Shown piece after piece: positions 1-64,000 of a stretch of 64,000 nucleotides of DNA. Every line of letters begins with the position of its first letter. Within the stretch, counting starts at the first letter, position 1. Source of the stretch: an uncultured virus (IMG/VR IMGVR_UViG_3300015608_000687) (lineage: Duplodnaviria; Heunggongvirae; Uroviricota; Caudoviricetes; Crassvirales); the IMG/VR virus record IMGVR_UViG_3300015608_000687; one strand, 5' to 3'. The notes under the pieces were generated by a model. It was not told where the DNA came from. It searched no databases and worked only from the letters and a program-made list of their open reading frames with translations. Both the position numbers and the translations under genes were made by a program.

Positions 1-100
1 TTTCAACTTTTTGTTCTTTATTGTTCATTTGTTCTTAATTTGAAGTTTAGTAATTCTAATTCCGCTACTGCGGCAATACTCGGCACGTTAGCGGTCATTG

Positions 101-337
101 CTACAACACCATTACCACAGGCGTTTGACCACCTATTACTGACCAAGTTTCTTTTGAGTAAGTATCACCATCGAAAGCATCTCTAAATGTTTGAACTTTT
201 TTTGAACCTTCGTTATATTGATGAACAAAAGAAACAGATACACTTGCACCATTCAACTCAAAGTTTGAACTTGTTACAATCACTTCTGCGTTTTGGTCTA
301 ACACCTCTAACTTTTTAATTAAATCTTTTACCGTCAT
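101..337 (-). CDS. hypothetical phage protein (78 aa)
   Basis: ORF track; 'MTVKDLIKKLE..DQNAEV' N-terminus is common in small phage proteins. Confidence 0.75.
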   Translation of the reverse strand: MTVKDLIKKLEVLDQNAEVIVTSSNFELNGASVSVSFVHQYNEGSKKVQTFRDAFDGDTYSKETWSVIGGQTPVVMVL

Positions 338-448
338 TGTTTTGAAATTTATTCTTGAAAAAAACAGCAGTGGTTCCTTTTTTGTTACTCATTTTGTTTC
401 GTTTGTGTTGACAAATTGGGTTTGTTTGGGAGTTATAGCCAATAGCTA

Positions 449-841
449 TCATTTAGGGTCAACACCGACTTGTATGAAGTTAACACTTTCTGAATAATAG
501 CCGTTACTTTGACCAAACCAACGAATATCTACATAGCCTTTTATCGTTGCTAATTTGTAAAATGTCCACGTACAAGAACCCCATTCATTAGCTTCTTTTG
601 TTTTTTGTTTATCTTCCTCAGAAACTGGTTCATAATTTGAAACTTCTTCCGCTAACAAAATTGGATTTCCAATTAAATCTTCCAAGTCGCCATTAATATC
701 TTCAATGGAAACGCTTTCACAGCAATCTTGTTTGTGATACATTTTGTATTGAGTTCCATCGTCAACGATAAAAATCAATTTATCATCATTGTTTTTGATT
801 TCGGTAAGTGTTTTACCTACTAAGTCTTTGATTTCTGCCAT
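449..841 (-). CDS. conserved phage hypothetical protein (130 aa)
   Basis: Motifs HxQDCCE, TWTFY, SNGYYSE typical of a widespread phage DUF. Confidence 0.8.
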
Positions 842-852
842 TGTATTTGTTT

Positions 853-2760
853 TTAAAAAAGACTTAATTGATTGTTTTCTATTTCTCTTATTTCTTTATA
901 ACATTCTTTTATATACCAATCATAATTTATATCATAAGATTCTTTTTCAAAGAAATTGTTAAAAACAGTTATTTGATAACCCTTATGAATAAACTCTGAA
1001 GTTCCTTTATTGTAAAATTTCATTAAAGAAGAACCTTTGTTTGATATATAATACCTTACGTTTCTTTGTTGTCTTTCCTGCTTTTTATATGGAAGTCCCT
1101 TTTCATCATATAATAATGTAAAAGTCATTCCGTAATCCTCACCTCTGAATTTTTGTCTACCGCAAAAATCATAGATGTTTTTATGATTCTTTATACTTTC
1201 TTCAACAGGAATTTTATTAAAGAAGTAATTAGACAAAGCAATAGGGATTATTCTAAAACTATTATCTTTGTGATAAGCTGGCTCACTACCAACGACTTTA
1301 TCTATTTCAAATCTACCCTTATACTTATACTTACCATTAAACCCTAAAGCAGAATATGTGTTTACATCAGCAATAACCATTTTTTCATAATCTTGATATT
1401 CTAATACAAGATTTGTCTTTTTTTGCCAATCTTCACATATTTCGTAATAAAGCTTTTCATAAATTCTGGGTATTTTTATTTCAATACCATCAGTATTAAT
1501 CATAATCATTGTTGAATCAGGTATCTTATACAAAGATTCAGCAAGCATGGTTAATAACAATTGTCCATTTATTGTTATGGACATAGTGTATTTAGGGTCA
1601 TATAAAAAGCTGTTGACATCATTAGATTTGCCATATACGCTATTTAGAGCCAGTTTAAAGCCGTCAGACATAACACTGTCACCATTACTCTTGGCTAATA
1701 CACGAAGGTCTAATATCCTTTTATATACAGTGCAAAAAGATTCTCCCAGATGTTCTGGATATAATCTATTTACAACAGCCAAAGAAGGATATAGAGAAGC
1801 CACGTCACAAGATTTGATTATATATTCCGAATCTGATTTATAAACACCGCTTTTAATTGCTCCGTGTATTCCTCCAGAACCAAAATCATATTTAAAACCC
1901 TTATGTATAACTGATTCTTCAACAGCTCCTTTTGTTTCAACTATTACTTTTTGCTTATACTTATCAAGAAGTTTGTTAAAATCTGTTGAATCGAACTGTA
2001 TATAATCAAAGATGATATCCCCCAGATTAATAAAAGCACGATTAGTTCTTTGTTCTTTAACTTCCCAAAAGTCTTTGGCAGTTTCATTACAATAAAGTTT
2101 TAAAGTTAACTGCTCACCTATTTTTGAATCCGAAAAATTAATACATGGTAAGCCATATTGCTCTTTTATATTGTTTCTTAATTTTATCTTGTCAAGACTT
2201 TTCTTATAGAATTCATAAGTCGCTAAAACATCATTAAGATTGTATTTAAGAATCTGTTCTATTTCCTCTTCAGTTATTATCTCTTTTTTATGTGAAATAG
2301 GCATTTCCATAACATTTGGAAAATTCATGCTTATTTCAAGAGACTTTAAAGATGTTTGTCTTGCTTTATTGTTATAATGCCAGATTTTAAATAAATCTAT
2401 TTGTGGAATTATTACATCTTTTGTTCTTATTGCTACACTTTTATTGAAATCAACAGCATTTTGAACATTTATTATAGTTTCAGCTAATTCGTGTAAATCA
2501 AACAGTAATTGACTTGTTTCCTCGGTTTCCCAATAAAATTTGTCGAGAAATTTATGTAATACGGGATAATCAAAATTTACATTATTGAATCCTATCATAT
2601 TACCTTCAATTTCTCTAAGATAATGAAAAAGTCTTATTCTTTCATCTCTTTCTGGATGTATAACAAATTGTGTTATTTCTTCAGTTTCTATGTTAATATC
2701 AGTATATGTAAAACACCCCCTCAAAACCTCAATATCATATACTACACCATTCATTCTCAT
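853..2760 (-). CDS. polB: DNA polymerase family B, crAss-like
   Basis: Exo motifs [18 protein letters not shown]; polymerase motifs [22 protein letters not shown]. Confidence 0.93.
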
Positions 2761-2942
2761 TTAGTTATTCTCTGGTCTAATTTCTTTGTAAGACTTACAA
2801 AGTTGTCTCCAATGACCATATCTTTTGCTGTAAGAGTACCATCGAAGTATTTACTCATATGTTCTCTTTTAAAAGCATAGATTTTTTGTTTATAAGGGTT
2901 GTAATGAAACAACCAATCCATATATTGTTCAGATTTGACCAT
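2757..2942 (-). CDS. hypothetical protein (61 aa)
   Basis: ORF with 4-nt overlap onto polB start. Confidence 0.7.
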   Translation of the reverse strand: MVKSEQYMDWLFHYNPYKQKIYAFKREHMSKYFDGTLTAKDMVIGDNFVSLTKKLDQRITK

Positions 2943-3070
2943 TGTTTTGCCAGAGATAATATATTACAGCAGACAACAAAGCTCCTATAAACATTGTTGT
3001 GTTGCTTATTTTTATTTTAAATTTATTCCAAATATTTAATTCAAATCCGTAAAACATTGACTTAAAAATT

Positions 3071-3103
3071 AAAACAAACCAGCCTCTTTTTTAAGAGACT
3101 GGT
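3071..3103 (-). terminator. intrinsic terminator
   Basis: Minus strand ACCAGTCTCTT-AAAA-AAGAGGCTGGT followed by TTGTTTT. Confidence 0.7.
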
Positions 3104-3140
3104 CTTATCTTCCAAATAAAATGTCTTTTTAATGTAAATA

Positions 3141-3506
3141 TTACTTTACATCAAAATATTTTTCCAACATTTCGGAAATACTCTTTTGAGTAAAACGAAT
3201 GTCTTCAAGAACTTCTTTACATTCTTCAAGATGTTCTCTCGCTTCAGAAATTCTTTGAATGTAAGCCCTGTTGTTTTCAATAGGCTCTTTAGGACAAATG
3301 GCAGTCATAAGTCTTTCTTCTGCATTTTGCAAATCTTCTTCAGCACTTACTTCCTGTGCTTCAAGAGATGCAAGTTCTTGATTAAATGCAGAAATAGCTT
3401 TGCGACCATTTCTCGCTGCAATAACTTCAGCATCATCACCTTTGATAGATGCTACAACTTGTTTAAAGAACAAGCTGCCCTTTTTAATTTCCGAGTTTAA
3501 ACTCAT
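3141..3506 (-). CDS. hypothetical coiled-coil protein (121 aa)
   Basis: ORF track; E/Q-rich helical composition. Confidence 0.75.
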   Translation of the reverse strand: MSLNSEIKKGSLFFKQVVASIKGDDAEVIAARNGRKAISAFNQELASLEAQEVSAEEDLQNAEERLMTAICPKEPIENNRAYIQRISEAREHLEECKEVLEDIRFTQKSISEMLEKYFDVK

Positions 3507-3527
3507 TTTAATTAATTGTTTTGATTG

Positions 3528-4256
3528 TTAACTAATATTATTTGTCGGAGAAAATTTGCTTTTTCTCTTTTTTCCTGAAAATATTTTTGTAGGTCCGTCG
3601 TAATCTGCTTCGTCTGTTTTTATAGAAGTTCTATTTGGTTCTTTTGGAGGTACAAGAAAATCTGGTTTATTTTTATCAAAATCATAAATATATTCACGCA
3701 GTTCTTCAATAGATTTTCTTACTATTGGTATATCTGGTGCTTTATATTTTTCTATTTTTGTTTCAGTCGAATGAATAAAATTTGCTTTTTCGTCTGAAGT
3801 TAAACTTCTCCATATACCAGCATCGTCTTTAATTTCACCTTGGCTATTTAACAAATAATCATTCATTATAGTAAATCCCGATAATGGATACACACAAGTT
3901 TTTGTTGCTACGATAAGAGGTTCAGTGACACTATATGTAACGTTTGCTTTTGGAGATGCTAATTCGACGGGAATTCCTGCATTTATAAATTGTTTACTAA
4001 TACCAGGTTCATCCAAAAGATTGGATACTCTGTGATAAATAACATTTATTTTACTCCAATACACATGACCTTCGGAAGTTAAACCCCAATTAAAAGATTT
4101 ATCTATAAAATCTTTACTTTTTACAGCATTGCTTTTTAAAAAAGCAATTGCGTCTGGTTTTAATGCAAAAACATTTCTAAAATAATTTGTGCGTACTGGT
4201 TCTGGTATAAATATTGGAAACTTATTAATTACTTCTTGTTGTTCTTTTGTAAACAT
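3528..4256 (-). CDS. hypothetical protein (242 aa)
   Basis: ORF track; FNWGLTSEGHVYWS motif. Confidence 0.75.
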   Translation of the reverse strand: MFTKEQQEVINKFPIFIPEPVRTNYFRNVFALKPDAIAFLKSNAVKSKDFIDKSFNWGLTSEGHVYWSKINVIYHRVSNLLDEPGISKQFINAGIPVELASPKANVTYSVTEPLIVATKTCVYPLSGFTIMNDYLLNSQGEIKDDAGIWRSLTSDEKANFIHSTETKIEKYKAPDIPIVRKSIEELREYIYDFDKNKPDFLVPPKEPNRTSIKTDEADYDGPTKIFSGKKRKSKFSPTNNIS

Positions 4257-4279
4257 GATGTTATTATTTTTATTGTTAG

Positions 4280-4364
4280 TACTCCAAGCAGGAATCGAAC
4301 CTGCACGACCTCAATGGTCAAAGGTTTTTAAGACCTTTTTGTCTACCAGTTTCAACATTGGAGC
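4280..4364 (-). tRNA. tRNA-Leu(UAA)
   Basis: Acceptor GCTCCAA/TTGGAGT, anticodon arm AAGGT-CTTAAAA-ACCTT, long variable arm, T-loop GGTTCGATTCC; CCA not encoded. Confidence 0.93.
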
Positions 4365-4380
4365 ATCCTTGTTTTAAGGT

Positions 4381-4563
4381 TTAATTAAAATGCAATTCTG
4401 ATTTTTCATAGTTATTCGGAGTAACTATTGCTTTTGCGGTAATTGCTACTTTGTCAGCAATTTCTTTTTGAGTTAGTCTGTTACCTTTTTCATTCAAAAC
4501 AAATGAATGATGAAGATTAAGTCTTTGAGTGGTATTGTCTTTACAGAATATGATAAGTTGCAT
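4381..4563 (-). CDS. hypothetical protein (60 aa)
   Basis: ORF track, co-oriented with neighbours. Confidence 0.6.
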   Translation of the reverse strand: MQLIIFCKDNTTQRLNLHHSFVLNEKGNRLTQKEIADKVAITAKAIVTPNNYEKSELHFN

Positions 4564-4574
4564 AGTTATAATTT

Positions 4575-4606
4575 AAACAAGAGACAGGGTTTTACCCCCG
4601 TCTCTT
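4575..4606 (-). terminator. intrinsic terminator-like hairpin
   Basis: Minus strand AAGAGACGGGG-GTAAAA-CCCTGTCTCTT then GTTT. Confidence 0.6.
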
Positions 4607-4623
4607 TATTAATTGGTTAATGA

Positions 4624-5115
4624 TTAGTTAACACCTTCAGTTTCAGCAACAGGAGTAGTAACCTGAGAAGGTTCTACTTCAGCAGTATGAGAAATGAAAG
4701 AATCAACAGCTTCTTTCAAAACCAAACGGCTGTTGCGATAAATGGGACGACCATCTACAACAAGAACTCGGTTAGTCTGAGGGTTGATTTTAGGTTGTTG
4801 ACGACCAGCACTACCATCAGCATTAGTCCAAGTACGAGCAACCAAAGATTCCTCGATTTGGATATTTGCTTGCGGAATACCCATCTTTTCAGCAATGTCA
4901 TCGCCTACGGCAAATTGTTTCTCTGCCATAATTTTAGCTGATACTGTCTGCCAAGCAGTACGCTTTTGTACAGGTGAATTAATGCCAGTATGTCCTTCCA
5001 TGAACACACCTACGGTATTGTCAAGATTCACTACATCTTGAGTAAGAGTCAATTGATAAGCACCGTTAGCAATTTGCTTAACTTCAGTTACGATAACTTT
5101 TCCTTTTTTGAACAT
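4624..5115 (-). CDS. conserved crAss-like hypothetical protein, possibly ssDNA-binding
   Basis: PKINPQT...GRPIYR motif, beta-rich with acidic tail; function is inference. Confidence 0.7.
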   Translation of the reverse strand: MFKKGKVIVTEVKQIANGAYQLTLTQDVVNLDNTVGVFMEGHTGINSPVQKRTAWQTVSAKIMAEKQFAVGDDIAEKMGIPQANIQIEESLVARTWTNADGSAGRQQPKINPQTNRVLVVDGRPIYRNSRLVLKEAVDSFISHTAEVEPSQVTTPVAETEGVN

Positions 5116-5191
5116 TTTGTAATTGTTTTTAGTTGTTTAATTAGGTTTACTATTTGGTTTAATCTACAATAGTTGCGCACCTATTGTATTG

Positions 5192-5522
5192 TGGAGGTAA
5201 GGGGAATCGAACCCCTGTCCAATAGAATAAAAATTAATGGTTGACAGGCTTAAGGGCTGACAGGGTATTGTCAACGTCCACCACTGATTTTAGTGTGAAA
5301 ATCAGAACACAACTCTTACAGATTCTTTTCCAAGGTTCTGTAAAAACCCGACTCATTACTGATTAAGCAGCAACCAGAAGTTCTTCTTGACGAACAACTT
5401 CTTGAGTAGGAACCATACAAATTACTTTGCCAGTTACTTGTTTTTTGTAGTTTATTAAGGAAATTCTACCAATTTCCGCCTGAGCATTAACTTTCATAAT
5501 ACTGTCAAATCCAGTTACCCCC
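5192..5522 (-). ncRNA. ssrA: tmRNA; tag (A)GKVICMVPTQEVVRQEELLVAA*
   Basis: 5' GGGGGTAACTGGATTTGAC; 3' GGACAGGGGTTCGATTCCCCTTACCTCCA; acceptor GGGGGTA/TACCTCC with G3:U; P2 pairing; tag frame 5431-5363 ends LVAA-TAA. Confidence 0.93.
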
Positions 5523-5527
5523 AATTG

Positions 5528-5601
5528 TAGTCATGCTAGGAATTGAACCTAGGACCTGCAAGGTATAAGCTTGCTGCTCTAACCAACTGAGCTACATGAC
5601 T
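5528..5601 (-). tRNA. tRNA-Ile(UAU)
   Basis: Acceptor AGTCATG/CATGACT, anticodon arm GCAAG-CTTATAC-CTTGC, T-arm CTAGG-TTCAATT-CCTAG. Confidence 0.92.
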
Positions 5602-5603
5602 GT

Positions 5604-5635
5604 AAAAAGAGGATGTGATAATTTACACCCTCTTT
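5604..5635 (-). terminator. terminator-like or processing hairpin just 5' of tRNA-Ile
   Basis: Minus strand AAAGAGGGTGT-AAATTATC-ACATCCTCTTTTT. Confidence 0.5.
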
Positions 5636-5658
5636 CAAACACGACATGCAAAAGTTTA

Positions 5659-5940
5659 TTAAATGTTATCTTTTAAAAACATTTCAGCATTTGAAAATTG
5701 TTTAAAAACAGAATCAATCAAACCTTTGCGATATTGTTGCTCCAGTTTAATTGCTTTCAACCAATCCTCACGGGTGTACCCATTGATGAGAATTAGTTTT
5801 GTATTTTTCCTAATGTAGTCTCTGATGTTCATAATATGTTCATCAGATAGCATTTTTAATTGTACAGGTCTGTTACCAGTCAACCAACACATTTTACTAC
5901 GAAGGGAATAATGAGATTCAGAAGGGCTTTTTTGATTCAT
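5659..5940 (-). CDS. hypothetical protein (93 aa; likely start MNQKS)
   Basis: ORF track frame; start shortened because a separate ORF occupies 5918-6088. Confidence 0.65.
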   Translation of the reverse strand: MNQKSPSESHYSLRSKMCWLTGNRPVQLKMLSDEHIMNIRDYIRKNTKLILINGYTREDWLKAIKLEQQYRKGLIDSVFKQFSNAEMFLKDNI

Positions 5941-6088
5941 AGATGTAGGTTTTATTGTATTCAAAATTTTCTTCTTTGTTTTCTTTCTCTTTTGTCTTAT
6001 TGATTTTAGGAATTGGTGTAAGCAATCCTGAAACAATAAAAACAAATAGTAAAAACAAGGCTAGTGAAAGAATCAGAGCTGTAAACAT
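5918..6088 (-). CDS. small single-pass membrane protein (56 aa, not in ORF track)
   Basis: Hand translation MFTALILSLALFLLFVFIVSGLLTPIPK...KKPF*. Confidence 0.6.
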   Translation of the reverse strand: MFTALILSLALFLLFVFIVSGLLTPIPKINKTKEKENKEENFEYNKTYIYESKKPF

Positions 6089-6109
6089 GGCTTTTTAATT
6101 TAAGGTTTG

Positions 6110-6184
6110 CTCTTCCGACAGGAGTCGAACCTGTAACCTACAGCTTAGAAGGCTGTTGCTGCTATCCAATTGAGCTACGGAAGA
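6110..6184 (-). tRNA. tRNA-Arg(UCU)
   Basis: Acceptor TCTTCCG/CGGAAGA, anticodon arm ACAGC-CTTCTAA-GCTGT, T-arm ACAGG-TTCGACT-CCTGT. Confidence 0.92.
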
Positions 6185-6193
6185 ATTTAATTA

Positions 6194-6334
6194 TCAAGCT
6201 ATTAACACTTCTTTATCATCTACAAAAACAGAATTGTTTCCGTATTTTTTAGCTCTGATAATAGCAAAATCCATATTTGGAGTGTAAAGCTTGTGACCTA
6301 TGTTGTTTTTGTAAGAATATGTTTTTTCTTTCAT
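6194..6334 (-). CDS. small hypothetical protein (46 aa, not in ORF track)
   Basis: Hand translation MKEKTYSYKNNIGHKLYTPNMDFAIIRA... Confidence 0.5.
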   Translation of the reverse strand: MKEKTYSYKNNIGHKLYTPNMDFAIIRAKKYGNNSVFVDDKEVLIA

Positions 6335-6424
6335 ACAGTAATATTGATGATTTTTTGAGTTTTGTATATTTGACTGATTAGTTTTTCTTCTCTCACAAAT
6401 CTGCTTGCAGCATGTCCCATATCT

Positions 6425-6652
6425 TTAAAGGCTTGTTGCTGCGGAGTCAACTTTTTCTTCTTGTTTGACATATTGATAATGTGTTATTTCTTTAGAATCT
6501 ATCAGTTGATAACGCTCATCATAATAATTACTTCCCTTTCTAAAAGCTAATCTGTGACGAAAAGGTTTTCCATCAATCATTACACAACTATAGAATATCT
6601 TTTCTTCTTCAGGTTTATGCTCTTTAATAGAAATCCATTTGTTTTCTGCCAT
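6425..6652 (-). CDS. DUF551-like small phage protein
   Basis: WISIKEHKP ... ITHYQ pattern. Confidence 0.65.
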   Translation of the reverse strand: MAENKWISIKEHKPEEEKIFYSCVMIDGKPFRHRLAFRKGSNYYDERYQLIDSKEITHYQYVKQEEKVDSAATSL

Positions 6653-6724
6653 GTCTTATGTTTTTATATAAGCAGAGGTTAAATAAAATTTTAAATAACC
6701 CCTGCTCTGTTAAATAAGAAAGTG

Positions 6725-6895
6725 CTAGTTCATACCCGTTAAACCTTTAAATAGAACTCCCTCCCCCTTTTGTTTCTCTTTCTTATTATTTCTTTTTTTT
6801 GCATTAAATCTTTTACGTTTTTTAGCAGCTCCGTTTTGTGCAGCACAAGATTGTTTCTTATGCTTTTTAGGATGATATTCAGCCTTAGTTGTCAT
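6725..6895 (-). CDS. small highly basic protein (56 aa, not in ORF track)
   Basis: Hand translation MTTKAEYHPKKHKKQ...AKKRKRFNAKKRNNKKEKQKG...; about one third Lys/Arg. Confidence 0.5.
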   Translation of the reverse strand: MTTKAEYHPKKHKKQSCAAQNGAAKKRKRFNAKKRNNKKEKQKGEGVLFKGLTGMN

Positions 6896-7080
6896 ATGAT
6901 TTTTGATTTAATAATAAAACACAAGTAAAGCTGGATTTTTATAAGCGTAATTCTTCCGGCTTGACCATTTTTTATCAGAGTGCTTGACCGGATGTCTTTT
7001 CAAACAATAATGTTTTACTAAGTGCTACGGGATTTGACGTCTTGAAAAAATAGCCCCACGCTATCTCTACTTGTGTTTTA

Positions 7081-7371
7081 TTAATTCTTAAATATTGTAA
7101 AATAAGGACCTTCTTCTGTTATTTGTTCAATAAATTCTGATAAAACAATGTTTTCACAATATGTTTTAAATACTTGTTTTACAACTTCATCTGAAACATT
7201 TTGTGTTGAAAAAACTGTTCCATAACAATCTTTGTCACTTACGGAGGGTTCAATATAGTTAGATAAAGCTTCTTGTTTTGTATCAAATTCAGCTTTTTCT
7301 CTAATACTTACTTCTCCTATTGAATTTTTTGTAATTGGTGCATAACAATAATAAAGATAAAATTTAAACAT
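7081..7371 (-). CDS. hypothetical protein (96 aa)
   Basis: ORF track. Confidence 0.65.
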   Translation of the reverse strand: MFKFYLYYCYAPITKNSIGEVSIREKAEFDTKQEALSNYIEPSVSDKDCYGTVFSTQNVSDEVVKQVFKTYCENIVLSEFIEQITEEGPYFTIFKN

Positions 7372-7454
7372 TATTTTGCTTACTTTTAATAATTAAAGTT
7401 TCTTATTCAATTAATGTTAATAAATCCATTGGTTTTATTTTACTTTGAATTTAA

Positions 7455-8900
7455 GTAATAAATACAAGCGTGTTCAACCTTAATAACTTTGTTAAAATAT
7501 CTCCCAATATCCATGAAGTTCGCATAGTTAGGTCTTAACATTTGGACTCCAAATCAGATTAGGTTTGCAAAGTGTTTAACAACATAAGTCCCCTCTTTAA
7601 ACCATTAGGTACTTGTATTTTCAATAACTTCCTCACTTTAACGAGAAGTTTTACACCATGCTCTCAGTAATTACTCTGATTACATTCTATCTCAAAGTGA
7701 GGCAAAAACCATAGGTGTGATATGATTTTACTTGTCATTGGTAATCACTCCAGCCGCACAATGTTGTCTAGTTGATTAAATCAACGGAGATAAACTTTTT
7801 CAACAACTACTACAACAATATTACTATTGTTGAGGCATAACATTCAAACTGTATTACTACAGAACACAAGCGTATTATTAGGATTAGTGTTTTTATTTTT
7901 TCCTATTTATGCTGCCACCACATACTTTACTTAGATTATATACTATGAAGTACGGCTGCTACAACAGGGATTTCAACCTGCTCGTACCGTAAGGTCTGAA
8001 GCCTTCAACCAGTTAAGGTTCAAATAGTATTTTCAAGTATGCTTTACAATTCTCTACCAACGTCAGGTTTTTATCCTAAGTGGAAAGCTCATTACCTCAA
8101 AGCTTTTGGTATGAATTATTAAAGTAACCACCCAAGCCAATAGTGGTTTGCCCAAGAAGCCATTCGATTAAGAATGCGGGATTTATGCGAGACCTGCCTA
8201 TATAGTCTATACCGCACTTTAAATCCTTACCACTAAAACTTGGTATGGATATAGGACTTTTAATATGCGTAGGTTCTGGCAAACCTACGGGCATAGCCCA
8301 CTGTGTGTCCAGCACAGTTGGGAAACTTGTCTAAAATGTAGGTTGTTAGCGCAGCTATATTATTAGCACATTAATATACTGTCACCCAATAAATTTCATG
8401 TGTAAGATTTGAACTTACCTCAGTTAATTAAACTGATACCAAATGAACAATTCATTTATTGTTAACAACACTACATTTTTACTAAAACCTTTTGATATAC
8501 TAGAACAGTCCTCTAGTTTATGGTTCTTTAGAATTTAATCACACTTGTCCATATCAAAAGTAACCAGCTATAAGAAAAACAACTACTTAGGGTCTAAGTC
8601 CCATTCTTAACCCAAACTAAACACATCTTAGAACTGTGTTGTAACCATTGTCTTAGGTGGAAATTAGACCATACTTAAACCACCTGCGTCGTCTTATTTG
8701 TTACTGTTTAGTGTTAATCAGTAGTTGTTTTAGTAGTTGAGACTGACCCCTTATTGACCTTTGGGTATTCACGCCGTATTTTGTTATTTTAATAAAATAA
8801 ACAACCAATTTCCACTTTAGGTTGCTAACTCATATACAGCAAAAATTCCAATCTTACTGCATACTTGGGTCATGTGTTGGACCACATGGCGGAAACTTTT
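7455..8900 (-). ncRNA. putative cluster of structured non-coding RNAs
   Basis: No credible ORF; many nested inverted repeats (see findings); strand inferred from flanking genes. Confidence 0.55.
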
Positions 8901-8905
8901 AAATT

Positions 8906-9256
8906 TTACTTTGCAGATTCAAAGAATTCAACTTTTTTTATTGTTCCGTCCAAATAATGAATAAAACAATTATGTTGAAAAAGGTCTTTTTCTACATTTT
9001 CTACAGGTTCACCACAAATTGAAGGAACATCCGAACCACTTGATTCAAAAGCTGGGTGCCATCTGTCACCACAACAGGGGCAATCATACCCATTTTCGCA
9101 GCCGTAGAAATATAGTCCAATTTCTTCAGCTCGGGCGTTAGCTTGACCTGCGTTTGCTGCCTCTATGATGACATATTCGCAAATACCATCTTTTTCAGAG
9201 ATAGTAAAAGAACCGCCTGAATTGTTTTGTGAGTATGTATAGAATTTTGTTGTCAT
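8906..9256 (-). CDS. conserved phage protein with CPCCGDRW motif
   Basis: FYTYSQNNSGG and DCPCCGDRW motifs of a widespread phage DUF. Confidence 0.8.
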   Translation of the reverse strand: MTTKFYTYSQNNSGGSFTISEKDGICEYVIIEAANAGQANARAEEIGLYFYGCENGYDCPCCGDRWHPAFESSGSDVPSICGEPVENVEKDLFQHNCFIHYLDGTIKKVEFFESAK

Positions 9257-9409
9257 GAGTTTGTGTTTTATATGTTAAGGTATGAAACTTAATTGCTAAT
9301 TACAACAGCTTTATAGTAGTGAATAAAGTCAGTGCTTGTATCGCTACTAAGAGTTTCATGGTTTTAGTGTTTTTATAGTGTTAAGGCTATATTATTGTCC
9401 AATTTAAAG

Positions 9410-10072
9410 AAATTACAGGGCTAAAACTTTCAGCTAAAACACCCTGTAATTTGACTCGCTGACTAACCCATTGAAAATCAGCTTTTTAGTTAGTAAATTT
9501 GTTTCTTTTTTTGTTGTCTTAGTTGCGAATTCAAGACTTTAATCTGAAAGTTATTCCGAAACTTTACTCACCTTTATTTTCAACAATATAAATTACACAC
9601 AGAGAGATGATATCATCATGGTTTTAATCAAAGTCTGTAATTAACCTTTTAATTAACCTCTCTCCTGTGTAATTCATTGTGTATTAACCAATTGAAAACA
9701 ATAAGCAGTTTTTAGTCATGCTTAGGACTGAGTATTCTATTAGAGCTATCAGAATCAAGCTCTAAAACAAATACTCAATAAACTACACAAGAGAATATGC
9801 TTTGTTACATACTCTCTTGTGTAATTCATTAAAGTAGAGGCTTTGCCACTGCAATTAAGCTAGTATCCTCTTTAGGGTGATGTTTAAAACAGGATAACCC
9901 AATCAACCTGTGGATACAAAGAACGTCATTGGGTTTTTAAATCCTTGTAACGCCGGATTATGCGTCTAATCTACAGCCTGCTGTAAACTAGATATAGCAC
10001 CCATAGGCACTAATTAAGACTATTTAAAGTCCCAATCAGCACCTACAGGTACTACATTACCGTAGACAACGG
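9410..10072 (-). ncRNA. series of long RNA hairpins and a small pseudoknot
   Basis: Stems pair fully, with G:U, only on the minus strand (e.g. 9781-9826, 9992-10057). Confidence 0.6.
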
Positions 10073-10106
10073 CAAACATATTAAACAATAAACTGATACT
10101 AGCCCC

Positions 10107-10346
10107 TTATGGGACCAGTACCAGTTGTTTTGCAATTCCCTTTTCAGTTTCAATCTCTTTGGTTGAGACGCTGCTAAGCATTACTTCAGCAGTTTCACCA
10201 ACAGCAGAGTTTTCGTCAACCCAGCACCAACCCTGCTGAGATTGGGTTACAAAGCCTGTTTTGTGTGTTGCACGCACTTTAGCAAGCTTGTTGTTAGTTG
10301 CGTGCTTTTCGATGATTTCGAGGACGAATTTGATTTTGTTTTGCAT
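10107..10346 (-). CDS. hypothetical protein, first gene of minus-strand arm (79 aa)
   Basis: ORF track. Confidence 0.7.
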   Translation of the reverse strand: MQNKIKFVLEIIEKHATNNKLAKVRATHKTGFVTQSQQGWCWVDENSAVGETAEVMLSSVSTKEIETEKGIAKQLVLVP

Positions 10347-10615
10347 TTTGCGTTTGATTTTGATGCCACGGGTAGTTCCAATGGCACTAGATTAGGGGGA
10401 GGGGTCTAAGACACAGGTCTAATTTTTTACTTATAAAAATTCAAAAAAAAAAAATTAAAAAATCTAATAACTTTTGTACCTAGAATGAAGATTTTGAAAA
10501 AGAATATTCCCAAAGTAGTACTTATAAGAAGAATTTCGCTTCATTTTAACAACAGATTTAGTACATTTTTACATAACTTCTTGATTATCAGAGAAAAATA
10601 ATTTTCATCAAAGTA

Positions 10616-10646
10616 TTGACAAATGGGTTTTGATGTATTATATTTG
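10616..10646 (+). promoter_or_regulatory. Bacteroidota sigma-A-type promoter
   Basis: TTG(10616)-N20-TATATTTG(10639) matches -33 TTG / -7 TAnnTTTG; ATG 5 nt downstream. Confidence 0.75.
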
Positions 10647-10651
10647 TCCTC

Positions 10652-10855
10652 ATGGAAAAAGTTCAATCTCTCGTTAGACACATTCTTACTGCTGTTGGCG
10701 GTATGTGTGTTATGTTTGGTGTTTTAGACCATGAAGTAGTATCCGGTTTAATTGGTGGTGTTGCTACTATCATTGGTATTGCTTGGGGACAATTTAATGC
10801 TGTTAAAAGCAACATTAAACCTCCGAAATTCCCTGATAATTTACCCTCTGTTTAA
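10652..10855 (+). CDS. small two-TM membrane protein, holin-like
   Basis: LVRHILTAVGG motif and two hydrophobic segments. Confidence 0.7.
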   Translation: MEKVQSLVRHILTAVGGMCVMFGVLDHEVVSGLIGGVATIIGIAWGQFNAVKSNIKPPKFPDNLPSV

Positions 10856-10868
10856 GGGGGTAAATTAT
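10836..10868 (+). terminator. hairpin over stop codon (terminator or processing site)
   Basis: ATAATTTACCCTC...GGGGGTAAATTAT stem; no strong U-tract. Confidence 0.45.
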
Positions 10869-10869
10869 T

Positions 10870-11114
10870 AATACACTCTTTAGCTTATTGTGACACGTTG
10901 CAACTTTCGTTAAATCCAATAAGTTTCGAGTGGGGGCAGTAAATCATCAAATAGATGTGAGGAACCCTGTAAAATCAAGCTTCAATGCTTCCGAATACGG
11001 CGAATAAATGTGGGTATAGCCCGGAAGAGACAGGAACCCGACTTTGAAGCAAGATTAACAACATGAAGCCTTAAAAAGGGATACAAAATATCCCTTCTTA
11101 GGACAAAGTGTGTT
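10870..11114 (+). ncRNA. candidate multi-helix structured RNA (~245 nt)
   Basis: Closing stem plus four or more internal helices, G:U pairs on the plus strand. Confidence 0.5.
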
Positions 11115-11152
11115 TAATACTTAAATAGTTGAAATAATAATAAGTTAATATA

Positions 11153-11764
11153 ATGGATAACATAACAAGATTTATAGCAGATTTAAAAGCTTCTTGTAAG
11201 AGGAATAAAATCTCTTTAAGTTTTGTTGAAAAACCTTTTATAAAATTATCTGATAATATAGACTGTGCTGGCTATTTTAGTGAAGATGAAGCTTTACTGG
11301 TTGTGGCCACACAAAGACCTGACTGGTTAGAAATATTGGTGCATGAGAGTTGTCATATGGACCAATATGAAGACTATAACAACGGAAAGAGTCATATCTG
11401 GGGCTTATCTCAGTCTATAAGTTTTGTTGATGAATGGCTTGGGGGTACTGATTATCCAATAAAAGCAGTTTATAAGCACATAAACAACAGTCGGGATTTA
11501 GAAGAAGATTGTGAAAGAAGGTCTGTAGTTAAAATACAACAATACAATCTTCCAATAGATGTAAAAGAATACACACAAAAAGCAAACGCTTATCTGTTCT
11601 TTTACAACTATATCAAACAAACAAGATATTGGCCTGATAGTAACAACTCTGTTATTCGTAATGAAAAGGTTTACAAAAGGCTTATGAAGACCTTTTATAA
11701 AAGTTACAACAAGACTCCAACCAGAATACTTAGAATCTTTGAAGAAAATGTCAAAAGAGCTTGA
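11153..11764 (+). CDS. zincin-like metallopeptidase-domain protein
   Basis: HExxH (ILVHESCHMDQ) with downstream LEEDCE. Confidence 0.7.
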   Translation: MDNITRFIADLKASCKRNKISLSFVEKPFIKLSDNIDCAGYFSEDEALLVVATQRPDWLEILVHESCHMDQYEDYNNGKSHIWGLSQSISFVDEWLGGTDYPIKAVYKHINNSRDLEEDCERRSVVKIQQYNLPIDVKEYTQKANAYLFFYNYIKQTRYWPDSNNSVIRNEKVYKRLMKTFYKSYNKTPTRILRIFEENVKRA

Positions 11765-11969
11765 ATACAGCGATATGGAATCGCTTTTAAATAAAACAAA
11801 AGAAGAACTTGAACAGGAGCTTGAAAACAAGTTATATTTAGTCAGAATGGATGGTGAGTTTGGGCCAATGGTCTTGAATAAGACAGGTTTCATAGAGTTC
11901 TTACAAGCCATAAAAGAAATTAGAGATGCAGCAACAATTGAACCAAATCCCACAGAAGGAATTGACTAA
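11748..11969 (+). CDS. hypothetical protein
   Basis: ORF track frame, overlapping operon. Confidence 0.6.
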   Translation: MSKELEYSDMESLLNKTKEELEQELENKLYLVRMDGEFGPMVLNKTGFIEFLQAIKEIRDAATIEPNPTEGID

Positions 11970-12186
11970 TATTGTAAATTGGGACAGTGTTTCAGACTCC
12001 GACAATATATCTTTGCGTGTAAATTTTATACAAAGATATTATAAGGAGAGATATAATATGGAAACTGAAATCAAGAAACCAACTAATGATTTTGAAGCTT
12101 GTTTATTTGAAACAGTATGGGAACACGCTGTCAAGTATTACAAGAAGTGGGTAAAGCAAAGAATTAAGGTTTCTACAGAAGTTTAA
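11926..12186 (+). CDS. hypothetical protein
   Basis: ORF track. Confidence 0.6.
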   Translation: MQQQLNQIPQKELTNIVNWDSVSDSDNISLRVNFIQRYYKERYNMETEIKKPTNDFEACLFETVWEHAVKYYKKWVKQRIKVSTEV

Positions 12187-12214
12187 TAAACAATAGAGAG
12201 GGTGATTTGTGTAG

Positions 12215-12646
12215 GTGATGATAGTTATAAAAGTAGAAAAACGGGAATTGTTTTTAAAATGGCTAGAGTGGTTATCTCCCATAATTCCCTTAAAAGAAAT
12301 AGACCGTAAAGTTCTTGCTGGATTCTTGTCTTTGCATTATGCTTATAGACATTATAATCCTGACATATTATCAGATATTTTATTTTCAGACCCTGTAAAA
12401 AAGGATTTTGCAAAACGTCTTGAAATATCTGAACATCAATTGAAAAAAGCTGTTGAAAACCTTATTGAAAAAGGTTTGATTGTTGAAAACAAGGCTTCCG
12501 GCAAATTCAACATTAACGATATACTTACTAAATATCCTTCAGACGGCAATTTTAAACTTATAGTGAGCTTCCAGATAAATGAACCAAAGAGTGTATCTGT
12601 TCAGGGAACTTCTGATTCTGATAGAAACAATGATGAATCTAGATGA
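12215..12646 (+). CDS. winged-helix DNA-binding protein
   Basis: KKDFAKRLEISEHQLKKAVENLIEKGLI HTH pattern. Confidence 0.7.
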   Translation: MMIVIKVEKRELFLKWLEWLSPIIPLKEIDRKVLAGFLSLHYAYRHYNPDILSDILFSDPVKKDFAKRLEISEHQLKKAVENLIEKGLIVENKASGKFNINDILTKYPSDGNFKLIVSFQINEPKSVSVQGTSDSDRNNDESR

Positions 12647-12764
12647 AAGTTCAGAAAGAGCTTCTGAAAGTCTGAATATCCAAATAGAATATAGTGTTGA
12701 AATACCTCCGATTATAAATGGTGAACAAAAATACTGGCTGATTGTTAAAACATGGATGAAATAA
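12579..12764 (+). CDS. hypothetical protein (61 aa)
   Basis: ORF track, links neighbours by overlaps. Confidence 0.5.
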   Translation: MNQRVYLFRELLILIETMMNLDESSERASESLNIQIEYSVEIPPIINGEQKYWLIVKTWMK

Positions 12765-13039
12765 TAGATGAGATTTCAAGAAAATACGGAATAACAAAGA
12801 CATTAGCCAGAATCATAATAACTTCTCCTTTCCATTATATAAGAGAAAACCTGCATGATGGAAACTTTAAGAATTTTGGTTTAATGCATCTTGGTAAATT
12901 TGTGGTTAGACAAAACAAAAGAGTTAGAGCTGAAAAATATGCCGAAGATATTAAAAAACGAAAGCAAATTAAAAGAGATTTACAAAGGTTGGAAGAATCT
13001 GATTTGGAAAGACCCGGAGATAGAGAAAATGGCCTATGA
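12752..13039 (+). CDS. HU/IHF-like DNA-binding protein
   Basis: DEIIDEISRKYGI...LMHLGKFVVR resembles the HU/IHF fold; IHF-like genes are typical of crAss-like virion modules. Confidence 0.65.
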   Translation: MDEIIDEISRKYGITKTLARIIITSPFHYIRENLHDGNFKNFGLMHLGKFVVRQNKRVRAEKYAEDIKKRKQIKRDLQRLEESDLERPGDRENGL

Positions 13040-13205
13040 AAGAATTGACATCTGCGTTGATTGCGAAGAAATGTCTGATTATCCAAAGTCTCTCTCCATA
13101 CTTTCTTTTTGTAATTCCTGTAGTTGTAATTTGTCAGCTAAAACCAGAAGTCCTAATTCTGTATGTCCTTTGAATAAATGGCCTGTTAATAAAAAAGAAG
13201 AGTAA
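12939..13205 (+). CDS. small Cys-rich (Zn-binding) protein
   Basis: RIDICVDC...CNSCSCNLSAKTR...CPLNKW; start uncertain. Confidence 0.7.
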   Translation: MPKILKNESKLKEIYKGWKNLIWKDPEIEKMAYERIDICVDCEEMSDYPKSLSILSFCNSCSCNLSAKTRSPNSVCPLNKWPVNKKEE

Positions 13206-13543
13206 TGGAAAAAGAACTTACCATTATTATAAATCTTGTAGATGAAGATGATGATGGAAAGGTAAAAACAATTAAAGAAAATGTTAAATATAAGCAATAT
13301 ATAAATGTTCGAGATATACTTAATCCTTGTCAGGTTTTAAAAGAAAATGGAAAACCTCATCCTCACAGATGTAAGGCAATGTTAAGAGAATATGGAATTG
13401 TAATATTTGCTCATAGTTACGAATATATAAAGAGTCTTAAAAAACAATTAATGTTAAAAACAAATCCTGAACAGTCTGTTAGACCAATAGGATTTAAAAT
13501 GAGTGTTAAAGATGATAGAAGAAAGAAAAGAAGAAAAAGTTGA
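13205..13543 (+). CDS. hypothetical protein (112 aa)
   Basis: ORF track; TAATG coupling. Confidence 0.7.
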   Translation: MEKELTIIINLVDEDDDGKVKTIKENVKYKQYINVRDILNPCQVLKENGKPHPHRCKAMLREYGIVIFAHSYEYIKSLKKQLMLKTNPEQSVRPIGFKMSVKDDRRKKRRKS

Positions 13544-13880
13544 TTTTACTAAACATTTTCAACCAATTGGAAATTACATATTGGTTCGTTTAATTAAAGA
13601 ATCAGATGAATATTTTCCCGGATTAAAGAAATTAGATACTTCTACAGAAGCAGAACCTTATGTTGAAGTTCTTGCTGTAGGTTCAATAAACGAAGGAATT
13701 AAAGTGGGAGATTTGGCTTTTTGTCCCGGAATAAGTTTTACTACATTCAGAATGTTTGATTATGATGTATCGTTAATAAGAACTTATAATGTTCAATCAA
13801 TTATATCCAGAGATGTAGCTTTACAAATTAAACGAGAATCTTTAAAAAACTCTGGAAAGGCGGATGATTTATTGTTATGA
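13512..13880 (+). CDS. GroES-like co-chaperonin
   Basis: FQPIGNYILVR ... EVLAVGS ... IKVGD. Confidence 0.7.
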   Translation: MIEERKEEKVDFTKHFQPIGNYILVRLIKESDEYFPGLKKLDTSTEAEPYVEVLAVGSINEGIKVGDLAFCPGISFTTFRMFDYDVSLIRTYNVQSIISRDVALQIKRESLKNSGKADDLLL

Positions 13881-14281
13881 CAGATTTAAAAGTAAAACCA
13901 ATAAAAACAGAATCAGATAGTTCTTGTGCAAAGATAATAAGTGATTTATTTTCTTGCAGGGATTATATTCATATGAAACATCTTGCTGAAAGAGGTAGTG
14001 GCTCTTATGCAAGACATATGGCTTTAGGTGATTTATATGATGCTTTAGCTGGTCATATTGATACTATTGCCGAATTAATGCAGAGTTATGAAGGTCTTTT
14101 AGCAATAAGTGTGGCTAAAACGTCTGCAGAAGGAGATACTTTAAAATATCTTGAATCAGTTAGAACAATGCTGATATCTAAAAAAGAATCTCATGCACAC
14201 ATGCCCGATGTAGCAAATGAAATGGATTCTTTAATTGGTAGTATAAGCAAAACAATATATAAACTTAAATTTCTTAGTTAA
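13877..14281 (+). CDS. ferritin/Dps-like four-helix protein
   Basis: HMKHL...SYARHMALGDLYD...DTIAE...YKLKFL. Confidence 0.75.
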   Translation: MTDLKVKPIKTESDSSCAKIISDLFSCRDYIHMKHLAERGSGSYARHMALGDLYDALAGHIDTIAELMQSYEGLLAISVAKTSAEGDTLKYLESVRTMLISKKESHAHMPDVANEMDSLIGSISKTIYKLKFLS

Positions 14282-14526
14282 TGATTGTTTTTAAAACGTC
14301 AACCGACAAAATAATTGAAAAAAATAATGTTTTAGAAAATCTTTTAAAATTAAAACCTCATGATTCTATTAAAATAAACGGTGCTTTATGTGTAGTTTCA
14401 GAAGGTTTGATAAAACTAAATGAAAATGTTTATAATATAGTTATTGATTCTGGTAGAAGATTTTTTAGAATATGGTTTAATTTTAATGAAAATGATGACG
14501 TTGTAATTGAAAAACAAAATGTTTAA
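14281..14526 (+). CDS. hypothetical protein
   Basis: ORF track. Confidence 0.6.
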   Translation: MIVFKTSTDKIIEKNNVLENLLKLKPHDSIKINGALCVVSEGLIKLNENVYNIVIDSGRRFFRIWFNFNENDDVVIEKQNV

Positions 14527-14710
14527 ATTAGAAGACCCTTGTACTATTTGGTGCCATACTGATAAAAACGGTTCTATAACCAAAATTAATTTTGATTTTG
14601 AAAAGAAATCTCAAGTTGTGACTTATTGTTTAAGCACAAAAGTTGTTACTAATGGTATAATTGATGAAAGAGGATATTTAAAATCAAATGGAGTTACTAA
14701 AACTAAATAA
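14507..14710 (+). CDS. hypothetical protein
   Basis: ORF track. Confidence 0.55.
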   Translation: MKNKMFKLEDPCTIWCHTDKNGSITKINFDFEKKSQVVTYCLSTKVVTNGIIDERGYLKSNGVTKTK

Positions 14711-15239
14711 AAAATCAGAAGTAGTTCCAAATGCTGCAGCATTAACTATAAAAGAATTTAAAAATATTTGGGAAAGAGATACAACAGAAGACAAAAGAAA
14801 TGCTTTAAAAGAGCTTGCTTTTGTCTTCTTTACAGCCGATTTTAATTCAATATATCAGGCTTATCCCGTAGAAGAAAGAGACGCTGCAATAAAAACAGAT
14901 ATATTTGAAAACCCTGAATATATTGTTGACCCTGTTCTAACACAAGCAATCAAAAAGTATGAAGAATTACAAGTAACTCCAAGTATGAGACTTGTATCTT
15001 CAGCCAGAAGAGCTTTAGAAGAAATGATTAATTTCCTTAAAACAGTCAACATTAAGGAGAAAGATAAAATGGGAAAACCCATTTATAAACCTCAAGACAT
15101 CATGATGGCAATGAGTAAAACTGCAACAGTGGTTGATTCATTGGATAAACTAGAAGAAAAGGTTAAAAAAGAACTTAAAGATTCTGGTACAATAAGAGGT
15201 GGTAATGAAAAAGGGTTTTTTGAAGACCCAGATGAATAA
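14688..15239 (+). CDS. conserved crAss-like protein upstream of terL, putative terminase small subunit
   Basis: Position; helical protein ending IRGG...FED; function inferred. Confidence 0.6.
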   Translation: MELLKLNKKSEVVPNAAALTIKEFKNIWERDTTEDKRNALKELAFVFFTADFNSIYQAYPVEERDAAIKTDIFENPEYIVDPVLTQAIKKYEELQVTPSMRLVSSARRALEEMINFLKTVNIKEKDKMGKPIYKPQDIMMAMSKTATVVDSLDKLEEKVKKELKDSGTIRGGNEKGFFEDPDE

Positions 15240-15245
15240 AATAAA

Positions 15246-15316
15246 GCTACTATAGTTTAATGGTAAAACTGTTGATTTGTAATCAACTGTTATAGGTTCG
15301 AGTCCTATTGGTAGCT
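15246..15316 (+). tRNA. tRNA-Thr(UGU)
   Basis: Acceptor GCTACTA/TGGTAGC, anticodon arm GTTGA-TTTGTAA-TCAAC, T-loop GGTTCGAGTCC. Confidence 0.9.
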
Positions 15317-15322
15317 CTAAAA

Positions 15323-15398
15323 CTAGTAGTAGAGGAGTCAGGTTTATCTCGCCTCCCTTGGAAGGAGGAGCACATTGGTTCAAATCCAGTCTACTAGA
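15323..15398 (+). tRNA. tRNA-Pro(UGG)
   Basis: Acceptor CTAGTAG/CTACTAG, anticodon arm CCTCC-CTTGGAA-GGAGG, T-loop GGTTCAAATCC. Confidence 0.9.
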
Positions 15399-15406
15399 CA
15401 ATTTCT

Positions 15407-17482
15407 ATGAAAGATATTAAAACGGAAGATAAGATATTTCGCATTCCTAAAAAAATAATGAGTTTAGATGATGTAAATGAATTTACAGCATCTGCTCAAC
15501 ATTTTAATGAATTTGGAATGTATTGCAGATATCCTGCTGGTTCAAGGTCTTTCATGAATTTTTGGAAAGAAGAAAAAAGAAGATGTCTTGATGGATATAG
15601 CATCGGAAGAGATTATATTCCGGGATATTTTTATTTTTATCTAAACTACTCACGCATCATTAAAGTAACCACTAAGCTTGATGCTAGAGGCTCTATTATA
15701 TATGGTGAAGACGGTAAACCTTTAGTTGAAAGAACTGGTGGTTTTCCTGATTTTTGGGATGGTGATTATCAATATTTTCACTACCTGAATTATGCAGAAC
15801 TTTCAAATAAACATGCTGTCTTACTAAAGACAAGAGGTAGAGGATATTCATTTAAAGGCGGTTCAATGTTGAATCGCAATTATTTTTTAATACCTAAATC
15901 AAAATCGTTTGCAATAGCTGATAACAAAGCCTTTCTTAATGAAGGTGATGGTATATTGATTAAGGCTTGGGAAATAATGTCCTTTATTGATGAAAATACA
16001 GCTTGGTCTAAAAAGAGACATTATGCTGATAAATCTGACCACAGAAGGGCTTCATACAAGTTCAATAGAAACGGTGTAGAGTACGAAAGAGGTTATATGT
16101 CCGAGATAATGGGTATAACATTAAAGAATGACCCAGATAGAGCAAGAGGTATCAGAGGTAAACTTTGTTTATTTGAAGAGTCTGGTAAACTTCCGTCTCT
16201 TTTAAAAGCTTGGCAAATAGCACGTTCTTCTTTTGAACAAGATGGTAAAACATTTGGTTTAATGGTTTCTTTTGGAACCGGTGGAACAGAGGGTGCTAAT
16301 TTTGAAGGTCTTCGTGAATTATTTGAACATCCTAAAGGATATAACATACTTCCTGTCTATAATGATTGGGATGATAACATATCAGAAGATTCTACTTGTG
16401 GTATGTTCATGCCGCAATATATGAACATGCATGGTTGCATGGACGAGGCTGGTAATTCTCTAATAAGCAAAGCCAGAGAAGAAATTAAACAAGAGAGAAA
16501 GATAATTCTCAATAATACCAAAGACAGGAACGCCTATAAGCAATTCATAGCTGAGAAGCCTGAATACCCAAGAGAAGCTATGATGCAGATTGAGGGTAAC
16601 ATCTTCCCTACTGCAGACTTATTAGGTATTCTTGCAAAACTTGAAATAGAAAAGAATTATGAAGATACCTTAAGTAAAGGCACTATGATTCTTGATGAAC
16701 AAGGTAGAGTTCAGTTTAAGGAAAATAAAGACCTTAAAATGATTTACAATGTTCCAATAAGAAAAACAGATGACGCGGATGCACCAATTGTTATATTTGA
16801 ACCTCCTGTATTAGATGCTTGGAATAAAGTTCCATTTGGTGTATATATTGCCTCAAATGACCCTTATAATCATGATGTAAGTATAGGTGGTTCTTTAGGT
16901 TCTACATTCATATTAAATAAATTAACAAATAGAATTGTTGCTGAATATACTGCAAGACCTGAATTAGCAGCAGATTATTATGAACAGTTAAGAAGATTAT
17001 TAATCTACTACAATGCATTACTTTTATATGAAAATGAAGTAAGAGGTTTGTTTGACTATTTTGAAAGCAAAAACTCACTGCATCTTCTTGTTGAAGAACC
17101 TGCTTTAATTAGAGATATAGTAAGAAGTCATAAAATGGGTAATTCCAGAAAATACGGAATGCCTATGACAGAACCAATAAAAAGATGGGGTGAAGGGCTT
17201 TTAAAGGCTTGGTTGTTATCACCAATAGAAAATAATGAAGATGACAGATTCTTGTGCAATATGCATAAAATCCGCTCAATTCCTCTTTTAAAAGAACTTG
17301 TATCCTATAATCCTGATGGTAACTACGATAGAGTTATGTCGTTTATAATAATGATGTATCATATACAAGATTCAAGAAGATATATACCAGAACCGGATAA
17401 ACTTGAAGAAGTACCTGTTCATCAAAGTGATTTTTTCAACAGACCTTTATTTCAACAAAGAAATAATGTGTTTGGGCTATAA
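15407..17482 (+). CDS. terL: terminase large subunit
   Basis: Walker A-like LKTRGRGYSF, Walker B LFEESG, FGTGG, nuclease NDPY and NYDRV. Confidence 0.93.
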   Translation: MKDIKTEDKIFRIPKKIMSLDDVNEFTASAQHFNEFGMYCRYPAGSRSFMNFWKEEKRRCLDGYSIGRDYIPGYFYFYLNYSRIIKVTTKLDARGSIIYGEDGKPLVERTGGFPDFWDGDYQYFHYLNYAELSNKHAVLLKTRGRGYSFKGGSMLNRNYFLIPKSKSFAIADNKAFLNEGDGILIKAWEIMSFIDENTAWSKKRHYADKSDHRRASYKFNRNGVEYERGYMSEIMGITLKNDPDRARGIRGKLCLFEESGKLPSLLKAWQIARSSFEQDGKTFGLMVSFGTGGTEGANFEGLRELFEHPKGYNILPVYNDWDDNISEDSTCGMFMPQYMNMHGCMDEAGNSLISKAREEIKQERKIILNNTKDRNAYKQFIAEKPEYPREAMMQIEGNIFPTADLLGILAKLEIEKNYEDTLSKGTMILDEQGRVQFKENKDLKMIYNVPIRKTDDADAPIVIFEPPVLDAWNKVPFGVYIASNDPYNHDVSIGGSLGSTFILNKLTNRIVAEYTARPELAADYYEQLRRLLIYYNALLLYENEVRGLFDYFESKNSLHLLVEEPALIRDIVRSHKMGNSRKYGMPMTEPIKRWGEGLLKAWLLSPIENNEDDRFLCNMHKIRSIPLLKELVSYNPDGNYDRVMSFIIMMYHIQDSRRYIPEPDKLEEVPVHQSDFFNRPLFQQRNNVFGL

Positions 17483-17539
17483 GAAAAACACTATTTAAAA
17501 TATTTTGCTTTACACAGGGTTATAAATACATTAAATTCG
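17476..17539 (+). promoter_or_regulatory. putative late promoter with GCTATAAGAAA box
   Basis: GCTATAAGAAA at 17476, TAAATTCG (-7-like) at 17532. Confidence 0.5.
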
Positions 17540-17558
17540 TAAATTCCCAAATACTATA

Positions 17559-19964
17559 ATGATTGATTCTTCAACGCTTACATACTTCCCAATACAAAGT
17601 ATTCCGTTTTCTGAAAAAGATGAAAACTGGAAAAAAGCTTGTATAGACGGTGTAATAAATATATGTTATGCATACGGTAGAACCAGAAGGTCTCCTATGC
17701 AAAGAAAACTGAGAAATTATAATCTTTTCAACAACATCATTGATAAAGCTGATTTTGATTATGTTCTCAATCCCTTTAACCTTTCAAAAGAAAAGTTAAA
17801 ATCGTTTAGTTTTCCTGCAAGTTTACAACCTTATGATGTTGTATCTAAATATTTTAATCTTCTTATTGGAGAAGAATATAAAAGAATATTTACACCTGCC
17901 GTAAGAGCTATTAACGAATCTGCTTTAAACCAAAAGCAAAAACAAAAGAAAGAAGAAATACTTGAGGGTCTTACACAAGTATTAATGACTTCATTACAAA
18001 ATCCCGAAGACCCTTTTATTGAAGAAACTATTTCCAAATATAGTAATTACACGCCAAAAATGATGGTTGAGAGTGTTAGTGAAAAACTCTTACAACATTT
18101 TATGCGTAAAGAAAATCTACCAAAGATATTCAACGATTGCTTTAAAGACTATCTTATTGCCGGAGAAGAAATAGTAAGAGTTGATAAAGTGGCTAAAGGT
18201 CCCAGAGTAACCAGAGTTAATCCTATGGAAACTTGGTATCAACTACCGACAAATTCAGATATGTTGGATGAAGCTGAAAAAATCTATGAAAGAAACCAAA
18301 TGACTGTTTCTGAAATAGTTGATGAGTTTTATGAATATCTTAGTGAAGACCAACTTGAGAAATTACAACAATATGGTTCTTCAACTAATTCTCTTTATAA
18401 CTTTGGAGACCAGTCTTTCTTAATTCCTACCGTAGATAGTATTTATGCTTTTGAAGCAAATTGGTCGGAAAGAGGAATACCTGTACATAGAGTTAGATGG
18501 AAGTCTAAAAAGAAAATGGGTATTTGGACCTTCATTAATGACTATGGAGAACCTCAACAGGTTCTTGTAGAAGAAGGCTTTAAAATAAATAAAAAAGATA
18601 AAACTCAAAGCATAGAATGGTTTTGGATAAATGAATATTGGGAAGGAATTCGTATAGGTACTGATATGTATCTATATGATTTAATAAGACCCAGAAAACA
18701 ACAATTCAGGTCAATAGATAATCTTAGCGAATGTAAATCAGGATATGTTGGAAACGTATGTTCTGCAACTAATTCTGTTTCTACTTCATTAATGGATAGA
18801 CTCGTTCCTTGGGTATATCTTTATATGATTATCTGGTACAGAACTGAATTGGCTATGGCTGCTAACATAGGTAAGATAGCACTTATTGATTTAAGTCTTG
18901 TTCCTGATGGTTGGGAAGTTGAAAAATGGTTGTATTATGCAACAGCCATGAAAATAGGTTTTGTTAACAGTTTCAATGAATCCAATAGGAAATTCAATGG
19001 TACTGGACAAAACATGTCCACCCAAAATAAAGAACTTAATCTTGAGACAGGTAATTATATCCAACAACACATTGGTATGTTGGAATATATATCTCAACAG
19101 ATTGAAGCTACTTCAGGTATAACAAGACAAAGACTTGGAGCTATTAGCACAAGTGAATTAGTTGGAAATACTGAAAGAGCTGTTACACAGTCTTCTCATA
19201 TTACAGAACCTTATTTTGCTCCGCATGATTTCTTTAAAATCAGAGTTTGTGAGGCCCTTATTGAAGTTGCTAAAGAATGTTTAAAAGACGATAATAGAAG
19301 TTTTCAATATGTTACCGACGATTTAGCTACGATTTTATTTGAGGTAAATGGTGCGGAATTGTCAAATATAGATATGGGTGTATTTACAACCAATGCTATA
19401 AAAGATAAAGAAGCTCTTGAAAATCTGAAAGCTTTATTACAAAGTGCTGTACAAAGTGAACAGATTAACATGTCTACAGTTGCTAAAGTATTGAACAGTA
19501 CTTCCTTTGCAGACATTGAGGCTACTCTGATTAAAGCTGAACAAATATCTGCTCAAAATCAACAAATTATGGCTGAAAAAGAACAAGCTGTTGAAAATCA
19601 GAGACTTCAGATAGAAATGGAAAAGCTTGAAAGAGAGGACATTAACGCACAAAAAGACAGAGAAACTAAGATACAGGTAGCTGAAATACAAGCTTTAGGA
19701 TATGCTAAAGATACTGATGTAAATGATAATAATGTCCCTGATGTAATTGATGTTGCTAAAATGGCTTTGGAAGGAAGAAAACAGAATTTCCAAGAAAACC
19801 TTGAAAAAGAAAAGCTTTCTTTAGAAAAAGAAAAAATGAATAATGAAATGAAAAAAGTAGATAAAGAAGCTAAATTAAAAGAAAAAGAAATGCAAATAAA
19901 GCAAAACATAGAAAAATTAAAAGCGAGAGCTGCCGTAAGAAAGTCGAAAAATAATAAAAAATAA
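17559..19964 (+). CDS. portal protein
   Basis: Follows terL; WINEYWEG and SGITRQRLGAISTSELVGNTER motifs; coiled-coil tail. Confidence 0.9.
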   Translation: MIDSSTLTYFPIQSIPFSEKDENWKKACIDGVINICYAYGRTRRSPMQRKLRNYNLFNNIIDKADFDYVLNPFNLSKEKLKSFSFPASLQPYDVVSKYFNLLIGEEYKRIFTPAVRAINESALNQKQKQKKEEILEGLTQVLMTSLQNPEDPFIEETISKYSNYTPKMMVESVSEKLLQHFMRKENLPKIFNDCFKDYLIAGEEIVRVDKVAKGPRVTRVNPMETWYQLPTNSDMLDEAEKIYERNQMTVSEIVDEFYEYLSEDQLEKLQQYGSSTNSLYNFGDQSFLIPTVDSIYAFEANWSERGIPVHRVRWKSKKKMGIWTFINDYGEPQQVLVEEGFKINKKDKTQSIEWFWINEYWEGIRIGTDMYLYDLIRPRKQQFRSIDNLSECKSGYVGNVCSATNSVSTSLMDRLVPWVYLYMIIWYRTELAMAANIGKIALIDLSLVPDGWEVEKWLYYATAMKIGFVNSFNESNRKFNGTGQNMSTQNKELNLETGNYIQQHIGMLEYISQQIEATSGITRQRLGAISTSELVGNTERAVTQSSHITEPYFAPHDFFKIRVCEALIEVAKECLKDDNRSFQYVTDDLATILFEVNGAELSNIDMGVFTTNAIKDKEALENLKALLQSAVQSEQINMSTVAKVLNSTSFADIEATLIKAEQISAQNQQIMAEKEQAVENQRLQIEMEKLEREDINAQKDRETKIQVAEIQALGYAKDTDVNDNNVPDVIDVAKMALEGRKQNFQENLEKEKLSLEKEKMNNEMKKVDKEAKLKEKEMQIKQNIEKLKARAAVRKSKNNKK

Positions 19965-20028
19965 GCTATAAGAAATAATGATTAATATAATATAACTATT
20001 GATTTCGCTTAAAATCAAGTTATATTTG
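19965..20028 (+). promoter_or_regulatory. Bacteroidota-type promoter with GCTATAAGAAA box
   Basis: Box at 19965; TTG(19999)-N19-TATATTTG(20021). Confidence 0.7.
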
Positions 20029-20056
20029 CTAAAATCTTTAAAGTGTTGTTGATAAG

Positions 20057-21184
20057 ATGAGTGAGAAAAAAGATGAACTGATTGATTTGTCTGCTATGGA
20101 AAATTTAGAACCTGCCTTTTTAGGCGAGGTTAAAAAAATTGACGATAAAGACATAAAAGAAATTAAAGAAGAAGTCATTGACGAAGTTGAAAGTCTTGAA
20201 GAATTTCTGAAAGACAAGTCTAAAAAAGAAGTTGATGACGAAGAAGAAGAGGTAGAAAAAGTTGAAACAACTGAAGATACCGATAAAGAAACTAAAACTG
20301 AAACCAGTAAAAAGACTGATGAAGAAGAAGTTTCACCTATAAGAGCAATTGCTGAATGGGCTGGTTCAAAAGGAATATTTGAATTTGACCCTGAAAAGTT
20401 TGAAGATTCTGAAGATTATTTAGAATCAAAACTTACAGAAGTTGCTGAAACAAAATTTAATAGCTGGAAAGAAGAACTTCCTGAAGAAATTCACCAGCTT
20501 ATTGATAATTATAAAGAAGGCATTCCTTTAGATGAATTGATATATTCTCGTTCAAGAGAAATTGAATATTCTAACATAACTGAAGAAATGCTTGATGAAG
20601 ATGTAGAACTGCAAAAGCGTATTGTTTCTGATTGGTTGGCTAATAATGATTTAGAAGACAAGCAAATTAAAAAGAAAATAGAAAGATACTCGGATGCAGG
20701 ACTACTTAGTGAAGAAGCTGAAACTGCTCTTGCTAAACTTAAAGCTTTTGAAAAGCGTTATCAAGAACAGCTTAAAGAAGAAGCTCAAGAAAGAAAGCAG
20801 CAGTTCGAGCATCAAAAGGAACAAAAAATTAAAGAAGTTGAAAAAACAATTTTATCTTCGGAGGAAATAATTCCGGGAATAAAGTTGTCAAAAGAAGAAA
20901 GAAAGAAATTAACTGAAGGTTATCTTAAGATGAATAGTAAGGGAGAAACCCAACTAATCAAAAAATTAAAAGAGGACCCGATGGCTAATTTAAAAATAGC
21001 TCAGTTCTTTCTCCTTATGGATGGTAAACTTGATAGTGTCAAGGCCAAACTTGAAAGTAAAGTAGTAGGAAAGATAAAACAAACAGTTGATACAAAAACT
21101 GAAACTGAATCTAATCCTCTTCAAAAACTGGATATTGGTAAAATGCGTAAGGCTATAGAACTGGCAAAAAAAGCTAGAACTTAA
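20057..21184 (+). CDS. acidic scaffold-like protein
   Basis: Very E/D/K-rich; lies between portal and MCP as in crAss-like phages. Confidence 0.7.
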   Translation: MSEKKDELIDLSAMENLEPAFLGEVKKIDDKDIKEIKEEVIDEVESLEEFLKDKSKKEVDDEEEEVEKVETTEDTDKETKTETSKKTDEEEVSPIRAIAEWAGSKGIFEFDPEKFEDSEDYLESKLTEVAETKFNSWKEELPEEIHQLIDNYKEGIPLDELIYSRSREIEYSNITEEMLDEDVELQKRIVSDWLANNDLEDKQIKKKIERYSDAGLLSEEAETALAKLKAFEKRYQEQLKEEAQERKQQFEHQKEQKIKEVEKTILSSEEIIPGIKLSKEERKKLTEGYLKMNSKGETQLIKKLKEDPMANLKIAQFFLLMDGKLDSVKAKLESKVVGKIKQTVDTKTETESNPLQKLDIGKMRKAIELAKKART

Positions 21185-21203
21185 TTAATACTTTATAAAT
21201 AAA

Positions 21204-22664
21204 ATGGCTGTACAAGGTTTAAATGCTTTACAAGTATCGTATGCTAAGAGTTGGTCTGGTTTAACTACCGAAAACCACCTTTATGCGATTTATCAACGTG
21301 ACCCTCAACTTGTTTCTGATATCATAACTGAAATCTTTAACAGAAAGGGATATTTTGGTCTGGATAATTTCTTATCCAAATATCCGACTAAAATGTTGGA
21401 CCATGACGGTGAATACCGTTGGATGTTAAAAGGTGATAGCCGCAGAGCTATCAATATTGTAGGTTTTACTTCTGCTGCTAATACTGCAGTTGGTAAACCG
21501 GGTCTTAATCAGGAAATCTTTTATTTAGAACTTGAAGAAAGACATTTCCAAGTTTCTGATTATCTGATTTTTGATGATCGTGATTTTGGTGTTCGTATTG
21601 TTGACGAAGGTTATGCTAACGGTACTAACTGGGTATATGGTGTACAATCCATGAATCCTGCTGATGGTGCTTTTATTCCTGCGTCTCTTATGACTGTTGG
21701 TAGAAAAGTATCTCGTCAGAACAACATTGTTACAAACACGTTGAATGATGAATACAGCCAACCGCAATTCACTTCGCATTTTGAAATGCGTAACGTATTC
21801 AGCACTCTTTCCAAAGAGCAAGTTGTTCCGGGCAATATGCACAATACCCCTCTCTTAATTAAGATGAATGCGGGTGATGGTCAACCTGTTACTACTTGGA
21901 CAAGATGGCAGGATATTGAAACTGAATTACAATGGAGAAGAGAAAAAGCTAATCAGCTTATGTTCTCTCAATTCAACCAGAGAGCTAACGGTCAGTTTGC
22001 AAACAAATCCAGAAACGGTTTTGTAATCAAACAAGGTGCTGGTCTGCGTCAACAAATTTCTCCGTCTTATAAATTCTATTACACTACACTTACGCTTGAT
22101 TATCTGCATGAAGTTGCTCAGAACCTTTCTATCAACATCTTGCCTGAAGACCAGCGTGAATTCTTAATTCTTACTGGTGAACGTGGTATGTACATGTTCT
22201 CCAAGCTGATTGAAGATAAAGTAGCTGTATTTAATCCTATGGGTAATCCGAACAGATTAACTGGTTCTGGTTCTAACCTTGGATTCAGAGGTCAATACAA
22301 AGTGTTTGAAGGCTACAACGGTATTAAATATACTGTGATGCACATGCCTGAATATGATGACATTATTGACAACAGATTATTTCACCCGGATGGTGGTTAT
22401 ACTGAAAACTATCGTATGACTATTATGAACATTGGTACTACCAATGGTGAGCCTAACATTCAGAAAATGGGTGTTAAAGGCAGAACTGATATGAAATGGT
22501 ATGTTGCAGGTTCTACTTCTCCGTATGGTCCTAACTATAGCGGTAGTGGTGGTTCTGAAATTGATGGCTATAAAATAATGTACCAAACAACTCAGGGTAT
22601 AATGTTGAAAAACCCTCTGTCTGCTTGTGAACTTATTCCTAGCGTGAACACACCGGAATATTAA
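21204..22664 (+). CDS. major capsid protein
   Basis: WSGLTTENHL N-terminus, GAGLRQQI, TGERGM motifs; synteny. Confidence 0.92.
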   Translation: MAVQGLNALQVSYAKSWSGLTTENHLYAIYQRDPQLVSDIITEIFNRKGYFGLDNFLSKYPTKMLDHDGEYRWMLKGDSRRAINIVGFTSAANTAVGKPGLNQEIFYLELEERHFQVSDYLIFDDRDFGVRIVDEGYANGTNWVYGVQSMNPADGAFIPASLMTVGRKVSRQNNIVTNTLNDEYSQPQFTSHFEMRNVFSTLSKEQVVPGNMHNTPLLIKMNAGDGQPVTTWTRWQDIETELQWRREKANQLMFSQFNQRANGQFANKSRNGFVIKQGAGLRQQISPSYKFYYTTLTLDYLHEVAQNLSINILPEDQREFLILTGERGMYMFSKLIEDKVAVFNPMGNPNRLTGSGSNLGFRGQYKVFEGYNGIKYTVMHMPEYDDIIDNRLFHPDGGYTENYRMTIMNIGTTNGEPNIQKMGVKGRTDMKWYVAGSTSPYGPNYSGSGGSEIDGYKIMYQTTQGIMLKNPLSACELIPSVNTPEY

Positions 22665-22687
22665 GAAGTAAATTAAATTAAGTAGTT

Positions 22688-23605
22688 ATGAGTGAGAAAG
22701 ATAATACGAGTGGTGGAAAAAACTACAACAAAGTCGCTACAGAAGTAGCAAAACAAACAGTACAAGAAGCTCCTACAAGAGCTATTGATAAATTAGTAGG
22801 TCGGTTTATACTCAAGCCATGTAAAAAAACGTGGCTTGAGCAAATTGACCCAAAACATGATGGAGCCTATTTATTTTCTAATACAAAGATTTATTTAGCA
22901 CCTGAAAGGGATATGAGCACAGGACTTGTAAGAACAGGTCTTACAAATGAGCAGGCTAGAGAATTAGAAAGAGAAATGGGTTTAAGAGAAATGGATTTGT
23001 CACCATACTCTTCTTTTTGGAATGATTTTAAAAATTATCCTAAAATCCCACAAGAAGGTCTTGTTTTAGATTTAACCAGAAGTGCAAAAGAAAAGCTTAT
23101 GTATCTTTTCTGTTTAGCACATAGTAAAGTTGCTAAATCTTGGGCTGACGCAATGGAAAATCCTTTTGCTGAAGTCGTAATGACAAACAAAGAAATTGAA
23201 GCTGAAAAAGGTAGTAAAGACCTTAAGCTTAAAATTGATGCTATGGTTAGATTGAAAGGACTTTCCATTAATGAACAAATGGAATTTCTCACAATCTATC
23301 AGGAAGGTAAATTCAAAGTTAAAAAAGACAGTACTCCCGACTTTATTTTTGATACAATAGGTAAAGTTGCTGAAACAGACCCACAAGGATTCATTGACCT
23401 CTTAAACAATCCTTATTACAAAGAAATGGCTTTTGTAAAAGAGTGTGAATTCAAAGGTATAATTAGAAAAAGCGGAACTATTTATTACAGTCTGGGTGGA
23501 GATAAAATTGGTTCGAGTTTCTTCCAAGTAGTAGAAAATTTACAAAAACCTGAATATAACGAATTAAAAATCAGCTTAAAAGCTAAACTTGACGCTCTGC
23601 GTTAA
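22688..23605 (+). CDS. conserved crAss-like protein downstream of MCP
   Basis: Synteny; TGLT..QARELE motif. Confidence 0.7.
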   Translation: MSEKDNTSGGKNYNKVATEVAKQTVQEAPTRAIDKLVGRFILKPCKKTWLEQIDPKHDGAYLFSNTKIYLAPERDMSTGLVRTGLTNEQARELEREMGLREMDLSPYSSFWNDFKNYPKIPQEGLVLDLTRSAKEKLMYLFCLAHSKVAKSWADAMENPFAEVVMTNKEIEAEKGSKDLKLKIDAMVRLKGLSINEQMEFLTIYQEGKFKVKKDSTPDFIFDTIGKVAETDPQGFIDLLNNPYYKEMAFVKECEFKGIIRKSGTIYYSLGGDKIGSSFFQVVENLQKPEYNELKISLKAKLDALR

Positions 23606-23607
23606 TC

Positions 23608-24330
23608 ATGATTGTACAAGAGGCTCATACACAATTTAAAGTAGGTGTTGATAAAACTGATAGCCTTAATTCTGCTAACTTTCAGGTAGAAGAGATTGAC
23701 CTTTATTTAAGTGATGCTCAAGAACAATTTATATCTCAAAGAGCTTGGGGTAATAATTACAAAAGAGAAAGTCTTGAGGAAACACAAAAAAGGGTTGCTG
23801 ACCTTCAAACAATAACTAAAAATGCCAATCTGACAACATTTGTAAATAACTCAGACAATAAACCAAATGGTTTTTTTGTAGAACTTCCAGATGATTACAG
23901 ATATGCAATAAACGAAGAAATTACAGTTTCTTATACAGACTGTAATAATACACAAAAAACAACAAGAATACCTGTCATAGCTTTAACACATGACAGGTAT
24001 AATAAGACAATAGTTAGTCCTTTTACTAAACCTAGTTTAAACAAAGCCTACAGATTGCCTTATGGAAGATTCAACAACAAAGAACATTTTGAATTGATTA
24101 TTCCGGCAAATACTACTCTCACAACATATCATTTGAGATATTTAAAAACTCCTGCTAAAATAGATATGGCTCAAAGACTTACTCCTCCGGGATTAGGGGC
24201 TACAGCACAAATTGAAATGGCAGATGAAGCTTGTAGAGAAATCATAAGAATTGCTGTAAGAAATGCTCTTGGTGATATTGAATCAAACAGAACATCTGAA
24301 AGTATTGAACGATTAAAAGAAATTGAATAA
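23608..24330 (+). CDS. head-tail ring/adaptor protein
   Basis: EIDLYLSDAQ, EETQKRVADL, YLKTP pattern; synteny. Confidence 0.7.
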   Translation: MIVQEAHTQFKVGVDKTDSLNSANFQVEEIDLYLSDAQEQFISQRAWGNNYKRESLEETQKRVADLQTITKNANLTTFVNNSDNKPNGFFVELPDDYRYAINEEITVSYTDCNNTQKTTRIPVIALTHDRYNKTIVSPFTKPSLNKAYRLPYGRFNNKEHFELIIPANTTLTTYHLRYLKTPAKIDMAQRLTPPGLGATAQIEMADEACREIIRIAVRNALGDIESNRTSESIERLKEIE

Positions 24331-24788
24331 TGGCTAGTCCCACATCTCCTCTCAATCCTATTGTTACACAAAGCAAAGGAAGAGTTGCACAACTTGAACT
24401 TGGACAAGGTAATAACCAACAGGCAAGAGCTAGTGATGTTAATCAAATAATTGATTATCTCAACGCTAGAGCTTCACAAAATGGTGCTACTACAAGCGCA
24501 GGTAATACTCCTACAATAAACGCTGCTGCTGGATATTTTACTTCTGCAGGACTTACAACCGCTCCTACAAGTGGAACTGGTTCTCCAGTAACAACGATAA
24601 CTTTAACAAATTCCTTTATTACTTCTAGTTCTATGGTCGTGGCTGTTATTACAGCTTACGGTGGAACAACAGGTCAACCATCCATTGTTAGAGTAGTTCC
24701 TTCTACAGGAAGTGCTTCAATAGTGGTTGCAAACGTAGGTACTGCGGTATTAAACGGTACAATTGGTGTAAAATTCTTTGTTATCTAA
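24330..24788 (+). CDS. small virion structural protein
   Basis: T/S/G-rich beta protein in the structural operon. Confidence 0.6.
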   Translation: MASPTSPLNPIVTQSKGRVAQLELGQGNNQQARASDVNQIIDYLNARASQNGATTSAGNTPTINAAAGYFTSAGLTTAPTSGTGSPVTTITLTNSFITSSSMVVAVITAYGGTTGQPSIVRVVPSTGSASIVVANVGTAVLNGTIGVKFFVI

Positions 24789-24818
24789 TAATTATTAACA
24801 TTTAACCTTTAAAACAAA

Positions 24819-26114
24819 ATGAGTGAATTAACGCAAAAGAATGTAATGGATGTACTTGTTGGTACAAACATCGCTGGTACAGCTATTGCTTCTGTTACGA
24901 ATGACCTTGCAAATTTAGCTGTTGGTCAGGTTATTGCCGTAGGTTTAGGTACTGCTGGAGAAGTTGTTCTTCCGGTTGGTGGAACTCCTACTAACTATCC
25001 TTCCATCAGATTAGTACGCAGATTTGATTCAAGCACTTTAGTATATTCTCCAAGAATCTTTGCTAAAGATGTTGTATCTTATACTGGTATTGATGGTACG
25101 GCAGGTACTACTGAGCAAGTAACTGTAGTAGGCTATAATGGTACTACTGGTTCCATTGATACTTCTGGTGTGGATTACACCCTTACATATGTTGGAGATT
25201 GGGACGACATGTTCTGGTCTGAGCAAAAATATAGAAAGGCTTATAACCTCTATACGACAGCTCCTACGCAACAGTTTTTAGCCAAAGGATTTACCTTCTT
25301 GGTTAACGATGATATGTTTAAAATGACGCTGGCAGGCACTGGTGCACAAATCAAAGCTGAAATGCTTTGTGATGGTTCTGCTGCTTCTCCCGCCACTGCT
25401 GCTACTGCTGCTGTAGTAAACGGCTCTAATATAGTTACTTTAGACGCTGCTGACGCAGGTATTCAAACAATTGGTACTATATTGAGACTTGGTACTGCTG
25501 CTGGTGGTCGTGGTACTTCTGTACCTGTTTATGTTGTAATTGCTACTCCTACAACAGACAGCACTTTAACTTCTACGCAAGTAAGAGTACATACCTATTT
25601 CCAAGGAACTACGGATGCTGCTCTTGACTTAACTGCAGATGCTGGTGTTGTAGCAACAGCAACCAACTACGGTATGAAATTTACAGGACTTCCTCTGACT
25701 TGGAAGAAAGATTTCTTCAAATTCAAGAAAGTTCGTTTCCACTTTGACCTCAAAGGTTTTGGTGCTACTACGGTATCTACTCCTACTTTAGCTTCTAAAG
25801 GTCAGGGTGACTATCGTGAAGTTGCTGAAATGGAAAGCTTTGCACAAGGTTCTGAAGGTGCTTTAAACAGAACTGTTGTTCCGTTACCTACTGGAACTGC
25901 AGCTACTGTAACTGATGGAAGTGTTGCTGCATACGATTGTGTAGCGATTCAATCTGCAGATACTTCAAGAGCAAAATCTCCTATTACCGCAACAGCAGGA
26001 ATGTTAATTGAAACAAGAGTATTTATTCCTGATGGTGCTGCTAACATGACTAAGCTGTTAACTCAGCTTAATCCTTGGATGGCTGCTGTAGGATTTCCTA
26101 ACGTCTCTGTTTAA
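24819..26114 (+). CDS. auxiliary capsid (decoration) protein-like
   Basis: GQGDYREVAEME motif, A/T/G-rich, followed by a strong terminator. Confidence 0.65.
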   Translation: MSELTQKNVMDVLVGTNIAGTAIASVTNDLANLAVGQVIAVGLGTAGEVVLPVGGTPTNYPSIRLVRRFDSSTLVYSPRIFAKDVVSYTGIDGTAGTTEQVTVVGYNGTTGSIDTSGVDYTLTYVGDWDDMFWSEQKYRKAYNLYTTAPTQQFLAKGFTFLVNDDMFKMTLAGTGAQIKAEMLCDGSAASPATAATAAVVNGSNIVTLDAADAGIQTIGTILRLGTAAGGRGTSVPVYVVIATPTTDSTLTSTQVRVHTYFQGTTDAALDLTADAGVVATATNYGMKFTGLPLTWKKDFFKFKKVRFHFDLKGFGATTVSTPTLASKGQGDYREVAEMESFAQGSEGALNRTVVPLPTGTAATVTDGSVAAYDCVAIQSADTSRAKSPITATAGMLIETRVFIPDGAANMTKLLTQLNPWMAAVGFPNVSV

Positions 26115-26142
26115 TATTTTTCTTCTATAAACACTTCATTAT

Positions 26143-26174
26143 GGGCAGGCAGGGTTTACTGCTTGCCCTTTTTT
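26143..26174 (+). terminator. intrinsic terminator
   Basis: GGGCAGGCAG-GGTTTA-CTGCTTGCCC-TTTTTT. Confidence 0.85.
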
Positions 26175-26182
26175 AATTAATA

Positions 26183-26794
26183 ATGGCTCCTGATATAAAA
26201 ATAAACATTAAACAAAGCGAAGATGGTGAATCGTTTTATTTTCAAGATGATACACCATTATTAAATCCCGTAAGTGCTCCTAATGGATATGATGTATCTG
26301 GTAGTTTTGGAGGATTTGACCCAAACAACATAGATACAGCAACTGTTAAAGTAAGAGTAACTATACCAAATGGAGACATATACGTTATTAATGTTGACCC
26401 TAGTGACATAGTAATTGCTAACATAGGGACAATAGGAATGGTTAATATTGCCATAACAAGTACTGATTTAGGTACTTCTGGTGATATAACAGACGGTATA
26501 TATTTCTTTGAATATACTTTTAAAGATACAGATGGAGTTTCATATTCTGCAAAATGTTATGTTGCAGCAATGTATCAGGTTTGCTGTTGCCTGAATAAAA
26601 AACTAATTGATATAACAACTTGTACAAATTGCCCTGAAAAAGAAAGGTCTAAAAAAATAAATGATTTGTATGATGCTTGGATGTTAAAATTCAAAGCAGA
26701 ACATCTTGTTGGTTGTAACAATTATACAGCAGCTTCTCAAATAATAGAACATTTAACCTCATATTGCAACATCAAAAGATGTGCAACCTGTTAA
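26183..26794 (+). CDS. putative tail hub / fibre-docking protein, Cys-rich C-terminus
   Basis: DGIY.FEY motif, VCCC..CTNC..CATC; position. Confidence 0.55.
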   Translation: MAPDIKINIKQSEDGESFYFQDDTPLLNPVSAPNGYDVSGSFGGFDPNNIDTATVKVRVTIPNGDIYVINVDPSDIVIANIGTIGMVNIAITSTDLGTSGDITDGIYFFEYTFKDTDGVSYSAKCYVAAMYQVCCCLNKKLIDITTCTNCPEKERSKKINDLYDAWMLKFKAEHLVGCNNYTAASQIIEHLTSYCNIKRCATC

Positions 26795-26803
26795 TTTATA
26801 AAA

Positions 26804-28612
26804 ATGTGTTTAGATTGTAACGACCCTATTCAAGTTCCAATAGTAACAACAACAGTTACAAATGGTCAAGATGGACAATCTGTATATGCATACTATGCAT
26901 CTGCAGATGATAATGCGGGAAGTGGTTACACTTATCCTGCAAATGAATCTCAAGTATATAGAGCTTTATTAATAACCAATACTCCTATTACAAATCCTGT
27001 AGTAGCTGATTTCAGTGGACTTTGGTATCAAGCTATTGGTACTAATGGTACTAACGGAACTAATGGAACCAACGGTACTAATGGAGTATTTGGTGGCGTA
27101 AGCTTTGAATATAATTTCTCAGGTTTTAATCTTACTGGAGACCCCGGTTCTGGAAATATTAGATTTTCAGGAAGTACTGCTGCTTTAACATCAGCGATTA
27201 ATATAAGTTCAACAGATGTAAATGCTGTAAACTTACTTAATCTTTATGCTTTTTTAACCAGCTCTACTAACATAAACAAATCATTTATTAAAGTAACTTC
27301 TAAAACAGATTCTTCTAAGTATGCTGTTTATTCAGTAGCTGGTGCTGGCATCTCTACAATTAACTATGTAAATCTTTCTGTAAACTATTTAGGTGGTAGT
27401 ACAACTACATTTAATTCTTCAGATAGAGTATTATTTACCTTTGTAACTAATGGAGATACTGGTGCTACTGGTCCTCAAGGTCCAGCAGGAGCTTTTATTA
27501 TAGATACTATTGCTGGTGGAACACAAGCATATCCTGCTGCAGCAACTCAAGGTAGTGCTTATAGGTTTACTGGAAATGGTACTATTTCAGATAGTGGTGC
27601 AGGTTTAGCTAATGTGAAAAGATTCTTCACTAATGATGTATTATATTGTATAGACGATTCTACTGTGTCCGATGGTACTAAATGGTTTATTTGGCATGGT
27701 TTTCCAAGACCTTTTAAACCTGGCGCCGGAACAGACGCTTTAATACAAAATACGGCTAATCCCGGGGTAGCTGCAGGCACAAGCGCCATAGCCCTTAACG
27801 ATCTAAGCTCCGCCGCTGGTACTAATAGCTTAGCCGCCGTCGGTGGCAACGCTTCTGCACCAAGATCTACAGCTATAGGAACTACGGCCCAAGCTTCAGC
27901 AGCAGACGCCGTAGCTGTCGGCGCCAATAATAACGTTAGCGGCGCGGCAGCCTCAGCTCTTGGAGTGGGTAATATAGTATCCGGAACAGGGTCATCAGCT
28001 GTTGGCCAAGAAAATACCGTTAACGCTGTTCCTGTAGCAGCTGTAGCCATTGGTTACCGTAATGTTATAAACAGCTCCGCTATAGCCGCAATAGCAACAG
28101 GAAGAGCTGGAAAAGCAACATTTCCAGCTGAACTGGCACATGGATTCGGCTCTTGGGCCGGCACCGGGGAAAGTATGTTTCGTGTGGTTTCTCAAGCTGT
28201 TAGAACAACCAATAACGCAGCCACACCGTTAGTAACCGGAGTACAGGCCGCCGGGTTGCTAACGCTGGAGAACAACAGAGCATGGTATTTTGAACTTACA
28301 TTAATAGCTGTTGTTACAAGCGGCAGCGCTGGTGAGATTGGTTTAACAGCTTCTTGGAAGGTTAACGGTATGATTGTGAATGATGCTGGTACTACTTCTA
28401 TACACGGTACCACGTACTATTTAGATAATACCGGATCCTACACCAACGTATCTACACCAAGACATGATGGTGTAACCGGCGGAGGTACTATTATCGGTAG
28501 CCCTTCTATAACTGTCGCAGCTTCTGGTGGAGCCCTACTGGTTACGGTTACTGGTGTAGACAGGAATTTAAGTTGGTCTGGTCACGTTATTTTACATCAA
28601 GTTGGTTGGTAA
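26804..28612 (+). CDS. tail fibre/adhesin with collagen-like and YadA-head-like repeats
   Basis: (GTN)5, GDTGATGPQGPAG, repeated A.A.G (STAIG, AVAVG, SSAVG, AVAIG). Confidence 0.75.
   Translation: MCLDCNDPIQVPIVTTTVTNGQDGQSVYAYYASADDNAGSGYTYPANESQVYRALLITNTPITNPVVADFSGLWYQAIGTNGTNGTNGTNGTNGVFGGVSFEYNFSGFNLTGDPGSGNIRFSGSTAALTSAINISSTDVNAVNLLNLYAFLTSSTNINKSFIKVTSKTDSSKYAVYSVAGAGISTINYVNLSVNYLGGSTTTFNSSDRVLFTFVTNGDTGATGPQGPAGAFIIDTIAGGTQAYPAAATQGSAYRFTGNGTISDSGAGLANVKRFFTNDVLYCIDDSTVSDGTKWFIWHGFPRPFKPGAGTDALIQNTANPGVAAGTSAIALNDLSSAAGTNSLAAVGGNASAPRSTAIGTTAQASAADAVAVGANNNVSGAAASALGVGNIVSGTGSSAVGQENTVNAVPVAAVAIGYRNVINSSAIAAIATGRAGKATFPAELAHGFGSWAGTGESMFRVVSQAVRTTNNAATPLVTGVQAAGLLTLENNRAWYFELTLIAVVTSGSAGEIGLTASWKVNGMIVNDAGTTSIHGTTYYLDNTGSYTNVSTPRHDGVTGGGTIIGSPSITVAASGGALLVTVTGVDRNLSWSGHVILHQVGW
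27038..27085 (+). repeat. 9-bp tandem repeat encoding (Gly-Thr-Asn)x5
   Basis: ggtactaat ggtactaac ggaactaat ggaaccaac ggtactaat gga. Confidence 0.85.
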
Positions 28613-28621
28613 TAATCAAGC

Positions 28622-31600
28622 ATGGGTTTAGCATTAACAACTCCTACAGTAGTAGGTCTTTATATTAACAATCTGGAAAAACTTCCGGGAGGCAATCCTG
28701 ACACAGACCCATATAATTATTTATTAGGTACTGATGGATTTGGTGCAAGCACGACTTGGGGTAATAAAATAGATAATTTAATTAACTATATGGTATCATA
28801 TGGTTACAATTATGCTTTATTTTATGACCTTCATAAACCAGATTTTATAGGTTCTGTTCCGGGAGAAGGTGCTGCTGCTGAAGCTTTTAGTGCTTCTGGT
28901 CAGGCAATACTTGAAAACATCATACCTAGATTTAAAGCTTTTGGAATATCTGTAGCAGCAATTTGTGATGTCTTTAAACCAAATGAAGTAACTAATAGGT
29001 ATGACGGCACTTCACAAATAAGAAAAATACATAAATATAATCAAGATACAGGTTTTGACGCAAATAAAACCTTTGATTGGATAAATTTTGAAACTGAGTT
29101 TTGGAATTATAGAACTGTACCTACAGTTACAAATTCTACTGCTCAAGGTACTTTTAGAATAAATAATACAGTCAGTGGTCTTGGAACCATTGATTTAGCA
29201 ACATCCCCTCCTTGTACCCAAGTACCTAACTTTTCAGTTCTTAGTACAATAGTAAGAGTTGGCGATTTAATTGAAGTTACTTCAAGTGCGCCGGGATGGA
29301 GAAATTTACAAATAAGACAAATTGTTGATGTTGGTCCTACATATCTTGTTGTAGACAGACCTTGGGAATTACCCGGTGCTTTAACTAGTTTTCCTTGTGC
29401 AACATGGACAGCTAAATCCAGAAGCAGCTCTGTAGTAGATTATAACACTTTCTTATACAGAGTTGCAGCTTGTACTTCTTATCTAAATTCTATTGGAAGT
29501 ACCATGCAATCTGAAGCTTATGTTGGATTTCCTGATTATGTATATGGTCAAAAACAGTTAGCTGATTTATATCAGATAGGCAATCTGGATAGAATATTAC
29601 TTACAGATTATGTAAGAATACCTAATTGGTCTTATATAAACGCTTCTTATTCAAGAGCAGATTCAGGAGCTACTACTTGGTATAATAGAATAGGTCAGGG
29701 TTATAATATAACAACTGCTCCTACTACAGGTAATACATATAGAAGAGTTACTGATGATATAATTCCGAACATAGACTCTAACAGAGTTATTGGAACTATA
29801 TTATCTGCTGAATCTTCTACTAAGAATAATTCAAGCTGTGTAACAAATTGTCAAGATAATAACTTTTCAGGTTATTTCTTTGAAGGTCGCTCAAAATCAG
29901 GTATAACAAGTGGAAACCTTATTTTTAGACCTTTGAATGTTAGTGGTGTTCCTATTCCTCCTCCTCCGGGTGGTGAATGTTGTGGTCCTACTCCATTTGT
30001 AGAACCTGAAGATGCAACAGGAGGTTCTCCTTTTGACCCAAGAAGTATAGATGATTCTTGGAAATATATAGTTGATAATCCAATGCCTTCTGGAGCTGGT
30101 TATGCTCCGGGAATAGCTAAGTCTTATAATAAAGCTGTTACTGATGGTGATGTAGATGACACAAATCTGACTTTTGATACTTTAATAGTATTTACTCAAA
30201 GTATCATGAGAACCTTAGTAACAGACCCTCCAATACCTCTGCTGGTAAGCATTAATACAACAAATGCAAGTTGTAGTGGTAGTGCTGATGGTGCAGCTAC
30301 GGTAGTTGTAACTAGTGGTACAGCACCATTTACCTATACTTGGACTAAAGACGGAAATCCTTATTCTGTTGTTGGACCTACAAGTGATACAACTTCTACT
30401 ATAACTGGATTAGATGCTGGTTTATACGCATGTACTGTATTAGATGGAACTGCTGCAATATATGCTGTAGCTAATCCTGTATTAGAGCCTGCTGTTCCTG
30501 TGTGGAATATGACATCTACTGATAGTAATTGTGCAGGTGAAAATGGTACTATAACTGTTACAATATCTGGTTGGACTACCGGACCTTTGACTTATACCCC
30601 TACAGAAGCTTATATTCAGATTACAGGTAATCCTGTCTGGTTTGTATTAAATGCTGGAAATAGTTGGACTAAAACTTATACTGGTTTAACTGCTGGTGCA
30701 TATGGTGGGACTCTAAGTCTTAATAGTCCGGGTAATAGTTGCGATTATACAGATACAGCTAGTATAAATGCTGGAACTAATATTACTGCTGCTATAGTAG
30801 CTGTGTTTCAACCCGAATGCTTTACATCTACACGGTTTACAGGAGTTGAAGTAAGTACTAATAGTAGTAATTTTCCAATAACTCATTCAATAACTTTTAC
30901 TAATTCTGGATTAACATATACTTCTGGTCCTATAAATTTACCAGTTTTTGCTTGGTCAAATTTACCTTATCAAGTAACTGCAGCTAGTGATACTATTACT
31001 TACACAGCAACAGATGGTTTAGGATGTACAGATACAGATTCTATTACTTTCAATTTACCTACAGAAATTGATGTAAATATACTTACAACACAGCCTACTT
31101 GTACATATAGTGGTGATGGTAGTATAAATTTAACAGTCAACGGAGGTAAAACTCCTTATAGTTATTTATGGAGTAATGGTGAAACAACTCAAGATATCAA
31201 TAATCTGTATGCTGGAATATATAGTTATACTATAACAGATGATAATGGTTGCCAGATAACTGGTACTGTAACTTTAACAGCTCCTACACCAATTATATTA
31301 AGCACGACAGTAGTACAAATTCCTGAAGGAGAAACTACTGGTGGTTCTATAAGTGTAGACAGTGTTTCAGGAGGTACTGCTCCTTATACTTATTTATGGT
31401 CTACAGGAGATACAACTAACGCAATAACAAATTTATCTGTTGGAACTTATACTGTAACTGTAACAGATGATAATGGTTGTGAAACAACAAAAACATTTAA
31501 TCTGTATGTTAGATGTGATGCTTTTGATTTAACCGAATTAAAAGTGGCTATTTATAAGGCACAATGTTGCGCTGGTAAAAAAGCACAACAGTATATTAAA

Positions 31601-31849
31601 TATCTACAAGCAGGTAGAGAAGATTTAGCTTTATGCAAAAGAGATGAATTACGTTTCTTAACAATGGCTATAGACGCTTTATATTGCATAACAGACTTAT
31701 CAACTGGATGTTTTACATGTGAACAAATAAAAAATATACTTGACCAAATTGCTAAATATTGTGACTGCGATTGCTGTGAAGAAGCAGATACAGAACAAGC
31801 TAAAGTAGATTGGGATATTGATAACAATAAATTTAATATTATAGAATAA
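28622..31849 (+). CDS. large protein: GH-like TIM-barrel domain + SprB-like repeats + Cys-rich C-terminus
   Basis: INFETEFWN; SprB-type C..DG.I.L...GG.PY.Y.WS.G.T......AG.Y..T.TD.NGC repeats. Confidence 0.7.
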   Translation: MGLALTTPTVVGLYINNLEKLPGGNPDTDPYNYLLGTDGFGASTTWGNKIDNLINYMVSYGYNYALFYDLHKPDFIGSVPGEGAAAEAFSASGQAILENIIPRFKAFGISVAAICDVFKPNEVTNRYDGTSQIRKIHKYNQDTGFDANKTFDWINFETEFWNYRTVPTVTNSTAQGTFRINNTVSGLGTIDLATSPPCTQVPNFSVLSTIVRVGDLIEVTSSAPGWRNLQIRQIVDVGPTYLVVDRPWELPGALTSFPCATWTAKSRSSSVVDYNTFLYRVAACTSYLNSIGSTMQSEAYVGFPDYVYGQKQLADLYQIGNLDRILLTDYVRIPNWSYINASYSRADSGATTWYNRIGQGYNITTAPTTGNTYRRVTDDIIPNIDSNRVIGTILSAESSTKNNSSCVTNCQDNNFSGYFFEGRSKSGITSGNLIFRPLNVSGVPIPPPPGGECCGPTPFVEPEDATGGSPFDPRSIDDSWKYIVDNPMPSGAGYAPGIAKSYNKAVTDGDVDDTNLTFDTLIVFTQSIMRTLVTDPPIPLLVSINTTNASCSGSADGAATVVVTSGTAPFTYTWTKDGNPYSVVGPTSDTTSTITGLDAGLYACTVLDGTAAIYAVANPVLEPAVPVWNMTSTDSNCAGENGTITVTISGWTTGPLTYTPTEAYIQITGNPVWFVLNAGNSWTKTYTGLTAGAYGGTLSLNSPGNSCDYTDTASINAGTNITAAIVAVFQPECFTSTRFTGVEVSTNSSNFPITHSITFTNSGLTYTSGPINLPVFAWSNLPYQVTAASDTITYTATDGLGCTDTDSITFNLPTEIDVNILTTQPTCTYSGDGSINLTVNGGKTPYSYLWSNGETTQDINNLYAGIYSYTITDDNGCQITGTVTLTAPTPIILSTTVVQIPEGETTGGSISVDSVSGGTAPYTYLWSTGDTTNAITNLSVGTYTVTVTDDNGCETTKTFNLYVRCDAFDLTELKVAIYKAQCCAGKKAQQYIKYLQAGREDLALCKRDELRFLTMAIDALYCITDLSTGCFTCEQIKNILDQIAKYCDCDCCEEADTEQAKVDWDIDNNKFNIIE

Positions 31850-31850
31850 A

Positions 31851-32240
31851 ATGGGTAGTATAACACAAGACCACAGAGAACAAATACTTAAAAATATACT
31901 TAATGTTCTTGCACAAGGACTTAACGGAAGACAATGTGTAGGATATCAGAAATTAACTCTTTCAACATCTTCAGTTTCTCGTTTAACTGTTCCTGCTGAA
32001 GCTATGTCTGCTGAAATAACAGTTGAACCGGATAGTGCCAGCACTAATGCTAATTTAGCTATTCGATATACTGTAGATAATGCAACAAATCCTGAAACAG
32101 GAACTGGTAATAAAGAAGGAGTTCCGTTGGGAGATTATGATACGCTTGAAGTTGTTAATAGAACTAACTTAACAGCTTTTAGAGCTATAGCTGCTGATGC
32201 AGCTTCAACAAAACGTCTTAAAATATTATATTATAGATGA
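31851..32240 (+). CDS. small structural protein
   Basis: ORF in fibre cluster. Confidence 0.65.
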   Translation: MGSITQDHREQILKNILNVLAQGLNGRQCVGYQKLTLSTSSVSRLTVPAEAMSAEITVEPDSASTNANLAIRYTVDNATNPETGTGNKEGVPLGDYDTLEVVNRTNLTAFRAIAADAASTKRLKILYYR

Positions 32241-33556
32241 GTAAATCAATAATTAGAAAAAAAATATTTTCTAAAGGAAGTAGGGGTTCTGGTGGCGGCG
32301 GAGGCGGTGGTGATATGTTTAAAGCTACTTATGATCCGGCAGCTTTAAATAGACAAGTCTTAACTACCGCAATTAGGATTGTAAGATTAGATTTTATTGA
32401 TTTAATCAATAAAACTAATTTTAATGGTAATAATGCGTCACTTTCAGGATTGCTTCCCAATCAGACTTACGCTGTTTCTGGAATGGATTATTATGGGTAC
32501 AGTGCAGACTGTATCTATTATGTTACGACTGTAACTAATGATAATAATGATGTTGTCCCTGCTACATCTGGATTTTTAACAGCACCGTTTTCAGCCAGCT
32601 CTAACGTGTATAAATTATCTGTGCGTTGGAATTCAGGTGCTGAAGCACCATTTGCTTGTGAGATTGATTCTAATGTATTTTATTCTATTACTTCTGGTGG
32701 AATAGGTGAACTTGACAGAACCCAAATAAATGGTACGACATTCGTAGGTTTAACGAATAACCGATTTTATGGTAACTGGGCGTTTACAACCTCATTTACT
32801 AATGCCGGACTTAATGTAAATTTAAATGGGTGCGACTTATACAATAACGTAAGTATTGATATTAAGGGAGATGAAGGTGTTCAGTTAACAGATGTTATTC
32901 TTCGCAGCTCCATTGTTTATTTTAACTCTAAATCTGATGTTGCCACTCAAACAATTACAAATTCTACAATAGAGCAAGCTACTGTTACTTTCGCATATAA
33001 TGCTTCAGCATCAACGAACTCTGTTTTGCAAAACTGTACTGTGAAGGGATTGGATTTAACAATCGGTGTTGATGTAATTCTGACCGGATGCACATTTATA
33101 GGAAAGAGTACTGGATATGCAATTAGTATTCCAGATGGAGCTAACTATACAGGCAAAACATTTGTTGAAGGAGAATGGTCTGACTTTGATACTACAATTG
33201 ATTTAAATGCCGTAGTAACTGGTACTCAGTTAGATTTACCCAACTCTTATAGATTTTTCGTAGGGGTGTATAATACAACAAATGCTGCACATACAAAATA
33301 CAATATAGACGCCATAAACATAGGAAGTGAACCTACGCACAAATTTAAAATTTACGGAAATGCTGAAGATTTAACATTCGTACCTTCTGGAATAGGTGGA
33401 GCAGTGAATGCTGGTCAATTTTTTGCCACCTATTTAATGTCAATAGCTTCAATTTATATTTTAGCAGATACATACGATTATTTAGAATTTAAAAAAGACA
33501 ATATTGAGGGAGAGCCTGACGCCCTCAGAATCACAGATTACGGAATATTAGCATAA
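32237..33556 (+). CDS. putative tail spike/fibre with beta-helix-like region
   Basis: Poly-Gly linker, GDM.K..YD motif, N/C/T-rich repeats (LNGCD, LQNCT, LTGCT). Confidence 0.6.
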   Translation: MSKSIIRKKIFSKGSRGSGGGGGGGDMFKATYDPAALNRQVLTTAIRIVRLDFIDLINKTNFNGNNASLSGLLPNQTYAVSGMDYYGYSADCIYYVTTVTNDNNDVVPATSGFLTAPFSASSNVYKLSVRWNSGAEAPFACEIDSNVFYSITSGGIGELDRTQINGTTFVGLTNNRFYGNWAFTTSFTNAGLNVNLNGCDLYNNVSIDIKGDEGVQLTDVILRSSIVYFNSKSDVATQTITNSTIEQATVTFAYNASASTNSVLQNCTVKGLDLTIGVDVILTGCTFIGKSTGYAISIPDGANYTGKTFVEGEWSDFDTTIDLNAVVTGTQLDLPNSYRFFVGVYNTTNAAHTKYNIDAINIGSEPTHKFKIYGNAEDLTFVPSGIGGAVNAGQFFATYLMSIASIYILADTYDYLEFKKDNIEGEPDALRITDYGILA

Positions 33557-33574
33557 CCTTAAAAACTAAACAAA

Positions 33575-33829
33575 ATGACAATTAACATCTTCGCAGACCA
33601 ATCTAATAATTACTATCTTGACATTGTAGAATTAGGAACTAAACTTAAAATCTCTGATGGAGAAATTGAAAAAGTTCCTTCTATCCCTAGTTCTGCTAGT
33701 GCAACAATTTTTGATAGTACAATGTCCGGATTCTTAGATAATGCACGAACTAAGAATTGGAAATTATTTGCAAATCCTAGTGATTTACTGTTTATTATTT
33801 CGGAACTTAAAATACAATTAGGAGAATAA
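33575..33829 (+). CDS. hypothetical protein
   Basis: ORF track. Confidence 0.6.
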   Translation: MTINIFADQSNNYYLDIVELGTKLKISDGEIEKVPSIPSSASATIFDSTMSGFLDNARTKNWKLFANPSDLLFIISELKIQLGE

Positions 33830-33830
33830 T

Positions 33831-34799
33831 ATGAAATCAAATAAAAAATTCACAATAGTTGAAGTTATTTTTGCCGCTGTATTAGCTGTTTTTCTTGTAT
33901 TAACTCTTGTAAAATGTAACAAAGAAGAAGATATAAAACCAAATACTGAGATACAAGGCTTTAAAGCAGTTGAAAAGCTATCTACAGCGTTGCCTGTAGG
34001 GTGGACTAGATATATGTATGTAGATAAGACTGACACTACTAATTTTACTGTTCTATCAAGATACTGTAAAGACAATAAAATACAGGGCTTATACTTTTAC
34101 TCTACAAGTTCCATTATAGATAATCAAGCTAATTGGATTTCTTGGGGTAATAAAATGAAAGTTCTTTCTGATAGTGGCGTAACAGTAAGAGCTGTAGCTA
34201 TGGGTAGTCCAAGCAGAATTACTTCTACAGGTTCTTTAACCAGATATAATAAAGCTCAGACAGATTCTTCAAAACTTGTAAATAGATACAATCTTGAAAA
34301 TGAGTTTTGGAATAATGCTACTTCCTATTCAAATTGGATAAGTCAAATGAGTACTATTTATTCAGCTAGAAATAGTTCTGATTTTTATATTGGCTGGTTT
34401 AAAAATTTAGGAACTAAACCAGATACTATTGCTGCTAAAGAAATGATTCAAAACTCTGCTAGAGTTTTAATTCATGCTTATCAACCGAATATGCCGAGTG
34501 CTTCTTATTTAAGAAGTAGATTTGAAGTCTTTGCTAAAGGTGGTAGACAAGCTAATGAAAAAGTAAGATTTTATATAATTGTGTCAACAGAACAAAAAGC
34601 ATGGGGTGCTCAAAATGATTTCTCTGGAAACATTCTTCGCTCTTATGGTTCTTACGATACTTTTGAAGCTGCTTTATACAACAATACAATTCTACCTGCT
34701 ATAAACGCGCTTCCCAGTGATTTAAAACAACGGGTTGAAATTGCAGGTGTGATTTATTTCACTAAAAGATATAACTATAGAGCAATACCTCCAAGATAA
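33831..34799 (+). CDS. putative lipoprotein with GH-like TIM-barrel domain
   Basis: Basic-hydrophobic signal ending LVKC; YNLENEFWN motif shared with 28622-31849. Confidence 0.65.
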   Translation: MKSNKKFTIVEVIFAAVLAVFLVLTLVKCNKEEDIKPNTEIQGFKAVEKLSTALPVGWTRYMYVDKTDTTNFTVLSRYCKDNKIQGLYFYSTSSIIDNQANWISWGNKMKVLSDSGVTVRAVAMGSPSRITSTGSLTRYNKAQTDSSKLVNRYNLENEFWNNATSYSNWISQMSTIYSARNSSDFYIGWFKNLGTKPDTIAAKEMIQNSARVLIHAYQPNMPSASYLRSRFEVFAKGGRQANEKVRFYIIVSTEQKAWGAQNDFSGNILRSYGSYDTFEAALYNNTILPAINALPSDLKQRVEIAGVIYFTKRYNYRAIPPR

Positions 34800-35083
34800 T
34801 GAAAACAATTTTAAAAATAATAGGCTTAATATTATTAAGTTTTCTATGTTTTGGTGGAACTACTCAAAAAGGAATTTCGGCAACTATTACATTAGATAGC
34901 TTAATAATAAGCGGTCAAGATACAGCTAATGTTAAAATTTATAATGAGGGTAAGTGTAAGTTGGACACTCTTGTTAAACTACCTTTGTATCTTGATGTTT
35001 CTAATTATGTCAGTGGAAATTATTTAATACTTGTTGGCATAAATGATGAACAATATTTTTTCAGAGCAAAACTTACGAAATGA
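34799..35083 (+). CDS. small secreted protein resembling a T9SS C-terminal sorting domain
   Basis: Signal peptide; VKIYN.G...LDVSNYVSGNYLILV...KLTK. Confidence 0.55.
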   Translation: MKTILKIIGLILLSFLCFGGTTQKGISATITLDSLIISGQDTANVKIYNEGKCKLDTLVKLPLYLDVSNYVSGNYLILVGINDEQYFFRAKLTK

Positions 35084-35084
35084 T

Positions 35085-35369
35085 ATGCAGCCTAATAATA
35101 CATTACACGATGTATTGCAGTTAGGTCTTATGGGAGGAATGTGGTCTTTTGGAACTATGCTTACTTACATAAAGACTAATCCTTTGATAATATATCTTGT
35201 AGAATTAAATACAGTAAACGATTTAATATTTCACATGCTTCAATATTCTTCTTTTATATTAACTATGGCTGTTGCTGTAGTTAATTTGAGAAAAGGATTG
35301 ATTGAGTGGAATAAAGAAAGAAAAACTAAACAAAGAAATAAAACAAAGAAAAAGGATGAAGATAGTTGA
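35085..35369 (+). CDS. putative holin/membrane protein
   Basis: Hydrophobic segments, basic C-tail, precedes a lysin-like gene. Confidence 0.55.
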   Translation: MQPNNTLHDVLQLGLMGGMWSFGTMLTYIKTNPLIIYLVELNTVNDLIFHMLQYSSFILTMAVAVVNLRKGLIEWNKERKTKQRNKTKKKDEDS

Positions 35370-35793
35370 ATTAAAAGTCTCTAGGTTTAAATATTCTCCT
35401 AAGAGTACTATAGGTATGCTCTATGTTGACAATATTTTGTTTGGTTACACTTTGGAAGACCCTGTAAGAAGACTTGAAGATAAAAACAAAGATGGTGATT
35501 TTGATGATGCTGGAGAAGGTAAGATATATGGTCAAACAGCTATTCCTGCTGGAATATATGAAGTCAAATTAACGATGTCTAACAGATTTAAAAGAATATT
35601 ACCAGAGCTTATAAATGTTCCGGGATATAAAGGAGTTAGAATTCATAATGGTAATACTCCCGATCATACTGAGGGTTGTATCTTAGTTGGAGCTACTTAT
35701 AAAGATGATTTTGTAGCTTCTTCAAGAGATACTTTAAAATCACTTATGGATTACCTTAAAGATGCTGATAAAATAACAATAAGAATAAAATAA
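35356..35793 (+). CDS. DUF5675-type L,D-transpeptidase-like protein, candidate endolysin
   Basis: YTLED, TAIPAGIY, GVRIHNGN..DHTEGCILVG. Confidence 0.8.
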   Translation: MKIVELKVSRFKYSPKSTIGMLYVDNILFGYTLEDPVRRLEDKNKDGDFDDAGEGKIYGQTAIPAGIYEVKLTMSNRFKRILPELINVPGYKGVRIHNGNTPDHTEGCILVGATYKDDFVASSRDTLKSLMDYLKDADKITIRIK

Positions 35794-35794
35794 T

Positions 35795-36277
35795 ATGGGA
35801 CTATTTACTTCACTTTTAGGAGGTGGTATAAAAGATATTAGTGCTGGTGCTAGTAGCATACTTGATAAACTGGTTACTACAGAAGCTGAAAAGCAGACTA
35901 TTAAACTTGAGTTTGAAAAAGAAATCAATAGAGTTAAAGAGTCTTTAGAAGAAAAAGCAAATGAAGTTGAAAAAGCTTATTTAGCTGATATTCAAAGTGC
36001 CAGAGAAATGAATGCCAGAATACAAGAATCTACTTCTGCTTCATGGTTATCTAAAAACATAACTCCAATACTTACATTGGTTCTTACAGCAGGCTTTTTT
36101 GGAATGGTATTCTTCTTAACGCAGTATCAGATACCGGAAGAGAATAAAGAGGTCATATACACCCTTGCTGGCTCTTTAGGGACCGCTTGGATAGCTACTG
36201 TGACTTATTATTTCGGAAGTTCTAAAGGTTCTGCGGACAAAGATTTGTCTATTAGAAATTTAATGAAGTCTAAGTAA
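35795..36277 (+). CDS. holin-like membrane protein
   Basis: ADIQSAREM, two TM helices, YYFGSS. Confidence 0.75.
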   Translation: MGLFTSLLGGGIKDISAGASSILDKLVTTEAEKQTIKLEFEKEINRVKESLEEKANEVEKAYLADIQSAREMNARIQESTSASWLSKNITPILTLVLTAGFFGMVFFLTQYQIPEENKEVIYTLAGSLGTAWIATVTYYFGSSKGSADKDLSIRNLMKSK

Positions 36278-36311
36278 TTGATTATCAAAGAAATAATATT
36301 TTCAAAAAAGC

Positions 36312-36342
36312 TTGACTTTTAGCAAAATATAGCTTACATTTG
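36312..36342 (+). promoter_or_regulatory. Bacteroidota-type promoter
   Basis: TTG(36312)-N20-TACATTTG(36335). Confidence 0.7.
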
Positions 36343-36420
36343 ACTCCCGTAATTGTAAGTTGTTAGGATGATAAACCCCGTAAGGTATATTGTCCAATTA
36401 AAAAACTAAAATTAACAAAA

Positions 36421-37176
36421 ATGACGGGATTTAAAAGGCTATTTTTTGACATTGAAACTTCTCCTAACATAGTATTCTCTTGGAATATAGGAAGAGATAT
36501 TAGCATTGATTATGAGAATATCTTAAATGAGAGAGCTATAATTTGTATTTGTTACAAATGGGAGAATGACAAAAAAATTCATCATCTTACTTGGAATAAA
36601 GGAGATGATAAAAAAATGATTCAAGAGTTTGCCAGAATCATAGATTCAGCAGACGAAGTAATAGGTCATAACAGTGATCGTTTTGATGTAAAATGGGTTA
36701 GAACAAGAGCTTTGTTTCATAAGATACCATTTACACACGAAATTCAAAGTATAGATACTTTAAAAGCCGCTAGAGGAAAATTCAAATTTAACTCTAACAG
36801 ATTAGATTATATAGCTAAGTTTTTAGGTTTAGACGGTAAAATAAAGACTGAATACAGTCTTTGGAAAAACATTGTTTTACATAATGATAAAGCATCTATG
36901 GATAAGATGGTTCGTTATTGTAAAAAAGATGTTGAACAACTTGAAAGAATTTATCATGCTTTAAGTCCGTATTTGCCTCATAAGACACACAGAGGCGTTT
37001 TTGAAGGTTATGATTCTTGCAGTTGTCCTGAGTGTAGTAGCCAAAAAACAGTGTCTGTAAAGAAAAGAATTAGTGCTGCAGGAGTTGTTAAAAGACAACT
37101 TGTGTGCAGAGATTGCGGAAGATACTTTTCAGTATCAGAAGCACAATACCAAAAGAACAGAATAGAAAACATATAA
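36421..37176 (+). CDS. DnaQ-like (RNase H-fold) 3'-5' exonuclease with Zn ribbon
   Basis: FDIET, GHNSDRFD, YCKKDV; CPEC...CRDC. Confidence 0.85.
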   Translation: MTGFKRLFFDIETSPNIVFSWNIGRDISIDYENILNERAIICICYKWENDKKIHHLTWNKGDDKKMIQEFARIIDSADEVIGHNSDRFDVKWVRTRALFHKIPFTHEIQSIDTLKAARGKFKFNSNRLDYIAKFLGLDGKIKTEYSLWKNIVLHNDKASMDKMVRYCKKDVEQLERIYHALSPYLPHKTHRGVFEGYDSCSCPECSSQKTVSVKKRISAAGVVKRQLVCRDCGRYFSVSEAQYQKNRIENI

Positions 37177-37179
37177 AAC

Positions 37180-37875
37180 ATGGGAACATCGCTCAACTCT
37201 TTTGTATATGATGTATTAAGTACTATAGAGGGAGCATCCCGTCTTAGCGATGATATTGAAATCAGTAATGAACAGATTGAATATCTAGCTTGCAACAATA
37301 GAGCCTTTTTAATCCGTCAAGACCAAAACAAGGGAAGGAGCCTTTCTGATAATGTCATTCAGGTTCTTTCCTGCGTTGAGGTCATAGAAGTTGATGCTTC
37401 AGAATGTTGTGATATTCAGACGGAATGCCACATTTTAAGAACTAAAAACAGAATTCCAAGACCAATAGAATTACACCAGAAAGACCTTATTGTAAGGGTT
37501 GCTGGTATAGATATGCTTGGTAAAGGTTGGTCAATAGTACCATATGCAAGAGCTATCAGGTCTGGAATAAGCAAACACACAAAGAATACTACAAGAGCAT
37601 TTTTTCATAATGGTTATGTTTACATAATCAATGCTCCTGTTGGAATAAAAAAGATAAGTATATCACTTGTAGCAGAAGACCCAAGAGAAGCTGGTCAATT
37701 TGCCAATTGTTCTGGAAATCCTTGCTACACTAATGATGACTCTTTCCCGATAAGTAATCACATGCTGCCTTTATTGAAAGATTTGGTTCTAAAAGACCTT
37801 AAAATAATGGTTTCTGTACCTTCTGACCAAAGGGGAAATGAATCTCAAAAAACGCAGCCACAAACTGAAAATTAA
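37180..37875 (+). CDS. tail ring protein, crAss-like
   Basis: Synteny; VDASECC, AEDP, FPIS motifs. Confidence 0.65.
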   Translation: MGTSLNSFVYDVLSTIEGASRLSDDIEISNEQIEYLACNNRAFLIRQDQNKGRSLSDNVIQVLSCVEVIEVDASECCDIQTECHILRTKNRIPRPIELHQKDLIVRVAGIDMLGKGWSIVPYARAIRSGISKHTKNTTRAFFHNGYVYIINAPVGIKKISISLVAEDPREAGQFANCSGNPCYTNDDSFPISNHMLPLLKDLVLKDLKIMVSVPSDQRGNESQKTQPQTEN

Positions 37876-38375
37876 TGGCTGATGACAGATACAGGATTGA
37901 TATAGGAATTGATGATTATTATAAGCATTATCTAAAGCTTGCCAAACATCAACAAGACCTTTTTTCTTCAAAATTTGTTAATCCTCAAAGACTTATAGTT
38001 GATTCTAAGACATATAAGACAATTCTTAAAGACGCTTTAAAACTGCTGTCTGAAAAAATTCTCCAAGGAGAAATAATAGAACTTCCTCATTCTATGGGAA
38101 AGTTTCTGATTACAAAAAAGAAAATTAATTTTGATACTTTTACCCGGACTAATAATCTGGAGATTGATTGGCCTACTTTTAAGAAAACTGGTATAAAAAC
38201 ATATCATATGAATGAGCATTCAGATTATTGCCGTTTTAAATGGGTATGGAGTTATAACAGAAAAGCTTTGACTGGTAAGAACTTATATCGTTTTATTGCT
38301 TGTAGAAAAAATAAAAGAACTTTAGCCGCCAAGATAAAATCCGGGTTTGTAAATTATTTTGAAGAAATAAAATGA
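37875..38375 (+). CDS. IHF-like protein of the crAss-like tail module
   Basis: ILQGEIIELPHSMGKFLI ... IDWPTF ... YHMNEHS. Confidence 0.65.
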   Translation: MADDRYRIDIGIDDYYKHYLKLAKHQQDLFSSKFVNPQRLIVDSKTYKTILKDALKLLSEKILQGEIIELPHSMGKFLITKKKINFDTFTRTNNLEIDWPTFKKTGIKTYHMNEHSDYCRFKWVWSYNRKALTGKNLYRFIACRKNKRTLAAKIKSGFVNYFEEIK

Positions 38376-39184
38376 TAGTTTATAAACTTACATCAAGCAA
38401 AGAATGTGTAGAACAATTTTATAGTAATACAGGTCTTCAAACAGAATTAACTGATGACGATATAAGACTCTGGACTGCTGAAATTGTTGAATTAATAGGT
38501 TATCCCTTACAATATATACCTAAAGTAATAGGTCATAAGCAGGATAGTAGGTATGAATTTGATAATTATAGTGTACCTCTTCCTTGCGATTTTCATAAAT
38601 TAATACCCGGAGGTATTTCTGTAAATGGAAATCAAGTTAGATTTTCTCAAGCATCTTTTCATTATTTAATGAGTGGTGATTGTTGTGATTTAGATACAAT
38701 AAACAACAGCACTATGGATGTATTCATTGACCAATTTGGTAATGAATTTTCACCACAAGCTTCTACTTCAGGTACAGTACATCCAGCATATCAGGATGTT
38801 ACATTTCAAATACACGACGGCAGAATTGTTTTTAATGTAAAACAAGGAAGAGTTTGTTTAGCCTATTGGTCTCAGCCTTTTGATAATGAAGGTTATGTAA
38901 TGATACCAGACACAGCTAAATATAAAAGAGCTGTAACAGACTATCTTATTTGGAAGAACGATTATATACTCTGGAGACAAGGTAGTTTATCTGATAAAGT
39001 ATATGCTGAAAGCAGAGAAAACAAAGACTGGTCTATTTCTTCAGCTTCAATGGAAATGAAAGTTCCTGATGTTGAACAAATGGAAGTAATTAAAAATGGT
39101 GTTACAAGATTATTACCGATGGTTAATGAATATAATAAATTCTTTAAATCTTTTGGTACTAATGAAACAAGAAGATTCAGATAA
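38372..39184 (+). CDS. tail tubular/ring protein
   Basis: LPCDF, DNEGYVMIPD; directly precedes the muzzle gene. Confidence 0.7.
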   Translation: MIVYKLTSSKECVEQFYSNTGLQTELTDDDIRLWTAEIVELIGYPLQYIPKVIGHKQDSRYEFDNYSVPLPCDFHKLIPGGISVNGNQVRFSQASFHYLMSGDCCDLDTINNSTMDVFIDQFGNEFSPQASTSGTVHPAYQDVTFQIHDGRIVFNVKQGRVCLAYWSQPFDNEGYVMIPDTAKYKRAVTDYLIWKNDYILWRQGSLSDKVYAESRENKDWSISSASMEMKVPDVEQMEVIKNGVTRLLPMVNEYNKFFKSFGTNETRRFR

Positions 39185-42100
39185 TGGAACATATCAATTT
39201 ATTTAATAAAGGTATGAACAAGGATTTAAGTAAAGTCCTTGTTCAACCAGATACATATCTACATGCTGAAAATCTTTCTCTTGTAACTGAGCTTGGTTTG
39301 AGTTCAGGAATATTAAGAAATATAAAAGGAAATAAACTGTTATTTGATATACCCTCTTGTTCAAATGTTTCTTCTATAACAAAAGGAGGTAATGGAACAG
39401 GTACGGTAACTGTATTTCTTGGTATAACTTTTACTGTCAATTTCGCAAGTAATGACTGGGCTAGGATATTAGCTAATGCTATAAACTCAGATGCTGTATT
39501 AATAGCTTCAGGATTTAAAGCTGCTTATACAAGTACCAGAGTCGTTGTTTGGGGAACATTAAGTCAGAGCAATACTTTGCTACAATCCAACATCGCTTTA
39601 GTTGGAACAGGTGATGCAATCATTGATAATAACTATTCTCCTTTTGTAACTTCTCCTAAGTTAATTGGTTGGGGAGTAATAAGAGATACGATTATATTAT
39701 TTACCACAGAAGAGACTTCTGCAGCACCTACAAACTCACAAGGCCAGATATGGAAATTAGAATATGATAAGATATTCTATGAACCAACATTGACTTTGCT
39801 TTATAATAACACAATCAATTTTTCTGTTGTAAATCCTATTGCTAATCCCGGTAGATTTGTAGGAAACTTTGAAACTCCTGCTGTACAAAAAATTTACTGG
39901 ACAGATAATTACAATCCTCCAAGGACAATAAACATAGCAGACCCTAACACATTTGCTTTAGAACCAAGAATGCTTGATTCTGTTCCAGATAGAATATCTG
40001 GCAATGGTGTTATACAAGAGATTCTACAATCTGGAGGTAATTTACCTGTAGGTACATATCAAGCTGCTTACAGACTTAAAAAGAATAGTGGTGCAAAAAC
40101 AGCATTTTATATTCCAGATAACCCTTTACCTATTACTTTATATAATGATGTTGTAGACGGATTATCTTTAACTCAAGGTGCTGTTATAAATAGTACAACT
40201 ATCAGTAGTAAACAATTAAAATATACATTCTATAATCTTGACACATCATTTCAAAACATTGAGGTTGCTTTAATTTATAGACAAACAGATACTTCAAGTC
40301 CTGATATTAAAGTATTGATTGATGAACCAATTCCTTCAAGCGGTGAATTTACCTGTGTTATATCAGGAAACGAAGCTGTTGTAACACCTTTATCTCTTGA
40401 AGAATTTGTACAAGAATCATTAAACTTTGAAACAGTTAAAACAATAGCAAGTAAGAATAATTATCTGTTTTATGGTAATGTAAAGTATTCTGATTTTGAT
40501 ATAGATTTTGATTCAAGAGTATATAGATTCAATAGTTCTGGAGACACATATGAAACTATAAATACCAGTATTCCTGATACTTGGGGAGTTCCAAAAACAG
40601 CAGATGTTATTAATCCTAATCAGGATTATAATGGAACCAACCCTTATATCTATCAAATAGATGGTACTACAATAGGAGGAAGTGGTCCTAGAATATCCTA
40701 TAAATTTGTAGAACCCGATTTAACTTCTCAGTATAAAATCTTATTGGATAATACTGTTGATGCAAACAATGTTACAGCAGGACCAACTCATTATAATACT
40801 GCCAGACAAAGTAGTGTTATTGATTTAGGTAATGATACAGAAGCTTATAATAACAGACCTGTAGTAAGTACTTTCGCTGATTTTAGAAGTCCTTATATAC
40901 AAGCTGCGTTAAAAGGTTATTTAAGAGATGAGGTATATTCTTTTGGTATAGTATTTTATTCTAAAAAAGGAGAGCCTTCTTATGTTCACTGGATTGGAGA
41001 TATAAGAATTCCTCACACATATGTTCAATACAACCTACTTTATCCCACTACTTTAAGGGATGGTAGAGACCTATATGGTTTTCCTATGGGTATTGAATTT
41101 ACAGTTGATACTACGGGATTTGAAGATTTGATAGATGGATATTCCATAGTAAGATGCGAACGTACTACAAATGATAAAACTATTTTAGGTCAAGGACTAA
41201 TGTTGAATGCAGTATTTGGTCCTAATAATGTAACATATCTTTTATCAGATGGTATGAATATAAATATTTCTGATTATGATATTCATCCTTTTATTGGTAG
41301 TTTCTATTCTCCTGACTTTAGTTTTTTAAACCTTCCATCATTCAGAAGCAACGATTCTTTGAATTTTGTGGGTTTGCTTGGTGCAAATCAAGCAATGGTA
41401 AAAAGAGATAGTAATAGTAATATAGCTGCTGGAAACATTACTGATGCTCTTTTATATACAAAAGTTCTTAAAAACTATGAATTTATAGCAACAGCGAGTC
41501 CTGTTACAGCACAACAAATAAACTATACTTTAAGTACCACTTTGGGAGTAGATGGTGCTACAGCAAGAGGAACCAATGCTGCTTTTAGATTTATGCCCGG
41601 AAACATAGATGTTTCTCCAACATCTTATGAAAATAGTTCAAGCCTTAGAAACAGAAGTATGAATAACAAACTTTTGGCATTTCAGGCATTTGCTCCATTT
41701 TTTCAATTTTCAAACGCTAACGCTGGTTGGGCTATTACTGATGAAGTAGAGAATGGAGATAATACTTTACAGACAAATAATAAATACAGAGCTTACTTGA
41801 TGAATTACAAAAGAGTGAATACTGACCAATATGGAGGTAACACTTATTCAGCAAGAAGCTTAAGAGAATATATATCTACAGGTCATATAAGAAGAATAAA
41901 CAATTCTCTAATAAATACTGATATGGTATTTGGAGGAGACACCTATGTTTGTTTATATGATACTGTAACACATTTTCCGAACAGATGGGATTACAATTTT
42001 CAATCTTCTATTGGTTCTTCAATAGTAATAGATTATGCAATTTGGGATGATATAAGTAATGCTCCTAATCCTTTTGGAGATTTCACAGACTGGGGATATT

Positions 42101-43713
42101 GGCAGTCTAGAATTATTCCTGTAGAAACTTCTATAAACATAAACTGGAGAAGAAATCCTAATATATCAGTTCCTAATATGGATACTTTATACGGAGGTTA
42201 TCCCGGAGGTACTTCTACTACAGGAGGTACTTTAAGATTGGATACATATGAAGATTTCTCTTTAGAAACCGGATATTTCCTAGAAAATAACATCGTTAAA
42301 TTTGTTCCTGAAGCAATTGGTTTACCTGTAAATAACAAATTCGATGTTAGAATATTAAGGTCTTCAGCTAAAATAAATGGAGAACTTACTGATTCTTGGG
42401 GAATATTTAAAGAAGATGATTATATTGATGTAGATACAGCTCAGGGAGAATTGAATAATCTTATTGTCCACCAAGACAGATTATTATCCTTTCAAGACAG
42501 AGGTATTTCAGTTGTAGCTGTAAATGACAGAGCTTTAACTCAGGATACTACAGGTAATCAGATTACTTTGGGTACGAGTGCTGTATTATCCAGATATGAT
42601 TATATCTCAAAAGAAATAGGTTCGAGACATCAATTTGGTTTTACTCAAAGTCACGATGCTGTATTTTTCTTTGATATAAATACAAAAAACATATATAAGT
42701 TATCAGGTAATAGTCCTTTAGCAATAACCGCAGCTAAAGGAACTCAATCGTATGTTAGTAATAATTTAAATGGTTTAATTCAAACAAACGATAATCCTTA
42801 CTTAATAAGAGGAGTTACAGCTACTTATGATTTTAGGTATAACGAAGCTATTTTTACTTTTAAAGATACTATCGGAGAATTAGAATCTAAATTTATTTAT
42901 GTTGGTACTAACGGTTCTGGTGATTATTATTTTAATAATAGGAATGGTTTACCTGTTTGGGCCGTCAATAACCAAGAAGTATTAATTAGTTATACAAACG
43001 GTTTTGGACAAATACTTAATGAAATAGGTGTTATAACTGTTTCAGGAGGTAATCAGATAACTGTGTCTATTCAAGATTCTAGTTTAAATCTGTTTCCAAT
43101 AGATTCTTCTTTAACTATTTCAGAGTTAGTAGAAAAGTCATTTACTTTAGCATATAACGATTTCATAGATGGATTTACAAGTTTCTATAGTTTCACACCT
43201 TCTGTTTATGTAAACGATAAAAGAAACATATTTAGCCCAAGTGAGACAAGAAATGACCTTTGGATACACGATAAGTTTGATTACTGCAATTTCTATGGTG
43301 TAGTTTATCCTAGTAAATTAAGTCTTATAGTAAATCCTTACCCAACTGAAACCAAAGTATTTGATAATTATGAATTAACTAGCGAATCTGTAAATGTTCT
43401 TAATCAAAATGTTCCAGATGATACGATTAATACAATCAGAGTTTACGATGATTATCAAAATTCTGATTTTAGAGATATGTCAGATGTATCAAAAAGAAAA
43501 GAAAGAACTTGGAACATATCTTTATTAAGAAACAGAGTTCTTTATACAACTAATCCTACTGATATATTTACAGATTTATCTCCGACAGATATTTCATTTG
43601 CTGAAAGAATGCGTGATAAATATCTTGTTGTAGATATGATTTATGACAATACAGATAATAACAGATTACAATTACATACGTTTAAAACACATTATAGAAA
43701 GTCTGCAAGATGA
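39184..43713 (+). CDS. tail stabilisation (muzzle) protein
   Basis: FNKGMNKD, IYWTD..NPPR.IN, YSFGIVFY, QYGGNTY, FGGDTYV, KVFDN motifs. Confidence 0.85.
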   Translation: MEHINLFNKGMNKDLSKVLVQPDTYLHAENLSLVTELGLSSGILRNIKGNKLLFDIPSCSNVSSITKGGNGTGTVTVFLGITFTVNFASNDWARILANAINSDAVLIASGFKAAYTSTRVVVWGTLSQSNTLLQSNIALVGTGDAIIDNNYSPFVTSPKLIGWGVIRDTIILFTTEETSAAPTNSQGQIWKLEYDKIFYEPTLTLLYNNTINFSVVNPIANPGRFVGNFETPAVQKIYWTDNYNPPRTINIADPNTFALEPRMLDSVPDRISGNGVIQEILQSGGNLPVGTYQAAYRLKKNSGAKTAFYIPDNPLPITLYNDVVDGLSLTQGAVINSTTISSKQLKYTFYNLDTSFQNIEVALIYRQTDTSSPDIKVLIDEPIPSSGEFTCVISGNEAVVTPLSLEEFVQESLNFETVKTIASKNNYLFYGNVKYSDFDIDFDSRVYRFNSSGDTYETINTSIPDTWGVPKTADVINPNQDYNGTNPYIYQIDGTTIGGSGPRISYKFVEPDLTSQYKILLDNTVDANNVTAGPTHYNTARQSSVIDLGNDTEAYNNRPVVSTFADFRSPYIQAALKGYLRDEVYSFGIVFYSKKGEPSYVHWIGDIRIPHTYVQYNLLYPTTLRDGRDLYGFPMGIEFTVDTTGFEDLIDGYSIVRCERTTNDKTILGQGLMLNAVFGPNNVTYLLSDGMNINISDYDIHPFIGSFYSPDFSFLNLPSFRSNDSLNFVGLLGANQAMVKRDSNSNIAAGNITDALLYTKVLKNYEFIATASPVTAQQINYTLSTTLGVDGATARGTNAAFRFMPGNIDVSPTSYENSSSLRNRSMNNKLLAFQAFAPFFQFSNANAGWAITDEVENGDNTLQTNNKYRAYLMNYKRVNTDQYGGNTYSARSLREYISTGHIRRINNSLINTDMVFGGDTYVCLYDTVTHFPNRWDYNFQSSIGSSIVIDYAIWDDISNAPNPFGDFTDWGYWQSRIIPVETSININWRRNPNISVPNMDTLYGGYPGGTSTTGGTLRLDTYEDFSLETGYFLENNIVKFVPEAIGLPVNNKFDVRILRSSAKINGELTDSWGIFKEDDYIDVDTAQGELNNLIVHQDRLLSFQDRGISVVAVNDRALTQDTTGNQITLGTSAVLSRYDYISKEIGSRHQFGFTQSHDAVFFFDINTKNIYKLSGNSPLAITAAKGTQSYVSNNLNGLIQTNDNPYLIRGVTATYDFRYNEAIFTFKDTIGELESKFIYVGTNGSGDYYFNNRNGLPVWAVNNQEVLISYTNGFGQILNEIGVITVSGGNQITVSIQDSSLNLFPIDSSLTISELVEKSFTLAYNDFIDGFTSFYSFTPSVYVNDKRNIFSPSETRNDLWIHDKFDYCNFYGVVYPSKLSLIVNPYPTETKVFDNYELTSESVNVLNQNVPDDTINTIRVYDDYQNSDFRDMSDVSKRKERTWNISLLRNRVLYTTNPTDIFTDLSPTDISFAERMRDKYLVVDMIYDNTDNNRLQLHTFKTHYRKSAR

Positions 43714-44531
43714 GAATAAAAAATAAACCAGCTTTCTTTAGGGATTTGATATTAGCTATAATCATAGCTATTATCGCTTTATTGGCTTTTGGAAGTAAAT
43801 TAGAAGCTTCTTGTCCAAGACCTGTTATAGATACTATTCAGGGTGGTAGATGTAAATTCATAGCTTTAAATCCAGTACCTGTTGCTGGAGATATAGTAAA
43901 TGCTTGTTTCTTATTTAAGCCCGAAACTCCTGCTATAAACATGCAATATCTGCTTGTACAAAGCACTTCTTGCGGACCTAATGTATATACCGTATTGAGA
44001 TTTTGGATTTATTCTGGAACAAATTGTGATACGTTATATCAAAATGGTCAGATATATCCTACTTTTTCAAATACTTTTGTACAAGGTCTTGATACCAGTA
44101 GATATTACAGTTTGTGTCTGCAATGGAGAGCTTCTTGTCAACAAGATAGTATTTGTGCCAGATATGTTCCAAGTCCATTACCTGTAGAATTAACTTCTTT
44201 TAGTGTAGAACTTGATGAAACAATTGCTAATTTAAGTTGGACAACAGCTAGTGAAATTAATAATGATTACTTTGAATTAGAAAAAGCCGATTCAAGTTTT
44301 GAATTTAAACATTTAACTAAAATAGCAGGTAATGGAAATAGCACAAGACCAATACTCTATCATTATTTAGATAAGAATCCTTATAAAAGAATTAATTATT
44401 ACAAATTAAAACAATATGATTACGACGGGTCTGTTACTGTATATGACCCAATAGTAGTATATTTTGACCCAAAATACACTACATTTAATCCTTTTATTAT
44501 ATATAACCTTTTAGGTCAAAAAATTAAATGA
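43710..44531 (+). CDS. secreted Bacteroidota-type protein with 'PLPVEL' Ig-like domain and truncated T9SS-like tail
   Basis: Signal peptide; PLPVELTSF..LSWTTASE.NNDYF..YYKLKQ.D.DG; ends IYNLLGQKIK. Confidence 0.75.
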   Translation: MRIKNKPAFFRDLILAIIIAIIALLAFGSKLEASCPRPVIDTIQGGRCKFIALNPVPVAGDIVNACFLFKPETPAINMQYLLVQSTSCGPNVYTVLRFWIYSGTNCDTLYQNGQIYPTFSNTFVQGLDTSRYYSLCLQWRASCQQDSICARYVPSPLPVELTSFSVELDETIANLSWTTASEINNDYFELEKADSSFEFKHLTKIAGNGNSTRPILYHYLDKNPYKRINYYKLKQYDYDGSVTVYDPIVVYFDPKYTTFNPFIIYNLLGQKIK

Positions 44532-44653
44532 GAAAAGAAAATATCAAGAAGGTAGAAAATCAAAATGTGTTCGACCAATTGGCGGAATCTGTTACTAGTT
44601 ATTATCCTAGGTATAATTTTTATGTTATCTATTAAATCTAAAATACTTAAGTA

Positions 44654-44845
44654 ATGAATTATAATAACTTAATAAATAAGCTGTTTTATTGGTGCGTAAG
44701 TTTTCTTAAAGTTTGGTCTAAAAATTTAGGAATGACTTACGAAGAAATAAATATTTGGTTATTTGTAGTAATTCAACCGTTAATTATAATCCTTTTAATT
44801 TTTTATATTATTTCTATTAAGATTAAATCTCATGCCAAGATATAA
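44654..44845 (+). CDS. small membrane protein
   Basis: GMTYEEINIWLFVVIQP followed by a TM helix. Confidence 0.65.
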   Translation: MNYNNLINKLFYWCVSFLKVWSKNLGMTYEEINIWLFVVIQPLIIILLIFYIISIKIKSHAKI

Positions 44846-47800
44846 AAACCCAGCCCTTACAAACCCTGCTCAAATTAAAAGATTACAAACTAAGTTAAAA
44901 AATTTAGGATTATATTCTGGAAAAATTGATGGTATTTATGGGCCACTTACTGAAAAGAGTCATATTGATTATAATAATCACGCCTCGTTTACAAATATTG
45001 GAAGCACATTCTCAAGTCCAATAGGAACTTCTTTTAGAAAAGTTTCTCAATATTTAGGATTACCTTTAAATGCCAGACAGTTTATAGCCGACCAATTAGG
45101 TTCTGAGAGTACTTTAGATGAAACAGATTTAACTAAAGAAGAATTTAACGCCTTGCAAAATATTGTAAGGAAAAACTTAACGGCTGGTAAAAAAACCATT
45201 AGCTATGAAGATTATGCTACAGGAAGCGATATAGGAGGTACTAAAATGAATACCTCGACATTTTTTAACAAACTTGCAGACCCTTATTGGAATTTAAAAA
45301 CTACTTTAGGACAAGCTTCTATTAATGTTAATAATGGAGATACTACTGTAACTGACCAATATAATTTTAATGACCAAGGAATTGTTACTCCTATCGAAGC
45401 TTTGCAAAGATTTGTAGATAGACCAGACCCATACTCTTTGATGAGGTCTCTGGGAACTATTAGAGGCTCAGGGGTTGGAAGAGGGAGTAAAATAAATATT
45501 AAAACAAATGAGCCTAAACCTACTAAAGTAACTTGGACTCCACCAAGGCATGTTTGGGGTTCTGGAGGAAGGATTGACATAGTAAAAGAATCTACTCCAA
45601 GATTATATCAAGAAGGTGGAGAATCAAGATATGTTCAACCAAAAAACATATTAAATCCAAAAGCTCCTAAACAATATCCTGTATATAAACAACCAAGAGA
45701 CCCGAATGCTTTTTATAGAAATGCATCTCCGGGAAGTATCAATGAAGATTATACAATAGAAAGTTTTCTATTACCTTCCCCTGCTTTAAAAGGAGCTGGT
45801 CAATTATACAAAGGAACAAAAGCTGGTCTCAAAAGATTAGCTAAAGAAGGACTTGAAGATGAAGCAAAACTTGCTTCTGAATATGCTACTAAAGTTCAAA
45901 GCAGAGCCAATATAGCAGCTAAAAGAGATGGTAGATTATTAAACAAACAAAGAGTTTTAGGACAAGCTGATTTTGAAGATTTAACAAATGATGCTAGACA
46001 TTTTTATTCAGAACATGGAATAGAATTACCTCCTGCTGAATTTGATGCAATAAAACATTTGAATCCTCATGTAAACAAAGCTGCTGCAAGACAAGCATTA
46101 AAAGCTGCAGATGCTGGAGATGATGTTTTTGGAGGTTTGCATGGAAAAGCCACATTACGAGATGCCAGAAGAGCTGGTTTATCTGATGATGAAATAAATC
46201 AAATGAGAGCTGGTAGATTAAAACCATATACAAATCCAGCTAGACCTATAGTTGGATTTTATGGAAGCAATAGACATGGAGGAAGAGTATCATATGGGGA
46301 TGGTGGTCGTTCAATTCCTAATCCTGGTTTTGATACTGGAGTGCAAAAGTCTGATGCTACTAATACTGCAGCTCAACAAGCTGTACAAAATACAGTAGCT
46401 GCTAAACAATTTCAAAGTGACTTAAGAAATCATAGAATTACTGAAGAACAGTTTAAATCTAAGCATGGTATTTCTAGAGAGCAGTATAGAAACCGTCCTA
46501 GCAACTTTGATGTAGCTATGAATCAGGTTTGGGAAGGTGCTAAAGAACCTTTTAAATTCATAGGAGCTGACCCAGATTTAATTAGAACTAATCCCGCTGA
46601 GGGTATTCCACAAGCTTTAGCGGGAACTCTTATGTTGGAATTACCTGTAGGTGAAATGTATCAAGCCAGTAAGCAAGGTATTAGCCGTCTTAAAAAAGCT
46701 TTAGGAACAGAATCAGGTTTACTATCTAATACATATAAAGTAAATCCTTGGGCATTTAAACCTAATCCTGAAGCTTATTATAGAGGAATAGGTAAAAAAG
46801 GTATGGAAGATATATTTCAATCAGGAGTTATTAAATCTAAAAAACAACACGCATATCCAGAACCTTATTTTTCAAAAGGTGTGATTGGAGATAAATATGC
46901 AAAAGGATATTTTGCAGAACTTACAGGAGAACCTATGAAAGGAGTAGGAAGTTTTCCAGAAGGAAGTTTAATACAAACTCCAGTAAATACAGTTAATATT
47001 AATAATCCAAATCTTAAATTATATCAAAAAGATTGGCTAAGAGGATATAAAGAAGTTTCTAAACCTAAATCTTCTTTAAAAGCAGTAAGTAAATTAGGAA
47101 GTAAAGATGGGATGTTTCAAGCTGGTAAAGCTGGGTTAAGAGCTGCAGAATCTACTACTGTTAAACCTTTTCTTAATTTTACTAAAGAATCTTTAGATGA
47201 TGCTAAAGGGTTTTTAAAAAGAAGGCAATTTATTAAGCAGCTTCAAAATGAAAGACTAATAGGCAAAGAGTTTAATATTGACGATCTTAATTATGCAGCT
47301 AGAAGTACAGATAAAACAAATAAATTAACACAATTAGCTTTAAATAGAAATGCTACTCGTTATAGAGGAGTACAAGGAGAAGTTCCTGCTGGTGGAATAG
47401 GATATAATCCTGATACAGGAGGCAAATTTAATATGTCAAGACCTGCTTGGGGAAACGAGATATCTGAATTTGAAAATATGGCAAAAGCGGGTGTTGATTT
47501 TAATGATCCTATATCAATTGCTAAATATCAAGCAACACATGTGCCAATGCAGCAATATGGATATAGATCAGGTATCGGAGATTATAAGCATATAGATGCT
47601 TTATATACAAGTTTTTCTCCTACAAATTATGGTAATTATCAAATTAGAATGACTGTTCCAAGGGACTATAGTAAAGGTAATTATCAAGATTGGTTTGATA
47701 GATATTATAACCCAAATAACAATTTACAAAGTATAGGTTTGCAAAAAGGTTATACAAGTCGGGATTTTATACCTGATGTTTCTTATGAGAATCCTATGAC

Positions 47801-50491
47801 TTTGTCTAAATTAAACCCAAGTGTAGTAGGAAGAAAAGGACAGAAAATGTTTGATGTAGATGAAAACTTTCCTTTTATCAATTATAAAAATTTAACTCCT
47901 ACTGAACAAGCTAAATTTGAAGCATATAAAAGAAAACTTTCACAAGATTTTAATACTGGTTGGAGGGGTCAATATCAACAAGGTGGTNNAATAAACAGTA
48001 TGGAGGCTTAAATGACCACCTTAGCGTATATCCTATGGGTATGCAGGAAGGAGGAGAAGTAGAACCTACTAGGCAAGATAGTTTAGATTTGTATAACTTT
48101 TATAATCTTCAAAGACAGTTAGATTTAGGATCGGATATAACAACTAGTGCTTTTAATTTGTTTAGTACTCCCGAAAGGTATGAACAATATACTTCTGCTG
48201 GAAAAGCTAGGCAAAAAGTTTTACATGATGAAGCTGAAAAATTATTGCAGCGTAATCCTAATTTAAGAAAAGGTTTATATACTGAAAGAGCTTCTGATAG
48301 TAATGATTACTATACCAACGGCAGTTATGATTTATACCATCCCAGAATTAAACCAAAAGGAATTTATTGGGGTAGTGCTGTTAATGAAGACTACTCAAAC
48401 GTTAAACCAGCACCCTTTGTAACATCTAACTCTAATATGGATGAGAAAGGTATAATTAGGTCTCAAAAAACTAATAATATATTAATGAGCAGAGCTAATA
48501 TTTATAAAAAACCCATCAGGCCTGTAAAATACAAACCTGTTTCTACAGAAGCTACTCAAGATACAGTCTTTGTACCTTCAAATGAACCCAAAGTATCTGC
48601 AACTTCACCTAATGATACTATTTTAGAATTAGGTAGGTCTACTGTAGGTAAAGATGGAAAAAGATTATATCGTAAGGGTACTCAGGATATTAGTGAACAA
48701 GAATTTAATCAATTGTTACAAACATATCCAAAAAGCAGAGTAAAAGAATACGGTTTTGGTGGAAAGTTGTTTAAATCCATAGGTGATGGATTACAAAACA
48801 GCGGAGCTTTTTTAGCAGATAATGCTTTAAGCATAGCTGGTGCTACTGAGGCTGCTAATAATTTATACACAGATAGTAGATTTGGTAAAGCTGCTCAGAA
48901 TGTTTCTAAGATAACAAATCAAATTAATAAAGTAGCAGGAACCATTGGTGCTACTGCTTTAGGTGGTCCTGCTGCAGGTATGGCTATGGGTCAAGTTCAA
49001 AATATGACTGGTAATATAAATAGAAAACCTAATCAAGAATATAATGATTGGGATGTAGCTGGTCAATACGCTGGTTCATTAAGTTCAATGGCTGGTATGT
49101 TTTATAATCCTGCTGGAGCAACTTCCAGCGTTAATCCTAAGGCAAAATATGGCGGTTCTATCCGTAGAAAAATAGCAAAACAAGGTGGTACAATAAGACC
49201 TACCAAAGGAGGAATGTTTATTAATGAAGGTTTTGGTGTAGAACATGCTTTAGGCAATCTACATGAAGACGGTGGTATAGTTTACAATGACAGAACAGAA
49301 GTTGAAAACAATGAAAAAATTCTGGATGGTAACTATGTACTTACTGACCAACCTTATAGTGAACCTTACATGAAAGAAAGTATTTCCAGAAGATTTGATA
49401 AAAACAGTAAAGCAATTAGTGACAGAAACAACCCCGATATAACTGAATCAGCTATGAGCTTTCTAAAAGATGAAGCAATAGCTAAAAACGAAGAATATTT
49501 AGAATCTTTAGATAACATGACAGGTAAATATAAAAAAGGCGGATTAATAAATAGAAGAAGAGCCTTAGATTTTATGTATAGAAAAATGCATAAACAAGGA
49601 GGTGTTTTAAGTAATTTAGGAACACAAGAAGGAAGAGTTGTTACTAATAGAGGAATGTATGGTCCGGGAGGTGGTATTACAGATAAATTAAATCAAGAAG
49701 AAGCTTTAAAAATGGCTCAGCTAAAACAAAGCCTTTTACAAAATCCAACAAATCCTGTTTCTCAAAGACAATACTATATAGACCCTGTTCAAGAAGCTTA
49801 TGATCCAACTTGGATGGGTGCTGTGTATAATACAGCTAGGACGGCTGTACAAAGGGCTAATGACATTAGTAATGACCCTAATTACGCTGGTTATGGTCAG
49901 GGTTCTAAAGGTATTCCATACAGATATCCAAGTCCAAAACCTCAAACTCAAAAACAATTTCCTTGGGAAGATGCTTTATATGGTGCTGCTAGTTTAGCTC
50001 CGGCTTTATATAATATGGGAGCTGGTTTGTTTGGTAAAACCCAACAATACAATCCTGAGAATTATATAACAAGAGGAAGGCTTAGTTATAAACCTATTAG
50101 TGGAGAAGAAACTAAAAGACAAATTAATTCTCAAAGAGCTGCAACAGATTATCAATTGAGAGATGCTGGCATAACTTCAAGAAGAAGTAGATTAAACAAT
50201 AGTTATAATGCAATGCAGACAATGGCTCAAGCTCAAGAAATAATTGATAATATTAATACTCAGGGACAGCTTGAAACTGATAAATATAACATAGGTTTAG
50301 ACCAAGATAATAATAGAATCAGACTTACTGTTGCTGATATTAATGATAGAAATAGAGCAGCAAGACAAAATATGCTAGCTCAAGGATTTAGTGATATTAG
50401 TGAATTTGCACAAGGAACAAGGAGAGATAAAATTATGAAATCTATGCTCACTAAAATGTATGGTAGAAGAGGTGGTAGAATTGCTTGGTAA
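44832..50491 (+). CDS. large cargo (ejection) polyprotein with N-terminal peptidoglycan-binding domain; probably one gene split by the NN gap
   Basis: LQTKLKNLG.YSGKIDGIYGPLT; recurring xxGG motifs; frames 44832-48011 and 47960-50491 swap at NN 47988-47989. Confidence 0.7.
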
Positions 50492-50516
50492 TCAAGTAGT
50501 TAATTTTCACTAAAAA

Positions 50517-50547
50517 TTTGGAATAATCTAAAATTATATTATATTTG
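50517..50547 (+). promoter_or_regulatory. Bacteroidota-type promoter
   Basis: TTTG(50517)-N19-TATATTTG(50540); ATG 5 nt downstream. Confidence 0.75.
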
Positions 50548-50552
50548 CACCA

Positions 50553-52289
50553 ATGGCTATAAATAGATACATGCAACCCGCAGATTTTCAATATGTTCCA
50601 TATCCTGCGGAATTTATGTTGCAAGCAAATGAGCTATATCAAAAAAGAAAAGATGATGCTGACGCTAAATTAGATGAATTATCTGGTTTAGCTGCTGCAT
50701 TAAATCCAGCTCCGGGTAATGAAAACTGGGCTATAGATGTTAAGAATAAATATGAACCTAGAATTAAAGAACTTTCTGAAAAGTCTTCAAACATGACTCC
50801 TAATGAGTTAAGGTCAAGTGCCAGAAGACTTATTTCAGAATTTAGAAATGATTCTGAAGTACAGGCAATTCTTAACAACAGAACTACTTGGGATAAACAA
50901 TGGAGTGCTATATTGAATAACCCTCAATTAAAAGGAGCCATATACAACAATCCGGGAATATTAGACCCTTATGGTAAAGTACAGCAGAATAGGTCTGTGT
51001 ATGGCAATCTTGACTATATTCCACCAAGTGCAGATTATCTTGAAGAGATGGATGCTTTATTAAAAGCTGTTCCTACAAGAATTATTCCTGTAATGGGTTC
51101 TAGTGTACAAGATGTAGACGGTGTTAAAGTATTAAGAGAATACAGAGGAAATAAAGAAGTAAGAGATGCTTCTGATTTTGAAAGAACTATTCCCGAATTA
51201 ACAAAGGCTTTACTTGATCCACTTAGTTCTAAATATAATTATATGAAAGCTAAGTTTGAATTAGAAAATGGACCGGGTTCATTTAATGAAGCTAATGTTT
51301 CTCAATATTTATATAGATTATCTGAAAGACATCATGTAAATAGAGACAATACTCAAAGAAATGACCAAATAGTTCCGGGACAATTTGATAACAAATCTGA
51401 TTCAAGTCCATCACTAACAGCAGCCACTAATTTTATGATTGATGAACCTTCTGTTGAAGAAACTGTTGCTGAGGTAGATAATGCTGGTTTTAATGATAAA
51501 GAACCAGTGTTAATTCCTAAAGGTGGTTATTCAAGTGAAAAAGAACAATATTCTTTAGGTGATTATTCTTTAGGTGCAAGACCTTATTATCAAATTGGTG
51601 GAGAACAAAAAACCGCAGGTTCTCCTTTACAAGATAGTAAGATGATTAAAGGTGCTGTAGTATCTGAACCAGCTACTGTATATTATAAAGTTGCAGAAAT
51701 AATTCCTCCAAAAAATAAAAAAAATAACTATGAAACAGAAACTAAAATAGGAGATATTGTTACCTTTTCAAAAGGTGAAGACACATGGTATAAAATAGAC
51801 CAAGCTCGTACAATGGGCGAAGGTAGAGAACCTGATAATGTCAGACCTTCTAAGGAAAATGGTCAGTTGATTTACGATAGAGATGATGGTTCTAAAGTAA
51901 TTGTTCAGCCGTTTATGGCTAGAAGAATTAAAGATGAAAATAATATTTCGTATATTGAAGAATTATCTCACGAAGAACAGTTGTATTACAATGGGGGTAA
52001 GTCTTTTACTGGAGAAAATTATATGCAAATTTCAACAAATGGAAAAGCTTATCGAAACAGAAATTTAATACCGGATGAAAATAAACTTAAAGTTTTATTA
52101 AGAGATTATCAACCAGAAGTTGTTAATGCTGTTTTAAATGCAATAAACAATTTAGAACAAGGTAAAATAACAGACCCTGAACAAATTAAAAAGATGGTTG
52201 AAGGTATAAATACTACTTTAATCGAAGGTGCTTTACAAATAGAAGAAAACAAGAGACAAAAAGGAGAAAGAAGTGGCAGACACAACTAA
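50553..52289 (+). CDS. cargo/ejection protein preceding virion RNAP
   Basis: MAINRY..PA...YVPYP N-terminus; synteny with crAss-like cargo genes. Confidence 0.7.
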   Translation: MAINRYMQPADFQYVPYPAEFMLQANELYQKRKDDADAKLDELSGLAAALNPAPGNENWAIDVKNKYEPRIKELSEKSSNMTPNELRSSARRLISEFRNDSEVQAILNNRTTWDKQWSAILNNPQLKGAIYNNPGILDPYGKVQQNRSVYGNLDYIPPSADYLEEMDALLKAVPTRIIPVMGSSVQDVDGVKVLREYRGNKEVRDASDFERTIPELTKALLDPLSSKYNYMKAKFELENGPGSFNEANVSQYLYRLSERHHVNRDNTQRNDQIVPGQFDNKSDSSPSLTAATNFMIDEPSVEETVAEVDNAGFNDKEPVLIPKGGYSSEKEQYSLGDYSLGARPYYQIGGEQKTAGSPLQDSKMIKGAVVSEPATVYYKVAEIIPPKNKKNNYETETKIGDIVTFSKGEDTWYKIDQARTMGEGREPDNVRPSKENGQLIYDRDDGSKVIVQPFMARRIKDENNISYIEELSHEEQLYYNGGKSFTGENYMQISTNGKAYRNRNLIPDENKLKVLLRDYQPEVVNAVLNAINNLEQGKITDPEQIKKMVEGINTTLIEGALQIEENKRQKGERSGRHN

Positions 52290-55200
52290 AAAAAAGAAAT
52301 TAGGATTTCCTTTAGGTGTTGATGAAAACATGTTTTATAACCCTGTTATAGAGGGTGATAAAATTGAAGAAACACCTATTATACCAAACTCGGAATTATT
52401 CTATTCTGGTATTAAAACCAATACCGGAGATTATACAGTAGATGACTTTGTGCAAGGTGCTATAAACAACTCAAGAGAAAAAAACAGAGTTGTTGGAGCA
52501 GATGGTAAAGAATATACTTTTGATGAATTAGACGATTTGGGTATATCTTCTATTGATGCTTTTTTTCAAGGATATAGTAATAACATGTATGGTAAAAAAG
52601 CAATTAAAAAAGGTTTTGAATTACCATCACCAAATCCTTTATCCTATCAACCTACAATAGGAGATAAAGTAGTATATGCTGGTGCTGATGAAGAAGGTAA
52701 TCCTATTCTTAAATTAGTTGATGGAAATGAGGAAGATATTAAGAAAGTAGACGGAATTGTTTTTGACATATATGGTCCAAAACCAACGAGCCGCAGTTTT
52801 ACAAGTGCTTTTTATGCTAATTTTAGAAACGCTCTTTCCCCTGTAAGTATTGGTTCTCAATTAAGTTCCTTTCTTGAAATGAGTACTGATATTGGAGAAA
52901 TGATTAAAAATTATCTCGATCCTAATATTAGAAGATTTGAATCGGAAGAAGGAACTACTGATGATATTGCTGAATATTTTTCTAATAAAAAAAGAATAGA
53001 TTTAACATCTCCCACACTAGAGGAGTCTGAGCATCCTTGGAGTTCTGCTGCTGGTATTTCTGGAAATCTTGGAAACGCTGCTGCATCTTTAGTTTTATAC
53101 GGAGGTTATAGTAGAGCATTATCTCTATTTACAAATCCCAATTTCGGTATGTGGGGTGCTGGTTTGATATTAAACACAGGAGAAGCTTATGAATCAGCTA
53201 AACAATCTGGATTAGATGAAGAAGATGCTGCAATGCTTTCTCTTAGTGTTGGTTTTATCAATACACTTTTAGAACAGAAGTTTGGTGCTAACTTGGTTAA
53301 CAGATGGTTAAGTGGCGGAGGAAGCAGAGAAATCTCTAAAATAGTGTTGGATGAAACCAAAGGTGTTTTAGATAAAGCTACTTTAAATGCTGTTTCAAAT
53401 ACTGTTTATAACAGAGTATTGACAGGAATAAAGAATTTTACTGAAAAACAAATAATTGGTAGTGCTTCAGAGGAGTTTTTTGAAGAAGGTATGCAAACCT
53501 TAATTGGAAAAACTGCTGAAGTATTATATGACAGAGCTGTAGAAGGTAGTGATAAAAAGACTTTTGGTACAAGATTCGATAAAGATACTTGGGCTGAAAT
53601 CTTTGGTAGTGCTGCTGTTGGTGCAATAATGGGTGGTGTAGGTGGAGCTTTTGTGCCTAAAGGTAAAGAAGCTAATATCTACGATTATATTATTAAAGGC
53701 AAGACTGACCAAGTATTTGCTGTATTGGACCAAATGAAATTAAGAGGAGATATTACTCCTGAACAATTTGACAGCTATACAGAAAGATTAAACATGCTTA
53801 GTGACCTATGGGGTAAAAACTCTACGGTGTTTAAAGAAATAAAAGAAGCAAAAAACGATAAAATAAATACTGCAGCTTTTAGTCATATTGATGGAATATT
53901 CCATGCAAAGAATAAACTTGAGAATATTGATGCACAAATTGAAGCTGTAAGAAACGATAATTCTTTAGTTGATGTTGTTAAAGAAGAAAAGATAGCAGAA
54001 CTTGAACTAAAGAAAATAAACATAAAAGACGAGATACAATTCCGAGAATCTTATTTAAAGAATTTTATAAAAGATTCTAATGGAAAAGTTGCTGTTTTAG
54101 ATAATCCTAAAATAGCTTCTACAAAATATACAAACGAACAATTCACTAAATTTATTTTAGATAAAGAAAATCAATCTCACGAAGAAACCTTAAGAGCTGC
54201 TGTTGCTGAAAAACAAGTGTTGGATTTGATTCCTGAAGACCAATTAACAGATGAACAAAAAGAAGATAAAGAGACTTTGACTGGTCTTATAAAACATACA
54301 CAGGAGTTAATTGATGAGAAAAATAAGATAATTCAAAGCATTGATGACAACAGAGTTGCAGAAGAAGAACTGGAGGCTCAAGAACTTCAAAATAAGAAAG
54401 CTGAAGAGAAGCAAGAGATTCTTGAACAAAAGAAAGAAGACTCTGAAACTCCTGTAGAAAAAATTGATGATAAACCTGTTTTAGGTTATGTGCAAAAAGT
54501 ACAACCAAACGGTTTACTTGAAAGCATTGAGGAATACCCTTTTGTTGCTAAGACTTTTAATCAAACTACCGGACGTAATGAATACGATATAGTATTACCT
54601 GATGGTTCAATTGAAAGAGTTGATAATCCAACATTTGTTGAAACAGATGGTTCTTCTGGAACGCAAAGTTCTGGTAAAGTAGTATTGAATGGTGTTGACC
54701 ATTTTTCTAATCCTTTGTTTTGGAATTATTACAGAGAGGTTGAAATGCTTAAAAACATTTCTGCGGCAGAAGGTATTTCTGAAGCAGAATTGCTTGAAGC
54801 ATATGGTCAGGAAGGATTTCCTGCACATTATCAAAGAGCTTTACTAGAGCATATATTAGCTACAAGACCTAATTGGAGAGATTATATAAAGCTTGAAGCT
54901 GTTCAAAATAAACAATCTCCTGAATATCTTGCGAAACCTGTTGATTTAAAAAACAAAAGAATAAGAGGTAAAAGATATTCCGGTGTAAATATTACCTTAA
55001 GTATAACTAATCCTGAGACTGGAGAAGTATACAGATTAGCACATACTTTAGATACTGATTTTTTTGAAGAAGTAAGTGATGAAGGAGTTGTTACCCCTAT
55101 TGATTTTCTTAAGCTTGATTACAACGAGTTTAATAGTAAGTTTGCGTTCAGGTCTTTCGGAGAGAAGAATGAAAGAAATGCAACGCCGGAAGAATATGAA

Positions 55201-58200
55201 AAATTCCTGTTAGTTTATGAGTCAGCAATGACTTTTAACAAGTGGGTTAATAAGTGGTATTCTGACAATAATTATAAAGATATTGTTCCAATACCGGAAG
55301 AAGCTTATAGTCTGGAGCCATATGGAATGTTGGATTTTAAACATAAGCTTGACCCAGAAGTTGCAATAGCTGATATACCTGTACTTGAAAATGCACCAAT
55401 TATAGCACCATTTCAAAGTACTTTAAAGACAATAAACGGCTTACCACTTCCATCTGGTTTAGATTTTAATCTTGAAATTACTTCAGGAGCATATTATGCA
55501 TTAGCTCAATTTCCAAATGGTTATAACACTTGGGTAAGACTTAATGGTAAAACAATTGAGCAAGATAAAGAACTTGAAAAAGAACTTTCAGAACTAATTA
55601 AGAATGCAAATAATTTTGCATCTAATTTTGATTCTACAACAGCACTTAACACGTTAGTTGAATTTGAAGGTTCAGAAGTTGAGCTTAAACAGGCTTTTAA
55701 GACCTTATCAGACAGGCTTGGGTTTATACAGTCCAATGACCCAAGAATATCTGTAAATTGGTCTATTGACGTTCCTATGGCTTCTGAAGATGCTTTGCCT
55801 AACTATCAGGTAAAGCTGGAATTTAAATTTACAGAAGAAGGTAAGTCAATAAAAGGTTCTTCTTTGTATATCACTGATTTTGAATCAATTAGTGACTTAT
55901 TGAGTCAAATAAAGGAACATGAGAAAAAGAACGCTTTTTTAATAAATAAAGCAAGAGTTCTTTATTCCGTTGATAAATCTTCTTTTAAGTCTTGGCCTGC
56001 TTATGGTGACTTGGGATTAAACTATAAGAAAAAGCTTTATCCGGTAACTAAACCGAATATTGTTAAATCTTGGAATGTTAAAATAAGATTTAACGGAGAA
56101 GCTTTAATGAAAGAGGTTCCTTTAGCTGTTAGTAATTACACACCTTCGGATATTGATGAAAGTGTACCGTCTGAATTTTCTGGAACTGAAATAGAAGACT
56201 TTATAAAAGAACAAGAAACTGATATACAAACTAAAAAAGCTGAGACAGAAAGAAGAAGACAAGAGGAATTAAATAAGGACAATGTATTATCAGAATTAAA
56301 AAAAATAGTATCGAAGGAAACCTTTGAAAATGCTAATACAGAAGGTCAAATAGAACAAAGGGTTATATTTGTTAAAGAGCATTCAAATAATGAAAAGGCT
56401 AAAGAATTAGCTAAACAATGGTTAAATATCAAAAATCATTCTGATAAAATCAATGCTAGATACGATGCAAAAATAAAAGCATTAGAAGAGCAAACTGCTC
56501 AACCTGAAATAAAAGCTAAAAAAGCTTATATAGAAAAAAGAAGACAAGAAGAACTCAAATCTTTACCTCTTGCTGAAAAAAGGGATGAGATAAATAACGC
56601 TAATGTTATGGAAGTTATCCCTGGGGATAAGTTTGGTAATGTAAGACCTAAGTATATTCCGTTTATTATAATTGAGGAAGCTAATAAAAATGATAAGTTA
56701 GGAGGTCAAACAGCCAGAGAAATTAATATTAGAGGAGGTTACTCTACTAAAGAGTTAGATAGTAAACTTCCAAACTGGAGGAATTATTTAACAGGTGCTA
56801 AAGAAATCAATGCTAAATATGATGCAGAATATGTAGATGCTGTTAAAAAAGGGGAAATGACTAAGGAGCAAGCTATGCAAGCTCTTGAACAAGCAGGTAG
56901 AAAAGGTAGTGATGCTTATACAGAATTAGCTGCTTTAGAAAATAAAAAGTCTGAACAAAATAAATTATCTAAATTTAAAAAAGAAGATTTAGATAAATAC
57001 GATAATATTGATTTTAAAATAGTTGATAGAGGTACTATAAACTATACTCTGACTTTAGAAGATGCAAGAGACTGGGTTGCTAAAAGATTTGGCAAATCAG
57101 CTTTTGTTCAAAATATTGATACACTTATTCATAACTCTGAAATAACAGGAATTCCTGTTGGTGCTGTTGTGAATAACATAATGTATTTAAGAAAGATAGG
57201 TGATAAAACAGATATGTATCACGAAGCTGGTCATATTGTGTTTAATAATTTCTTACCTTTTAAAAGACAAAACGCATATATAGAGAGAATAAAGAATGAA
57301 TTAAAATGGTCTCCAAAACAACTTGAAGAAGCTAAACAAAAACTAAGAGCAAGAAGTTCCAGATATAGAAATATGTCTGACGCAGCTCTTGAAAGAAAAG
57401 TCTATGAAGAACAAATCATGGACAAATATGCTGATTGGCAAACTAAAAGAGAAGAAACTAGAACTTGGTTATCTGATTTTTTCAACAGTCTTAAATCTTT
57501 TATTGATTGGTTATTCAATAACAAGAGTCTTGTTGCTTTGTTTAATCAAATTGACAGAGGTGCTTTTAGAAATGCAAAAGCAAAGAACAAATATGGTGAA
57601 ATAGATTTCAAGATTGTTCCCGGATTTAATCCTGTCACAAGTAATGTGTTTAAATCTCAGTTGGTGGGATTTATGATAAATGCTAAATTACCAGCTACTT
57701 TATCTGGTTTTGAAAAAGCATATGATATGTTATTATCTACATATGATGTAGATAATTCAGATGTTCAGAAATTTATTAAGAACAGCACCATTGAAGATTT
57801 AGAAACTAAAATGGCTGTAGTTTGGTCAAGACTTTCTAAAGCAGAAGCTAAGAATGTTCTTATGAATGAAGTTATAAAATTCTTTAAAAAGAATAAATAT
57901 AATCCTGAAGTTGAGGTTTATGATGATTCTTCTTCTGAAGAAGGAGACAGAGTTTATGATAAACCTGCTAATGAAATAGACCCTACAGATACTATAAATG
58001 AAGTTGTCAGAAACTTCTTGGCTACTACGTTAGCTATTGATAAAGATATATTTGGAAGACCTGTTGAAACAGTTATCCCTTGGCAAACTGTTTATAACAG
58101 ATTGTTACCTGTTTTATCTGTTACTCACACTAAATCTTCAGATATAATCAGAAGATTATCTTACATGTCTAAGGACAGTAATGATACTTTTATACAAGCT

Positions 58201-61200
58201 GTTTACGAAAGATTAATAAAAGAAACTGGTTACAGCAAAGAAACTCCAGATGGTGTTGGTACAGAAGGTAAGAATCTTTTAATAGCTTTTAAAAATGCTT
58301 TTGCTTTAGAGCAGAATCTTTATTTACAAGCTGTGCTTGATAATGGTCAGGCTTCTATACATATAGAAAATAAAAAAGATTTAGGTCAAAAGACTAAAGA
58401 AGAATGGGAAGACGACCACATTAAGAATTATCTTAATAAAGTAAATGCCGATAAGCAGATTGCGTCAAAAGTCAATAAAGATTTTGAACACTTATTGTTA
58501 AGACTGAGTAGCAATCCTGCTGATGTCGAGCTTTCTAAATTCAAGAATTACAGACCTGAAAATGCTGTACTTGAGGTTTTAAATTCTGTTGGAATAAAAC
58601 TTCAAAAGAAACATGCACAAGCTGCTTTTGGTGAAGAAACTGATGATGTTGAAGAAAGAAGAATTGTAAATGAAAATAAACAACCCATAATCACAATATC
58701 AGATATAAAGTTGATTTCTGAATATTTGAAAAAAGGTCAACCTTTATTTTCAGGAGAAGAAGGTGTTGATACGCTTGCTTCTCAAATAAAGCTGATAGCT
58801 ACTGCTGATGCCAGATATAATCCTTTTATTGTAGCTAAGACTTATCAGGATGCTGCTGGAAAGAAAAGATATTCTTATTCAGAAGCTAATATGATGCATT
58901 CTGAAATACATAAGTTGAGAACTGATGTTTACAATGAGTCGAGATATAATGAGTTGTTAAACAGACAAAATGGTTATTTTAAATACAATAGTCTTGTAAA
59001 CAAGAGTTATCAGGATGCTAAAAACATTCTTAATAACTTATGGCCCCACCTTATTTATGATTTATCTGTCAGAGACGAGAATCAAACAGAAGGTATTACA
59101 AGCAAATCAGCTACAGACGGTGACTTTTTAGTTCTAATGCATATGTATTATCAGAGAACTATAAAGAACTCTGAGACTGGTAATAAACCTTTTTCTATAT
59201 TCAGTATGTCTCAAATTTCTGATAAGACATCTCAATATGGTTTCTTTTTACCTGTTGACAGATATGTTACAAACGGTAAGTTGAATGAACTTGGTAAAAA
59301 GGATTTGTGGAATATGTTTAAAACAGACCTTTTCACTAAACAAGAAAAGTTTAATACTGGTTACATATTCAAAGGAGATTTGTTCTTTTTTGAGTATTTG
59401 AAATCTGATATTAATGTAGGAGATTATGTAAAAGCTCTTATAAGTAAAGAAACTTCAATAGAGGATGTTACCCCGGAAGTTGAAAATATGATAGTTAAAG
59501 CTATCTATGATAAATTAATACAGCAAGCAAATGACCATATTAAGATTCTTCAAGATATGGGTCTTTATGATAATGTTGTTACTCCGGCTTTAAAGAAGGA
59601 ATATCCCAATATTCTTGATTATTTTGTCAATCATCAGTTAAACACTTTTATCAAAGTAAATGATGCTTACAAATTAATTGGGGGTAGTCCTAATTATACT
59701 AAAGGTTGGGATGACTTTATTAAGCGTATGGGTAGAATCATTGCTGCTGGTAGAGATTTTTCTGCTGGAAAATCAACTACTTATCACAGAGTTGCTTTTA
59801 CAGATGACCAAGTTGTATTTGTAAATCCTGAAAATTTTGATGAAATAACAACTGATTCTAAAAAAGCTAAAGAGCTTGGTTGGGATGAAATAAATACAAC
59901 AGATGCTCAGGTATGGTCTACAACTAATTCTAAACTTGAAGACATGCGTAAGCTGGGTCTTTTGACAGATGCTCTTGAAAGTGTTCTTTTAAGAATGTCT
60001 GTTGTAAAAGACAATGATGGAAATCTTGTGTTTCCTAATCCCGATGATGTTCCTACAAGAGATGAAATAGAGGCTGCCGGACTTGATTTAATTCCATCTA
60101 AACAAGTTACAGGTGGTAAAACAGATGATTTAAAAGAAGTCTATAACAAGATGGCTGTTCATTATCTGTCTTTTGTTGATTTGGCTTACCATGATGGTGA
60201 AAAATGGATTCCCAGACCAGACAGATTGTCTTTATATAACAAATACATGATGATGGTTAACAATGATGTTACTCATCTTGTTCCAAAATCTGCAGCAAAG
60301 ATGTTTTATGGTTCTCCTGTAAGCCATTCTTTTTTGAATGAATACACAGGACAAACTGTAAATACTTATATTGTACCAGACATATATAGAAGATTACAAG
60401 TTCAAAACAGCACTAAATCAAAGAAGAATATAGTTTTATCAAACCAGATTCTTAACATCATTGGTTCTGAATTACCTGATACTGAAGAAAACAACAGATT
60501 GAAAACTAGAATGCAACAAAGCATTGCTAGGATGAAATCTCAGGATTTAAACTTCTTAGATAGGATATTAGTTGGTTCTGATGGAAAAAGACCTGATTTA
60601 ACAGTATTGTTGAATACCTTAATGAGTATTGCCGAAGATTCTTCTGGTGATAGCCAGATGCTTGAGATGTTGAGTCATACTAATGGTAAACCAAATTATG
60701 ATACTAACGTAGCACACATTTCCTCTAAGTTTACTGAAATGTTCTTTTCCAGATATAAAGATGTATTCAGACAGAAAGGATTTGGTAGAATATTGACAGC
60801 AGTTTCTTCTGACGGTTATAACGTAATTGAAGATAAGGATACTGGTGAAATCATTACAGATTATACAGAGTATAATCCAGATAAGCATAAAATCAGACCT
60901 TTAAGAGGTATGAGAAACAGTGAATCTGGAATAACTCCTGCTGAAATATTTATACCCAGAAAGTATGCAGAATTATATAACTTACAAGTAGGTCAGGAAC
61001 TCACATCAGATTTGTTCAAAACAATTCTCTACCGTGTACCTTCTCAGTCATATCACTCTGCTGCTATAGCTAAAGTAGTTGGATTCTTACCTGATTATTA
61101 TGGTGATACAATAGTTGCTCCTAAAGAGTTTGTATTGCTTATGGGTATGGACTTTGACGTGGATAAGCTCTATATGTACAGTAAGGCTTTCTATCAGAAT

Positions 61201-64000
61201 AAAAAAGGAGAAATCATAGTTTACGGCAAAGAAAAGACTCTAGAACAAAGATTTGAGTCTTATCTTAAAGACCTTACTGAAAACAATCCTTATATCAAAG
61301 CTGAATATAAAAGAAGACTTGAATCTGACAGTTCTTTTGCTGAAGTTAAGGAAGAACTTAAAAACGCAAGAAAAAAACTTAATTCAATATTTGAAGCAAA
61401 GAAAGAACTAAGAATACATAAAGGTGTTTTGCAAAGACTTAATCGTACAATGCAAGACATACTTGGTGATGACAATAGTGAATTAGACCAAGAAAGTTTA
61501 AGCGAGAATATCTTGTTTATAAAGCAGGATATAGCTGAACTTCGTAATATTGTTTCTAATATTCCTAATGTAAAAGAAGAGATATTCGATTTAATGGACA
61601 GCATAGTTCAAAGACAAGAGTTTGAATTAGTTCAAACTTTAAAGTATTTCAACATGCCTGTTAATATGGAAGAGTTTTCTAAATCTTCTTATATTCCTAA
61701 ATATCAACTTTGGAACGATGTTGTTGATTCCATGTATGAGATATTCAGTAAATCTGATTTGTGGGATGCTTTTCGTATGAAACTCTCTACAGATAGAACT
61801 GACAGTTTCATTGAAACAAATAAAAACAAATTATCAACTGCAGATATTGTTCCGGGTACTCCTAATGCTGTTTATAGTTCATTTAAAAACGCAAGACAAG
61901 GTAAAGTACAAACAGGTATTGCAGTAACAAATAACACAGGTATTCAGTTCTTACTTGAAAATAACATTGTAATTGACCCTGAAATAATTCAAGAAACGCC
62001 TATAATCTTTAACAATGAAATAATCAGGCAGTTTAACATAGATGATTTAAACAGAGAATCTATGGACGCAGGTTCTGAAATATTAGGTCGTATTGTAGAT
62101 AATCAGAAAAACCCTGTTGCTGATAAGCTTAATCTTACTCCTGAAACTATGGGTATAGCTTATATTATAACTAAAGCTACAGGTGATTTGGATTTAGCTT
62201 TATTGTTTTTACAGTCACCTACGTTAAAAGCCATTTCAGAAGCTAAAAAGAACTCTGAAAGAGTAGTTAATCCTGTTGATTATTTTGGTGAAACTACTAA
62301 GATATTGAAGAACTTAGATAACAAAGAAGTAGAATTAAAGAAAAAATCACCATCTCTTGTTGTAAATTATATTCCTGTTACTAAACAAAATCTGGAATGG
62401 TTGATAAACAACCTTAATTATGAAACTTTATCAGATGATGATAAAGCTAAATATATAGGTTTAGAAAAAGAAATATACAGAAATTATAGTATTTTAAAAG
62501 ATATTGCTGGTACTACACAAGCAATAACTACAACATTGTCTTTAAATAGGTCAATTGACTCTGATATAGCTTCTGCATATAGAGTTTTAAATGCTTTTGA
62601 TACTGTTGAAAAAAACAAGGTTCTACCTAATGCTTATGGTGCATTAATGAGTAATCCTGTAAATCAAGTCAATTATGATATTTTAAAACACGCATTAAGA
62701 ACACTTTCTTTATATCAAATTACTGAAACATATTATGCAAATAATGTAATTGACACTGTTCTTGGTATGTTAAGCAGTTCTGGAAGAAAGAAATATCATC
62801 AGGATATTATCAATTCTTTTATGAGTTCCTTGCAGATGGCTGTTATTGAAAAGAACGAAGGTTCTTTATTAAAACATGCTGAGTTGCTCATGAAAAATCC
62901 AAAATCTTTAGCTAACATTGTATCTGAATTTAAAAGCAGAAAAGAATATGAAAACAATGTGTTTCTTAAGCTTTTAAGTACTAAGATGAATTTGAAAGAA
63001 GAGGCTTATGATTTAGTTACAGCAGATAGTCGCAGTAAGCTTTCTCCAGAGGCTCAGGCTGCTATATTAGACGCTTCTACTTATATAATGCATAAGGAAC
63101 CAGAGTTATTCAGAAAGCTTGAAAAGTATCTGCAATTGATGGATGGTATGATGTTTAGAAACGGTTCGTTTGTAAAAATGATGCCTGCTGAGACATTTAA
63201 ATCCGTAGCTAAAGCTTTAGAAGACATTAATGAAGTATTAACGGGTAACTACAATAATGAACAAAGAATAGCTAAATTCAAAGAGTTGACAGGCTATGAT
63301 TTCAATGAATTTAAAAACAGGTTCATTGATCAATTCTTTATGCATATTGTAAATAAAAGATTACCAAGAACAGATTATAAGGGTTATAATAAAGAAGGTA
63401 AAACAATATTTAATAAGACTTTTATAAATGGAATACTTAAAATAAATCTGGTAGATAAAACTAATCCTGAAACAGATATTCAGGTATTTCAACCTGTTTA
63501 TAATGAAGACGAAACTCTTTTAAGAATAGAGTTTCCAAGATATTTAAGAATTAAACTTGAAACAGGTGGATACAAAGGATTTAGATTAAAGAAAAAAACT
63601 GATTTTTCTGCTGAATATGAACCAATAATTTACATAGGAGATAAAAGAAGAAAGCCTTATTCATTATCTATTGCTGACAATATTAAGTTGCAGCAGATGC
63701 TAAAACAGGATATTAAACAGAATACTCCAGATACTGTAGAAGAATCAACTAATCTGATTTCTGATGATAATAGTGTATTCTTTGAACAAGAAAGTGTTGG
63801 AGATATAGCTTCACAAATACCTATTGATGAATCTACTTATATTCCTGCGTTTGGAAAAGCTGTTGCTAAACCTGAAGAAAAATTAAAAATAAACATTTAT
63901 AGTGGTACTGGAGAAAATCCTGAATTAAGTAACTTTGCTAATAGACCTTTTACTGATGATGGTATTGGAGATTTGGGAATGAATTATAAAGAAGCGACAG
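52273..64000 (+). CDS. giant virion-associated RNA polymerase polyprotein (>3,900 aa, 3' partial)
   Basis: GTG at 52273; in-frame HEAGH (57220), YRVPSQ (61030), MGMDFDVDKLY (61141); absent from the ORF track, consistent with no stop before the window end. Confidence 0.92.
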   Translation, partial: MADTTKKKKLGFPLGVDENMFYNPVIEGDKIEETPIIPNSELFYSGIKTNTGDYTVDDFVQGAINNSREKNRVVGADGKEYTFDELDDLGISSIDAFFQGYSNNMYGKKAIKKGFELPSPNPLSYQPTIGDKVVYAGADEEGNPILKLVDGNEEDIKKVDGIVFDIYGPKPTSRSFTSAFYANFRNALSPVSIGSQLSSFLEMSTDIGEMIKNYLDPNIRRFESEEGTTDDIAEYFSNKKRIDLTSPTLEESEHPWSSAAGISGNLGNAAASLVLYGGYSRALSLFTNPNFGMWGAGLILNTGEAYESAKQSGLDEEDAAMLSLSVGFINTLLEQKFGANLVNRWLSGGGSREISKIVLDETKGVLDKATLNAVSNTVYNRVLTGIKNFTEKQIIGSASEEFFEEGMQTLIGKTAEVLYDRAVEGSDKKTFGTRFDKDTWAEIFGSAAVGAIMGGVGGAFVPKGKEANIYDYIIKGKTDQVFAVLDQMKLRGDITPEQFDSYTERLNMLSDLWGKNSTVFKEIKEAKNDKINTAAFSHIDGIFHAKNKLENIDAQIEAVRNDNSLVDVVKEEKIAELELKKINIKDEIQFRESYLKNFIKDSNGKVAVLDNPKIASTKYTNEQFTKFILDKENQSHEETLRAAVAEKQVLDLIPEDQLTDEQKEDKETLTGLIKHTQELIDEKNKIIQSIDDNRVAEEELEAQELQNKKAEEKQEILEQKKEDSETPVEKIDDKPVLGYVQKVQPNGLLESIEEYPFVAKTFNQTTGRNEYDIVLPDGSIERVDNPTFVETDGSSGTQSSGKVVLNGVDHFSNPLFWNYYREVEMLKNISAAEGISEAELLEAYGQEGFPAHYQRALLEHILATRPNWRDYIKLEAVQNKQSPEYLAKPVDLKNKRIRGKRYSGVNITLSITNPETGEVYRLAHTLDTDFFEEVSDEGVVTPIDFLKLDYNEFNSKFAFRSFGEKNERNATPEEYEKFLLVYESAMTFNKWVNKWYSDNNYKDIVPIPEEAYSLEPYGMLDFKHKLDPEVAIADIPVLENAPIIAPFQSTLKTINGLPLPSGLDFNLEITSGAYYALAQFPNGYNTWVRLNGKTIEQDKELEKELSELIKNANNFASNFDSTTALNTLVEFEGSEVELKQAFKTLSDRLGFIQSNDPRISVNWSIDVPMASEDALPNYQVKLEFKFTEEGKSIKGSSLYITDFESISDLLSQIKEHEKKNAFLINKARVLYSVDKSSFKSWPAYGDLGLNYKKKLYPVTKPNIVKSWNVKIRFNGEALMKEVPLAVSNYTPSDIDESVPSEFSGTEIEDFIKEQETDIQTKKAETERRRQEELNKDNVLSELKKIVSKETFENANTEGQIEQRVIFVKEHSNNEKAKELAKQWLNIKNHSDKINARYDAKIKALEEQTAQPEIKAKKAYIEKRRQEELKSLPLAEKRDEINNANVMEVIPGDKFGNVRPKYIPFIIIEEANKNDKLGGQTAREINIRGGYSTKELDSKLPNWRNYLTGAKEINAKYDAEYVDAVKKGEMTKEQAMQALEQAGRKGSDAYTELAALENKKSEQNKLSKFKKEDLDKYDNIDFKIVDRGTINYTLTLEDARDWVAKRFGKSAFVQNIDTLIHNSEITGIPVGAVVNNIMYLRKIGDKTDMYHEAGHIVFNNFLPFKRQNAYIERIKNELKWSPKQLEEAKQKLRARSSRYRNMSDAALERKVYEEQIMDKYADWQTKREETRTWLSDFFNSLKSFIDWLFNNKSLVALFNQIDRGAFRNAKAKNKYGEIDFKIVPGFNPVTSNVFKSQLVGFMINAKLPATLSGFEKAYDMLLSTYDVDNSDVQKFIKNSTIEDLETKMAVVWSRLSKAEAKNVLMNEVIKFFKKNKYNPEVEVYDDSSSEEGDRVYDKPANEIDPTDTINEVVRNFLATTLAIDKDIFGRPVETVIPWQTVYNRLLPVLSVTHTKSSDIIRRLSYMSKDSNDTFIQAVYERLIKETGYSKETPDGVGTEGKNLLIAFKNAFALEQNLYLQAVLDNGQASIHIENKKDLGQKTKEEWEDDHIKNYLNKVNADKQIASKVNKDFEHLLLRLSSNPADVELSKFKNYRPENAVLEVLNSVGIKLQKKHAQAAFGEETDDVEERRIVNENKQPIITISDIKLISEYLKKGQPLFSGEEGVDTLASQIKLIATADARYNPFIVAKTYQDAAGKKRYSYSEANMMHSEIHKLRTDVYNESRYNELLNRQNGYFKYNSLVNKSYQDAKNILNNLWPHLIYDLSVRDENQTEGITSKSATDGDFLVLMHMYYQRTIKNSETGNKPFSIFSMSQISDKTSQYGFFLPVDRYVTNGKLNELGKKDLWNMFKTDLFTKQEKFNTGYIFKGDLFFFEYLKSDINVGDYVKALISKETSIEDVTPEVENMIVKAIYDKLIQQANDHIKILQDMGLYDNVVTPALKKEYPNILDYFVNHQLNTFIKVNDAYKLIGGSPNYTKGWDDFIKRMGRIIAAGRDFSAGKSTTYHRVAFTDDQVVFVNPENFDEITTDSKKAKELGWDEINTTDAQVWSTTNSKLEDMRKLGLLTDALESVLLRMSVVKDNDGNLVFPNPDDVPTRDEIEAAGLDLIPSKQVTGGKTDDLKEVYNKMAVHYLSFVDLAYHDGEKWIPRPDRLSLYNKYMMMVNNDVTHLVPKSAAKMFYGSPVSHSFLNEYTGQTVNTYIVPDIYRRLQVQNSTKSKKNIVLSNQILNIIGSELPDTEENNRLKTRMQQSIARMKSQDLNFLDRILVGSDGKRPDLTVLLNTLMSIAEDSSGDSQMLEMLSHTNGKPNYDTNVAHISSKFTEMFFSRYKDVFRQKGFGRILTAVSSDGYNVIEDKDTGEIITDYTEYNPDKHKIRPLRGMRNSESGITPAEIFIPRKYAELYNLQVGQELTSDLFKTILYRVPSQSYHSAAIAKVVGFLPDYYGDTIVAPKEFVLLMGMDFDVDKLYMYSKAFYQNKKGEIIVYGKEKTLEQRFESYLKDLTENNPYIKAEYKRRLESDSSFAEVKEELKNARKKLNSIFEAKKELRIHKGVLQRLNRTMQDILGDDNSELDQESLSENILFIKQDIAELRNIVSNIPNVKEEIFDLMDSIVQRQEFELVQTLKYFNMPVNMEEFSKSSYIPKYQLWNDVVDSMYEIFSKSDLWDAFRMKLSTDRTDSFIETNKNKLSTADIVPGTPNAVYSSFKNARQGKVQTGIAVTNNTGIQFLLENNIVIDPEIIQETPIIFNNEIIRQFNIDDLNRESMDAGSEILGRIVDNQKNPVADKLNLTPETMGIAYIITKATGDLDLALLFLQSPTLKAISEAKKNSERVVNPVDYFGETTKILKNLDNKEVELKKKSPSLVVNYIPVTKQNLEWLINNLNYETLSDDDKAKYIGLEKEIYRNYSILKDIAGTTQAITTTLSLNRSIDSDIASAYRVLNAFDTVEKNKVLPNAYGALMSNPVNQVNYDILKHALRTLSLYQITETYYANNVIDTVLGMLSSSGRKKYHQDIINSFMSSLQMAVIEKNEGSLLKHAELLMKNPKSLANIVSEFKSRKEYENNVFLKLLSTKMNLKEEAYDLVTADSRSKLSPEAQAAILDASTYIMHKEPELFRKLEKYLQLMDGMMFRNGSFVKMMPAETFKSVAKALEDINEVLTGNYNNEQRIAKFKELTGYDFNEFKNRFIDQFFMHIVNKRLPRTDYKGYNKEGKTIFNKTFINGILKINLVDKTNPETDIQVFQPVYNEDETLLRIEFPRYLRIKLETGGYKGFRLKKKTDFSAEYEPIIYIGDKRRKPYSLSIADNIKLQQMLKQDIKQNTPDTVEESTNLISDDNSVFFEQESVGDIASQIPIDESTYIPAFGKAVAKPEEKLKINIYSGTGENPELSNFANRPFTDDGIGDLGMNYKEAT

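Follow-up and report, generated by a model that had tools for sequence, protein, structure and literature searches.

The DNA analysed here, 64,000 nucleotides of a crAss-like phage and referred to below as the window, carries an island of RNA genes on its minus strand between positions 10126 and 6906, broken by two small protein genes (Table 1). The neighbouring tRNA-Arg, tRNA-Ile, tmRNA and tRNA-Leu genes are on the same strand, with the tmRNA (92.7 bits) and the three tRNAs located 1.5-3.5 kb downstream. About 80% of region 6900-10100 is non-coding, and the two credible ORFs account for 642 of its 3201 nt. Three ORFs of at least 60 aa were found in this region, all on the minus strand, together with several ORFs of 30-50 aa. 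Relatives of the 96-aa ORF were sought in viral contigs and none were found. Recoding of the region with TAG as Q or TGA as W (table 4) gained at best frames of 95 aa (plus strand, 7827-8114, two read-through codons) and 102 aa (minus strand, 7559-7867, four read-through codons), and both were unconvincing. The original prediction, made from the sequence alone, had described a mostly non-coding stretch with a cassette of RNA genes. Both points were borne out, the cassette being the minus-strand island.

Table 1. Coordinates of RNA features and ORFs in the island (window positions).
Feature	Position	Strand	Description or basis
Terminator-like hairpin	10126-10091	minus	16 bp, T-rich tail; directly after 79-aa ORF (10346-10107)
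RNA hairpin	10057-9992	minus	30 bp, several G:U pairs; dG about -42; z -10.6 minus vs -3.6 plus
Hairpin	9829-9778	minus	23 bp, stem base begins AAUUACACAAGAGAG; z -10.7 minus vs -6.1 plus
Hairpin	9779-9727	minus	z -5.1
Stem-closed module	9676-9589	minus	AAUUACACAGGAGAG stem base; tip replaced in strain variant
Hairpin	9452-9410	minus	12 bp, AAUUACAGGG stem base; z -4.7
Protein gene, 116 aa	8906-9256	minus	DUF7296; interspersed in island
M_b, RNA of ~164 nt	8737-8574	minus	10-sequence alignment; end-joined RNA contigs
M_b closing stem P1	8731-8720 with 8587-8576	minus	followed by U-run
BR, large multi-domain RNA of ~840 nt	8573-7732	minus	comparative alignment and covariance model
BR 5' domain	8573-8479	minus	
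BR optional insertion ins1	8479-8333	minus	
BR strain-variable insertion ins2	8331-8120	minus	
ORF, 72 aa	8097-8315	minus	GTG start, inside conserved BR RNA; no family match
BR 5' box	8122-8106	minus	
BR block A	8061-8027	minus	
BR hairpin 1	8026-7948	minus	
BR block B	7947-7911	minus	
BR hairpin 2	7910-7841	minus	
BR block C with GUAA-capped hairpin	7840-7802	minus	
BR hairpin 3	7801-7768	minus	
BR block D and 3' hairpin	7767-7732	minus	
Linker with two hairpins	7731-7622	minus	window-specific; comparison with relatives
M2, rod-like RNA	7621-7452	minus	closed by AAAUACAAG/CUUGUAUUU and U-run; invariant internal loops, variable tip
Protein gene, 96 aa	7081-7371	minus	no family or relative; ORF list
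M_a, orphan module of 177-186 nt	7091-6906	minus	19-bp stem; end-joined RNA contigs
M_a closing stem	7083-7065 with 6930-6912	minus	19 bp

The hairpins between 10126 and 9410 are six in number, long and specific to the minus strand. Minimum free energies on the minus and plus strands (-42.2/-13.9, -26.3/-18.5, -19.0/-15.8, -23.1/-18.6 and -16.1/-11.4) agreed with the expectation that imperfect stems resolve as G:U pairs on the minus strand, as did the U:G pairs that recur in the family alignments. RNA-library contigs cover the hairpin at 9992-10057. The contig of a strain variant (X16) has a joint from 9607 to 9659 with 118 other letters. The hairpin at 10126-10091 had been absent from the modules originally listed.

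Thirteen separate small RNAs, each closed by its own stem, had been proposed for this stretch. Closing stems were recovered at 6912-7083, 7460-7620, 8125-8325, 8333-8479, 8489-8560, 8576-8731 and in five hairpins between 9410 and 10057, whereas the modules '~7625-7800' and '7878-8079' proved to be fragments of a larger RNA plus linker and not units. The division into thirteen RNAs did not hold, with six of these modules belonging to the single RNA BR; 8489-8560, 8333-8479, ~8125-8325, 7878-8079, part of ~7625-7800 and the spacers are its domains or insertions. In keeping with the small RNAs expected, RNA-library contigs show at least M_a and M_b as separate pieces, which end at the base of the closing stems. 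The earlier observation holds largely or in part, and its interpretation in part.

The large RNA BR and its neighbours

BR has a conserved core of ~300 nt that consists of helix H1 (joining the 5' box to block A), helix H2 (joining block A to block B), a four-way junction bearing hairpin 2, the GUAA-capped hairpin and hairpin 3, and a 3' hairpin. Outside this core, the 5' domain and the hairpin tips vary, and insertions are optional. The family comprises 23 contigs including the window, across which blocks A-D are invariant and the 5' domains are of three unrelated kinds. Sequence blocks are near-identical among members while the hairpins vary, and indels are confined to the hairpin tips. BR of the window shares five colinear blocks (92-100% identity), separated by unrelated spacers, with that of Lbo-JY46, a cultured phage of Leptolyngbya. 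The array of Lbo-JY46 also holds an extra ORF; no paper naming this phage was found in the literature.

In an alignment of 17 BR sequences with 45 pairs in six helices, 93.1% of cells were paired compared to 30-57% when slid. Twenty pairs were changed on both sides (0 of 500 shuffles equalled the observed value), with much of the covariation stemming from one split into two subtypes and independent events being fewer than cells. RNAalifold independently recovered H2, H4, H5 and H6 as well as an invariant GCA:UGC closing helix. The 3' hairpin was compensated in four of four pairs, and recurrent U:G pairs fix the strand of the RNA. A covariance model trained on 14 sequences retrieved all six held-out members, five of them with 88-116 bits (L129, L131, L121, L059 and L130) and the diverged L140 with 59.5 bits (E 2e-10). 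A weak match to this model (L103, 24 bits) falls within protein-coding sequence, lacks the GUAA hairpin and was discarded as a false positive. One match of a pattern search (L009) was likewise false, and the 88 loci of a loose pattern search were mostly due to chance. No conserved self-complementary loop was seen in BR by eye.

BR is a previously unnamed RNA family. No Rfam 15 family was found on it at E <= 10 in the window, at E <= 1 in the loci of 8 relatives or at E <= 0.1 in 14 more, and none of the other modules matched Rfam 15 either, in line with the statement of the original prediction that no known family was recognised. The only matches in 6900-10100 at E <= 10 were mir-450 (23.9 bits, gathering score 60) and MIR5512 (19.5 bits, gathering score 139), both far below threshold. 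Neither ARAGORN nor the Rfam tRNA and tmRNA models found a tRNA or tmRNA in this region; with intron and mitochondrial options ARAGORN returned no bacterial-type gene and four low-grade mitochondrial-type calls. Six IMG/VR contig ids were absent from the searchable part of the supplements of a survey of 10,006 candidate phage RNAs (PMC10690425). BR may still be among these candidates.

Directly beside BR lies M_b, which folds into a three-way junction of helices P2, P3 and P4 above its closing stem, with a possible pseudoknot UUCUAAG:CUUAGA. The M_b family comprises 12 contigs, of which 10 were aligned, and showed 96.2% of cells paired (33-45% when slid) and 17 compensated pairs, with 0 of 500 shuffles reaching the observed value. 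RNAalifold concurred, with 19 of 38 pairs compensated. P1 is followed by a T-run in nine of the ten aligned sequences, and the P1 stems of M2 and M_a also run into T-runs. All three stems are A+U-rich and long-range, unlike the G+C-rich stem of a terminator. M_b is often found within phage tRNA arrays, in one case (L134) inside an array of 12 tRNAs. In the window it abuts BR so closely that no promoter would fit between them, an arrangement more in line with a single long precursor than with separate genes.

M2 is ultraconserved among eight contigs, in seven of which it shares the strand of BR and lies downstream of it; the eighth is truncated by the end of its contig. Both RNAs are present in Lbo-JY46. 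Since the helices of M2 are invariant, they have no covariation support. The slot between BR and M2 that holds the linker in the window is filled in relatives by tRNAs, a tRNA-like element or a small ORF. The start of M_a coincides with the stop codon that ends the 96-aa ORF. No homologues of M_a were found, blastn matches with E around 2 being noise, and the pattern GGTCAAGC...GGTCAAGC gave more than 119 unspecific matches, none of them similar.

Folding energy did not mark the region as a whole. Among the 13 predicted modules, 8 folded better than shuffles on the minus strand (z <= -3.3) and 5 did not (z > -2), values that are biased because the modules had been picked for having stems. A sliding scan with 150-nt windows gave a mean z of -1.52 in the non-coding region and -1.10 in coding controls, with 24% of windows below -2 in each (34 and 49 windows, respectively). 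Its sole standout was 9676-10125 (z -3.9 to -10.5); there was no general excess, and by thermodynamic z-score the region does not stand apart from coding DNA. BR, M2 and M_b did not fold more stably than shuffles (z -0.5 to -1.8). The decisive support for the RNAs is comparative and not thermodynamic. Consensus scans showed no excess of promoters (21 sites, 19.2 in shuffles) or terminators (3 sites, 2.6 in shuffles).

RNA-library contigs cover the tmRNA (depth 32 and 96), BR at 7902-8106 (depth 49.9), M_a, M_b and the hairpins. These are assembled metatranscriptome contigs that include related strains and carry no strand, levels or true ends, and stretches without such cover, e.g. 7204-7737, 8272-8538 and 10141-10674 (X17, X18), were excluded from the evidence. 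The contigs of M_a and M_b, from two runs of one study, are end-joined and thus circular or permuted, with lengths (207, 216 and 194 nt) that each exceed a circle (177, 186 and 164 nt, respectively) by 30 nt. The end-joined forms could be artefacts of reverse transcription or ligation, or tandem copies in the DNA of a relative.

Carriers and genomic setting

BR, M_b and M2 recur in differing combinations and orders among phages with little else in common. The large terminases of the carriers are 27-39% identical or undetectable, and the carriers are otherwise unrelated phages. Among them are phages of Cyanobacteria and others whose hosts presumably are Bacteroidota. Homologous Crassvirales regions, which had been put forward as the comparison set, lack these RNAs, with no true BR match in 21 loci of DNA-polymerase relatives (32-60% identity); the relatives of the island lie in the unrelated phages. 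The same 21 loci showed no nucleotide similarity to window positions 4000-11200 except for one 47-nt match outside the island. Genes for tRNAs or tmRNA were located within ~1-1.5 kb in 5 of 20 BR loci (L004, L005 and L017 by ARAGORN, L059 and L126 by Rfam), with none in that range in the other 15, and in 4 of 8 M_b loci in a viral scan. No shared partner was detected among the neighbouring proteins of 24 loci (68 ORFs scanned), where matches were scattered over an HD domain, a weak 2H-phosphoesterase, T5orf172 and others. The T5orf172 gene, of the homing-endonuclease type, lies beside M_b in one contig (L132).

Possible functions and comparison with known RNAs

We give a probability of roughly one half to the reading that the window holds an island of stable RNA genes travelling with tRNA and tmRNA genes, in which BR would be an RNA of the GOLLD/ROOL type, an analogy that rests on setting and architecture and not on sequence. 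The modules would then be stable RNAs with a role of their own and would not serve the two ORFs as leader sequences. A long-range closing stem, bearing an A-run at its 5' side and a U-run at its 3' side, would delimit each of the short RNAs; this stem might both set the 3' end in a terminator-like manner and juxtapose the two ends, making their joining possible. BR could be a functional analogue of GOLLD and ROOL, i.e. an abundant, self-contained RNA machine or scaffold. It might act on something universal such as tRNA, the ribosome or itself, because its unpaired sequences are invariant in phages of very different hosts. The hairpins between 10126 and 9410 would be processing, stabilising or terminating elements of a leftward transcript.

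That the whole island consists of cis-acting elements of such an early transcript (terminators, RNase III-type sites and 3' stabilisers of small-ORF mRNAs) that do not exist as independent RNAs seems unlikely, although every short module closes with a stem followed by a U-run, and M_a and one hairpin sit at the ends of the 96-aa and 79-aa ORFs. RNase III processing hairpins and intrinsic terminators are features of phage early transcripts such as the early region of T7. Like these, the hairpins between 10057 and 9410 are long, near-perfect and strand-specific, three of them sharing the stem base AAUUACA, and lie between short early genes, with stems followed by U-runs. The stems of M_a, M_b and M2, however, enclose 100-200 nt of conserved structure, and the scan found terminators no more often than in shuffles. 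Unlike terminators, BR, M_b and M2 swap their relative order, and they retain multi-helix junctions and unchanging unpaired sequences across phages in which the neighbouring genes differ; M_b also occurs inside tRNA arrays without an upstream ORF. We likewise see a small chance that the RNAs are decoys or counter host defence, e.g. as tRNA-like baits that draw off anticodon nucleases or as sponges that bind up RNA-binding defence proteins of the host. Such a function would fit the co-location with phage tRNA and tmRNA genes, the position near the start of one genome arm beside a divergent promoter-like region, and the T-loop-like and anticodon-arm-like hairpins noted by eye in the variable hairpins and ins1. 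The lack of any tRNA call in the region speaks against it, and the invariance of the unpaired BR blocks across phages of such different hosts points to a universal partner and not to a lineage-specific defence protein. Conservation at the DNA level (an origin, packaging site or recombination hot spot) or microproteins are very improbable. The short blocks that are nearly identical from phage to phage could be DNA sites for protein binding, and several short ORFs exist, but compensatory changes include G:U pairs valid on one strand only, indels occur only at hairpin tips, RNA-library contigs lie over the modules, the 72-aa ORF has no family match and other genetic codes open no more than 102 aa.

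A mobile self-splicing or self-processing ribozyme of a new intron-like class, with the M_a and M_b circles as by-products of cleavage and ligation, is a doubtful explanation for BR. In L121, BR starts where a T4-type large terminase ORF breaks off (172 aa, matching only positions 2-106 of 215 of the Terminase_6N profile), a position easier to reconcile with a mobile or intron-like element than with an independent gene. Near-identical core blocks scattered among unrelated phages, the additional ORF of Lbo-JY46, the end-joined contigs and the T5orf172 gene beside M_b point in the same direction, and with group I introns BR shares a conserved core, variable peripheral hairpins, optional ORFs and a spread among unrelated phages. 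But no Rfam intron or self-cleaving model (hammerhead, twister, pistol, hatchet and HDV-like ribozymes included) matched region 6900-10100 at E <= 10, or the loci of 22 relatives at E <= 1 or E <= 0.1. Of the 23 BR copies, 22 are intergenic without a visible split gene or exon pair, and the L121 contig ends before any second exon. No P3/P7-type pseudoknot was found in the helix order of BR. RNA-library contigs skip 212 nt at 8120-8331; this skip has no group-I-like ends, the terminal G of group I introns being absent in all five possible registers, and with 4 nt of shared sequence it resembles a strain indel.

It is also possible, if rather improbable, that BR, M_b, M2 and M_a form a horizontally mobile kit of cooperating phage RNAs, in which stem-closed RNAs would be released and covalently circularised, BR would be a new ornate RNA machine (a ribozyme or a self-assembling particle), and BR would pair with M_b. 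The copy at the terminase gene would in that case suggest that BR may be self-splicing. The invariant AGUAGUUGUU in BR is complementary to AACAACUACU in M_b, as is UCUAAG in BR to CUUAGA in M_b. Judged by eye and allowing G:U, the 5' arm of M_b is complementary to the invariant BR motif in all five contigs with both RNAs, and it drifts in four of six contigs without a known BR. Should the end-joined forms prove genuine, they would mean that a DNA phage encodes small circular RNAs. Viroid-like and other small circular RNAs of metatranscriptomes also appear as self-closing contigs and, like M_a and M_b, would fold as stem-closed rods; M_a and M_b differ in being encoded by a DNA phage, in their size of only 164-186 nt and in matching no known self-cleaving ribozyme, and their circularity is putative.

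For the preferred reading of stable RNA genes, the closest comparison is with the giant phage RNAs near tRNA islands, of which to our knowledge only two classes are known, GOLLD and ROOL. GOLLD is one of the Rfam families. Its genes lie in phages and prophages, in many cases close to tRNA islands, and BR is similarly phage-borne near tRNA and tmRNA genes. BR resembles GOLLD in its invariant 3' core and variable 5' region (~840 nt here, with three kinds of 5' domain and tRNA or tRNA-like elements directly behind), a likeness of architecture and not of homology. In contrast to GOLLD, BR has no Rfam match, a core of only ~300 nt and helices, worked out in this analysis, that differ from the GOLLD helices. 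Two invariant BR motifs were absent from the GOLLD (env-38), ROOL (env-120) and OLE sequences in the supplement of the GOLLD/ROOL paper. ROOL (rumen-originating, ornate, large) is an abundant phage and prophage RNA near tRNA islands with RNA-only assembly and no known protein partner. BR was likewise abundant in one RNA library, judging from contig depth, and differs in having no sequence or model match to ROOL and in the habitat of the window, wastewater and sludge. Cages made of RNA alone were recently demonstrated for both GOLLD and ROOL, and no function is known for either RNA. M_b is a conserved non-tRNA member of phage tRNA arrays, and together with phage tmRNA it suggests that the translation-linked RNA repertoire of phages is wider than tRNAs. 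If BR is a third, unrelated class with the setting of GOLLD and ROOL, such giant RNAs would be a recurrent phage invention. This third class would offer a new comparison for asking what RNAs of this type do, a question that Lbo-JY46, as a culturable carrier of BR and M2, makes testable at the bench.

Coding content and folding energy

By its sequence, the window represents a distant crAss-like phage. Matches to phage families were obtained for the large terminase, the portal and the major head protein, and the best terminase matches among 50,697 phage records searched were crAss-like phages with no more than 44% identity. Genes are directed along the minus strand left of ~10,350 and along the plus strand right of ~11,150. 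We observed a divergent promoter-like pair at 10595-10666 (within 10584-11150) and a hydrophobic 67-aa ORF (10652-10855, plus strand) followed by a strong hairpin and then ~270 nt of non-coding DNA; positions 10677-11068 were covered by RNA-library contigs.

The original prediction described about 2.5 kb of non-coding DNA between 6900 and 10100, tiled by separate structured RNA modules. The non-coding share stands, since the region holds only three minus-strand ORFs of at least 60 aa and none of that length on the plus strand. Recoding TAG or TGA as sense codons gave frames no longer than 95 and 102 aa, which run through 2-4 such codons.

Features of the region and of the nearby tRNA genes, in window coordinates
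Feature	Position	Strand	Remark
tRNA-Leu, tmRNA, tRNA-Ile, tRNA-Arg	4279-6184		minus arm
tmRNA	5189-5522	-	Rfam 92.7 bits (gathering score 47); directly adjoins tRNA-Ile
M_a	7091-6906	-	orphan module; closing stem of 19 bp
ORF, 96 aa	7081-7371	-	no family
M2	7621-7452	-	
BR	8573-7732	-	RNA of ~840 nt
BR 5' domain	8573-8479	-	
BR first insertion	8479-8333	-	
BR second insertion	8331-8120	-	
BR 5' box	8122-8106	-	
BR blocks A to D		-	three variable hairpins interspersed
BR 3' hairpin	end near 7732	-	
ORF, 72 aa	8097-8315	-	GTG start, no family; doubtful
M_b	8737-8574	-	
ORF, 116 aa	8906-9256	-	DUF7296
Hairpin zone	10126-9410	-	

The strong evidence for RNAs in this region is comparative, and folding energy alone supports them only in part. 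On the minus strand, 8 of the 13 predicted modules, which had been picked for their stems, folded beyond chance (z <= -3.3) and the other 5 did not (z > -2). An unbiased sliding scan gave a mean z of -1.52 in non-coding DNA (34 windows) versus -1.10 in coding controls (49 windows), and the share falling below -2 was 24% for each; the sole outlier was 9676-10125 (z -3.9 to -10.5). That imperfect stems resolve as G:U on the minus strand was borne out for the hairpins at 9410-10057 (n=5), which fold far better there (e.g. -42.2 vs -13.9 kcal/mol). Three hairpins within 9826-9410 have the stem base AAUUACA(C/G)(A/G)(A/G)G in common, each followed by AAUUU or AGUUU, which suggests a putative shared recognition or processing signal.

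BR, a new family of large RNAs

Six of the modules predicted as separate turned out to be one large RNA, BR, and BR is a new RNA family. When phage records were searched with the region by blastn, one genome matched, Leptolyngbya phage Lbo-JY46, in five colinear blocks of 29-50 nt (92-100% identity) with unrelated spacers between them. Lbo-JY46 was the sole cultured carrier detected; BR and M2 lie at about 8440-8930 and 9340-9530 of its record. Pattern scans and a profile search added 9 IMG/VR contigs, 9 metagenome contigs, 2 MAG contigs labelled Candidatus Saccharibacteria and a diverged copy (L140), giving 23 contigs with the window counted. BR measures about 305 nt in its minimal form, compared with ~840 nt in the window. 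The two insertions in the window lie exactly where other members run ...AGUAAUAAUUCAUACC... uninterrupted. The first has a same-site counterpart in L140. The second, a G+C-richer module of 212 nt, is absent from one RNA-library contig, in which 8119 is joined to 8332 with 4 nt common at the joint; this skip restores the unbroken sequence of the family and is most simply a strain difference.

In a MAFFT alignment of 17 sequences, the 45 pairs of six BR helices (H1 to H6) were 93.1% paired, versus 30-57% with partners slid. Both sides had changed at 20 pairs and none of 500 shuffles reached the observed values; independent events are fewer than compensated cells, because many of these trace to one subtype split. 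Between the two subtypes all seven pairs of H2 were kept, six of them with both sides changed. RNAalifold recovered H2, H4, H5 and H6 without a supplied structure, and added an invariant GCA:UGC helix closing a four-way junction. Based on 14 sequences, a covariance model covering the 3' part found all six held-out members, L140 among them at 59.5 bits, whereas 21 loci from polymerase relatives gave no true hit. In the 3' hairpin 4/4 pairs were compensated on a model-fitted alignment, which leans towards the structure.

Neighbouring RNAs and their presence in RNA libraries

Two further new RNA families lie beside BR. M_b recurs in 12 contigs, of which 10 were aligned (L135 is cut by the contig end and L138 is identical to L133). 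Its stems P1 to P4 were 96.2% paired, versus 33-45% with partners slid, and included 17 compensated pairs (0/500 shuffles); RNAalifold agreed with this structure. A candidate pseudoknot would join the loop UUCUAAG to CUUAGA, which precedes the 3' arm of P1; both sides are invariant. A U-run follows P1 in 9/10 sequences. The position of M_b relative to BR differs between contigs and makes it a separate unit: M_b precedes BR in the window and L127, follows it in L126 and L128, and is far from it in the L010 contig. M2 was found in 8 contigs, 7 of which have it on the strand of BR and downstream of that RNA. Because its flanks hardly vary and variation is found at its tip, the helices of M2 are plausible but gain no support from covariation. 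A search for relatives of M_a found none. These comparisons demonstrate that the transcribed strand carries RNA structures that are conserved and covary. We also noted AAAAUACAAGU or AAAACACAAGU at the 5' edge of M2 (window 7621), of M_a (window 7082), of the L130 BR copy (~1313) and of a tRNA-like element in L007 (~1325, oriented).

DNA of the window was present in wastewater, activated-sludge and digester metagenomes from seven studies (X1-X11, X13, X14), and six RNA-recorded runs from four further studies (P5, P8, P9, P10) contained part of it, one of them (X12) flagged as probably DNA. The RNA data are assembled contigs, which speak to presence and not to strand, level or true ends. In X17 and X18, two runs from a single study, contigs lay over the tmRNA, M_a, M_b and the hairpin zone, and a contig of that study spanned BR 7902-8106 at depth 49.9 and continued into the hairpin of a relative. 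The tmRNA was the deepest-covered part in these two short-insert libraries (depth 32 and 96).

Contigs of M_a (7082->6906 and 7091->6906) and M_b (8737->8574, and 8732->8612 with 37 other letters between) closed on themselves. Each contig is as long as its circle plus 30, the excess that a k-mer of 31 would give, and is joined where the closing stem has its base. Circular RNAs would explain this, and stem-aided joining of ends during library making or tandem copies in the DNA of a relative would do so equally well.

Carriers, tRNA neighbourhood and possible nature of BR

The carriers are unrelated, with terminases 27-39% identical or, in a complete 175-kb genome, undetectable. A pattern scan of prokaryotes (185,579 species, one genome each) matched only the two phage-like MAG contigs already counted. 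One 'Saccharibacteria' contig (86 kb) is a phage contig, because its terminase is of crAss type and shares 39% identity with that of the window. The contig with L264/L265 (G001:C46:56317-59286), from a MAG that bears the Candidatus Saccharibacteria label, is a crAss-like phage contig; its terminase gene is a single 1019-aa open frame in which ~360 aa, inserted between query residues 152 and 174, look like a putative intein.

Genes for tRNA or tmRNA lay within 1-1.5 kb of 5/20 BR loci and, in the viral scan, 4/8 M_b loci. The 12-tRNA array of L134 has M_b between its tRNA-Gly and tRNA-Ile genes, and 6-7 nt separate the BR 3' hairpin from the tRNA that follows it in L005 and L017. Taken together, these RNAs move among unrelated phages with tRNA and tmRNA genes.

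Several neighbouring elements were also observed. A tmRNA gene neighbours BR or M_b in L005, in L137 and, in part, in L132. The ARAGORN tRNA of L005 (1203-1279, minus strand), 6 nt behind BR, has a four-base anticodon (tcga) in an 8-nt loop, and the end of L017 holds a similar T-arm and acceptor sequence. In L059 a tRNA match (437-554, minus strand) may hold an insertion, because it spans 118 nt; a 220-aa ORF directly behind BR (727-1389, minus strand) matched 2H/cyclic phosphodiesterases weakly (22.1 bits, cut-off 21). ARAGORN did not call an element of L140 (oriented 955-1025) that lies between BR and M2 and combines an acceptor-like stem with a GGUUCGAUUCC T-arm.

The original prediction had recognised no known family in the region, and Rfam 15 gave no match to BR, M_b, M2 or M_a in the window at E <= 10; in 22 loci of relatives no matching family was found at E <= 1 and E <= 0.1. 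No description of such RNAs as a family was found in the literature searched, which took in part of the PMC10690425 supplement. The GOLLD, ROOL and OLE sequences given in the PMC12286853 supplement lack two invariant BR motifs.

The original observation was confirmed in part, and its interpretation, a cassette processed into many small RNAs, was partly supported. The region would produce stable RNAs, with a frame of A-run, stem and U-run setting the ends of the short ones. The reading of BR as an intron-like or mobile element is kept alive by a single copy: in L121 a T4-type large terminase ORF (610-1128, minus strand) breaks off at 172 aa and matches positions 2-106 of the 215-position Terminase_6N profile, BR starts at this break without its usual 5' domain, and the contig ends before a possible second exon. 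We favour BR as probably a self-contained RNA of the type of the giant phage RNAs GOLLD and ROOL, whose invariant unpaired blocks might contact a universal partner or other BR copies.
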